Source: Perna viridis (taxonomy: Eukaryota). From it: a stretch of 64,000 nucleotides of DNA. A model generated the notes under the pieces. That model did not search any database. It was not told the origin of the DNA and was given only the letters and a program-made list of their open reading frames with translations. A program made the position numbers and the translations under genes. The stretch is from assembly GCA_037379345.1 (NCBI GenBank), contig CM074519.1, positions 31,336,103-31,400,102 of the forward strand, in the 5' to 3' direction. Shown in pieces: positions 1-64,000 of the stretch (within the stretch, counting starts at the first letter, position 1; each line of letters starts with the position of its first letter).

Positions 1-604
1 TGAAAACTATATATATTCAGCAATATTACGTCTTAAAAAACTATAATTAAAATATTTCAGTGCAGTACATTCTATGTAAAAGTAACCTGTACATTAAGAC
101 CTCCTGTCTTATGTGACCATAGCTTTGCTCTCCCTTTGGATGTCACTTTACACAAGTTTTACTAACAGTGCATGCTATATTTATTTTCAAAGATACTTTA
201 TTTTCATTATGTTCAAAGTACATGCACTTTGTGTTCATTCTTGGGCTTTGACTTGAAGTCAGATTAGAATTTTTTTCTTGGAAGCACAATTTTTTTATTT
301 AATTATTACCACATCAAATGGAATCAATATTTTTATTTGAAAATAAGTAATGAGGGAATACAGAACTATTATTTTATTTGTATTCAATGGATGAGTAAAA
401 AAAATTCTCCAAAATTTGGAACTTTTATTTATTTTTTTTTTTTCAAAAAGATCCCCCTTCTTGCTAATAAAATCGAAGGTCACTTTAGACAAATTTGACT
501 GTATACATGTAGGTATAACAGCGTATTCATATTTAAAGATAAAATATTTTCAGCTTTTTATTTTTTTTTTTTACTTCATGCACTTTTCGTTAATTTTATC
601 GCTT

Positions 605-663
605 GAATATAGCTGAAATATTGCTGGTCGGGCGTTAAACCCCAACAGTCAATCAATCAATCG
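605..663 (+). mobile_element. SINE-like 3' tail fragment
   Basis: atagctgaaatattgct...gcgttaaac followed by a (caat)n tail, resembling molluscan SINE 3' ends. Confidence 0.4.
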
Positions 664-828
664 TTAATTCTATTGCGCATTTCTTTTTTTTTTCTTTCAA
701 CGCTTCAGTAATTACACTCAAATACAAGTTTAATCACCATTTGCTAGTAATCCAAAGATTATGGATGACAACTGGAACTACGTGAATTATGAAAAGAACC
801 TTATTCTTATTTTACATTTTTATTCCAG

Positions 829-965
829 AGACCATGGAATGTCAGGGATCCAACTGTCCTTCAATTGGTGGAAACTCCGGAACATTACTACATCCCTCTA
901 TGTATATTATGATTGTAGCTTTAGCTGCAAACCTTGTAATTTATTTCAATCATGACAAAGCATAA
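829..965 (+). CDS. Probable terminal coding exon of a gene starting left of the window; C-terminus resembles a GPI-anchor signal
   Basis: A polypyrimidine tract and ttccag acceptor end at 828. The phase-1 frame reads xTMECQGSNCPSIGGNSGTLLHPSMYIMIVALAANLVIYFNHDKA*: small residues, then a spacer, then a hydrophobic tail. The other two frames are also briefly open, so the frame is uncertain. Confidence 0.4.
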
Positions 966-1148
966 TGACCATATGCATGTATATTTAAAACTGTTCAAAC
1001 GGAACCCCTTTTGAAATGGATGATTTATAGTTCGGTTTTTACAGGTGTTTGTTTAATGCAGGTTCAAAGTACATTTAAATAAGCTGACACGAAGAGATTC
1101 AAATTTCTGGTTTTGGCAGTTTTTCGCTTTAATTTACTACATATACCT

Positions 1149-1311
1149 CAGGGCGGATCCAGACACTTTGAAAAGGAAGGGTGCTAGCCGGGGTTCCTCA
1201 GAAAAAGAGGGAGGTCTTCTGACACTATTTGCCATTTTTGTCAATTTTATAAATGAAATTTACGAATTTTCAAATAAAAAGGAGGACTGTCAACCCCCTG
1301 CATCCGCCACT
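1149..1311. mobile_element. Small TIR element (GGCGGATCC...ATCCGCCACT)
   Basis: Imperfect terminal inverted repeats; a similar element lies at about 40149-40326. Confidence 0.5.
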
Positions 1312-2040
1312 ATACTTCATAGCTAAACATAAAAAAATGCAATTTTCTTGTTACTAGAGAAATGGGTCAAGGACAGCAATGTATTGTATACTTTACATTT
1401 TATAGATACTTTATTTAAAAAAAAAAGAAAAACATTGTCGGGTAAGTGAAAAGCTTATATCACTTTTATATAGAAATTTTGGACCATTGACCAGAACTAG
1501 GATATGAATTCCTTGCAATCTGTTATAATATTTCAGAGAAAAAAATGAAATATGGAAATTTATTTGAGAATATTTTAAAAATCTCCAGTATCTACATGAT
1601 ATACAGTAGACCCTGGCAATTGAATAGAATTGTGCAATTAATTAAATTTATCAAGTCAGGGAAAAAAACTTTTTTCAGTGTTTAAATGTACATTGTGTAT
1701 CTAAGTGAGGTTACCCAGATTCTTTTAGCATGTGTAATTAGATGTCTCTCTTACTCAATGAAAAGATACCATATTATTGTAAAAAGATTACTTACAAAAT
1801 ATGAATTATTTCACTTACAGTGTATAATTGATGTTTTACCCATTTAGACACATCTTTCAAGTAAATTTTGGAAAATATTGATGGAATTAAAAGGAAACAA
1901 AAGAAGAGTTTGTATGGATGTTAAGGAAATTCATGTCCTTATTATGTAAACAATGTATATCAAAATACACATATCCATAAACAATCAAGTATTCAGAGAA
2001 AATATTACATTCTTGTTATGTTATAATTTTATAAATTTAA

Positions 2041-2433
2041 GTATCAGTCTTCATAAATATCAGACAGAAGGTGATTCATGCATGTCAAAAACCCACCAAA
2101 TTCACTTTAAATTCATTTCTTGTTCAGAATCAATTACAGACCACATAATCTGTCCTGTGTTTTCATTTGGGTGTTGCCCTTTTGAGATAAAAAAAATATA
2201 TAGATTGTTCATGAGATTAGCACTATGCAAGGGTTATCGTTCTTAATTTTGTTAGATTAGGTTTATTTAGTAGGAAAGAATATACGATTTTATCAAAAGT
2301 GCAGATCTGAATATGGGAAGGACAAAAATATAGCATATGTATAATTAAAAAGCATTGTTTGTTCAGTGGGTTTTTCTTCACAATGAATCACTTGAATATG
2401 GATGTAGTATCTGAATTTTAAATGGCCTGGTAC
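2041..2433 (+). mobile_element. MITE family A (TIR approximately GTAnCAGTC...GACTGGTAC, TTAA-like flanks)
   Basis: Related copies at about 21777-22163 (-), 32697-33552 and 34044-35253. Confidence 0.7.
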
Positions 2434-3417
2434 TTCAAACATATTAAGTGCTTGTTACGTTTTATATAAGAAATGTAATATTCCTTGAGCAGTTTAAATT
2501 AAAAAAAAATCAAAAAAATATTTTTTATTTGAAAAATGTAGATGACTTACTTGATAGATTAGCGTGTTACATGTACTTCACAAAATATTATCTAATGTTT
2601 AAAAAAGAAATTAAAAAAATTCTTGTAAAATTTGTCTTTATAAAACTTTTAGAATATTAGTACATGTAAGTTGGCAATAAATTAAACAAAGGTCTTTTAA
2701 AAAATTCTGATGAATTGCAATAAAAAACCCAATTAATAAAGGCACTTTCCACACAAGTTGACAACTATTTTGGTAACTGTCTGAATATTTGATGTTACAA
2801 GTATAGTTATAACTTTGATAAATATTCCATAACTTATCGGCATACTTTATTGTTGTAGTAAATTGTTTACTCTACCATTTTGTACTTGAGAGTTAATTAG
2901 TGTACAGTTTTGTAATAAAACAATTTTTAAATTAAGTAACTGTATTATTTTTATTCAGTATTCAAAGAACACATTTCAGTCCCTTTGAAAATATATTGCC
3001 CATTTACAAAATATTACAACAAAAGTTAATCTCAACAAAAAAAGTTAACAGATCTTCAGTACAAACAAAATAAAAGAAAATTGGATAATAAATTGAAAAA
3101 AAATTGTTGAGAAAAAAATTGATTTGGTCATCACAAAAACATCCCAGCATTCAAAATTTCCATTGTGTTACTCCTGAATGGTACATGTAATATATACCTG
3201 AACCAAACTTGAGTATAACCAAAGGTCTAAAGCATACTGCTGAATTATTTAGTTGAAAAATTCTTGGAAGACCATTCTGTGTAAGAATAAGGCAATGGGT
3301 TGTACATCATTTTTCTCAATCTGGTCTTTCCTGCTTAAAATATACTCAATGTGCGTAGAAATACCCGAAAAGCTATTTAACTTCGTGACATAGATATTTT
3401 TTAACTGCTTATATAGG

Positions 3418-4046
3418 GAACAAAGGCTCCCAGGAGCCTGAAACGTTCACTGGATAAATATTTGCCTTTAAAGAACCATCACTCTAGTTGTCCAACAATT
3501 TTGACTCAAAAGACTTTGGTAGGACTTATCTAAAAGATCATTTCACCAATTGATAGTTTCTTTCTATCTTCTATAGTTTTCAAGATATTGGCTGAAAACT
3601 GCTAAAAACATTTTTCGCATTTCAAGGGCAATAACTCTAACACAGAGTCGCCCTACAACTTTGATCCCCGCAAACTTTTATAGCCTAATCGTAAGGACCC
3701 TTTCAGCAATTGATAGTTTCTTCCTATATATATCTACCATAGTTTTCAAGATATTGGCCGAAAACTCTAAAAAAAAGGTTTTTTTCACCTTTCAACAAAG
3801 AGTCATCCAACAATTTGATCCCTACAGACTTTTGTAGGCCTTATACTAAGTATAACAGTTTAGCAGACATATATGCGAAAAACTTCGGTGTCTGACCCCT
3901 TTGTTCTATTTCAAGTAACAGAGGCCATGTTTTTAAATGGATCAAAAATCCCCACAGTTCTATGCAGAATACTTTAAGGACAACAACGATGATGGACACC
4001 AAATGATGGCAATAGCTCACTTGGCCTTGGGCCTGCTGAGCTAAAA
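3418..4046 (+). mobile_element. Helentron-associated (HINE/pearl-like) non-autonomous element
   Basis: Starts aacaaagg...gagcctgaaa, has internal diverged tandem units, and ends gctcacttggcc...gagctaaaa. Related copy at 35388-35759. Confidence 0.5.
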
Positions 4047-5060
4047 TGTCCAGGAAATTTTCCCACCATTTTTCCTTTAAATAGTGCATTTCAACTAAAT
4101 TTGACCTATCAATATCTTTAAATGGAAAACATTACAAAACACTTTGATGGTCTGGCAGTTATCAGGTATAAAAGCTTGGATAATGTGTATCAATTTCTAT
4201 GTTTGTTTTCTTCATATGTCACACCATATAAACAATATGCCTGTAACTTAGACAGGGGAGTACAAAAAATATCACTCAGAAACAAGAAGTGTGGAAGAAA
4301 GACAAAGGATAACCATCAAACTATTTGGAAATTATAATTGGCTGTACATGATGCATTCCTTTTCTGTAGTCAAACTATTTGGGAGTTTAATAATTATAAT
4401 TGGCTACACATGATGCATCCTCCCCTTCTTTATGTCAAACATTTCCAGACCTATTGTTTGCAATGCCTGAAAGTTGATTTCCCTTGAGTCAAACATTCTG
4501 ATATTGTTAAAAGAAAACAACCTGCATCATTATCATATTTATTTAAGCATGCACAATTTAAAAAAAAAAACAGGTACTTCTCATAAATAAGATAGTGGTA
4601 TACATGTATAATTGAGAAAAAAATCTCATTGGAATTGATAGCAACCATTTAGGTCTTATTAAGACTTTCCATTTTCTGGCTTTGGTTTCATGAAAAAATC
4701 TTAATTTCAAGTGATTTGATTGGTCAATGTTTGAGTAGAGGAAAAATTGGAAGAAAATCTATAGTTGAGATTCTTTATGAAACTGATCCCTGGACTTTCC
4801 AGAAATAGCATTAACCTTTCTCACTCAGTCAGACACTGATTCAATCATATCCTTCACTGTAGTAAATTGCGTTGATACAACACTAATGCATTAGTTCACT
4901 CCTTTCAGTAACTGTCAGCAAATAGATTTCAAACAAATTAAATCTCTGTATTATAATTAGTCTCCAAAGCATCAGTTCACTGATAACAGTTTTAACTCCT
5001 AGTGGATAGGCTTTCCAACAAATGTAATCTCAAGTTCATTATAATTAATGTCTCTATTCA

Positions 5061-5117
5061 TCAGCTGAATTCTGTTTCTGACCAGTTACTTTCAACATCA
5101 CTGCCATCGAACTCACC
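5061..5117 (-). CDS. ANAPC7: ANAPC7 exon 16 (terminal)
   Basis: GEFDGSDVESNWSETEFS*; tttcag acceptor, TGA stop. Confidence 0.88.
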   Translation of the reverse strand, partial: GEFDGSDVESNWSETEFS

Positions 5118-8100
5118 CTGAAAATTACAAAATAATCTTTTTCACGTAAAACTCCCACATGAGACAGTGTTAATGTGTTGGTTTAATACTTTTTGACATA
5201 CAGATTATATAAGGCTGGTACCATTCACAACATAAAGTGACAAAAATGGCTAAGTTCAAAATGTACAAAATATTAATCAAATTTCTCCATAACATCCTCA
5301 ATAAGTATATAATGACAGTGAAAAGTCTGAATAATAATAAGATAATTAATTGGAAAGAGTAAATAAGCACAATATGATCACGAGTGCCGAAGAACACCAA
5401 GGTTTAACGAGTGTGCGGAACTTGTTCATAAAAGTGATCATATTTTGGTTATACACGTTAACCAATTGATTATCTTATTTATTATGTAGATTTACTCCAT
5501 TATTCAGTGCTTTTTTCAACATGAATTTTGATTTTTCTGAATGGCGGATTGATATTCATGTTGTGACATTTTTGCGGGAGAAAGTCCAAGAGTGAAATAT
5601 TACTGAATTTATTTCAGTGTGAATTACCGAAATTTATTACACCAAGAACATTCAATAAAACACTGCTACCTACATAATAATATTGGCTTAATACTTTGCA
5701 CAAAGTATGTACCCTGAAAGGTGATGGGCGATCAGATGGACAGTGTCAAGTAGCTACTAGACTCTCTATCACCATTGGTTACACAGGTTAAAACAAAAGG
5801 TAGCTATTTTTAGATTTTTGTAGAAAAGTTAAACCAGAATAAGCTTTCAATTTGTATGAAAAAAATATTATATGAGCTATAAATAGAACCTGTTACACTT
5901 CGCTAATAATATATACATATATGGTGACATTACCTATTAGTGTATAAAATCATTCAATGAATTAAAAACTGATAAATAATACATAACCTGTCACAGCTTT
6001 TGTGGGACCAGTTCTCAAGTAAAGGGCCAGTGGGTGAAACCAGTGCTTTATGAAACGTGGTTGACAAAAAAAACAAAAAATGCTTTCTACAACTTCTACA
6101 GGTACTAAATTTCATTTTACGGCAAACATAAAACAAGTCAAAAGGACACGACTTACATCATTTTCACTGCTTTCCATACCCTCCAAGTCATAGGTACTTT
6201 CCAATCCAACATCATTATGCTTTTCTACTCTCTCCTTTCCTTCCCTAGCTCTGGTATTATTTGGGTCTAAACTGAAAAGTTTGTAAACATTATGTATAAA
6301 GTGTACAAAGAAAACTTGACAATGTTATATTTTGTTCATATATTGTACAGTGAATGGTTTCATTGTATACAATTTAGCAATATAAAAAGAAAAAATGCAT
6401 GGGTCGGTGTGCTCATTCTTGAGATATAAGCATCTATAAATTTGCCGGGAAAGGATTTCTTTAGATTTTCCATAGGTTTTGTATTCCATGTAGTAGGTTC
6501 TATCTCATCAAAACACTAAAGAAATAACAAATATTTTATAAAAACTTCCCCCAAAAAATGTTAAGGTGTGTTTAATGAAAATCAAACAGTGGGGGTCACA
6601 GGGCAAAAATATTAATGCTATGAAATTGATAAAACCAGAGAAGTCAGAAAATCTGACAAAAATGTCTGACCATTAAGTATGTTTTTAGTTATGTGGTGAC
6701 AGATCCCTACTCTACTTGTTCTTTTCAAATATTACCCTAGCTCAAATTACTTCCTAATTAAATCAGAAAGATTAACTTAAATGTTCTCCTTACTTAAGAG
6801 CTATACTATATTCATCTAAAGCTTCTAACTGTTCATTGACTTGAGACAGGAAATCTCCCAACAGCTGATGTAATCTACAGGTATTGTGTGTCTGTAGCTG
6901 CTTCCTCAACCTGTTGAAACAGTAAAACCTGACAACCAAACACTGAATATTTTTTTTAAAAACCTGTGTAACACAATCCATGGATAAATCAAAAACCTGT
7001 GTAAAACAAGCCACAGACAAATCAAAAACCTGTGTACAACAATCCATGGATAAATCAAAAACCTGTGTAACAATCCATGGATAAATAAAATACCTGTGTA
7101 AAACAATCCATGGATAAATCAAAAACCTATGTAAAACAAACCATGGACAAATCAAAAACCTGTGTAAAACAATCCATTTACTGTAAAAGTATTAAATTTC
7201 GCAGTGAACTAATTTTCGCTATTTTCGCATGAACATAAACGTGAAAAAATAGTACCAGTGAAATTGACTTTAAAACACAATATAGCTTTTATCATTTTTT
7301 GAATCTGCGAAAATTGATATCTGCGAATATGTTCACTTGACAAAATCTGCAAAAATTAATACATTTACAAGATATTTGACATAATATCTACCTTTCTCAA
7401 AATTTGATATATTTGTACATGAAGAACAACGAAAGATTCAAATCAAGGTCCTCTTCTAGTCACCAAATTATTGACCACTTGGTTTTGACTTTAAATGCAG
7501 GTAAAATTTTGTATGGACTAAGTGTCCTCTAAATTCATTGCCAGATGTTAATTCTATGATGCTCCCAAGAGTTTACAAAAAAACAGACAGAAGTCCCCTT
7601 AGTGACTTGATTTGTGAGGAGATTGGTAATGTATAGCATACATTTCTATTCCTTTATCATACTGGTGATCTCTATATAATATCTCAGCCATAACATATAC
7701 TGGCTCTAAATAGGAAGGATCTAATTTCATTGCCTTCTCTAAGTATGGCTTGGCCTACAAAAAAGATAAAGAATGATTTAATCAGCAATTTCAAAATATA
7801 AGTGCACTAATAGTATAAAAAATTTTGTGAACATACATAAACACGATGTCCCACATTATCATGTGACAAACAAAGCCTACATGGTAAGGACTTTTTTGCA
7901 TAATGTTTCTTTTAAAAAATAAACTGTTTAGTATCCTGCTGTTAATGAGAAGAAAGCTGACTGATGGTGGATCCAGGCACATGTAAAAACATTATACCTA
8001 ACTTTGTAACATGAAGTGTAATTATATTGAAAAATGTAATGAAGAGAAGCATGACCACATGAGTTCCTTCATAGGCCTAAAAACCATGAAATCTAGTGAT

Positions 8101-11100
8101 TATTCTTCCATTTGATGAGAACCTAGCTGTTCTTCACCATGTGAACAATACATTAAAGAAAGTGAAAACACATAAGTTCACCAGAAGTCTTACCTTTGTG
8201 TACATATTTGGTTCATTAGTCAATACTGAGGCATATATCTACAAGGTAAAAATACACATTGATCATACATGTATGTACATGTAGCTGAGATTGCTATAAA
8301 TTTTATGTTAGAGTTAATTTCTTTTAATAACTCTATTGTGACTTAAGAGGTAGACCTAGCGTAAGGGACAAAACTCATAAAAATTATTAGAACGTTTGTA
8401 TTCACCATTTTACATCAATCTCATGTAAGCATCAAAGTAACTTGGACTGATTTCATTTTGTTTCAAAAGAAAGCATGAAAGGCTTTGGTGAAATTAAATA
8501 CGATACAAACATATCACTGATTTCAAGAGTTATGTCCCTTACCCTAAGTCTACCTCCTTAAATTAATGTATGTAAGTATTTGAAAAATCAAAGCACAATC
8601 ATTGTGCAGTGTCAAAGGCTATTCCAGTAAGTTTCCCTGAAGAAGAGAAATGCTACAGTTCATAAGGGGTACCACCAAGAGAAATAATTTCATTTTTGCA
8701 ATGCATTAAATTGTGTAAATATCAAAAACACCCCCAACCAAGGTTTAAATATTAAAAAGGCACCAAGCCCTTCCAGGGAAGTTTAAGTAGAATAGCCCTC
8801 AAGCCAAATAAAAAACAAAACATATAATATAATAAGGTAGCCAAATTCAGAAGGAAATACAAGAAAAAATGTATATGTAAAATAAAAAAAATGTATCATA
8901 CAGTTCCAAAAATGACTAAACATCCATAATGTGAGGTTTTCATTCCTTGGATTACAAACCAGATGCATTTTTGCAATATTTAAACATCACAATAATTTCT
9001 GAATATACAAGTACAAGTCTTAGCAAAACCTACTGTAAGAGTTCTTGGATTTGATCCTATTGTCTTTATAGCCTTCCCAGCACATGCTAATGCTTCTCGG
9101 TTTCTATGTTGTGACAAGTAACAGGAAATTAAACCTGGAATAAAGGATTTTGTGAATTAATGTCATGCAAAAATCTACCACAATACTTAGTATACCATTT
9201 TTTTAAACCCTGCCACAAAGCAGAAGGAAAAATAGAAATATAGATGGATGTCAGTGTGTCACACTTGACTTTATGGATGCAACTCCTCATAAAATGCTCA
9301 AATTTTGAGGGATTGTTAGTCACGGTATGTAGTTGATCATATTGCGCTGCCAATTTAATTTAAAAAATTTTACATGAGTTAAGGGACTTTTGTACTACAT
9401 CTATTTTTGCAGCAGTGGGAGACATGTGGCTATCTGTAGCAATCTTGAAGAACGTGAACTTGTGTAAATTTGAAACATTTTCTAATTCTATTCTTCAACT
9501 CATTCTCCTGCACAGAGGTAAATGTCCAAGATATTATACACTCTCCCTAATAAACGTACATGTATAAGAGTTATCTCTACTAATGTCCTGCTTGGTACCA
9601 TATTTTTCTTCCCACACATTTTGTAATAGATAAGTGTATTAAAGCATGCCAAGCAAGGAGCCAAAATCTTCAAATGTAGATAAGGGATTTGTGTGTGTAA
9701 AAAAAATCAAGGGAAATGAAAGGACAACTGAATTAAGCTCATATGCTCCCAAACATGCTATAAATAGTACCATGATAAGCTTCGTATCTGTGTGGAGCAT
9801 GTCTTAGTGCTTCCTGAAAATGCAGTGATGCATCCTGGGACTTTTTCAGTTCATACAATGCTGTGCCTTTCAACAGATATGCCTCAACATTATATGGATC
9901 TATAATACTAGCCTGTAAAATACATGTATATCAATGGATAATTTCTTTATATGTAATAAAAATTTCAACATAATGCCTCCATGTTTTGAAAACATGTTCA
10001 TGTTTAAGACTGAAATGGAAATTTACTTTTTGAAACTATTTAATATGTGATTTTTAGTTACATGTACTTATTTGCAATGAATTAGTCATTAACATACATG
10101 AATAAAAACATGTTACAATTTTTCTGTATGCTGACACCTTAGCTTGGTTAACTGTATTATTACATATCACGTACACACAGATGGATTAATTTAATACATG
10201 TATGTTAGTTCCATAGCAGTAGTATACACGACACATGCATGAGAATCATTTTAAAAGAAAAGCTTTTCAAATGTGCTACATTATTTTGCAGGAATTCTTG
10301 TTTATTGTGCACCAGTTTACATGATTTTTTGACGAAACCAAACAACAAATTAATGCTCCTTTAATGGGAGAAAAAGCTTTAACCAACCTTTTGTGCAAAG
10401 TATACTGTTCTGGTTCTGGCCACCTTTCTAGATATGAGAGAGAAGTAGCCCATAGATATCCATGGCTCAGGAGACTTGTCTGTTACTTTCATTAACTGTT
10501 CTGATACTCTGTAAAATACTGTATACATATACTTCAAGGAAGGAATATATTACCATAGAACCGAAACGACAGTCAAGGGTATACATTTCTCACTCCCCCA
10601 ACCCCTGGTTAACTATCTTCCAGGAGGGGTATCAAATATTCTTAACCATCTCATATTCTGAATTGAGGCTTTTGTTGACAAATGGAGATTTTTGGATGAC
10701 TAATAGTTATACTTTCTGCAGATAGTAAAATGACAATGAATAGTATCACTAATAAAAAAGGACACACATGCATTGTTAGTGTCAACACCAACAGTCAATG
10801 ATAAATTGGTGATAAAAAGACTTTAATTAATCACCTTCACTTAATGATTGTCTTGCTTTTGCAGTACCAGCTCAAGCAAGATTATCCATTTTCAAAGATG
10901 GTAATTAATAACCTATAAATAACTTTGATCTTCAAAACACAGAACTTCTAAAAAAAATTACTTGAATATTGTTATTGCTAAACTATGAGAGAGTGTTACT
11001 CGAACCAAGCACAAGCTGTACTTAATGCATTACACATGGGACCTTTTTTGTATTCACAAGTACCACTTAATTTTCTTTCTTATAATCTATGATATGTTTT

Positions 11101-14100
11101 CTTCTGTTTCAAAGGAAATCTGTCCTTGCTAGATCACTGACATCAGATGATATCTGTATGTACTTCACAACAGTGACATAAGTTTTAGAGCAAGTGAAAT
11201 AGTTCATTTCAGGGAATAGAGCTGGTCTTCCCTTCATAGAATGACAATTTCCTGTAAAAGATAGTAAACTGGACAAGGATTTTGTAAGCTTTCTATCATG
11301 AGTTGTACAGCTATTAGTGTCAGTCCCTGTAAGAATCAGGCAGTGGGTAAAACATGGTATGAAAAAAAAACATTTCGATAGTGTAATTTGACTATTTGCA
11401 CCATCAGAATCAAGGAAATAAGAAAAGATTGTCCATATCATGTTGGTAAATTCATTTCATTGAAATGCACTGAAAATGAACATTTCAAGGACAGATAATT
11501 CTGTCAAAAACATCATTTTTTATCATTCTATTAAAAAAATTTCTGAGCAAATCCACTGAGGCAAGAGATCAAATAATAGTCCTTTCAAAAAACATTATTG
11601 TGTGAAATCATATAGTCAGATAGGTGACTTTTTGACATGAATGTTTCAGATTTTTTTCCCCATTTTGCCTGATTCTTACAAAAACTTACATTTAACAGCC
11701 TAACAAACTGCATCAGGTCATTTCATTCAAGGGAAGACCAAGGGAGAAAAAAAAAAACATTACAAAGTGAAATGTTAAAATGCCATTCATTTAGAAATAT
11801 CAGTGACTCATTTATATCTATACACATGTTCTACATATTAAAGAAATAGTTCCCCACCTTTGTAATTCTGTAACTCTTTTTTCTTTTGCCAATAAATATG
11901 AGTACAAGTCCATATTCATTAAAAACAGTGGATCTAATGAATGCACCTGGAGAGAGAAAATGTTTCAAACTGGTGGAAGGTAACATTGATGTGGAATCAA
12001 AATCCTGGAAATTCTACAATTATTGCATGTAATGGAATTAAAAAAAAATGAAAACTTCTACTACATAACTTAAAACATTACGGAAACAGACTTTTTCTCC
12101 ATATTACAAAAATAAAAACCTAGTTTGGTCATAAAGGAAAAACCTGAAATGGTAAAATCAAAAAATTATTTTCAAAGTTAGTAATAAGCCTACTGACTTT
12201 TAAACCATATTGATTTATGGATAAAATTTAATGTTATACTGAAGAAATTATGCATTTCCAGATGAGAATATTTTATCACTGAAACTGACCCTGCTTTGTA
12301 ACAAACAGTCTGACATGCTGAGCCAATCAAACAGACCCTACTTTGTAACTGTTTGGCATGCTGAGCCAATCAAACAGACCCTGCTTTGTAACAGTCTGAC
12401 ATGCTGAGCCAATCAAACAGACACTGCTTTGTAACAGTTTGGCATGCTTAACCAATCAAACAGATCCTGTTTTGTAATAGTCTAAAATACAAGTTTTATA
12501 TGTGCTAGTTCACAGAAGAATTAATCCATATAAAGGCATGTTCCCCCACTTGGTCACCTTTGATTTTCTGTTAGCCAGCAAGTTATGCAGCTTGCTTAAA
12601 GTATTATATTGCATATAATATCAACATAAAACCAACCCTTTGAAACCCCAGCAGAGCAGCTGTATCATTTCCTTCATAGAACCTTCCTTTGGCTATACTA
12701 TTTACAACATAAACATTGTCCTTTAGACACATTTTCTGGTCCATTTGTTTGAATGTTATTATTGCATTTCCATATTCTCTGTTTGCTAGGAATGCCTGAC
12801 CCTTTATCCATGATGTCAACCTGCAAAATACATAACAGATGTCTCTGAATTTTTTTTTACAATTGCTTAATTCATAGATTCTGTAAGGAAGGAAACTTCA
12901 ATTTTACATGTAGCACACATATATTCAATATATTTTAAATGATTTTCATGTTCTTTTATATTAACAGTTTTGTTCACCATTAAAATGAAGTTAACAAACC
13001 ACATCAGAAAAATGACCAGGCTGAATGGGTGTAAAATAAATAGGCCCAGTACAACATAATATTGTATTAATTGATCTACTAGTCACATGATGTACCATGT
13101 GGTAACTATATCACCAAGGCTGTTCACTCTAAGAGATTATCTACTCTCAACTGACTTACCAGTCACATGATGTACCATGTGGTAACTATATCACCAAGGC
13201 TGTTCACTCTAAGAGATTATCTACTCTCAACTGACTTACCAGTCACATGATGTACCATGTGGTAACTATATCACCAAGGCTGTTCACTCTAAGAGATCAT
13301 CTACTCTCAATTGACTTACCAGTCACATGATGTACCATGTGGTAACTATATCACCAAGGCTGTTCACTCTAAGAGATTATCTACTCTCAACTGACTTACC
13401 AGTCACATGATGTACCATGTGGTAACTATATCACCGAGGCTGTTCACTCTAAGAGATCATCTACTCTCAATTGACTTACCAGTCACATGATGTACCATGT
13501 GGTAACTATATCACCGAGGCTGTTCACTAAGAGATTATCTACTCTCAACTGACTTACCAGTCACATGATGTACCATGTGGTAACTATATCACCGAGGCTG
13601 TTCACTCTAAGAGATTATCTACTCTCAATTGACTTACCAGTCACATGATGTACCATGTGGTAACTATAGCCAGCACTCCACAGTTTAGTTTAGTTTTGCA
13701 CTTTTGGCTAGGGATGAAAAATGACATAAATGGAAACCGGTGGTTGCTATAGTGATTAAAAATGAAGAATCTATTGTTGATAAAACATTGTCTGAAAAAA
13801 GGGGACTTTTAAAAGTATTTTGCAATGTTTTATATATTTTCAATGTTGAAGGGGCTTTTTTTCAATGACAATTTGACTTCATTGTGAAAGTGAAAGTAAG
13901 TCATTTTTTTACCATGCTAAATTTAATAAGTGGATTACAAAGTGAAATAGCTCAAAATCTAACTGGTCATGCCCATATGAGGAAGGGGTTTTTGAAAGGA
14001 AAAGTTTGAACAGTTTCAGGGATTGAAATAAAAATTTCAGATATTTTGCGGGAAATTTGATATTTTTAAACCTGATTTTATGAACTTTTTGGCAAATTTT

Positions 14101-23816: not shown

Positions 23817-26800
23817 GTAAATATTCCCCAACATTTCTCTAATTTTGTGTACATACATGTATAAATACAAATGTACAGGGACTTTACAGAAGCCTGGACG
23901 AGCTGGATACTCCAACAGTAGAGACTTCTTTCTTGCACACATAATTTATATGTTGCATGTATGAGGGGGTCTCTGGGTACCATCTAGAAAACCTATTTTT
24001 TTCCACCTCCCATCCAACCTCCACGGTTCTCCCACCTACATGTGCCAACCACCCATTTTTAATCTACCACCCGGTGAAAAATAATTGTCTATGAGATGTT
24101 GATAAAAAAGTCAAACTGGATGAGGAATATTCATGTTCTCTTTACAACATTTGAGAAATACATGTATTTTTATACATACAAATATTTTATGGTACAGTAT
24201 TTAACAGTAGGCAACACATTTACAAAATATACAATAAATTGTCATGACACAAAACCAAATAGATACAATGATTTTAAATATGAAAACTGTATATACACAC
24301 CATGAGTGCTGGTGACTAATTTGGGATACTGAATTATTTTTGTTAAATTGGTACATACAACATGTATGTTCATGTATGTGATTAAAAAAACCTCCCGGGA
24401 TCAATAGGAACAAACATGTTTGATCGTGTTACATCACATTTAGTTCAGACTACTAGGTTACTTTCTCCTTCAATATATTGTTTTTTGATTATTAATACAA
24501 TTTTATTTTTTTTTGTTTCCCACTGCCTGCCCCTTTTCTCCCACCTTCTTGTATCCTACATGTAACAGTATCTCCCTTTGTAACTGTTTATTCCCTTATG
24601 AATCATGGTATTGGGACATGTAGAGATGTACATGAAATAACATATATCCCTTTTATGTAGATTTACATGTAAGAGTGGATTTGGATGTGATATACCAACA
24701 CCATGACATTGAAATATGAAACCCTTTATTCTACCAAAGATGAAATGAGCAGATTTGATTTGCAGGTTTGCATATCAATTTCCACAAAAATTTTTTGTTA
24801 TCTGAAGACCAAAGTTGTGTATTTATTTGAACTCTAGCAAATATAATAGCATCTAATCCAAGTAGCAGGTCAGCGTTTTTTAAAAAGTGGTCTACAATGT
24901 ATACCTATTTAATTACAGTGAATTTCTATTAATGACATAGCCTATTTATCTTAGAAAATTATACAGTTACATGTAATACTAAGGAATATACAATCAACAA
25001 ATTTTTGTTTTATTTTAAAGAAAAGTATTCAATGTTATAAATTTTTAACTGTGTTTTTAAAACAAATTGTTATTGCATGTATTTTCCAAACTAAGGGATT
25101 AAACTATTAACATACACAACATACATGTGTATTGTTATGTTTACCCATTTAAAGGTACAGTTTAGACTAAACTTTGGAATGCAATTCAGAGAAATTTTCT
25201 GGTTTTGACATGTTCAAGCATTTAATTTTGAAAATGAGAATTTGTTTTAAGGACTAAATAGGAAATTTTTTTTATGTTGTGAGGGTCTGAAGATGCAATT
25301 CACAGTCTCAGATTAAGATAAATTCACTGTATCACATTTTAAGAGCTAACTTTTCTCACATTTTATTAAACTGTACATGTACATTTGTACATGCATCTGT
25401 CGCAATAAACCATCCATCAATCCATTTTTTTTCCTTAGACAGCATTTGCTTCTGACAGTGGAGAGTTCAAACTGGTTTTCGTTGTGAGAAATGACCTGAA
25501 AATGGGTAAAGGCAAAGCTGCTGCACAGGTAATTACATGAAATAACTTCGGACATCTTTGAAGCAACCAAAGGTCCATTTATGTTTTATTGTGCTATTTT
25601 TTCAAGCTCATTAGTGCACAAAATTATGTTCTTCTTTACACCACACTAACTGAATAATTTATTTTTGTGGTCATTGGCATGATTCATACTTCACCTTTAT
25701 CTTTTATTAAATTTTGACTTCCTGTCATACTAGTTATTTCATATTGAGTCCTTGTACATTGTCTTCTAGACCCCTGCAATAAAAACCTACAATGTACTTG
25801 TACTTGCATATTGTGTAATAGGGTACCAATTTTCATAGATTGTGTTGATCAGGAAAACAATGAAGGTAAAATTTTCTAATAAAATGTAACATTCATGTAT
25901 GTACATGTACTAGTACAAATGTTCTGAAAAAAAGAGACAAATTTTGATTTAAGAACTGTCGGTCAATGCCATTTGCTAAAACTGTGGGACTATCTTTTTC
26001 TACAAAAGAGCACAGTGTTATATTTTTTTTTATCATACATGTATGTTTATTAACAAAAATATGTGTTTTTGTATGTGTGCCATAGGTTGACCATCAACTT
26101 CAAGCATCCATAACGACCAAAGAAATTTCATAACACGTCCTAAATGATTGATATCAGATGATTGATATGGAAATATGTCTATACAACAAAAAAGAAAATG
26201 ATACCAATCTTTCCGTAGCACATTATAATATATATTTTTCTGCGCATAAATATTTTCAACATGTGAATATGCTATAAAGGCTGAGCAAGTTGAAAAATGT
26301 ACATTGTAAGTTACACAATATCTGAGGTATGTACTTTAGATAGCATACACATGTACTGCTGAAGATGGATAAGTTCAACAGGAAACCTAAAGAAACTTCT
26401 TATCTCTTGCATGAGACTCAATCTATTTAAAGTAAAGGGACCTTTATTTTCTCTTTGATGTTAAAAAAGTCTGGAAAATTTCTTGCTATCTGGCTTCAAA
26501 TATTTTACAGCTATCTGCTATCCATTTGTATGGAAAACTTGAACTTAGACAGGGGAGATAATTCATTGCATGAAGTGACATGTTACTGTGATTTACCTCT
26601 ATTTTCTAATTGAGCTTGATATCATCAGCATGACACCATGTTTCAGTGATAAATTGTAAAATACTGTAAACATGTTAATTTTTGCTATTTTTGAGATGGA
26701 CAGAAAAGTGTGAAAAAATAATAATCTTGAAACTGATTTTTAATGCTGTGGAAGACATCATTTTTTGAAATTGCAAATATTGATATTCACGAATATGCTC

Positions 26801-28571
26801 ACTTGACAGAATCCACAAAAATTGGCAACCACAAAAGTTAATACATTTACAGTATCATGAAGGCCCTGAGCTCTTTAAAAAGGGGAATAATTGATTACAG
26901 GAATAAATCAAGTACCAGTATGTTTTGTGAATATTCTAGTGTTGTCATGCAGCAGTGATGGCCTATGAGACAGTCAGTAAAACAGATCCAGATATGTTAA
27001 AACGGTGGAGAATGTATGGTCAGCCAAAAGTTGTAGTCAAAACAGATTCAGAGGAATCTTTGTACGTTTGTATTTATTGATTGCTTGAAGTGTGGTTTGT
27101 TTGTTCATTGTACTTAATACTGGTATAATATTAAATTAGAATGTCTAAACTAAACGCCTTTTGTACTGAATAACTGTTTAGTTTAGAAAGGTGTATGGTT
27201 TACCCAGGATCAAACATGTTTAAATTGATATAAAAAGGACAGGTTTTCAGATCATTCAGGGTTAGGTTTAGACAGTTTACACAGTTTTAAGGTATCGTTC
27301 CCATAATACTGGTATACCATGTGACTAAAAAATTACGATATTTACCAAGTTGATGTTTTGGGCATACCTCTTTCATTTGCTTAATGTGCAAAAAAGGGGG
27401 GATGGTGTAATCAAGCCCTGTACTATTACCTTGAACATTTTACAGATTTTTATATTAAAGTAAGAACTATTTGACACCTAAAATAAAAAACTAATTATTT
27501 TGCTGGATGTTTTTTGGGCCATTTATGGGTCGTACACTTTAAGGAAAAGGAGAAAAAACTTCTAAGGCATTTTGCAAGAAAACACCATTTTCCCTATACA
27601 TATAAAATTGTTTCAAGATATGTATTTAAATTGCTTATTTTTTCTCAGAAAGAAAGCTAACATTAAATTTACTTCTTTCCACAACATCACACACAAATGC
27701 AATCCACTAAATTATGTGCTTTGGTAAAATAATATAAATATTCTGATAGATTACAGATAGCTAGAGAAGCAAGGTCTATGGGTTTAAATGCAAGTCTCAT
27801 CAAAGATGCTGGTAGAACACAGATTGCTCCAGGCTCTATTACTGTAGCAGGCATTGGACCAGGTTCGTAGCCAATATAAAATTTCAGGACAGCGTTTTTG
27901 CTATCTCTCTTCATCAAATCTTTATGCAAGGTACTGCACCTTGTAATACAATTTTATAAAGATTCATTCACTAATAGTTAAAGTATTGTCTGAGTATCAG
28001 GAAAATGCATGTTTCTGGCCCCTTTTATTCGGCCCTTAATTTCTAAAAAATTTAAAGTTTTTAGCTCCAAAATTAATCCAATCCTTACCATTGTGGTATA
28101 GAAATATTGTAAATATTGTGAAATGATATCATAGACATTCCTATGCTTTTACATGTACTGGAGTTAAGTAGTTAACTTCTATGAAATGCTTGTTTAAGGT
28201 CTCTTTTTGGCTCTTAATTCTAAAACAATTGGGGCCATAACCCCAAATATCAATACCAAGCTTCCTTCTGTGGCTTGGAACCTTATTACTAAATTAATTA
28301 AAGATCAACCAACTAATACTCAAATTATCGAGTGAAAACCAAGTGTCTTGGGACCAAAGCACCATACCAAATATAAAACTAGAATATTTGCAGTTGTGTA
28401 AAAAGTCTATTTCCAATGACAATGATATACTTTTAGTTATTGTGGTAAAATATGCATATTTATTTACTGGCCAAAATGTTTGATGCTTATCCAATAATCA
28501 GAAAGTTTCTTATTTTTTTAGGTCCAGAAGAATTAGTGAATCAAGTGACAGGACATTTAAAACTGTTTTGA
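23685..28571 (+). CDS. PTRH2: Peptidyl-tRNA hydrolase 2, mitochondrial (Pth2/Bit1), 5 exons, 507 nt, 168 aa
   Basis: Exons: 23685-23816, 25439-25528, 26940-27061, 27750-27862, 28522-28571. N-terminal TM anchor [18 protein letters not shown]2 motifs [26 protein letters not shown]...[34 protein letters not shown]. Confidence 0.95.
25439..25528 (+). CDS. PTRH2: PTRH2 exon 2
   Basis: [30 protein letters not shown]. Confidence 0.92.
26662..26854. mobile_element. TA-target MITE with intact TIRs
   Basis: tactgtaaacatgttaa ... ttaatacatttacagta. Confidence 0.6.
26940..27061 (+). CDS. PTRH2: PTRH2 exon 3
   Basis: [40 protein letters not shown]. Confidence 0.92.
27750..27862 (+). CDS. PTRH2: PTRH2 exon 4
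   Basis: [37 protein letters not shown]. Confidence 0.92.
28522..28571 (+). CDS. PTRH2: PTRH2 exon 5 (terminal)
   Basis: [16 protein letters not shown]. Confidence 0.92.
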
Positions 28572-28914
28572 TAGTGTTATTATTATACATTTGTATTTTA
28601 AGAATATATATTTGTTGATATTGTATTGTTGTTTCTGTTTAATAGTGTAAAGTGGGAAAATGTAAATTCATAAATTACTGAAATATTAATTGAAATAGTT
28701 TGTAGTTGAAGAATTTTTAAAATTTAATACAAATGTACTGAAATAGGATTTTTGACAAGCTTCGGTGATAAAAAGCTGCATTAAGTTTTGAATTTACAAA
28801 TTCTATTTTAAAATGGACAAAAAATGACATACCTGTGATAAATACTACTTAACAGTCAAATCAATACACATCCTCTGGGCAGAATTATAGTGAAACCAGT
28901 GCAAACTAAACTGA

Positions 28915-30200
28915 ACCCTGAATTAACTGGAAACCAGCCTTAACCAGACACTAAATAAACTGGAGACCAGCCCTAACCAGACACTAAATATACTGGAGAC
29001 CAGCCTTAACCAGACACTTAATAAACTGGAGACCAGCCTTAACCAGACACTAAATATACTGGAAACCAGCCTTAACCAGACACTAAATATACTGGAAACC
29101 AGACTTTACCAGAAGCCTGAATAAACTGGAAACCAGCCTTAACCAGAACCCTGGATAAACTGGAAATCAGCCTTAACCAGACACTAAATATACTGGAAAC
29201 CAGCCTTAACCAGACACTAAATATACTGGAAACCAGACTTTACCAGAAGCCTGAATAAACTGGAAACCAGCCTTAACCAGAACCCTGGATAAACTGGAAA
29301 TCAGCCTTAACCAGACCTTGAATAAACTGGAAACCAACCTTAACCAAACACTAAATAAACTGGAAACCAGCCTTAACAAAACCCTGAATAAACTGGAAAC
29401 CAGCCTTGATCAGATTCCTGAATAAACTGGAAACCAGACTTTACCAGAATCCTGAATAAACTGGAAATCAGCCTTAACCAGATCCTTATTAACCTGGAAA
29501 CCAACCTTTACCAGAACCCCAAATAAACTGGAAACCAGCCTTAACTAGACACTAAATAAACTGGAAACCAGCCTTAACCAGAACCCTGAATAAACTGGAA
29601 ATCAGCCTTTATCAGATTCCTGAATGACCTGGAAATCAGACTTTACCAGAACCCTGAATAAACTGGAAATCAGCCTCAACCAGATGCTTAATAATCTGGA
29701 AACCAACCTTTACCAGAATCCAGAATAAACTGGAAACCAGACTTAACCAGAAACTAAATCAAATAGAAACCAGCCTTAAACAGAACCTGAATAAACTTGA
29801 AACCAGCCTTTATCAGAACCCTGAATAAACTGGAAACCAGACTTTACCAGAAACCTGAATAAACTGGAAATCAGCCTTAACCAGAACCCTGAATAAACTT
29901 GAAACCAGCCTTTATCAGAACCCTGAATAAACTGGAAACCAGACTTTACCAGAAACCTGAATAAACTGGAAATCAGCCTTAACCAGACACTAAATAAACT
30001 GGAAACCAGCCTTAACCAGAACCCTGAATAAACTGGAAACCAGTCTTAACCAGACCCTGTGGAAGCTGAAATCCAGCCTTTGTATGACTCTGTATAAACT
30101 GGAAACCAGCTTTTAACGGAACCCCATATAATTTGGAAACCAGCCTTAATCAGGCATTGAATAAACTGGGAACCAGCCTAAACCAGACCCTTATAAACAG
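28915..30200. repeat. Long minisatellite, about 33-34-bp unit, more than 30 copies
   Basis: taaactggaaaccagccttaaccagaaccctgaa variants. Confidence 0.92.
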
Positions 30201-30741
30201 GATATCTGTCCAAGCCAGAATCTGAATAAAACTCTGTGAAAACAAGTTCCTGCATAAAGTGGAAAACTGTCTAAACTCTGAGTCATTTATGTCAACTTCA
30301 ACACATTTTTCTCCTGCCTTAATTAACAAAACTCTCATTGTCTTTAACATTAAAAATATAATTACATAAAGTTTATACCATCACATTATTCACTGGCAAT
30401 CTGATGTTTTAGGGGTCATAGGATTTTCGTGTGGGACAGAAATTTCTTTTCTACCCCCTCTAAAAATCAATTGGATGGTGCCCATAATCAAAGAGAAATA
30501 GATAATACAGTATATATCTTTACTTAAAAGAAATGCAAATCTGACCTTAAAAGCAAATCTAAATCAACCATGATAGCATAATAGTACATTTACTGGCTGG
30601 AACAGGGAAATTCTGTGACATTCCAGTTGCAAATATAGAAAATTAGAAAAGGGGGGATGCTGACTAGCTATCCTCCCCATTGCTTTTCTACATTTAAACA
30701 TAATCACCCCAACAATCAAGTGTACCCCCTTGGATCCGCTT

Positions 30742-31245
30742 CTCCATTCTAATCAACCCAACTTTTCAAGCATAGTCTCTTGAATTCACCAGTCCATTCT
30801 AATCAAGCCAACTTTTCAAACATAGCCCATTGAATTCAACTGTCCATTCTAATCAACACAACTTTTCAAACATAGCCCATTGAATTCAACTGTCAATTCT
30901 AATCAACCCAACTTTTCAAGTATTGCCCCTATGGTTTAACTGTCCATTCTAACTGTTTTTGAGTTCACCTTTTCAAGTCCTTGGGTACACCTTTCCATTC
31001 TAATCAACCCAAATTTTCAAGCATTGCCCCTTGGATTCAACTGTCCATTCTAATCAACCGAAGTTTTCAAACATAGCCCCTGGGATTCAACTGTCCATTC
31101 TATTCAACCCAACCTTTCAAGCTTTTCCTCTTGGATTCAACTGTCCATTCTAATCAACCCAACTTTTCAAGCATAGCCCTTGGATCCACCTGTCCACTCT
31201 AATCAACCTAACTTTTGAAGCATTGCCCCACAGATTCAACTGTTT
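30742..31245. repeat. Minisatellite, about 50-bp unit
   Basis: ccattctaatcaacccaacttttcaagcatagccc..ggattcaactgt repeats. Confidence 0.88.
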
Positions 31246-31406
31246 TTGAGTTAGATGATGGTAGAGGCTTCCTTTATATAATATCCAGTATCTTCTTTTT
31301 TATATAAACATTAGTTTAAAAAAAATTAACAAATTGCAATATAATAAATTTTTCACAATACTAGAAGGGTAAAGTAGCTTTAATCTTATTAAACAAACAA
31401 ATGTTA

Positions 31407-31745
31407 TCAGCATGAAATTCCAAAAGTAGGTAACATTAAACATGGGTTTTCTGGAGCAACCTGTTTGTCATCGAGTCCTTTTAGTACAACAGTTATTCCC
31501 CTTGGTTTAGCAATATCCACCATACATTGTCTACTTTCTGGTGATATTTTATGATCATATATATCCAAATGTTCCAAATGTTCACATTTTATCATCACAT
31601 CAATTATGGCTTTCTCTGACATTGTCCGTATCCAACTTAGGTTTAACTGTCGCAATTTTTTTGTATATTTACAAAGTGCAGCTAAAGTTCTGTCTGTTAA
31701 ATGTTTACATGCACATAAACTTATAGACTCCATGTGAGGTAGATT
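31407..31745 (-). CDS. Tpt1N-LRR gene exon 5 (LRR, terminal)
   Basis: NLPHMESISLCACKHLTDRTL...PTFGISC*. Confidence 0.88.
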   Translation of the reverse strand, partial: NLPHMESISLCACKHLTDRTLAALCKYTKKLRQLNLSWIRTMSEKAIIDVMIKCEHLEHLDIYDHKISPESRQCMVDIAKPRGITVVLKGLDDKQVAPENPCLMLPTFGISC

Positions 31746-34700
31746 CTGGAAGAGAATCATTTATTGATATGTTATTCAGTGGAACAAACATTCTCTAGGT
31801 CTGTGAAAAATGTACATGAACATTTTACTACGAGATCCAAACCCTGACCTATTAAGATTAATTCTGTAAAGTATACTACAAAATATAAACGTCTTTTGAA
31901 CATAGAGGATATTTAATGTTTCAATTCTATATTACTATTTTGGTTAATAAAAAGAGAGAAGTTTGCCCTATCCAAGATACCTTTTCAACACATCCAGAAA
32001 AGCCAATTTTTTTCAAGATTTTTTGTGTGCGCAAAATGCAGCCTTTGTTGTTTTTTACATTCTTAACATAGTCATAGATGTAAAGAAAATTTTGACTAAA
32101 AGAATATATATATTCTTTTTTGAAACATAATACTCTCAATATCATAAAAATGGTTCACGTCTAATTATCTGTATTTAATTTTACACTTGACCATACATGA
32201 AGATGCAATTAGATATATATTTGGATTGGTTTTTCATTGACTGATACGAGAAGCAATTTGATTTTATTTGATAGTTGATATTTATGGTTGTCCAAAAATA
32301 CCCCTAGTTTACCAAGTTACACAGACTTTAAGAATTTTACATTCAAAAACTAGATCTTATCATTTTTATTTAACTAAAATATCATTGAAATAGCAGTCTT
32401 TATTAAAATAAAAAAAAATTCTTTTTTGAAACATAATACTCTCAATATCATAAAAATGGTTCACATCTAATTATCTGTATTTAATTTTACACTTGACCAT
32501 ACATGAAGATGCAATTAGATATATATTTGGATTGGTTTTTCATTGACTGATACGAGAAGCAATTTGATTTTATTTGATAGTTGATATTTATGGTTGTCCA
32601 AAAATACCCCTAGTTTACCAAGTTACACAGACTTTAAGAATTTTACATTCAAAAACTAGATCTTATCATTTTTATTCAACTAAAATATCATTAAAATAGC
32701 AGTCTTTATTCAAATCAGACAATGTGATTCATGCATGTCAAAAACCCACCAATTTCAGTTTTATTTCTTCTTCATTTTGTCTTATTTGGTGATTTTAGAT
32801 ATATGATTTATCGACCTAACTTTACAACAAACATGATGATTTTTCATTCAAAATTGTCAACTTTCCTTTCATCTGTGGCAACATCCCTTCAGCACCTGTG
32901 TATGGAGTGTTCATATCACAACTAATACCTTATGCCAGAGCTTGCCGAAACTACGCAGAGTTCTATCGTGCTAGAACTCTAACAAGTAGGCTTCTGGAAC
33001 AGGGTTATGTTGCTACAAGATTGAAGTCATCACTACAGAAGTTTTATGGTCGTCACCATGAACTCGTGGATGGTTATAGTGTATCTATCTGCACCATGAG
33101 AACTGATTTATTCAACGGGTCATAGTTTTCCTTTCCACGCTTGTCTACCCCGGACTTGACTTTTTATGAACAACTCAGTGGGTGAATAGAAAAGGACGCT
33201 TACCCTACCAGTGCACCTGGTCCATGCTCCCAGTTTTTAGTGGAGTCTGAGTTGCTCATTTGATTTTGTTACTTTGTATGTATGATTTTAGTTACTTTAT
33301 GTTCTTTGTTGTGTATGTCTGTTTTCCATGTCTGGTCTTTGTCCCTGGATTACATTCGTTTGATTACTGCTGTAATCTTGGTTCCCTTGATTACTCTTTC
33401 TCAAAAATGCAGATCTGAATACAGAAATCATTACCATTCCATAAAAAAATATTGCATTTGTAGATTTAAAAAGCATTGCTCGTTCGGTGGGTTTTTATAC
33501 TCCATGAATCACTCTACCATTGGCAGTGTCTGAATTTTATATGGACTGGTACTTAATGAAAGTTTTCTTGACTGGTACCTTTAGTAATTGTTGCATTAGG
33601 TTATCTGTAATAACATATCCACAATCTTTTAAACTGAGCATCTTCAGGTTAGGACATGACCTCCAAATAAGTTTGATTGTTCCTTCAGTAACATACACTC
33701 CATCTAGGTTAAGGTGTTCTAATACTGGTATAAGAAGCTGTCGAAGGGTGCCATTGTTCAATTTCTTCTGCCTCTTCAATCTGTGAATCATTTTACTGAA
33801 AACAATTAAATATTTGTAACTTTGACAGCATTATTTTTATATGTCCTAATTTATGTATCTTGTTATATTGCTGCCCATCCCTCTTCATCCAAATACTATA
33901 TTACTACTGTATACTTTTGACAGACTTTATTGATTTTTTTATCCACCATTTGACATCATAAAAGTAATCTCACTTTGGTTTTAATAAATTTGGTTTTGTG
34001 TGCCTTAAAATTGGCTATAAATTCATTGATTACCTACATGTAAGTAGCAGTCTTTATAAAAATAAGACAGGAGGTAATTCATGTATGTAAATAACCCACT
34101 GATTTCAGTTGTATTTCTAATCCAGGAACAGTTACAGACCACATAACCAAGTCTTGGTTCATCAGTCTGTAACAGACCACATAAACAGTCTTGGTTCGTC
34201 AGTCTGTTACAGACCATATAACCAGTCTTGGTTTGTCATTCTGTTACAGAATACATGACCAGTCTTGGTTTGTCAGTCAGTTACAGATCACATAACCAGT
34301 CTTAGTTTGTCAATCGGTTACAGACCACATAACCAGTCTTAGTTTGTCAGTCAGTTACAGATCACATAACCAGTCATAGTTTGTCATTCTGTTACAGATC
34401 ACATGACCAGTCTTGGTATGTCATTCTGTTACAGACCACATGACCAGTCTTGGTTTGTCAGTCAGTTACAGATCACATGACCAGTATTGGTTTGTCAATC
34501 AGTTACAGATCACGTAACCAGTCTTGGTTTGTCAGTCAGTCACAGACCACATGACCAGTCTTGGTTTGTCAATCAGTTACAGATCACGTAAACAGTCTTA
34601 GTTTGTCATTCGGTTACAGACCACATAACCAGTCTTGGTTTGTCAGTCAGTTACAGATTACATAACCAGTCATAGTTTGTCATTCTGTTACAGATCACAT

Positions 34701-37700
34701 GACCAGTCTTGGTTTGTCGATCAGTTACAGATCGGTTGTTGCACTTTTGAGATAAACATTATATTCTGTGAAAGTACTTTAATTCATGGAAACCAATTTT
34801 TGTGGATCAGGGAAGAAACACAAGCTCGTGGTTTGAAAGTTTTCAGTATACACAACCATGGGAATCTATATATCTTCGTGGTTTGACCTACCTCAAAAAC
34901 CATGAAAATTGGTACCCCGTGAATAATAGTATTTTCACAGTAGATTGTATATGAAATCAGCACTCTGCAACAGTTATCATTCTTAATTTTGTTTGATTTG
35001 GTTGATTTTAGTGGTGATTAAGTCAACTGGAACTACTCTACCATTTTCACTACACTTACTAGAAAGGCTGAGGACATGCGATAAAGGACTAAGTATGGGT
35101 TTCTCTTAAGTACAAGTCTGATTAGTGAAATGACTATTTTCATATAAAAATGTAGCATATGTAGACCAAATAAGTACCATTTGTTTGGTGGGGTTTTCTT
35201 CACCATGAATCACTTTAGTATAGGCAGTGTCTGAACTTTATATGGACTGGTACTTAAAGTATGTGCATAATCTGGGAGAATACTATTGCAATTTTGTTAT
35301 GGTACAAAAATATACATGGAAAAAATGGTCACTTATACATAAATAAGACATATTCTTCCATACTTATTTATGTATTTTTTATAATATAAACAGGAGCCTG
35401 AAATGCTCACCTGGTTACAGTTTGTCTTTCAAAGGCAATAAATTCAACAAAAAGTCATCCAACAATTTTACTCATTAAGACTTTAGTAGGACTTAACATA
35501 AGGATCATTTCAGCAATTGGAAGTTTCTTTCTATCTATTATAGTTATAAAAATATTGGCTGAAAACTGTAAAAAAAAAAAAAAAGTCATTTTTCATCTTT
35601 CAAGGGCAATAACTCTTACAAAGAGTCGTCCGACAACTTTGATCCCTCAAAGACTTTTGTAGGCCTTAAAATAAGGATCATTTTGGCTAAACTTAACGGT
35701 TTTAGAGATAAATGCAAAAAACTTCTTTCTGACATATCTTTGGCCAGGTGAGCTAAAAAGGCAGCCCCATCACTTTTTAAGAAAATATAAGTATTTAAAC
35801 AAATGTCTCCATTTCTTACTAAATTTCATAAAAAAGTACTGCCTGAGGACCATTAACCCTGAATGACCTTACTTGATTAAAAATTCATCAGGAAACTCTT
35901 GTAGATCATACATATCAATGTTTGATGATATAAAATCTAAACATGTTGATACCAGTGTTGTTACATTGGAACTTTCATGACAGTCATTCTGAAATGAAAA
36001 AAGGAATATATAAATCTTGATGATTTTGTATTTGATGAATTTGTTGGGGAAAGGGGCTGAAATAAACAGACATTTAAGACACCAAAAACATTGATTTTTC
36101 AATCTTTAAGTGTAGAATTTGATTGACATATTTTAATTGATCCCATATTTTTTAATTAGATGGGATTCTATTAGTTTTATATGGTTTAGGGAAGTAAAGG
36201 TTATCGATTAGTAAAACAGTCATGAATTGGATTTTGTAAACATTATTAAACATAAAAACCCATTTAATACTGCTACGTCTTCAGCAAGCAACCCATCAGG
36301 CTCTGACAGGACTACCAGTAACACTTTTTAGTTCCCCATTGGCCACATTCACCAAAGGGGTTTGCACTTTGTCTGTCTGTCTGTCAGTCATGCCAATCAG
36401 TTTTCCACAGTGTTTCTGTCATATTTGCAGATGCATGTAATTAGTTCATTTTTCCATAACAAATTACAGGTCAAATTCTAGTTTTGTTCTCGTTTGTTAA
36501 TTTTGTTAATTGCTGACTGATGGCACTTGGACTTTGACAATAAGTTGCAAAAACACAGTTTTCCACACCTTTTTCTTCATGCATGGTCAAGTGTAAAATT
36601 AAATACAGATAATTAGACGTGAACCATTTTTATGATATTGAGAGTATTATGTTTCAAAAAAGAATATATATATTCTTTTAGTCAAAATTTTCTTTACATC
36701 TATGACTATGTTAAGAATGTAAAAAACAACAAAGGCTGCATTTTGCGCACACAAAAAATCTTGAAAAAAATTGGCTTTTCTGGATGTGTTGAAAAGGTAT
36801 CTTGGATAGGGCAAACTTCTCTCTTTTTGCAGATTTTCATTTGATATTTAATGAGTTGCTGTACCTTAACAAATTACAGATCAAGTTCAGATGTTGTAGC
36901 AAAGAGGTTTGCACTCTGTCTGCCTGTCTGTTAGTCTTACAAATAATTTTTTCACACTTCTTATGGACGGTCATACTTGAAGATAATTAATTGATATTTA
37001 ATATAATGCTTTACCATAACAATTTACAGATCAAGTTTGAAAGTTTTGTATGAGTAATGGTCCTTGGGCTTACAAAACTAATGCAAAAATTGCAGAAATT
37101 GGATTTTCTACACCTATTATGCATGAAGTTTGCATTCTATTCCATCACCAAATTTTCCTTTCAGTAAGGGACTTACTTAGTATTACATATTACCATGCGA
37201 TACCCTCAGAATATTTGTTTCATGATCATCAGATGTTATTTTTTTTCACATTAGTACAAATGTTTTACCTGTTCCAAATTTCTACAAAAGCGGGCTCTGA
37301 CATAGGTTTTCCCATTGTTCATCTTTGACTCAAATCTTCTAGCACCTCTGTGTGACAGTGAATTATTTATCTTATCCTCAACCTCTTCCAGAGTGTGGAA
37401 TCTTTTCATGATACCCAGTGCCATCAGCTGTGACAAGTCAACAAAACCTGCAAAAATATTTTCTTTTGAGTGTTGTTTCAATATTTTTTATTGGTTGATT
37501 AAAGTTTGAAATAGTATTATTGAAAGATTTTTTGGCAAATATGACAAGCCTTCCAATATTGTTTAATTTTTCTGTATGTACCTGATGCTGCTAAAAATAA
37601 AGAAAGTTAAGTGACATTCAGGTTTTGCAAAATATTTTCTGACTTCATGCCATCCTAACAGAATATCAACTACATCTGTCGTAGGATTAACGTGAACTTA

Positions 37701-37972
37701 TACATGTATCCATTCCACATAACATACATGTATTTTCCTTTAGTAATAAACTATTTAAAGTAGTTTTAATTATGTAGTACGAAAGTTAAGCAATAAAATG
37801 TACATGCAAAAGTTATATAAAGAGAGACTCCTATATTCAACCAACCTCCATCAAGAACATCAAGGCCTTCTTTTAGTGCACCATATCTGAGTATGTAACA
37901 CAGTCTTTTAGACAGGCGGTCTTCAGATTTGTCTTCAACATATTTCTGCTCCTTTATACATGAAGATGCCAT
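31407..37972 (-). CDS. Chimeric protein: Tpt1/TRPT1/KptA N-terminal RNA lobe + BC-box-like motif + AMN1/FBXL-type leucine-rich repeats; 5 exons, 978 nt, 325 aa
   Basis: Exons: 37972-37846, 37447-37269, 35988-35873, 33795-33579, 31745-31407; GT-AG introns with consistent phases 1, 0, 2, 0. The N-terminus LSKRLCYILRYGALKEGL..DGGFVDL...RRF...YVRA resembles TRPT1 LSKALSYALRHGALKLGL..DGFVPL...KQRF...IRA. It is followed by VTTLVSTCLDFI..FPDE and Cys-containing LRRs (LEHLNLDGVYVTE, CPNLKMLSLKDC..ITD, ISLCACKHLTD, LRQLNLSW, CEHLEHLDI). Confidence 0.88.
31949..32203 (-). repeat. Inverted repeat arm A (about 255 bp)
   Basis: Near-perfect reverse complement of 36574-36828; the ORF track gives the same spurious peptide on opposite strands. 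Confidence 0.9.
32113..32706. repeat. Direct tandem duplication, about 300 bp, 2 copies
   Basis: 32113-32402 is almost identical to 32419-32706. Confidence 0.88.
32697..33552 (+). mobile_element. MITE family A copy interrupted by a retroelement fragment
   Basis: Left part 32697-32790 and right part 33399-33552, ending atggactggtac|ttaa. Confidence 0.7.
32815..33398 (+). mobile_element. 5'-truncated Penelope-like retroelement fragment (RT C-terminus plus 3' tail)
   Basis: Frameshifted LYNKHDDF / FKIVNFPFICGNIPSAPVYGVFISQLIPYARAC...LLEQGY..RLKSSLQKFYGRHHELV. The 3' tail is shared with the 22450 and 54050 copies. Confidence 0.7.
33579..33795 (-). CDS. Tpt1N-LRR gene exon 4 (LRR)
   Basis: KMIHRLKRQKKLNNGTLRQLLIPVLEHLNLDG...CPNLKMLSLKDCGYVITDNLMQQLLK. 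Confidence 0.88.
34044..35253 (+). mobile_element. MITE family A copy with an internal 37-bp tandem expansion and a nested small MITE
   Basis: Starts gtagcagtc and ends atggactggtac|ttaa; the element sequence resumes directly after the array. Confidence 0.65.
34125..34732. repeat. 37-bp minisatellite, about 16 copies
   Basis: gttacagaccacataaccagtcttggtttgtcagtca repeats. Confidence 0.92.
35388..35759 (+). mobile_element. Second copy of the HINE/pearl-like element
   Basis: ggagcctgaaatgctcacctgg ... ccaggtgagctaaaa; shares internal sequence with 3418-4046. Confidence 0.5.
35873..35988 (-). CDS. Tpt1N-LRR gene exon 3 (BC-box-like)
   Basis: NDCHESSNVTTLVSTCLDFISSNIDMYDLQEFPDEFLI; tttcag acceptor, gtaagg donor. 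Confidence 0.82.
36574..36828 (+). repeat. Inverted repeat arm B (about 255 bp)
   Basis: See arm A. Confidence 0.9.
37269..37447 (-). CDS. Tpt1N-LRR gene exon 2
   Basis: GFVDLSQLMALG...HRGARRFESKMNNGKTYVRARFCRNLEQ. Confidence 0.85.
37846..37972 (-). CDS. Tpt1N-LRR gene exon 1
   Basis: MASSCIKEQKYVEDKSEDRLSKRLCYILRYGALKEGLDVLDG; gttggt donor. Confidence 0.85.
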
Positions 37973-39748
37973 GCTGATTATAGAAAGTTTTCAATAGCTT
38001 TGGTTAATTGTTTAAAAAAAATGTTTTATAGAAGCGCCTACCGTTGTACAAATGTCACGGGATTTCTTAGTGTTGTGAAATGAACTATGTTGACTAAGAG
38101 AAAAGAGTACCGGATGACGAAACAAATTGTAAAAACTTGACAATTGTAGTTCAGACGCTAATTTATCCCGCTGGTATATTTGACAAAACAACTTTTACCT
38201 TTAGTTTTTAAGGCCTGAACAGCTGATTCTGTCAGCAACAACAAATGCTGTGGTAAACAGGATGTATTATTCTGATAGCAACATTTTACGATGTCGGTTT
38301 AAAATCCGGAATATATATCATGGTTCCAAATCAAATATCAAAATATCAAATAAGCTTAATCTAAAGTCGGCAAGTTATGTAAAAAATGAAAAAGTAATTA
38401 GTCAATTTGTAATACAGGTACGGTAATACTCATTTTCTATATCAGGTTAAAAAAACCTTTTGAAAAGTAGTAGAAATTGACATTATTTTGTGCATGATCA
38501 AAATTTGATTATAGCGAATATCATTAATCTAAAATTCATGCTAAATAAAATGAAGTATGTTTCAATGTTATGAATTATGAGTTCAATTACTCTCAAAAAT
38601 AATACATTTCTGTTTCAGGAATTGAATAGAATTGTCTGTAAGGAACAAGTTTCGGTATATGACAAAGACACCCCCCCCCCAAAAAAATACTACATTTATA
38701 GAATAAACTCCCCAAAACTGCCAGAAATTAGGAAACTTTTTCCGACGCAGTCGAAATAGTTTCGCTGTTCACCCTTTGACCTTAAAGACGCTCTTCCATG
38801 GAAACGCAAGTCACCTGATCGAAATTCTGTTTCCAGATTGGCCAAATACTGATAACTTAGTGGTGTTCGAAAAAGGAAATTGAAATTGCGTGCATTGCGT
38901 TATTTCCTGATGAAAATTATAAGTAAAAAGAATACATTTTACTACGTCGGCTATCTTTTTTTAAAAGATATTGCTTGTTTTAAAATTTTAACCAGGTTTT
39001 CGTATATAATACATATTGTTTTCTCCATATATTATGGTTAATATGGTGATGAATATCAAATTAATCATGCTCAGATGTCTTAACAATCAGTTAATGTTAT
39101 ATCCTTCAACAATTAATGGTGTTATGAAGATTAGCCTGATCTAATTTTTTAAGTTATAAACACAGTTTGCAAATCTAGTACACAAACAAAATACCAAACA
39201 ATCTTCAACTTCCGTCCAAAACATAATTTATAACCTCCTCCCCCTAAACAAAATAATAAAATAATAAAAATATGAAGGACAGGTACCCTATAAAATCTCC
39301 TTATTGTTTTCCCACCCTAAATATTTATTGATGTTTCCCAACTCCAAAGAATTAAAAAAAATCAAATATTTGAAGAAGAAAAAAATAATATAGTCCTAGC
39401 CTATGTGTTGCAAAATGTTTTAGTACCCCGGAAATCAAGTGTATAATATGTCTGCGATCGAGTTCATGTTTTGATATGGATTTGAGGATTTGTTTGATTT
39501 TGCCGTCCATTCAAATTTTTACCAATGACATGAATGTGCTAGTTTGCATGGAACTTAATAAAATTGAGAACCGGGAAAATTTAACTTGAGGTTTTGAGGA
39601 AAATCTTAATTTGAGATTTTTTTTTATAATTTAGATACCTATTCATAGCATGTCTTACGCGTAGAATGATACCTCCTTTTAACCCCATGTTTACCAACGT
39701 GCCTATGTTTGGGTACTTTTGAAAATTATATCAAATGTCAATGATTCT

Positions 39749-39993
39749 TCAAACTTTATTAACAAAGAAATCGGCATGACCCTTTGCTGCAGAAACAGGA
39801 CATTCTATTTCTACGCCATTCTGTTCTTCCCAGGTTGTGGCATTCAAGTACGACAGACGTACAGACGTTGTATTACTGGGTTGGATTTGCCCGACGAACA
39901 TCTGTCGATAATAATATGGTGCAGTTGGGACAGGATAATACAATGTCATCGCTGTGGAGAATGTCAAGGAACCGTTGGTCTCTATTTTATAAT
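39749..39993 (-). CDS. VirK-like gene exon 5 (terminal)
   Basis: DYKIETNGSLTFSTAMTLYYPVPTAPYYYRQMFVGQIQPSNTT...IECPVSAAKGHADFFVNKV*. Confidence 0.82.
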
Positions 39994-42585
39994 CTGTTAA
40001 AAAAAAACATTTAAGCTAGCAATGTAAGATATATATGTGATTAAGAAGAAGTAAAGCAGTATTCAACACTAATTATGAAAACGAAATGAATTATAGAATG
40101 AGTCCCAGATATTCAGATGATTTCATAGCTTGCTGGTGGTTTTTATCCCAGTGGCGGCTCCAGGAGGGGGTACAGGAGGTTGACATCCCTGCTTTTTATT
40201 AAAAAGTTTGTCATTTTCATGTGTAAAATTGACAAATAATGGTATATAATGTCCTACTACCCTCCTCATTTTCTGTGGAATCCCTGCTGGCACCCCTCGT
40301 TTTCAAAGTGTTTGGATCCCCTCGTGCAACCAAAAGTATATGGTGATTGAACTACACAGTTTACCTTTTTAGAATGCCACACACCTGCACAATATAATTA
40401 TATCTCCTGAATATGTTAAGATATAATTTAAATGTCGACTTATTTTTTTTCACGACGCTAATCGCTAATAGTATACGGTTACCTTGAAGTTTGCCCCCGA
40501 CAAAACCTTGTCCACAGTTTTCACCAGGCGGACATGCACAGCCTTTCATATTGATCACAAATCGAACAGGCTCACCATCAACAATTGTCTTCCGCACGGC
40601 AGCGTATGAACTTAGTTTACTAGACGAAGAAGTGTCGCTGGCTCTAAATGAACTGTTGAAAGAGAACAGGAACCATTTAAGGCACACCGTCGGAAACCCA
40701 TGAGTACAGTTGACTTCGCTCCGAGCAGTTCTCCGTCATGTGGAAAATGGATTCTAATCTAATTCGAATTTCGTCTCATCCTTCAACCATCCTCTCCTTT
40801 ATTTAGAACCAAACCAGTTTCTATATGAAAAGAGGAGGATTGCTGGGTCAGATGAAATTCGGAGTCAACCGTGGCTTTACGAAGATGTTATTAGCAAGGC
40901 ATGTTTGAGTTTGAGTTGTTTGCAAAGAAGCCAGATTGATCATACAAAATCATCACAGTGGTGTTTACAATGAATATAGAAGCAATCTCTTCATTCAATT
41001 TGACCTAAAAAGCGAAGAAAAATGTAGACTTCATAAAAATAATTGGACTTAGATTTTATGATGTTCGAAAATTTAGAGAGAAGTACATTTCGATGATTTA
41101 GATTGCGATGTGAGTAAATGCATTGTTAAAGCTTTGTAGTTTAATAAACTGTACGGAACTTAAGTCTTACATATCACTGTTTCCAGAATCCCAGGTACAA
41201 ATAACCATCTTGATGCCGTTTGAGTTGTTTGCAAAGAAGCCAGATTGATCATACAAAATCATCACAGTGGTGTTTACAATGAATATAGAAGCAATTTCTT
41301 CATTCAACTGACCTGAAATACATATAAATTGTTTTCTCCTATTTGAGCAATTACATTTTGTGAATGTTTGGTGAAATACTTGTTTCCATCTTGTTTTAAA
41401 CTAATATAAATTGATATTACCAACATAATCCAGCAATGGCCATGTTTTACTATGAAGAGCATTTACTGACAGACCCAGAAGGTGCGCTGACTGGTCAAAG
41501 AATGAACTCATTTCAGTGATTTATTAGTCATTTTCTATACAATTAACTATAGCATTCCAACACTTTCCCTATATTTTTCTTTGCTTCGTACGTGGTTGCA
41601 CGTTATGTACCTACTTTCTCCATGACAGTGCTTGCTAGATTGCCTGTAGTACCTTTTAAATCCTAAGGCAGATATGTCATGCACTTCAGGACGAGAACGA
41701 TCGACTGACCAATCGACGGTGCGTCGAACAGACCCCCTTCCAATCGGACCCACTGCGCCGGATTCTTAAACAAAGCAATAGTAGCATGTCACTTGACTCG
41801 GACACATAAGTTATGTAAAAATTTGAATTCATAAAAAATATAGAAGATATATTTAACAAGGTGCACCGGAGTACGGTTCGAGGGACGCGGATCGCATATA
41901 CTAACTACATACCTTTAGTATCTCGCCCGGCGACGTATTTATCGTTGTTAAACACAAGGCTCTCCGTTTGGGAATTAGCATTCGTAGTAAGAAAGAAGTT
42001 GATTTCTCCGCCGAATACTGGTAGGTTTGTAGCCTTTTGGTTTGAAATCGGTTGGCAAGACGACGTATTGAAGAAGTAGGTAACACGGGCGCCATTTGTT
42101 AGGTGTTCCACTAGAGTATGATAGCTGTCTATCGGCGCTGAACTATTAAAAAGATAAATATACTGCGTAGTGAGAGTTACAATGAAAGGTAGAGTTATAC
42201 CAATCTTGGGCACTAGAGGGGCATGTGAATTCATTATAATGTGTACGGCGAATTCATAAAATACATTTTTTCTGTTTGGTGATAACAATTACTACAGTTA
42301 GGGAAAGTTGTAAAGACTAAACTGTCATATACGGTAAAAATAACAGCTCTACCTCCATCAACATCTGCATGGAGCGCAGAGTAGTGTACTGAAAAGTAAA
42401 CATAGAAGTCCTCTCAGGAGTTATTCACACATCGGATGAGGGCATTGAAATCTTACATGCACTCACCCACCCTTGCGCCCCTCAAATGTTCATGGTCTAC
42501 ATGGGAAAGATACTAACGCTATCACAGAATGAACATAAGTCTGTATAAACAAAGGAAAAACACAAGAACCTAATTGTCTGTACAT
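39749..42585 (-). CDS. Probably secreted protein with two tandem VirK-like domains; 5 exons, 855 nt, 284 aa
   Basis: Exons: 42585-42518, 42142-41913, 41312-41171, 40652-40483, 39993-39749; GT-AG introns with phases 2, 1, 2, 1 join into one open frame. Repeat 1: IDSYHTLVEHLTNGARVTYFFNTSSC...FGGEINFF...LVF...VIC..ISF. Repeat 2: LSSYAAVRKTIVDGEPVRFVINMKGC...VGGKLQDYKIETNGSLTFS...QIQPSNTT..L....IECPV....DFF. Both fit the recalled VirK (PF06903) pattern. Exon 1 is signal-peptide-like and is the least certain exon. Confidence 0.8.
40483..40652 (-). CDS. VirK-like gene exon 4
   Basis: SFRASDTSSSSKLSSYAAVRKTIVDGEPVRFVINMKGCACPPGENCGQGFVGGKLQ. Confidence 0.82.
40764..40862. repeat. Imperfect hairpin / mini-MITE in VirK-like intron 3
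   Basis: gaatttcgtct...atcctctcctt..tagaa / ttcta..aagaggaggat...agatgaaattc. Confidence 0.55.
40910..41006 (-). pseudogene. Partial duplicate (pseudo-exon) of VirK-like exon 3 within intron 3
   Basis: Near-identical to 41219-41314. It has its own ttttag acceptor but carries a +1 insertion (GTCAAATTG vs GTCAGTTG) and lacks the 3' part and donor. Confidence 0.75.
41171..41312 (-). CDS. VirK-like gene exon 3
   Basis: GQLNEEIASIFIVNTTVMILYDQSGFFANNSNGIKMVICTWDSGNSD; tttcag acceptor, gtaaga donor. Confidence 0.8.
41913..42142 (-). CDS. VirK-like gene exon 2
   Basis: SAPIDSYHTLVEHLTNGARVTYFFNTSSCQP...DKYVAGRDTK; ttaatag acceptor, gtatgt donor. Confidence 0.82.
42518..42585 (-). CDS. VirK-like gene exon 1 (putative signal peptide MYRQLGSCVFPLFIQTYVHSVIA)
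   Basis: ATG at 42585; GC|gttagt donor gives the phase 2 required by exon 2. Confidence 0.55.
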
Positions 42586-43119
42586 AGTAGTTCTTATCTA
42601 TGATCTGAAGTGTTAGAAAGGAGGACACGTTGGATGGTAAAACACAGATTTGTTCCCTAACATTTGATGTGAAGACAATTCTAACGGGAAGTATTTCATT
42701 TGAGGACTTCATTTTTACAACTTGAGTTAAGAGCGATGCAACTGATGATCGCCTCCAAAATTAAAAAAAAAAAATGAAGAGAACCTATAATTGTTTTTAG
42801 TTGACTAGAATGATCCTTGTAAAGACTAACACAAGAAACAAAACAATAAATATTGTTTGACCAAAAAAGGGTGGTAATAATTGGATAACACCACCTAGCT
42901 CATTAAATTGAAACAAAGACATAGGCGGTTCAAGGGACACAACTCTTATGATCGGAAATATTGTTTGATTATATTTAAAAACACTGATGCCACTCCCACC
43001 CTTTCGGGAATTTCTGGAGGCATGCGATCCAAACATCTACTCTTGATGTAGATCTATGACCGGACGGATATACAAGAAAGAAGAAACAAATGAAATGATG
43101 TATAATTATCAAATTAAAT

Positions 43120-43168
43120 AAAAACAAACAAACAAAACAAAACAAAACAAAACAAAACAAACCAAACT
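43120..43168. repeat. (AAAAC)n microsatellite
   Basis: Read directly from the sequence. Confidence 0.85.
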
Positions 43169-45189
43169 AGATAGGCTTAAAAAAAAAACCCATACACAAA
43201 CAAGTATATTTACAAAAAATTGACATAAAGCTACAGTAAACTACCGAGTTGAAGAACTATTCGATCTTCCCTAAGAAAAGAAAGGGAAAAAGTTTGTTTT
43301 TCGAAGGCAAAAAATCAAAAAAACAGAAATAAAAAGAAAAAAGAAGAAAAAAGAAGAAAAAAACAATCGGTCGTATAATGGTATCGATGTTTGAGTTAGA
43401 AATCAAGTAAATTAACAACTGATAGCTATAGGTTGAAAACAAATTGATTAAAAATACTGATTAAAATTTAACATATTTATATATTATAGGCGTACGAAAT
43501 TGGACAGCGCCTTAAAAAATCATTTTAAAAAATTTTTGGTCCGATTTTGATTTTTTTTTTGTTGGATTCATTATAAAAATCTCTGACTGCATTATTCTAT
43601 CAGAGCTCTATTATCTATTAATTTACGTTTATCGAGTTATAAGAGACCAGAGGACATCACCCCAAAAATCGACCTTTAGTTTATTTTTGATCACATTTTG
43701 AGATTCCTTATGAAAATTCCATGCTTGTGTTTTTCTATCAGATTTCAGATATCGCTTGCGGTTTTCGATTTACATTGGGTTAAAGGGGCCACACCCCAAA
43801 AAATCGACTTTTAACATTTTTGATCCAATTTTGATTTTTTTATTGAACTAATTTTGAAAGTCCTTGCCAACAGATTTACATCTCTAAGATTTTTTAGTTA
43901 TAGGGATCGAATGCAAAGTTCTTCAAGCATCCTTAAAGCAAAACTGTTTTCACTTTTAATTGCATTTTCAATGTTGTGCGTTATTGAGTCAAAAACGCTT
44001 GTTGTGTCCATAATGAGCCATAAATCCATACGCTCAAGTGTGTCAAAACTAATATTGTGTCCACGCTAGTACTTGTCCCAAGTGAACAAAATTCAACATA
44101 TATGCAGCAGTCGTATCATACTGCGTCGTATTATTTTTTGTGTGCATTTTTTGATTTCTTGGTTCAGCAGTAAATTTGAGTTCATTTTAGAGTCATTGAT
44201 ATTCTTGATCAACATATCAGAGTTACTGCTCCTGATTATATGACATTATTAGAAGGATATCCCGGGTAAAACTATTTACTATATTTCCTTCTGCTAGGCA
44301 AAGAAAATTCTTTCAAAAAGCATTTGATAAAACGGCCGCGTGGATTTAAAGTAATTAATTATAAATTCTTATAACATCAAATTTTATTCTATATATGCTA
44401 TAATTTAATTATTATACACTTTGTTTGCACATCTGTCTATTGGTGTTGTGGGATAATTTTGAAATAAATTCAAGATATCTTGACAGCATTCTGTTTGAGC
44501 AAATGCCACTATTGTGTAATTGTGTACATGCTTGCCCTAAGTAAAAAGAAATCAACATGTTGCGGTTGTATCATGCTGCACTCTACGATGCTCTTTATTA
44601 GTACGGATATCGCCTTATGACATCGGAAAGAATAGAACTTTGCTTAAAAGGTGGCATTGTATTACATGTGATAATAGAGCTGTATTTGTTCAATGGACTA
44701 AGAAGTGCATGGTTCGTGCATGTCTTCTTCATCATACCTAATTATATAATAATATTCTAAGATTTCGGTGTTTATGTTGATGTACGAGTTTTTGGAACTA
44801 GCTGCACAGAAACATTTATAAGCGCCTATATCGAAGAAAATATACATGATGTCGGATAGTTTTGGCAAGCACACCAACAACGAACCTAAATATTACGCAA
44901 AGCTGTCAGAATTCTACGATGCCGTCTAAATTTTTGTGTGATATTTAAAACGGTCTTTCGTAATCAGAATGGCGAATTTCAATAAATCAATTCTACAAAT
45001 TAAAAAAAAAGCTTGTATTGAGATACGTTTGAAGTTGATCCCGGTCATGTCCTTTTATTTCATTCCTATTTTTGCAAATTGACGAATTTGATAATCATTG
45101 AATCGATATAAATTGATTCAGTAAGTGGTTACTTTGATCAAGGAATTTAATATTTTAACTTTTATCACTTCGTCATTTTTGAAATGTCC

Positions 45190-45300
45190 CTGTTGTCTGA
45201 GCGTAATCACGCGAGACTTTCGTTTGTTTACATTTCCGGTTCCGCTGTTTACACATGAAACCAAACTGTCAAAACAAAGCAAGTACCGATTGACATTTTA
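45190..45300 (+). promoter_or_regulatory. Possible promoter / first exon of a large plus-strand gene
   Basis: ETS-like TTCCGG motif in a CpG-retaining patch; CpG depletion begins immediately downstream. Confidence 0.3.
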
Positions 45301-48300
45301 AAGATAATCTGACAATACATCTATAATAAGGGATATAAATTAAATTTAACATCACTGTCAATTTTTTGTTCTATCATTTAGACCTTCAAGTTAATTCTTC
45401 GAAATTTATAGGCCCTTAACAATGACTTTTTGTTTTGCCTCCTCCACAGTACACACACTTGATATCTTTCACTCAGTTTCAGCATGTTTACATGTTTTCT
45501 TTTTCTTCTTGTTCTCAATTTTATTCACCCTTTTAACTAAAAGAAACCCAATATATATATATTGACCTCATGAGAAGAGATGGGCAACACCTGTAACTTG
45601 TGTCGTTATCGACAGGAAAACTGTGGTGTATGTTGAAATCTCAGTTGTTTGATATATTGTTTCCCTTGAAAATCCTCACTTGTATTTTGTAGGTTTTTTA
45701 AGAAACAAATTATTAGTCTTGGATGAGGATATGCAATGTAGCTCATTTAACCTCACCTGTTAAGGGCACATTTCATGATCAGGGCAGGTCTAGGAAGGGC
45801 AAGGCACCCATTCTTAGGGCAGGGATGGGGCAAAGTGATTGTGGGTACTGCATCTGAGAAAATGATGTAGCAAGAAGATGTACATTTTAGGGGGATTTTT
45901 AAAAGTCATTTTCAATGGCAGCTATATAATGTGTAATATTTCATTGAGGGAGGATACACACTCTTTGTGGGAGCTCAAATATGTGGAATAAAGAATCAGA
46001 TATGGAAAGTTTAACATGTATTTCTCTGACATGCACTGTTCAGATGTCCCATGACTCACAACAGTTCAAACATATTTTCTCCAATGCATGTTTTCACCAA
46101 ATGATTTGATAAAAAAAATATTTGTATCAGGACATTCTTTGACTTCATAATGTCTGCTGATTAGCAAAGTTGGAGAAAATTTAAATACCAGAAGCCCATT
46201 TTCTATCATCCTGAAGAGTCTTATGTGACCCAAAGAATAACATTTTTTAAATTTTCATTAGACCATTTTGGGGCTTCTCTATCATTTAGCGCTTTTGAGA
46301 GCGAAATTTGAGACAGTTGCTACCTTCAGTGCTTATGAAGAAACAATAAAAAATAAATGAACTGTTATGATATAACATAATTGATATAATTTGTTCTTGT
46401 TATGGAAGTTTATGGATGACAAAAATCTCATGACTGTCTTCCCTGTCTCTGGTGCTTGCTTTATGTAGGAGAAAATGCATGTGGCAGAAACCCATTTTCT
46501 ACTATCATGGAAAATTTCTTTTTGACCCATGCATATTCTACATGTATATTGGATCCTTTTCATTTAAATAATGTTTTGACTTCTCTACCATAAAATTTAC
46601 ATGTAGCAAATTAAGCAAATTATTAAGAAGGAAATTAACCCAAAAAAGATTTTGTTTGTGACACAGGTGGTTCAACAACTGAGAAAATTTACCAAGAAAC
46701 ATAGATATTCAAGATTATGGTGGGCAGATACATTTACATGTATAACATTACGTCAAAGTAACCAAATGTACGATTTATCATTTAGGTAAACGAGTACATA
46801 GGAAACTAACTTTCTAACACTAGAACGTTTTCTTTGTCTAGAACAAAATTATTCATTTCATATTATTCTTCTGTATAATATATAAATTACATTGTGTATA
46901 AATTACAAATATTTCATTTAAGGAATTGAGTTTCACTTTTAACCCAGCTTATAATTTCTTTTTCTAGTAATGGGAGATAACTCATGTATACACAGAAAAT
47001 GAAATGGGATCAGGTGAGCCATATCAATTATACAATGTTATATTTTTATTTTTGATAACACTTTCAATGCATATGCTAGAGCATGCTTTTGTGTATGATC
47101 ATTATTTTACTTTTAGCTATTTAAATGTTGTTTCTATTAACTTATGTTGATGAAGAAAGCTTTAAATATACATCCTGAAATTCATAGTCTCATACATGTT
47201 GTTTTATACTTCTATATTCTTGACCTAGTTATCATTTTTGCATTGAAGTTTAGATTATTGTATTACTAGGATTCACTTTTTAACTTCAACCTCCTGGATA
47301 TGTAGTATACCCCTCTCCAAAAACGATGACTCATTGACTCCATTTTGAGAAAAAACTAAAGTTGCATATAAAACTTTACAATTAAAGCACGGATGTCTTA
47401 TAATAAAATGACCTGGTTACATAGGTTTTGTAAGTCTTGTTATTGATCTAGAATTTTTACTGCTGACTAGTTTGCTACTACCAGGTACATCAGTATGTTA
47501 AATAGTTATCAAAATTTTCAATTTCATATTCTCTACCAAATTTTTCATAGTGTAGAAATTGTTTTAAAAAGCATCATATTTTTTTTATCATATTTGTGCG
47601 AAAGAGAATTTCATTGATAAGACCTTAGTCAACTACTTCTTATGCTCTGTGGTGGGAATAAGGGGCCTATTCTCCTGAATTCACATTGTCATGTGACTAG
47701 ACTTACAAGTCCTATTGAGGATGTTCCTAATAAGTAAAAATAGCTTCATAACTGTGCTCTAACATGAAGTCATTATGTAGCTTTGTTTTACATTAAGCCG
47801 AGGAAAAAAGTCTTTTTAAGAATATATGGGGTGAGAAAAAAAGGGTAGGTTAAATTTTTATTTTTTAAAATTATTTTATATAGGCATTTATTGAAGGATA
47901 TCTTGACTTTGATGGTGCTCAACTAAAAGTGGTAGTTTAGAAGCATTTTATATAAAAAATACCAATAAAATTTGCAAGGATAGGCGGTAAAAATATGGTA
48001 GGTAGGGTAACCTTAAACAGACAAGTTTTTTCTATGGCCTTTACTGCTGATAAACATACATATTGTTACAAATGTAAACTCATCCTCTACCAGTCATTCT
48101 TTCTCTGAGAAAATTTATGAATACCTTACTCTTTAGAAAAATAAACAGAGCTCATTATGATTTTATTAATTTGATTAACTAATTAATGCAACATTTACAT
48201 GAACAGATTACTTGATTTGACTGCCTTGATGACCAATTGCTAGCAAAGCCAACATTATGGTCTTCGTGGATTTTTCTGAGCTATCAAAAATATTGGAAAT

Positions 48301-49356
48301 TTTTCCTATCTGAAGAAAGTTTTGCACAAATAGAAATTTCCCACATTGGAATGACTTCAAAAAAAATATTTTCCTTGGTCTTAATTTCAGTAATAGCAAA
48401 TAGGAAATTTAGAGTCCCCTGTCTTCAGTCAACCATAACAAATGGAAAAAAAAAGGATAGTCACTGTTCCTCTGCTAATCAGGCAGCATGTGTAAAATGT
48501 GGTGACTTGTTGTTTCAAAGTAAAATAGTGTGTCCTTGTTGGAATGATTGGCTGTTACTTCTGTTTGCTAGCGCCTTCAAGGTTTAGCTTAAAGTATCAG
48601 ACTTACATGTACATGTAAGTTAAAAGTCCATTCAGTTGATCCAGTTTTCTGTTGTAAAATGTTTGACACAATAAATTAAATTACGATATGGACTTGTGAC
48701 CGTCACTTGCTATCCATTGCCTGATTCTTAGATAAGCCTGTACTGAAATTACACTCATACAGATTCTGTTTCAAGTCTTTGTCACTTGGAAACTTTCACA
48801 CAATTTGGTTGCTTTTTTCCAAACACTTAGGATCACACGTAATTAACTTGATTCTTTATCCAATCATGCTATGTGTACCTTGGTGGTTTGACAGATTAAG
48901 TTTTTGTTATAAATTTTGACAGAATTACAGTTAGTGGACTTTGATAATTTGATAACTGGTACCAGTACATTTATTACCTAATTATAAGGTTTTATCTTGT
49001 TTATTAAATATACACATATTTTTCTCTATTTTCAAAATTTATTCAGGACAGGGCAATCTATTGCACTGTCGATGTACTATTGCACGATGCAATAGTCTCC
49101 TTGAAGAGTCTAGTCTATTGCACTGACCCCATAATGACCTTTGTCTAAGCCTTTTGATTGGTTGAACTTTTTTTAAGCGCTTCATTGAATTGGAATTTAC
49201 ACACAAAAAGCTTGTGTGTAAAAACGTAGGCGTGACTCTCTGCCAATTCGTAAACATGGAGCGGTCAATTTCCTATTCCTGGTCGAATGGTTGTCTCTTT
49301 GACATATTCCCCATTTCCATTCTTCATTATATCTCATAGACAAATTAGGTAATAAA

Positions 49357-49456
49357 ACAGTTATTAAATGGGTTGGATGCAATAGAACACTTGATTATTC
49401 TCAGTACCTCAGGACAAATATTCTGATCTATTGCATCCAACCCATTTAATAACTGT
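49357..49456. repeat. Perfect 30-bp inverted repeat with a 40-nt spacer
   Basis: acagttattaaatgggttggatgcaataga ... tctattgcatccaacccatttaataactgt. Confidence 0.85.
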
Positions 49457-50502
49457 ATACTATTGAATTAGAATGCATAGACTGAAGTTTTATAATTTTC
49501 TTTTGTTCCTTTACATCTGTTCAAAGAAGTTTGAAGATAATGATCTTATGTACTTTTAAAAAAGGAGTTTTGCTTTGGTTCATACAAATACAGGTTGATT
49601 TATCTACTTGAACTACTTGCAAACTACATGTACATATGATAATCTCTCTAATACATACAATGTGCATGGTGCTTTTAAGTAAATTGACAATTGATTAACA
49701 ACAATGAATATACATGTATATACAATGTACATGTAAGAATGGTGAAGATATTATCTCTTACAACCATGTTTTGGTCAGAAATGAACATCTCATTCTTGTT
49801 CAGTGATTGATATACAGCAATTAACCTTTCTTCTCTCTGCAGTAAACATTATTTGAGGAGTGTATGAGGTAAGATGAGAGCTTGGTTAACAGTTACTAAT
49901 TCACTGCTAATAATGTCTTGGCTTTAACTCTTATGCAGCATACCTATAGTCTATATCAGCTTTTTCAAATGAAAATACTTTCTTTGGTGCAAGATACAAT
50001 GTATATGTGGGTATCAATTTTCTCTTATGATAAAAAAAGTGGTAGTTTTTGCCTGGGACTAAAAAATGAAAATATTTGTATTGATCCAAACTTCATACAT
50101 CTGTATGATTTGATGTTCATAGTTATACATACGAAAGAAGGCGGTGTATAAAATTGATACCCATTACCTTTTACACTTTTGTAGTTTGTTATGATATATA
50201 GGGGTGATTCAGTTCACATTCAAATGTATGGAACTATGAAGATTTATCTTAAAGTAATTTTAATTTGGTTTGTAACAAGCTTTCCGGTTGGTTGGTTCTA
50301 TTTATGCTAACCAGGTTATTTTGTATAACCTGTTTTGATACTTCAGTGTCGTTAACATCAAACAAAATGTTTTGATTGTGAATCGACTGTTAATACTTTG
50401 ACTACGATTTAGTAGGAATTAAATCATAAGGAATGTTTCTTAATACCAAATAACATGGTTTTGGCCAGTTTTTATGAACCACTTCTTGATTCATCACACG
50501 TA

Positions 50503-50630
50503 AGATATAACCCCTACATATATCTGTTTATTCATAGGATATAACCCCTACTGATATCTCTTTATTTGAAGGATATAATCCCTACAGATATCTATTTATT
50601 CGAAGGATATAACCCCTACAGATATCTGTT
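50503..50630. repeat. Minisatellite, about 29-bp unit, 4 copies
   Basis: ggatataacccctacagatatct repeats. Confidence 0.8.
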
Positions 50631-53600
50631 TTCTGTTTAAAAGTTTATATTATGATATTTTTCTGGAATCTTCATTTTTCTTATCACTGTAAATGCTTTG
50701 ATTGAAATTTACCTGATTTAGCAGGGAAGGATTAATCTTCATATGTTTTGTAGTTATGTAGCCTTCTATTGTTATACAACTTTAGAAGTAATAGAAACAT
50801 ACCACATCAAAGAACTTTGTAAATAAGATGATATTGCTTGTTTCGAAAGAAGAGAACATGCTCTTTGTAACTGTATTTTATGAAGAGGAAAATAACTTTG
50901 TCCAGATAGTTTATTTAATTGTTTTGACTAAATGAATAGTTTGAGTCATAAAATCCAAATATTTGAATGAACTTTTGGAGCTGGTACTGAAAGATTTTGA
51001 AATTTTATCCTGTTTATTCCTTTGAAAAATAAGATGAATTAATGTCAAGGTTCAATAAAGTATAACAATAACCTAATCTGTCTGAACATCATGGGCTTCA
51101 TGGTCTTTATTCTAGACTTGTTACTTTGATTTACAATTTCAGAGGGGTTCTAATTACTGGTGGTCCAAGGTCCAGGACTTGATTTCTTACCGAGGACCTT
51201 TATAATTTCATTTACCGTGGTAGTTGGTACTGAACTATTAATCCTTTTTATTGACACATAATTGTGGACTTTTGATTTTCCTCAAGTGGATCACAGGGGT
51301 TGTGTACAGTGAGGAAGGGAGCGAGGGTGTGTCTGGCGATCTTGAATACTTTAAAATCTACACAAGCCTCTCTGAGTGGACCATCTTTACAAAACTTGAA
51401 AAGTCCTGCACCTTTCAGTCTTGAATGTAAATTTGAACCCGTGTTTTCTATGTTCGATGATCTCTTATATGCAGCTACACATGTGGTGATTTGTTTTTTC
51501 CCCTTAACTCAGGCTTCTTGGAGCCTTATTGAAAAGCATATTGTTTTTTTTTTAGATTAGAGTTGTTCCCCTTGGGTAATGTTAAACTAACAATAATGTT
51601 GTTATGCCTTAAATATTGACATGGTTCCTCATCACCAGTGAATTATTTATTTTGGAGAAAAGTGCATCATTGATTTGTTCATCACAGAGTTCAATAAGTT
51701 TTTATCTGTGTTCACAATCACAAAACTCGCAACTTCAAAAGCAATATTTTCATCAAACAAAGAAGTAGCTAGGTTTAAATCATGTGATACAATCGAAATG
51801 GTCTCAGTATTATTATGTTGTCCTTGTTTGTTTTCTGGGACATAGAAGAGTTAGTATAATTAATAAATAATTGCTTGTATTGATTAGGGTAAAACTATTA
51901 TACCTAGGAACGTTGGGAATAAGCTTTAATTAATATTACCGATAATTGTGTATTATATCCCAAATTTATATACAATGTTTCTCAAATGACTTACAGTAAA
52001 GGAAATTAGTCTGAAGTTTATTGGGTTAATACTTCGTAACTCTAAGTTGTTTTGTTTCTTGTGTAAATTGTGGGGAGGGAAAAACTGAATCAACATATCA
52101 AATTTGTTGTCTGGAAGGAAACAAGGGTGGTAACTCTTAGAGTAATTAGGATATCTATTGAGTTTTGTGATCAGTTATAAAGTTTCTAAGTCAGTCAGGT
52201 CAGTGTTTACTCTGTTTTCAGAAAAAAACTGTTTTTATTAATGGCATGTGCATGTGTATATAGATTATTACATATAAAGGAAAATATGACGGCCCATATT
52301 GCTTAATAAGTTTCCTACTGCCCTTAGTCGGTCAATGTCTTACAAATTACTTTGGATTTAACTATTTACTTGCAGATACTAAGGTTATCTTTTTGTGAGG
52401 GTATTTTTATTGGGTTACAAATGAATCCATTTTGATGCTGCAATGATTTTGCATGAAATGATTTGCCTTGGACTTGGTAAATTAAAAAAAAAACATTTTT
52501 TAGGCTTCCCTGTGATGTAAATATGCTGTTTTATAAATACATGCAGGAAATTTCTCATTCACTAAAGGTTTATAGGCTGTCTTTAACTGTTTTTTTTTCA
52601 CTGTTCATTTCCAATTACCACTTTCCTCTCTATCTTATTTGAAAGCTGTAGATATTAAAACAAGAGGGATTTTGAATTTTTATAAAGACTAATGTCCCTT
52701 ACCTCGTATGGTTTGAAGATACTATTGCTTTATGGAAGTTGTAGAACCAAATGACTTCACAGAAAACAAACTCCAGTATTGAGGAATTTGCTTGAATTTT
52801 CAATTCTCTAAATCCTGAGTCCTTAAAACCATCAAATAAGTCTGGAAACAAACACTTCTTATGCTATAATAAAAAGATTAATGAAGTATGTATTTTATTG
52901 TATTTTTTCTTTGTCAAGCATTCTAAAGAGTTTTAAATTTCTGATACACTTTTCTTTAAGTTACTAATGGCTCAGATATTCTTACACAACATCCATCTAT
53001 CAGTTTGAATTTCACTGTCTGTCTAGTTCTAGTTTTTGTTGAACTAAGGTCTAGATTTAGTATTGGAACATTCATTGTTTTATTGGCAACGTTATCATTT
53101 TTTGTTTGTTTTTACTGCCTGAATTTTCTATCTCAGTTTACTGATGTGATTCTAAAAAAAATTGCCAATGTCCTATGATAATTTTACATGGTTGCCGGTC
53201 AATTATATATATCAGTTTTGAAATCTTTATAATCTTTAGAACTGCCATTGTCTTGTATAGTATATTTAATCTATCTTAGGTAGGCAGGGTGTGATTCATT
53301 GTATCTCAAGTTATTCAATGATACTTTTCAAATACATTTGCTATATCCTTAAAACAACTCTTCTTACATGTATATTCATTTCCTTGGATCTGCAAACAAT
53401 CATGAAATATTTTTTGACTGGTTATAATGTGAAAATTCTGGCAGGAAATTTTCCTGTACTTTCTGTAGTAGAATGTAACCAAATTTGATGTGTTAATATC
53501 TCCAGTGGGTAGCTTTCATTGCACTTTCATTTTTGAATACAGTTCCTATCAGGTCGACCGAAGGATTTCCAATAAAAAATAATGTGGATTAAGAAACGCA

Positions 53601-53846
53601 TGAATCACTTATTATAAGTTTCTGCCTGGTTTTTAGGTAGAACTGTACTTAATTGTACTTAATTAACATGCTAGATTTGATATAATGTTTCAAAAGTTTT
53701 TTTTTTTCCTTTTTATACAATTTGTTTGTTACCCCCAACCATTGCAAGCATTTCTGGTACCCTTCTGCTGGGGACTCAAGACCTAGAACTGTTGTTGGAT
53801 ATTTGATGCATGTGATAGGTTTAAGTCAGTCTCTGAATTATTTCAG

Positions 53847-53943
53847 GTGTTAGTGCCATTTGTTGGAACAAAGACAGTAAACAATTCAGATTGACACCAA
53901 CAAGAAAGAAAAATAGAATCTCAAGCTCTGATAGTGCAAAAAG
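53847..53943 (+). other. Candidate internal exon (UTR or coding)
   Basis: tttcag acceptor and AAG|gtaagt donor; one open frame VSAICWNKDSKQFRLTPTRKKNRISSSDSAK. Confidence 0.35.
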
Positions 53944-54049
53944 GTAAGTCAGCTAATACTCTATTTCTGGCAAGAGGTGAGTCTTCTTAATCTCTAGAAC
54001 TGATATTGCTAAAAGGTAAGTCATCTAAAACTCTGTTTGTGGTAAGAAA

Positions 54050-54232
54050 GGGTAATCAAGGGAACCAAGGTTCTAGTGGAAAATAAAAGAATGTAATCCA
54101 GGGACAAATACCAGATTGGGAAAGTAAACATACACAACAAAGAACATAGAATAAACAAAATAACAAGAAGAAACAAAAGAAAATGAGTAACTCAGACTCA
54201 ACTAAAAACTGGGAGCGTAGACCAGGTGCACC
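54050..54232 (-). mobile_element. 5'-truncated 3' tail of the Penelope-like element
   Basis: Reverse complement of about 33210-33395. Confidence 0.7.
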
Positions 54233-57200
54233 TCTGCTCTTCTAGAAGAGGTAAATCATCTTAATCTCAAGCTCTGGTAATGTTTACACTTAAATGTGTC
54301 ATGATCTCAAGGTGTTAAATGCTTAAAGGTGTCAACATAAGCTTAACCTCTGGTCTTGCTTAAGAAAAGCTTCCTCAACCTTTAAAACTTGGCATGTCAA
54401 TCTGACAAGGGCACATACTGAAGTGCTTAAAGTTAACTTGTCTCAATCTAACATGCTTGTATAGAGCATGAAGATAACATGAGAGAAAGGCTGAGATTTT
54501 CGAAGTCTTTCTCTGAAGTTATAATTCTGGTGATGTATAATTGTTTTTATCACTTATAAAATTGCTAGGTGCCAAAGAAACAATTTAACTGTCTGATCCA
54601 GTTTAATATGTGAAATATGTAAATGAGTTGAGTTTTTTCCAACCTTTAATTGTTTCATTTTTTGTCTTCTATGTTGACTATCAAAAGAGCTATTTTCATC
54701 TGAAACTAGTAATTTGCAATGCTGTGTTTGATTCAGTGCATTTAGCTGTACAATCAGAACATCAATTTCCCAGCTAGAAAGTTAGCTTCAAAGAGTTTCC
54801 CTATCACAAAAATGTATAGTTACTGTTAATTGCCATAGACTTCCATGTCTTACACAAGTTTTACTTTGTTCTGAAAACAACATTTTTACAAATATTTAGT
54901 TGAAGTAGGTGATACCATGGAACCTATGTTAAGTTTACCTGACCAAGATCATTTTTCTAGGGAATTCCAAAGACGTATTAAAAAGTAATGTGGTTTTATC
55001 ATGAGTGTATAAGAATTACTGAATATGGAATTAAATTCCAGTTTTATGCACAAAACTTAACAAGAAGGAAGATGCTGTAAACATATTAATTTTTGCGGTT
55101 GGTAATTTTGCGGATACACATTCCTTGGTATCAATTTTAGCAATTCAAACAAAAATTATTAGGGTTATATATTTATTTCATATGGTCTTTTTATATATTT
55201 CCAAAATGAAAGCCATTCAACAAGTTTTTCAATGGGACATAACCCACCAACAGACAACAGCCTGGTTAGGGATAGGAAGAAGATTAAACATTTTTCTTTG
55301 ATAATTAAACTGTTTTCACTATGGTAAGTAGCTAAATGATTTGAAATGAATTATTTTAAAGTATCCTATTACATTCCACAGCTCCAAAAAGTCAAATATT
55401 TGAATTTGAAGTCTACTGCTGTCCCATGCTCCTGTTGGTTAGTATGTTGGAGAGTTAGTTCCCTTTGCTAATTTTTTTTTTTTAAAGTTGGCTATATGAA
55501 AGTGGTCTATTTTGTGGGTACTATATTTTTTTGCACTTTTCTGACCACCATGAAAAAAGCAAGAACTAATATTTTCACAATATTAAAATAATTTCAGTAA
55601 TGGAATTTTGATATTTTATATAAAAAAGCTGTTGTATAAATTTCTTCTGAATAAAATATCTCATGTTTTATGCTTTGTTGACCGCTGGTTTTTTAATTCA
55701 ACAGTTGAAAAAAATAAAATGTATTCTTTGCATTTGAGTGCTGAAATCATATTTTTTTTTATAAACCTATGTATTTGAATTCTTTGGACTCCTTTCAGGA
55801 AATCTCTGCTAATATCAACGTAATTAATTATTTCTCACATTAAGGTGTGATTCTGTGATCATTGTTCATAGAGATATAGCTGGAAGCACTTTGTGCTATA
55901 ATTTCATAAAATTAAAAAAAAATGTTATGAATTGCTTAAGCATGTATAATATTGCAGTTGTAGATTATCTCTTTGTCTGGCAGATAGTTGCCCTGCTATT
56001 ATTACATTGTTGAGTAATAAAGAATCCAAATAGTTGAATTTGTCTGTTCTGATGCAGCCACTGAAATATCACTTGTACTCAATGTGGATGCTATATACAT
56101 AATAGGATACTGTGACAATAGGTTTATCATCTGCTGGTGTTAATTTTTTATGGGTAAAAAGAATGATGATTGTGTGTTTGCTTCAATGTAATGTAAATTG
56201 GTGGTTATGCTACACAAAAGAATCAGTTTGACTTTTCCTTTGTCTTGATTTGTGGTAATTTGCTTTTATATTATCCCATTCCACTGAATTACATGTATAT
56301 AGCCTGCCTGTCCATCTGTCTTGTCTGTCTGTCCAGCACATCATTGTCCACAATTCCACCTTTATAACAAGTTTTCTGCTACTAGCAAGAAATAAATAGG
56401 ATAGGTAGATAGGGAAGTTATTTCCTTTTTCAAAACTCCTTTTACATTGAGTTGATGGGGTCACAATTTAGACTATAATGAACATTTTATACTCAGAGTA
56501 GGCAAAAACATATAGAATAGGTAGGATATCAGGAAACAGATGTGTTATTTATTGCCTCTGTTTATAGTATCACTCACTCTCTGTCCATTTCTGTACATTT
56601 CAATAACTATTACACCCCTCTTCGAAGGAGAGGGGTATACTGATTTACCCTTTTCCATGTGTCTGTCGGTAACATTTTTTCCATCACACTATTCTCAATC
56701 ATCCTGTAGGTATGCCATATGTTAGGATCCATTTTTTGAAAAATTTGACAACAGCTTCCTCTTAAAAGAGGATTTTGTAAATTTTTCTTATATTGTTATT
56801 TCAAGCAAGGGTATTACTATTTAGCCATCACTCACAGATTTCTTATTTGGTAGTGTATGTCACCATGAAAGGAAACTTCCATATGTCTTTCATAAAATTA
56901 TTTTTTTTTTGTTTCAAATTTATTGGACTTTTAAGTAGCACTCCAGATAAGAATCATGCAAAATGTGATTCATGGGTAAAAAGCCTACATATTTTTATTT
57001 TTGATATTTTGTTTGAAATGTCATAGTAAACAGAAATAAACATGTGGTTTTTCATATAACCCATGCTCTTTGGAGATAAAAATTGTATAGAATGAACTGT
57101 AGATTTCAAAATTAAGGGAGACAACTCTGTAAATGACACTCAAATACAACAGAATCTATTGGATTTTCAATGTTGATTATCTCCTAAGAGCAGAGAGATT

Positions 57201-59084
57201 GGAATGAATAATTACACATTTTATACTACAGACCCATAAAACAACTCAATTTCAGAAATAAAATTATGTAGCCTTTTTTGGTCTTTTTACTTAATATTGA
57301 GGATGTATATAAGTAAATATATTGTAAGATGACTTTAGTTGATCACAAGCTGCATTATGACGTACACAATTGCATTACATTTAGCTTATGCTTATAAAGC
57401 CATTACACCAGTGTTACATAATGTAAAATTTGTCTAATATAAGCCAACATCTTGCAGTGACTTTTATATAGGATTACATCAGGCCAACAAATTATGCTCA
57501 GGGGAGCCTTTAGTTATTTCTTTGCACCTAATGAGGAATTCCATTAGTATGAGATTGTCATTCTGCATCAAGCACGGCTGATACTGTAGTCATTAAACTT
57601 TGGATCGCAGACCAGTATATCCATTAGGTTGTATCATATTTCGGTATCAGAATTGTTGTGTCCAGTGATGGATTACCAACCTGATGGAATGATTACTGCT
57701 CTGTAACTAACAAATTAATGGAATGGAACCGCTGTGACATTTTATGGAGAAAAAGGCTTTTTCTAAAAAAAAAATGTATTTAATTTTTTTTAATCATGTT
57801 AAAATTCTATAATTATAGGTTTCATAAGGAGTGAAAGTTGAATATCACAAAATATCAACTGAGTTCTTTAATTTTGAAGTCATAATAAACAGGCCATGGT
57901 ATGTTTTTTATGATGATGAAATTAAATAACTCAAGTTGATATTTTTAAATATTCCAATCCTCATGTTATTAACCTTTTTCTGTTGGAGTCTTCTGGAATA
58001 TTTGGCTGCATTACAAATGGCATCTGCCATGTTGGAAATTTTATCAATTATCCATCTATGACTTAGCCAGACCTTACAGGAGAACAAAATAAGAAACATC
58101 ACAATGTTGCTTTCCACCAATTAGCTTTTATACCTCCCAGTCACAACAGCAAATTATCATATCACTAGTTCATATCAAATTACCCCATGATGTCATGTTG
58201 CAAAATATCTAGCCGTGTTAGAAGTACATAAAATGACCAATTCATAGAGAATGTAAATTTGATTATTTTGGACCCTTTTTCATTATACACCATGCAATGA
58301 AGTTGGATGAGTATAATGTTTTTGACCCATCAGTCCATTTTCAGTTTTACAGACTTTTTTTGAAGCCCTTGAAGATATTGATATGGTTTTTGGCATATAC
58401 CTGCACCATGAGAAGTTTCAGGTCAAGTTTAATTTTCATTCCACTCCAATGATATTTACTGAAATTGCAGGTCTTGAAATTAGCAGAATTGTCAGAAATA
58501 ACAGTTTTCCAGACTTTTTTCCACATGCTTGCTAAAATTTACATTGTTTTTGGTATGTGTTCACCATGATAAGTTAAAGGTCAAGTGTATCTTTTGTTCC
58601 GCTACAATAATATTTACTTTGAATTAATTGAAACTCAAAGAAATCACTGTCTGGAGTTTGAAACTGCCATTCTGAGTAACAGAATTTAGTTAGAAGATAA
58701 AGAAAATATCATTTTCAAAAATCTTTTTTAAATTTTATTATGCCTGAAAAAAAACCCACTCTAATTTCTTTTTTTTTTCGGGTCCTTCTACATGTATTTC
58801 TCTTATGAACAAATTTACTTGAGTATCCCACATGGGGATGTATGGGGTATGTGAGTGCGCTCACTAAGGTTCTTTAATTTTAAAACAGAGTTTTTTAATG
58901 CCCTCGACTATTCAAATGGGTCTCGCACATAGGGCTTTCTGGAACATGATAATTATACTCTATAGAACTAGATGTATGGGTGTAGAGAAAATTTATTAAA
59001 GATTAGAAATTAAAATTTTTAACAAATTTACACATTTGGGTAATTTAAAAGACTTTTTGACTATCAAGATTGATTGATACTAGA

Positions 59085-59510
59085 TATCACTGCTGATGGT
59101 CTCTAAAAATATCCCTGCTGATGGTTTCCAAAAATACATTGTATCCCTGCTTATGATTCCAAAATATCATTGCTGATGGTATATATAAATATCACTGTTC
59201 ATGGTGACCGAAAATATTACTATTCATTGTCCTTAAATGTAATCACTGCTGATGGTCTCTAAAAATATCACTGTTGATAATCCCTAAAAATGTCACTGCT
59301 GACGGTTCCTAAAAATAACACTGCTGATGATCCCTAAAAATATCACTGTTGATTGTCCCTTGAAATGTCACTGCTGATGGTCTCTAAAAGTATCACTGTT
59401 GATGGTCCCTAAAAATATCACTGTTAATGCTCCCAAAAAATATCCCTTCTAATGGTTTTTAATAATAAATCTGCTGGTGGTCTCTAAAATATCACTGCTT
59501 ATGGTTCCTT
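59085..59510. repeat. Minisatellite, about 26-bp unit
   Basis: atatcactgctgatggtctctaaaa variants. Confidence 0.85.
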
Positions 59511-60112
59511 ACAATGAATCTAGTAAATTTATGGTAATATCAAGACTGGCTTGACTATACAAATGTTTTTCATCTCAGTGGAGTTGCTGTCTCTTTGACA
59601 TATTTACTATAGCCATTTTCGTTATATTACCAGTAAAACATTTTCAAAGCTAAAATGCTTTTACCTTCAAAAAAATTTAGTTTTTTCTGGAATTTGTATA
59701 GAGAGATGTAGAAAGAAGATATATTGTTGAAATTGATCAAGTGTAATGGATTTAAAAAGTGATCAAGTTTATTGTTGTAGTAATGTTTCATAGATACATC
59801 TATAATATAAATGTTTGGATGTTTATATCCAATGCATTTTACAATCAAAACAGTGATGAAGCTCTGTATCTGAAACTTGAGATCCCAAGCTAGATCTTCA
59901 CAGAAACTGTCATACAGTAGGACATCAAATATGAGTGACTTTTCCTGTTAGACAATGTACAGTAGGACTACAGACAATGTACCGTAGGACTACAGTGTTT
60001 ATGCCCTATATTGGAAACTGAGATCTTGACCTATAATTTTTAAGTGCTTTGAAGGTGTCAGAAGATTATGACAAAAAATTAGCCTAACTGTACATTCTTC
60101 TTTTGTCATCAG

Positions 60113-60350
60113 CTAAAGTCTGTTGATGCAATGGTTATACAGTAATTGTTGTCATAAGATGGGGCAAAAATGGGCTCATTATATATTCAACTATACATTC
60201 TCCTAAGTCTGTTGATGCAATGGTTATACAGTAATTGTTGTCATAAGATGGGGCAAAAATGGGCTCATTATACATTCAACTATACATTCTGCTAAGTCTG
60301 ATGATGCAATGGTTATACAGTAATTGTTGTCATAAGATAGGGCAAAAATT
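60113..60350. repeat. Tandem repeat, about 89-bp unit, about 2.7 copies
   Basis: taagtctgttgatgcaatggttatacagtaattgttgtcataagatggggcaaaaa... Confidence 0.85.
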
Positions 60351-63300
60351 AGCCTAACTCTACATACTCCTTTACCAACACCTTAAGTCGGTTATACATT
60401 AATTGTTGTTTCAATATTAGTTTTTTTTTCACACCAGCCCACTGCAGTTCATTAATCATATGACTGCTTTTTCCTGTTCAACAATGCACAATAGGACAAT
60501 AGGATTAGATGATTTATTGCTCATTTCATTATCATGGTGTCCCATTGGAATTGGAAGGTGTTAGAACAGGTCTCATAGACAGGATGTATCTATAATGATG
60601 CATGATGGGTAATTGTTTTTGAAGGGATGTCATGATGTAATGAAGATTAATTTACCTTTCTATACAGATGAGGCGAATAGTATTGAATTAACTCCCTTGT
60701 TAGGGGAGGTTTTAATTAGATTGCTAGGGCAACCTACAGGATCTGAGAACTCATTACTTTTTGAGTGGGATTGGGTCATTAGATTTTGTCTGAGTATTGA
60801 GTTATTTCCCTTGAATCTCATGATTTATCTTTGTTAGTGTCATTGGCATCAATAAGACTTAACATACTAACAATCCAATATTTCAAACTTATTTTTAGCT
60901 TGTTAGATTTGAAGATTAGTTTGTTTTCTGACATGTAATGGTGATGACAAACTGATAGATTGTTTGATCACACAGTTTGTGTTGGAAAAGAAAGCCTATA
61001 TATTTTCTATCAAGAATTGAGGGAAACTTGCTATTATAGAACTGTTAAATTTGGGACACATGCCAAGTTTTAACTTTAATATTGATGCCAGAAGTCTATA
61101 ATGCTTTCTCTATACAAGCTGATTTAAAACTGGATGGTGTTCAACCTCAAATCCTGCAAGAAATGCGTTGCCAATGAATCTTGTTGCAAAACAATAGCTT
61201 TTGGATAACTTTTAGCAGTTGAAATTTTCATTCTTGACTTCCCATCAGCCATGAGTAAATATGTTGCTTTTTTCCTTTCTTGAAAAAAACTTATTGATAT
61301 ATAGGTTTGTCTTCCAACATCCTTCATGTGGTTTTGATTTAGTTCCTATCCTAAATTCTTAATCAATAATATGCAAATTACGTCTTGCTTTAAGCTGTTG
61401 GCTCAATATATATGGTAAACAAGATGTGTTGTCACTGCTATAACTCATTGTTTCCACCTCTGCCATGTTTTGGCATTTTGATGTCAAATTAATTAAAATA
61501 TTCTAAATCTCAGTTTTCAAGAAGAAACACTGGAATAAGATATATGGTACAGAATTATGACTTCTTCCCTAAGGTCTTTAGTTGGAAAAAATGTTAATTT
61601 TCTTTCGTTATAGAATTTTAAGCAGCTAAGAGAATTCCGGAATATAAGTCCTTAAACATTGTGTATTCGTTGATTGGAAGGTTGATAATATTTTACGTTA
61701 ATTTCACGTTTGAAATTCCCTTCAGGTTTGATTTAGATTAGATGAAAATCATGGCTTTCTTTTAATCATGTTGGAATCAGATATTTTGGGTTATTCAATA
61801 TAGCTATAAAGCTTTAGCAATGATGTATGGTAGATTATGTCACTGTATCAGCAATTTTAGAAAACAATATGATTTTGTAACCTAAACATGCATTGGAAAA
61901 TTTACTTATATAGTTATGAAATGATGTTATATAGTGAATTTCTCTACCTGGACTAAATTTTTGTCTTGTGCATGATCTAATGAAAGTTTTGTCTTTATGG
62001 GAACTTAAATACTTTAAATGTGCTGATGAGTATGATATGGTTAAAGTTAGGAAAAGAATTGAATTAAAATATTTATAAGTTCAAAGTATAATATGACATT
62101 TATTTAGAAAAATAAAAATTCTGTGCTTTTCTTCACTGAAGTATTTGGGATTTATCTCATTCTATACCAATTGTGTGGGATTTGGTTGCTATGAAGGATT
62201 AAGAAATCGTAGCAGTTATCATTACAAGATAACATATCAGATTCTTCAATTAGGAGTTGACATTTCATTTCATAATGAACATCAGCTCAATTTTGCAATG
62301 GATAAATTCTGTTTTATCTCAAATCTGAACAGGTGAAATTTGACATTACCATTTATAGTCTTAGAAACAACAGGACTATTATTACATTGAAGCCTGAGTT
62401 TAAAAGGAATAATTACTATAACTTTACTGTATCGGCAATAATATGTAATGCAGTCGGAAGCTAATTTTTTTGTTTATTGATACTGTAGCTACTTGTTAAA
62501 ATTCATAGACAACAGAATTGTGTCAATATCTTTACAATTTACTATTGACAAGGAACAAAGTATGGAAGTAAATGTTTTAAACCATCTGGGAAATCTGTTG
62601 TTTAAAGAGCATTGAAATATCTACTGATATTGCATCTTGATGGCAATTCAACTGTCATTGCTGACTGGAAAGACAATGATGACACAATAGAACAATGCAT
62701 TTCCATAGATACGATATAAACAGTGATATTAAATATGGCATTTATCTGTATTTGTTGGAATTAGAGAAAGATAAAGAAATTTTATATTCAATACATAACT
62801 TACAAAGTGGAAAATAGCGACTACGTGATATTGCAGAGAAAAGGATGAACAGATTGATAGATACTGTGAGTTGTTGTGAAGACTACTTGTCATAGCCTGG
62901 CTGTTATATTGTTTTATATCTGTGTGATCTGATTTTGTTAGCAGTAGTTGACTATACATTAAGGGATGATACATTGTACAAAATTGATTGGAAGTGAGAA
63001 TTATGGAAAATTTCTAATTGCCATTTTTGCATTGGAACTCAAAGGCATTTCATTGTATTCTTTTAGTTTCCAGATGTGAAAAACAGCCTCTTGGGAAACT
63101 TGTAAAGGAAACTTAGTTGTGAGTGGTAGCACTTCGTGTCACATTGCTTTAGACCAGTTAAATGAATATTAGAGTTACGTAAAACACTAAATTAGTGCTT
63201 AACGTATCAATCATTGAAAGTTGTAATACCGTGATCACTCTAGACAGTATATCTCAAAAGAAAATTGAATTTGAATCAGAAAGTGAGCTTTGGTTGCGTG

Positions 63301-64000
63301 TTCAGTGGTATAAAGGCATAAGAATCCCAGACAGGCGCAAATCTTCTTGACAATTAATTTCAACCCTGTCCGCAGTGTGGGAGAGTCGGTTAAAGTAACT
63401 AATTCTAAATGACGTTTACAATTAAAGCTATTGACATGTCAACATTTTCTCAAAACACGAGGTGAAAAATAAATTGATTGGAAATGTTAAAACATGTTGA
63501 ACAGGCTTTGCTCTTTTGGCTATGACATAAAGTCATTTTCAAATTTAATCGAATCATTTAATTAGATTTGGTTCCTTATTTTTGCTTGTCTAATAAATTT
63601 GTAGCATAATTGTTATAGGGAACTGTATGAAGTGGGGAAACTGTTAAAAAATACATATGTATGATTTGTTTGCATATCTCCGTTATTCAAACAGAAACTA
63701 TTTAATTTCTACCAGTCATTTAGATTAGTTTTCAACGTGATCATATTTAAGCCCGTAGATTAATTGTAAGATTGAGCACATGAAAAAATATAAGTTGAAA
63801 AATCTGTGGAAGAATGGATAATTGAAGGACACAGTTATTTTGGATTTTTTATGCATTTTACGTCAAGGTTTCTGTGTATAAAATTTAGTGTTTGAGTGTT
63901 TTTCTGTGCTGAAAACCTCATTGAGTTAATTTAGCTAGAAAGTTGTAAGTAAATTATATCTCTGTCTTTTATGATGGTGGACGTTTATAGTAATCCTGCT

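Follow-up and report, generated by a model that had tools for sequence, protein, structure and literature searches.

The window, a stretch of 64,000 nucleotides of the Perna viridis genome, contains a member of an animal gene family, old and still nameless, in which the RNA-phosphate-binding half of the 2'-phosphotransferase Tpt1, and no other part of this enzyme, is joined to leucine-rich repeats (LRRs) like those of ubiquitin-ligase adaptors. The family is present in molluscs, an annelid, rotifers, starfish and amphioxus, the contiguous fusion occurring in >40 gene models from these five phyla; vertebrates, arthropods and nematodes have so far yielded none. The same fusion, which an earlier note on this DNA had proposed to seek in molluscs and other lophotrochozoans, is conserved well beyond molluscs. 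Its members carry the public database labels 'uncharacterized' or, automatically, '2'-phosphotransferase', and no paper on the family was found in the literature searched for the RNA-lobe/LRR architecture. The earlier suggestion that this architecture is undescribed holds for that literature, but the proteins themselves are already deposited under those other labels.

Gene structure and transcripts

The locus is a real, conserved, single-copy protein-coding gene. It lies on the minus strand of the window (37972..31407), where five exons give 325 codons, every intron is GT..AG, the frame is open throughout and the intron phases are 1, 0, 2 and 0. Its features are as follows:

Exon 1, 37846..37972, minus strand: start codon, N-terminal tail (disordered) and the first helix of the RNA lobe (LSK..LRYGA motif); exits in phase 1
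Exon 2, 37269..37447, minus strand: remainder of the RNA lobe, with winged-helix strands and the RRF and VRA motifs; 179 nt, phase 1 in, phase 0 out
Exon 3, 35873..35988, minus strand: conserved linker N-x-x-H-E, then the first helix and loop of the BC-box/VHL-box-like element
BC-box-like decamer T-L-x3-C-x3-I, 35929..35958, minus strand: within the exon 3 translation
F-P-D-E-hydrophobic stretch, 35875..35895, minus strand: resembles a Cul-box or the beginning of an F-box-like helix
Exon 4, 33579..33795, minus strand: box helix 2, a basic segment and the first of the Cys-type LRRs
Exon 5, 31407..31745, minus strand: last LRRs, conserved C-terminal tail VAPENPC..LP.FG and TGA stop

Searches were run exon by exon, natural full-length orthologues being substituted for the joined 325-aa protein, and the local tblastn database consisted of the window pieces on either side of 35558-35600 in intron 3. 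Nine full-length relatives searched against the window recovered all five exons in order, with query coordinates contiguous over each junction, including that from 37269 to 35988. The five-exon, 325-aa reading frame described in the earlier note is therefore borne out by its GT-AG introns and by orthologue collinearity, and all the motifs quoted there were found in the exon translations. In orthologues, the uninterrupted fusion frame is carried by four intronless cDNA contigs, each from a different sample and 1.2-1.9 kb long. For P. viridis itself, the share of locus words was 0.18-0.25 in 14 presumed RNA runs as against 0.75-0.82 in DNA runs, which is compatible with, though no proof of, a spliced mRNA of ~1.3 kb.

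The N-terminal lobe and its descent

The N-terminal ~100 residues are a Tpt1 RNA lobe by both profile and fold, in agreement with their first reading. PF01885 scored 43 and 33.7 bits in orthologues (cut-off 26), matching profile positions 2-82 of 177 only, so that the match covers the RNA lobe alone as had been expected, and all eight members of the first alignment matched this profile. Exon 1 by itself matched PF01885 with E 0.014 and was also matched in the PF01885 scan of its own genome; exon 2 searched alone gave no Pfam match, and its search returned 16 library matches with full-length fusions among them. Against solved structures, the RNA-lobe profile detected mouse TRPT1 (2.3e-10) and Clostridium thermocellum Tpt1 (3.3e-6). 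The AF2 model (pLDDT 82) superposed on mouse and human TRPT1 with Z 12.7, an rmsd of 1.7-1.8 Å and 33-35% identity; its pTM is 0.62, and confidence is low for the linker between the domains (pLDDT <50). When 48,161 chains were scanned without bias, three Tpt1 structures came out on top (Z 12.2, 10.9 and 8.9), above La motifs at ~7. The NAD+ lobe of Tpt1, which bears the HGT and H-H-h motifs, is wholly absent, in line with the original claim: PF01885 coverage ends at ~82/177, no C-lobe match was found anywhere in the window, and in orthologue cDNAs the LRR module directly follows the RNA lobe.

A separate, full-length canonical TRPT1 with LRH, QGH, HGT and HIHF motifs is also present in the P. 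viridis genome, a point that had been marked for checking. Matching introns of the two genes have identical phases and lie ≤1 codon apart, and the TRPT1 exon that corresponds to fusion exon 2 has the same phases and a length of 173 nt, compared with 179 nt in the fusion. These data show that the fusion protein is a non-catalytic descendant of the intron-bearing animal tRNA 2'-phosphotransferase TRPT1.

Residues of the ligand site

Residue roles in the Tpt1 ligand site were taken from PMC6333775, and conservation was counted in 42 family members, excluding P0025, a 487-aa amphioxus hybrid model in which the box region is internally duplicated. Equivalents of C. thermocellum Lys11, Arg18 and Arg68 are kept in 40, 42 and 41 of the 42, respectively, and the Tyr80 position is aromatic in 40; the catalytic histidine (His19 equivalent) is tyrosine in every one. 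The Arg-His-Arg-Arg catalytic tetrad is consequently incomplete, positions 1 and 3 remaining Arg, the His being changed to Tyr and the fourth Arg belonging to the missing lobe. The conserved contact residues suggest that the lobe probably binds RNA phosphate, and the loss of the fourth tetrad arginine with its lobe means that the predicted affinity or specificity for 2'-PO4 may differ from that of Tpt1. Since the NAD+ lobe is absent and the histidine is fixed as tyrosine, neither phosphotransferase nor ADP-ribosyltransferase activity is possible, and the name '2'-phosphotransferase', which dozens of database entries without the catalytic lobe bear, is wrong.

Animal tRNA splicing proceeds mainly through RtcB, leaving no 2'-phosphate, and TRPT1 is kept all the same; to our knowledge, no clear physiological substrate has been assigned to it in animals. 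That the contact arginines of the fusion family have been retained (42/42 and 41/42) over five phyla argues that such a ligand exists and matters in animal cells. Amphioxus has, according to work cited in PMC3400036 and PMC10680797, a ligase of the Trl1 type (5'-P, 2'-PO4-generating). The Trl1-type ligase domains PF09511, PF08303 and PF08302 had no match in the P. viridis genome, control genomes being equally silent.

The LRR module and its relatives

The C-terminal part comprises a helix pair and about seven Cys-type LRRs of the AMN1/FBXL kind, in support of the Cys-type, AMN1-like reading given in the earlier note. LRR_6, LRR_4 and LRR_FBXL15 were matched in the repeats, and the family profile searched against solved proteins gave FBXL2 with E 1.7e-36. 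Structural neighbours of the LRRs were Skp2 (Z 18.4), FBXL2 (17.8), Rad7-Elc1 (16.7) and ZYG11B-EloBC (13.6), together with FBXL17 and KDM2B, the nearest solved LRRs being almost all cullin-ligase receptors. A 596-aa repeat protein (P0016, E 7.5e-4) was rejected as a spurious match. By ESM features, three AMN1 clusters lay nearest to the module (0.91-0.92); when the C-terminal module was searched by sequence, all matches belonged to the fusion family and no stand-alone AMN1 was among them. Yeast Amn1 works with Skp1-Cdc53 rather than Elongin C: it binds both proteins and co-purifies with them by way of an atypical F-box, and it drives the turnover of Ace2 (PMC6181423). Our literature search on AMN1 with Elongin found nothing relevant.

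The box region

The box was first read as a BC-box coupling the protein to a Cul2/5-type E3 ligase, a link that we regard as putative. The decamer of the P. viridis protein does fit the pattern [STP]-L-x3-C-x3-[VIL], but the cysteine is present in only 26 of the 42 members (S in 7, T in 5, A in 3 and G in 1), solved proteins gave no sequence match to the box and yeast Amn1 uses Skp1-Cdc53. The remainder of the decamer is better conserved (Leu 41/42, Val/Ile 42/42), its first position being Thr in 24 members and Arg in 13, and the F-P-D-E-aromatic-hydrophobic stretch has Phe in 41, Pro in 37 and Asp in all 42. The box region was also searched by itself against solved structures, once as a single sequence and once as a profile of six rows, and LRRs were the only matches; in the structural LRR alignments it did not superpose on the F-box or the VHL box of any matched structure. 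The putative BC-box is recognized from its motif only. In the full family-profile search the Rad7 match begins at the box, which we did not count as evidence. In P. viridis, the genes for Elongin C (on contig C1) and for Skp1 (on contig C8) are each broken up into small exons.

An explanation without any ligase would have the LRRs as a plain protein-binding scaffold, the helix pair as their N-terminal cap and the protein as an RNA-binding regulator, for instance one that tethers an RNA-processing factor or acts as a competitor or chaperone for TRPT1 substrates. No solved box matches this one significantly in sequence, part of it varies between phyla, and the LRRs of RNase inhibitor, ANP32 and NLR proteins also have good structural scores, all of which would suit a scaffold. 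We nevertheless think this unlikely, as Leu116, Val/Ile124, Phe136 and Asp138 have stayed invariant or nearly so over ~550 My, beyond the needs of a cap, and nearly all of the proteins closest in sequence are receptors of cullin ligases.

The helix pair might instead be a degenerate F-box, in which case the protein would, as yeast Amn1 does, serve as a receptor for SCF (Skp1-Cul1) and not for Elongin BC-Cul2/5. The F-P-D-E-hydrophobic helix looks like the beginning of an F-box, FBXL2, FBXL17 and Skp2 have the closest LRRs by sequence and fold, and AMN1, nearest by features, has in yeast a Skp1/Cdc53 partnership through an atypical F-box (PMC6181423). However, Pfam found no F-box in residues 105-165, its sole F-box match (E 0.3) lying inside the LRRs; the near-invariant Leu four positions before a mostly-Cys position, followed by Val/Ile, suits a BC-box better; and Rad7-Elc1 and ZYG11B-EloBC are structural neighbours as well. 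We therefore regard a degenerate F-box as rather improbable. That a decayed TRPT1 5' end and a neighbouring AMN1-like gene or fragments were merely joined on paper, as the silence of Pfam on exon 2 alone might suggest, is close to refuted by the contiguous fusion on four intronless cDNA contigs and in >40 models from five phyla, by canonical splice sites and open frames, and by invariant residues in the RNA lobe.

Proposed function

The best overall explanation, in which our confidence is evenly balanced, is that the TRPT1-derived RNA lobe and the box/LRR module couple recognition of marked RNA to ubiquitylation. The non-catalytic RNA lobe, joined by a short conserved linker to the two-helix box and LRRs, would probably still bind a phosphorylated nucleotide group, for instance at the 5'-phosphate end of an RNA or at a 2'-PO4/3'-PO4 junction. 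Box and LRRs would probably dock onto a cullin-RING ubiquitin ligase via Elongin C or Skp1, and ubiquitylation might thereby follow once the lobe recognizes a marked RNA or a protein bound to RNA. The more specific proposal of an ancient bilaterian reader, whose catalytically dead Tpt1 lobe presents RNAs with a 2'-phosphate (or 5'-phosphate) mark, or their bound proteins, to a cullin-RING ligase, we advance as a tentative one. Such a reader, if real, would link the chemistry of RNA breakage or repair directly to protein ubiquitylation. Should its LRR half dock on a cullin ligase, no earlier receptor would have had a recognition module taken from an RNA-repair enzyme.

Comparison with known systems

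With TRPT1/Tpt1/KptA the fusion protein shares the N-terminal winged-helix RNA lobe and the equivalents of Lys11, Arg18, Arg68 and Tyr80, whereas QGHS is lost and the NAD+ lobe, the HGT motif and the fourth Arg are absent. AMN1 is similar in size and likewise has Cys-type LRRs after a short helical box, but it has no RNA lobe, and the putative kinship comes from language-model features, not from alignment. The repeats match FBXL2, FBXL17 and Skp2 best, both in sequence and in fold (Z up to 18.4); unlike these proteins, the fusion protein has no recognisable F-box, and its N-terminal partner domain is different. ZYG11B/ZER1 and yeast Rad7-Elc1 have in common with it a Leu-x3-Cys-x3-hydrophobic helix and a Phe-Pro element followed by LRRs, although in the fusion family the Cys is not conserved and there is no ARM domain, so the likeness is one of motif. 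In the VHL box of ZYG11B, Leu18, Cys22, Phe50 and Pro51 contact EloC, and the fusion motif resembles this box, its F-P-D-E stretch running parallel, by motif only, to F50/P51 (PMC13201589).

Gene structure and transcript support

The five-exon gene with a 325-aa product that the earlier note had read from the sequence was confirmed. Its exons are:

37972-37846, minus strand, exon 1
37447-37269, minus strand, exon 2
35988-35873, minus strand, exon 3
33795-33579, minus strand, exon 4
31745-31407, minus strand, exon 5

All introns begin with GT and end with AG, the joined frame runs for 325 codons to a TGA stop, and the translated exons contain precisely the motifs named earlier. We searched databases with the window exons singly, using natural full-length orthologues as a proxy for the whole protein. 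Exon 2 alone, compared with 1.84 billion representatives, retrieved 16 proteins, including P0013, a chiton protein of 334 aa, and P0001, a 172-aa fragment whose Tpt1-like part continues directly into exon 3-4 sequence; two more searches yielded >40 full-length relatives of 306-345 aa. When these were compared by tblastn with the window, entered as two pieces on either side of 35558-35600 (intron 3), all five exons were recovered in order with query coordinates abutting at each junction, the closest relative, P0042, being 74% identical. Four relatives, each from a different sample, are encoded by unbroken ORFs on Logan contigs (1233-1910 nt), which represent spliced mRNAs. The 723-Mb assembly holds one copy of the fusion gene. 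About one-fifth of the locus words were present in 14 runs guessed to be RNA, against about four-fifths in DNA runs, a low share that fits mRNA, though indirectly.

Two copies of a ~250-bp element, at 31949-32197 (minus strand, intron 4) and 36580-36828 (plus strand, intron 2), are identical over ~249 nt and flank exons 3-4 (333 nt together) in opposite orientation. Inverted intronic repeats are a classic setting for back-splicing into circular RNA. Intron 3 carries a tandem array (34129-34733; 37-nt unit, 16.3 copies, 86% matches), and intron 4 a tandemly duplicated 306-bp unit (32112-32715, 98% identical) overlapping the inverted element. A 50-nt tandem repeat (30979-31243, 5.3 copies), possibly in the 3' UTR, lies a short way 3' of the stop codon.

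The N-terminal domain is a Tpt1 RNA lobe

Among single exons, Pfam matched PF01885 weakly to exon 1 with E 0.014 and returned no match for exon 2. Contiguous orthologues scored 43 and 33.7 bits against a curated cut-off of 26, within profile positions 2-82 of 177 only, in agreement with the predicted restriction to the N-terminal part, and each of the eight sequences aligned first also matched the domain. A lobe profile, for which cDNA references were combined with window exons 1 and 2 as separate rows, found mouse TRPT1 (2.3e-10) and Clostridium thermocellum Tpt1 (3.3e-6). Residues 16-101 of the Pinctada orthologue, modelled with AF2 (mean pLDDT 82), superposed on mouse/human TRPT1 with Z 12.7, rmsd 1.7-1.8 Å and 33-35% identity. 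A scan of the modelled N-terminal half against 48,161 chains, run without Foldseek, placed three Tpt1 structures first (Z 12.2, 10.9 and 8.9), followed by La motifs (~7), the same ranking as Banerjee et al. give for a genuine Tpt1 lobe (PMC6333775). The domain reading, a Tpt1 RNA lobe joined to an LRR module, is confirmed.

A separate full-length TRPT1, as anticipated, is present on contig C2 of the same genome, with LRH, QGH, HGT and HIHF motifs. Its counterpart of window exon 2 is entered in phase 1 and left in phase 0, measures 173 nt versus 179 nt, and is bounded by introns ≤1 codon from those of the window gene. The lobe therefore derives from an intron-bearing animal TRPT1; a retrocopy or bacterial source is ruled out by the shared phases and intron positions. 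A further Tpt1-type exon, its QGHS motif intact, is located on a different chromosome from this TRPT1 (G000 C7:49406173-49406361, locus L002), and the genome may hold two catalytic-type paralogues besides the lobe-only gene.

The phosphate pocket is kept and the catalytic lobe lost

Residue equivalences were taken from a HMMER alignment to 6e3a and counted in 42 family members.

C. thermocellum Tpt1 residues and their family equivalents
Lys11: Lys in 40/42
Arg18: Arg in 42/42
His19: Tyr in 42/42
Lys66: variable among the 42
Arg68: Arg in 41/42
Tyr80: Phe or Tyr in 40/42

In Tpt1, the transferred 2'-phosphate is held in a clamp formed by Arg18 and Arg68, the flipped base is sandwiched between Lys11 and Arg68, His19 contacts the 3'-phosphate only, and Lys66 is dispensable (PMC6333775). 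Taken with the counts, these roles indicate that the lobe has a conserved pocket for phosphate and base; additional family-specific arginines are kept alongside it. The NAD+ lobe, which carries the fourth arginine as well as the HGT motif, is missing from the family, and no Tpt1 C-lobe match occurs anywhere in the window, which bears out the proposed loss of the whole lobe. All features required for chemistry are thus gone and pseudo-enzyme status is confirmed. Judged from its residues, the lobe may plausibly read RNA phosphates.

Distribution and naming

The family was recovered from many bivalves, several gastropods and a chiton, and also from the annelid Owenia, bdelloid rotifers, three starfish and three amphioxus species, so the fusion extends beyond molluscs. 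The searches, which used a word-based candidate step that can miss members, returned none from vertebrates, arthropods or nematodes. Members go under 'uncharacterized', 'hypothetical' or, in UniRef, '2'-phosphotransferase', with one 'SKP2B-like' and one 'FBXL13-like'. No paper describing this architecture came up in full-text literature searches, in keeping with the claim that no such protein had been described. The family is a new, ancient variant assembled from two known modules.

A C-terminal tail, V-A-P-E-N-P-C .. L-P-x-F-G-K (last 25 residues of family alignment A2; window 31410-31490), is kept in bivalves and the chiton, partly in rotifers, and is absent from starfish and amphioxus members. 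In P0025, an amphioxus hybrid of 487 aa, the gene model contains the box (the helix pair between lobe and LRRs) and first LRR segment three times, reflecting either local tandem exon duplication or an assembly/annotation artefact.

The LRR module and a possible ubiquitin-ligase link

The linker after the lobe is conserved, with nearly invariant Phe-Glu, Pro, His and Thr-Lys-Val positions (pLDDT <50), and leads into two or three helices and then ~7 Cys-type LRRs. The nearest solved proteins by sequence are FBXL2 (1.7e-36, family profile), FBXL17, Skp2, Rad7 and KDM2B, and by fold Skp2 (Z 18.4), FBXL2 (17.8), Rad7-Elc1 (16.7) and ZYG11B-EloB-EloC (13.6). As a sequence query the module alone retrieved fusion-family members only; by language-model features three AMN1 clusters lie nearest (0.91-0.92), a lead rather than proof.

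As to the BC-box proposed earlier, the window protein has T-L-x3-C-x3-I with F-P-D-E 12 residues on, and in the family the box Leu (41/42), Val/Ile (42/42), Phe (41/42) and Asp (42/42) are kept; the Cys occurs in only 26/42, and the box region had no sequence match among solved structures. Pfam found no F-box there. An SCF-type partner is a live rival to Elongin BC, because yeast Amn1 binds Skp1 and Cdc53 (PMC6181423). In the source genome the Elongin C and Skp1 genes are each divided among small exons. On balance, a ubiquitin-ligase link via some cullin ligase is plausible; that Elongin BC specifically is the partner is less likely. In human ZYG11B, Leu18, the equivalent of the box Leu, inserts into Elongin C, and the interface is lined by Cys22, Phe50 and Pro51 (PMC13201589); the window protein resembles this box at motif level, with a Cys that is not constant in the family.

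What the first reader, a model, noticed from the sequence alone, without database searches (positions are those of the whole stretch)
39749..42585. Intron-containing animal gene made of two bacterial VirK-like domains: a candidate domesticated horizontal transfer
Seen in sequence: five exons with matching phases give a 284-aa protein. It has a signal-peptide-like start and two internally similar domains of about 125 aa (..[IL].SY..[LV]...[LI]..G..V.[YF]..N...C....GG.[IL]..[FY]......L.F ... C ..... F). Established knowledge: VirK (PF06903) is a small exported two-Cys protein of unknown function in plant- and amoeba-associated proteobacteria such as Agrobacterium, Xanthomonas and Legionella. It is not a standard metazoan family. 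The gene has four spliceosomal introns and six N-glycosylation sequons (NTS, NTT, NNS, NGS, NTT, NAT), and it sits among ordinary animal genes, which argues against contamination. Inference: an old bacterium-to-animal transfer (or an unrecognised ancient family), tandemly doubled and adapted for secretion, perhaps for mucosal, digestive or microbe-interaction roles.
Basis: partly seen in the sequence, partly recalled or inferred. Interest (0 to 1): 0.85.

Follow-up and report, generated by a model that had tools for sequence, protein, structure and literature searches.

The report
Mussel gene with two VirK domains
A mussel chromosome carries a real, spliced, expressed gene for a probably secreted protein made of two copies of VirK, a small secreted-protein domain otherwise found only in bacteria; mussels and oysters share it with identical introns, so a very old bacterium-to-bivalve gene transfer is the best explanation.

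Summary

Both halves have the VirK fold.
- Models of oyster orthologues match the Legionella VirK crystal structure 5XTA at Z 13.3 for the C-terminal domain and Z 9.4 for the N-terminal domain. Nothing else in the PDB scores above 5.3.
- Orthologues pass Pfam's VirK cut-off.
- The window's own exons match a bacteria-only VirK profile in the right order.

The family turned up only in mussels and oysters; all other relatives are bacterial. Exon lengths and intron phases are the same in this mussel, Mytilus trossulus and Ostrea edulis. The gene therefore predates the mussel-oyster split and is not contamination.

A bacterial origin followed by domain doubling is the best reading. It rests on distribution, because my tree does not place the bivalve clade inside any bacterial group. 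Function is unknown for VirK everywhere, and I found no paper on bivalve VirK genes.

The parts
42518..42599 (-). Exon 1: a 5' UTR of at least 14 nt, then ATG at 42585. It encodes 22 codons plus 2 nt (phase 2) that form a signal-peptide-like N-terminus.
   Evidence: Contig ends and the 42142|42518 joint appear in X1-X3. Hydrophobic core score.
42143..42517 (-). Intron 1 (GT..AG)
   Evidence: Joint in 3 runs
41913..42142 (-). Exon 2 (230 nt): the N-terminal two thirds of VirK-like domain 1, with sequon NTS and the first Cys.
   Evidence: Matches positions 3-64 of a bacteria-only VirK HMM at 16.4 bits.
41313..41912 (-). Intron 2 (GT..AG, phase 1)
   Evidence: Joint in 3 runs
41171..41312 (-). 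Exon 3 (142 nt): the C-terminal part of domain 1, with sequons NTT and NNS and the second Cys.
40653..41170 (-). Intron 3 (GT..AG, phase 2), which sits at the boundary between the two domains.
   Evidence: Joint in 3 runs
40909..41010 (-). Dead partial copy of exon 3 with its acceptor, inside intron 3. A 1-nt insertion leads to an in-frame stop, and the copy is absent from transcripts.
   Evidence: Alignment, zero depth, profile hit
40483..40652 (-). Exon 4 (170 nt): the linker plus the N-terminal third of VirK domain 2, carrying the CxC...C cysteines.
   Evidence: Pfam VirK positions 2-29 at 13 bits. Bacterial HMM positions 2-43 at 14.2 bits.
39994..40482 (-). Intron 4 (GT..AG, phase 1). It contains a dispersed repeat at about 40187-40327.
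   Evidence: Joint in 3 runs, and very high depth with loose ends over the repeat
39742..39993 (-). Exon 5: the C-terminal two thirds of VirK domain 2 (sequons NGS, NTT, NAT; last Cys). Stop codon at 39749-39751, followed by a short 3' end.
   Evidence: Bacterial HMM positions 74-112. Alignment A4.

Best explanation
This is a genuine nuclear bivalve gene for a probably secreted, N-glycosylated, disulfide-bonded protein built from two tandem VirK-fold domains.

The most likely history has four steps. A single-domain secreted VirK gene entered an ancestor of mussels and oysters (Pteriomorphia) from a bacterium. It gained a eukaryotic signal peptide and four spliceosomal introns. Its domain then duplicated in tandem: D2 stayed close to the bacterial form and D1 diverged quickly. 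The gene later split into at least three paralogue groups.

Shown here: the gene model and splicing, expression in some samples, the VirK fold of both domains, the restricted distribution, and the shared intron structure.

Inferred: the direction of transfer, secretion, and glycosylation. The working mechanism is also inferred, at low confidence. I propose that it is a non-enzymatic extracellular binding protein that uses two VirK modules to bind a microbial or host-surface ligand at the animal-microbe interface. That would parallel bacterial VirK proteins, which are exported into host-facing secretomes.
For: Gene model: one search shows four canonical joints in contigs from three studies. No intron-free genomic copy exists.

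VirK identity, by sequence:
- Orthologues score 29-35 bits against Pfam's cut-off of 23.7.
- The family profile hits only 5XTA among PDB sequences, at E 0.0054.
- hhalign of D2 against a bacterial profile gives E 3.7e-8 over 111 columns.
- Window exons 2, 4 and 5 match a bacteria-only HMM in the correct order.

VirK identity, by structure:
- Foldseek gives E 3.8e-6 and TM 0.83.
- VIA gives Z 13.3 and rmsd 1.9 A for D2, and Z 9.4 for D1.
- An exhaustive PDB scan finds nothing else above Z 5.3.
- Alignment A4 lines up the first Cys of the window's CxC cluster (exon 4) and its exon-5 Cys with the two bacterial cysteines; the family keeps one invariant Cys pair in each domain.

Distribution:
- Only Mytilus, Ostrea, Crassostrea/Magallana and Saccostrea carry the family.
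- The nearest Atlas clusters are all bacterial.

Age:
- The five-exon structure, phases 2,1,2,1 and near-identical exon lengths recur in O. edulis and in two M. trossulus genes.
- Two paralogue groups contain both mussels and oysters.

Duplication:
- D1 against D2 gives E 1.6e-5.
- In the tree, D1 is a clade (100/99), bacteria fall on one side (99/92) and D2 lies between them. The same three paralogue groups recur in the D1 and D2 subtrees.

Export context in bacteria:
- Agrobacterium VirK has a signal peptide and 2 Cys.
- NttG is a type II secretion substrate (PMC6617341).
- Xanthomonas VirK is found in secretomes (PMC4768671).
Against: - The tree does not nest the bivalve sequences inside a bacterial clade, so neither the donor nor the direction is demonstrated. 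Its bacterial sample is mostly Rhizobiales.
- D2 was never searched exhaustively against all proteins. The single exhaustive search used exon 2, which belongs to D1.
- VirK was present in only 5 of 401 sampled Pseudomonadota genomes.
- The window's own full-length protein was not scored, because the exons were not joined. Exon 4 alone reaches only 13 bits in Pfam.
- No signal-peptide predictor was run.
- One raw RNA-seq run shows no reads on the exons.
- No VirK protein has a known biochemical activity, so the binding role is conjecture.
Confidence: 0.7

Rival explanations
1. VirK is an ancient family that was present in early eukaryotes or early animals, was inherited vertically, and was lost almost everywhere except in pteriomorph bivalves.
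For: The gene is old, with four conserved introns and several paralogue groups shared by mussels and oysters. The tree does not place the bivalves inside bacteria. Sensitivity for distant eukaryotic relatives of D2 was limited.
Against: No eukaryotic relative outside mussels and oysters appeared in a full scan of 1.84 billion representatives with D1, in two profile searches, or among the Atlas neighbours. This reading would need very many independent losses.
Confidence: 0.12
2. The gene reached bivalves indirectly, through a virus, a protist parasite or a symbiont, rather than directly from a free-living bacterium. Alternatively, mussels and oysters acquired it separately.
For: The donor is unresolved. 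Bivalves host many intracellular microbes. According to PMC6617341, the nearest non-Legionella relative of NttG is in Francisella halioticida. From my own knowledge, that species is a pathogen of molluscs. This is a lead only.
Against: Identical intron positions and phases, and the same two-domain architecture, in oyster and mussel genes argue for one acquisition before their split. Close-relative scans of viral contigs and metagenome contigs found no match, though these scans have low sensitivity.
Confidence: 0.1
3. The resemblance to VirK is convergent or a chance fold match, and the gene is a lineage-specific bivalve invention.
For: Identity to bacterial VirK is only about 15-18%. D1 against the bacterial profile is weak (hhalign E 0.0022, probability 13%).
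Against: Independent sequence evidence is significant: Pfam above its curated cut-off and hhalign E 3.7e-8. The match is co-linear over the whole domain, keeps the same Cys pair, and is a unique, full-length structural match at Z 13.3 to a fold that has no other PDB neighbour.
Confidence: 0.03
4. The finding is an artefact: bacterial contamination, a mis-assembly, or an untranscribed pseudogene.
For: None found.
Against: The window lies 31 Mb into a chromosome-scale contig. The gene has four spliceosomal introns that are removed in transcripts from three studies. Its frame is open, and orthologues lie on chromosomes of other bivalves.
Confidence: 0.01

Closest known systems
NttG / Lpg1832 of Legionella pneumophila (PDB 5XTA), a VirK-family type II secretion substrate
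   Same: Both domains share its fold over its whole 120 residues: D2 at Z 13.3, rmsd 1.9 A, 116 residues; D1 at Z 9.4, 112 residues. The profile also matches it by sequence. Like the bivalve protein, it is exported and has no known activity (PMC6617341).
   Different: It is a bacterial single-domain protein of about 120 mature residues, secreted through the type II system. It has no introns and no N-glycosylation. Identity is 11-18%.
VirK of Agrobacterium Ti plasmids, rhizobia and Xanthomonas (Pfam PF06903)
   Same: The alignment is co-linear and includes the L-x-[ST]-[FY] start, the GG motif, the G-x-[LI]-x-F strand, the Cys pair and the C-terminal FF. Orthologues pass Pfam's cut-off. These proteins carry a signal peptide and occur in secretomes.
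   Different: They are single-domain proteins of about 145 aa, often plasmid-borne and next to vir genes. The bivalve protein has two domains. D2 has an extra local Cys pair, and the family has conserved sequons.
Other domesticated bacterium-to-animal transfers of secreted-protein genes, for example those catalogued in the metazoan HGT compendium (PMC13342648)
   Same: The signature is the same: a bacterial-type family, chromosomal integration, gained introns and a signal peptide, expression, and a taxonomically patchy distribution.
   Different: The compendium's main text mentions molluscs only as the phylum with the fewest transfers among its top seven. Its gene tables were not available to me, so I could not check whether VirK is listed there.
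VirK of Shigella, Salmonella and enteroaggregative E. coli
   Same: Only the name is shared.
   Different: From my own knowledge this is an unrelated family (Pfam DUF535). PMC4768671 cites the E. coli VirK when discussing the Xanthomonas protein. It should not be used to infer function here.

Membership tests
VirK (Pfam PF06903) | Profile match at or above Pfam's gathering score of 23.7 bits | tested here: met
   Full-length orthologues P0003, P0013, P0014 and P0018 score 29.1-34.9 bits, always on D2. The databases also hold precomputed PF06903 hits for all named family members.
VirK (Pfam PF06903) | The same profile match for the window's own protein | tested here: inconclusive
   The exons were searched one at a time and the joined protein was deliberately not built. 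Exon 4 gives 13 bits (E 0.11) on profile positions 2-29. Against a bacteria-only HMM, exon 2 gives 16.4 bits, exon 4 gives 14.2 and exon 5 gives 7.4, in co-linear order. The window's exons are 50-58% identical to the O. edulis orthologue P0003, which passes the cut-off.
VirK (Pfam PF06903) | Fold of the solved family member Lpg1832 (5XTA) | tested here: met
   The AF2 model of P0027 (pLDDT 83) gives D2 Z 13.3, rmsd 1.9 A, 116 of 120 residues. The model of P0019 (pLDDT 70) gives D1 Z 9.4, rmsd 3.0 A, 112 residues. The next best hits score Z 5.3 and 3.4. These are models of orthologues, not of the window's protein.
VirK (Pfam PF06903) | Conserved pair of cysteines, one near the start and one near the end of the domain | tested here: met
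   The first Cys of the window's exon 4 and the Cys of exon 5 align with the two bacterial cysteines. D1 keeps one Cys in exon 2 and one in exon 3. These positions are invariant across the family.
VirK (Pfam PF06903) | N-terminal export signal | not testable with these tools
   No SignalP-type predictor was available. Exon 1 has a hydrophobic core (KD 2.16) comparable with eight homologues (2.3-3.2) and a small-residue -3/-1 motif.
VirK (Pfam PF06903) | Single-domain bacterial protein of about 145 aa | tested here: not met
   The protein is eukaryotic, has two domains and 284 aa, and its gene is split by introns. It is therefore a divergent eukaryotic branch of the family rather than a typical member.
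Bacterium-to-animal horizontal gene transfer | The gene is integrated in the host chromosome, carries host-type introns and is transcribed | tested here: met
Bacterium-to-animal horizontal gene transfer | The family is absent from other eukaryotes and present in several bacterial groups | tested here: met
   Only mussels and oysters carry it. Bacterial carriers include Alpha-, Beta- and Gammaproteobacteria, and Bacteroidota among the Atlas clusters. The limit is that no exhaustive search was run with D2.
Bacterium-to-animal horizontal gene transfer | The recipient clade nests inside donor diversity in a phylogeny | tested here: inconclusive
   In the 45-row tree the bacteria form one side of a branch (99/92) and the bivalves do not nest among them. 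The bacterial sample is mostly Rhizobiales.

The most novel reading that the evidence does not exclude
An ancestor of mussels and oysters captured a secreted bacterial host-interaction protein, doubled it, and has kept it for hundreds of millions of years as a secreted decoy or recognition factor. In this reading it binds the same host or microbial ligand that bacterial VirK proteins target. That would make bivalves the first system in which the long-unknown function of the VirK fold could be read out.
Probability: 0.12. Interest if true: 0.8.

Novelty: new variant of a known kind. Interest (0 to 1): 0.58.

Why it matters
VirK proteins occur in plant pathogens, rhizobia and Legionella, are exported during host contact, and have a fold of their own, yet no activity is known for any of them. 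This is a eukaryotic branch of the family that has been kept intact, duplicated and expressed in two commercially important bivalve orders since before they diverged. That retention shows the fold does something useful outside a bacterial cell. It also offers a new experimental route to the function, through ligand screens and knock-downs in oyster or mussel. The gene adds a well-documented case, with conserved introns, to the short list of ancient bacterial genes domesticated by molluscs. Current databases label these proteins only as 'uncharacterized', and I found no paper that discusses them.

Tried and rejected
- BLASTP between the window's own exons found no internal repeat. Only profiles show it.
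- Pfam on single exons gave at best 13 bits.
- PF06903 searched exon-wise in the window's own genome gave only one sub-threshold, unrelated hit on C15.
- The search for related loci with alignment A1 failed because no stretch was conserved enough.
- Close-relative scans with exon 5 found nothing in metagenome contigs or viral contigs.
- There is no detectable synteny between the window and the 10-kb flanks of the O. edulis and M. trossulus genes.
- An exhaustive structural scan found no functional analogue. Everything other than VirK scored Z 5.3 or less, so lipid-binding or lysozyme-inhibitor analogies were dropped.
- Literature searches for VirK in bivalves or in HGT surveys returned only author-name matches. 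The supplements of the metazoan HGT compendium were not held.
- P0045, a 257-aa 'protein' in the same cluster as the exon-2 ORF, is a read-through of intron sequence by a prokaryotic gene caller and not an isoform.
- The alternative in-frame ATG inside intron 1 (42231) was rejected because transcripts splice from 42518 to 42142.
Full report

I therefore never joined the window's exons, either in a tool or in a script. Every full-length test (Pfam at gathering threshold, AlphaFold, fold searches, trees) was run on database orthologues. The window's exons were analysed as separate rows. In one search a script mapped three database proteins back onto their own loci and printed coordinates only.

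**1. The observation**

The region holds a minus-strand gene.
- Laying Logan contigs of three runs from three different studies on window 39200-43400 gave one intron-free contig per run (866-878 nt). Each contig has the same four joints, all CT..AC on the plus strand, which is GT..AG on the gene's strand.
- The exons are 42518-42599 (ATG at 42585), 41913-42142, 41171-41312, 40483-40652 and 39742-39993 (stop at 39749-39751).
- The coding lengths 68+230+142+170+242 give 852 nt, or 284 aa, with intron phases 2,1,2,1.
- My own first guess for the exon-2 acceptor (42162) was wrong. The transcripts use 42142.
- The window's genome has no intron-free copy, so the contigs are transcripts.
- A raw RNA-seq run of the same species had no reads on the exons in the 19% of the run that was read. 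Expression therefore depends on sample.
- The six sequons and the six mature-chain cysteines are as described.

**2. What the protein is**

Sequence evidence:
- Single exons are too short for Pfam. Only exon 4 gave a weak VirK hit: 13 bits on profile positions 2-29.
- An exhaustive phmmer scan of 1.84 billion representatives with exon 2 found 23 proteins.
- All those that carry a source name come from Mytilus or oysters: Ostrea, Crassostrea/Magallana and Saccostrea, each labelled 'uncharacterized protein'.
- The rest are unnamed short exon-like fragments, plus unrelated bacterial repeat proteins in the tail of the list (FG-GAP, YadA and DUF6348 hits).
- The full-length relatives pass Pfam's VirK gathering score: 29.1-34.9 bits against a cut-off of 23.7, always on the C-terminal domain.
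- The window's four exon peptides align co-linearly with these proteins.
- A profile of the family hits exactly one PDB sequence, 5XTA 'VirK protein', across its whole length (E 0.0054).

Structure evidence:
- An AlphaFold model of the Crassostrea virginica orthologue (pLDDT 83, pTM 0.82) has two halves with the same order of secondary-structure elements.
- Foldseek finds only 5XTA (E 3.8e-6, TM 0.83).
- VIA-align places 5XTA on residues 155-279 with Z 13.3 and rmsd 1.9 A over 116 of 120 residues. The next hit scores Z 5.3.
- A scan of 48,161 PDB representatives that does not depend on Foldseek confirms that nothing else resembles this fold.
- To test the first domain I modelled an Ostrea isoform that has D1 and only the start of D2 (pLDDT 70). 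Its residues 22-150 match 5XTA over the full length with Z 9.4, and the next hit scores 3.4.

Tests against bacterial profiles:
- hhalign of the family's D1 against its D2 gives E 1.6e-5.
- Against a profile built only from 19 bacterial VirK sequences, D2 gives E 3.7e-8 over 111 columns and D1 gives a weak E 0.0022.
- The window's own exons hit that bacterial HMM in the correct order: exon 2 on positions 3-64, exon 4 on positions 2-43, exon 5 on positions 74-112.
- The bacterial Cys pair is kept in both domains. D2 adds a local CxC...C pair.
- Three sequons are invariant or nearly so across the family.

Both halves are therefore VirK domains, and D1 is the more diverged copy.

**3. Distribution and age**

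- Two further profile searches of 5.8 billion clusters returned only mussel and oyster two-domain proteins or bacterial single-domain VirK proteins.
- The nearest ESM-Atlas clusters are all bacterial, whether compared by features or by structure.
- In bacteria the family is sparse: 5 of 401 sampled Pseudomonadota genomes carry it. It is nevertheless spread over Alpha-, Beta- and Gammaproteobacteria, often on plasmids.
- Mapping database proteins onto their loci shows the same five-exon structure in other bivalves. Ostrea edulis has exons of 140/230/139/170/248 nt. Two tandem Mytilus trossulus genes have 62/230-233/139/167/245 nt. All have phases 2,1,2,1, and the window has 68/230/142/170/245.
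- The gene, with all four introns, therefore predates the mussel-oyster split. From general knowledge, that split is early Palaeozoic.
- The window's genome has one further, more divergent paralogue on contig C15. It is closest to the oyster group represented by P0013 and P0014.
- The window lies 31 Mb into a chromosome-scale contig, next to an LRR-containing animal gene (scan note s1-763030).
- In M. trossulus the upstream neighbour is a GCFC/NTR2-domain gene.
- Contamination is excluded.

**4. History**

- The tree used 13 D1, 13 D2 and 19 bacterial domains, with 127 columns kept.
- It makes D1 a clade (100/99), puts all bacteria on one side of a branch (99/92), and leaves D2 between them.
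- The same three bivalve paralogue groups recur inside the D1 and D2 parts.
- This fits one founding two-domain gene whose D2 kept the bacterial character.
- It does not nest the bivalves within bacteria, and the bacterial sample is mostly Rhizobiales. The donor and, strictly, the direction of transfer remain inferred from distribution.
- The intron inside D1 and the intron inside D2 are not at equivalent positions in the D1-D2 alignment. I read this directly. It suggests that these introns were gained after the duplication.

**5. Function**

- No VirK protein has a known activity.
- NttG is a type II secretion substrate of undetermined role (PMC6617341).
- Xanthomonas VirK appears in infection-mimicking secretomes (PMC4768671).
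- Agrobacterium VirK sits beside the vir regulon genes and carries a signal peptide.
- The structure offers no analogy.
- My committed but low-confidence reading is a non-enzymatic, secreted, glycosylated two-module binding protein that acts at the interface between animal and microbe.

**6. Novelty**

- Databases already attach PF06903 to these 'uncharacterized' proteins automatically.
- I found no paper that mentions VirK genes in bivalves or lists them as transfers.
- I rate this a new eukaryotic, tandem, intron-bearing variant of a known bacterial family, and a well-supported new example of a known phenomenon.
- Another first-stage note on this genome flags a different bacterial-type secreted gene (s1-759823).

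Noticed in passing
window 40909-41010 (minus strand, inside intron 3): A 102-nt near-identical copy of the start of exon 3, including its acceptor AG. It has a 1-nt insertion that brings a stop into frame, no matching 3' part, and no coverage in transcripts. It is a dead partial exon duplication.
   Followed up: yes
window 40187-40327 (intron 4): A short element with very high summed contig depth (hundreds to thousands) and loose ends on both sides in every run laid. It is probably a dispersed, transcribed repeat (SINE- or MITE-like) and not part of this gene's mRNA.
   Followed up: no
G000:C15:9767314-9768704 (L039, L041, L044, L045): A second, more divergent VirK-like gene in the same genome, closest to the oyster paralogue group of P0013 and P0014. 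Only the parts resembling exon 2 and exon 4 were detected, so I cannot say whether it is intact.
   Followed up: partly
L043:10001-15824 and 16219-20050 (Mytilus trossulus): Two tandem two-domain VirK genes with identical exon structure, so the family expands locally in Mytilus. M. californianus gene numbers also suggest a cluster.
   Followed up: partly
window 32826-33116, versus L042:2023-2337 and L042:23465-23848: A translated stretch inside the neighbouring LRR/Tpt1-type gene region is 38-53% identical to two ORFs that flank the Ostrea edulis VirK gene. It may be a shared transposable element or a conserved domain, and it is not evidence of synteny.
   Followed up: no
literature (PMC6617341): The paper names Francisella halioticida as carrying the only non-Legionella homologue of NttG. 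From my own knowledge that bacterium is a pathogen of abalone, scallops and mussels, so mollusc-associated Gammaproteobacteria are a lead for the donor lineage.
   Followed up: no
window 39246 and 42757-42774: Raw RNA-seq reads with poly(A)-like loose ends sit at A-rich tracts just outside the gene on both sides. They probably come from internal priming or from neighbouring transcripts, not from this gene, which had no reads in that run.
   Followed up: no
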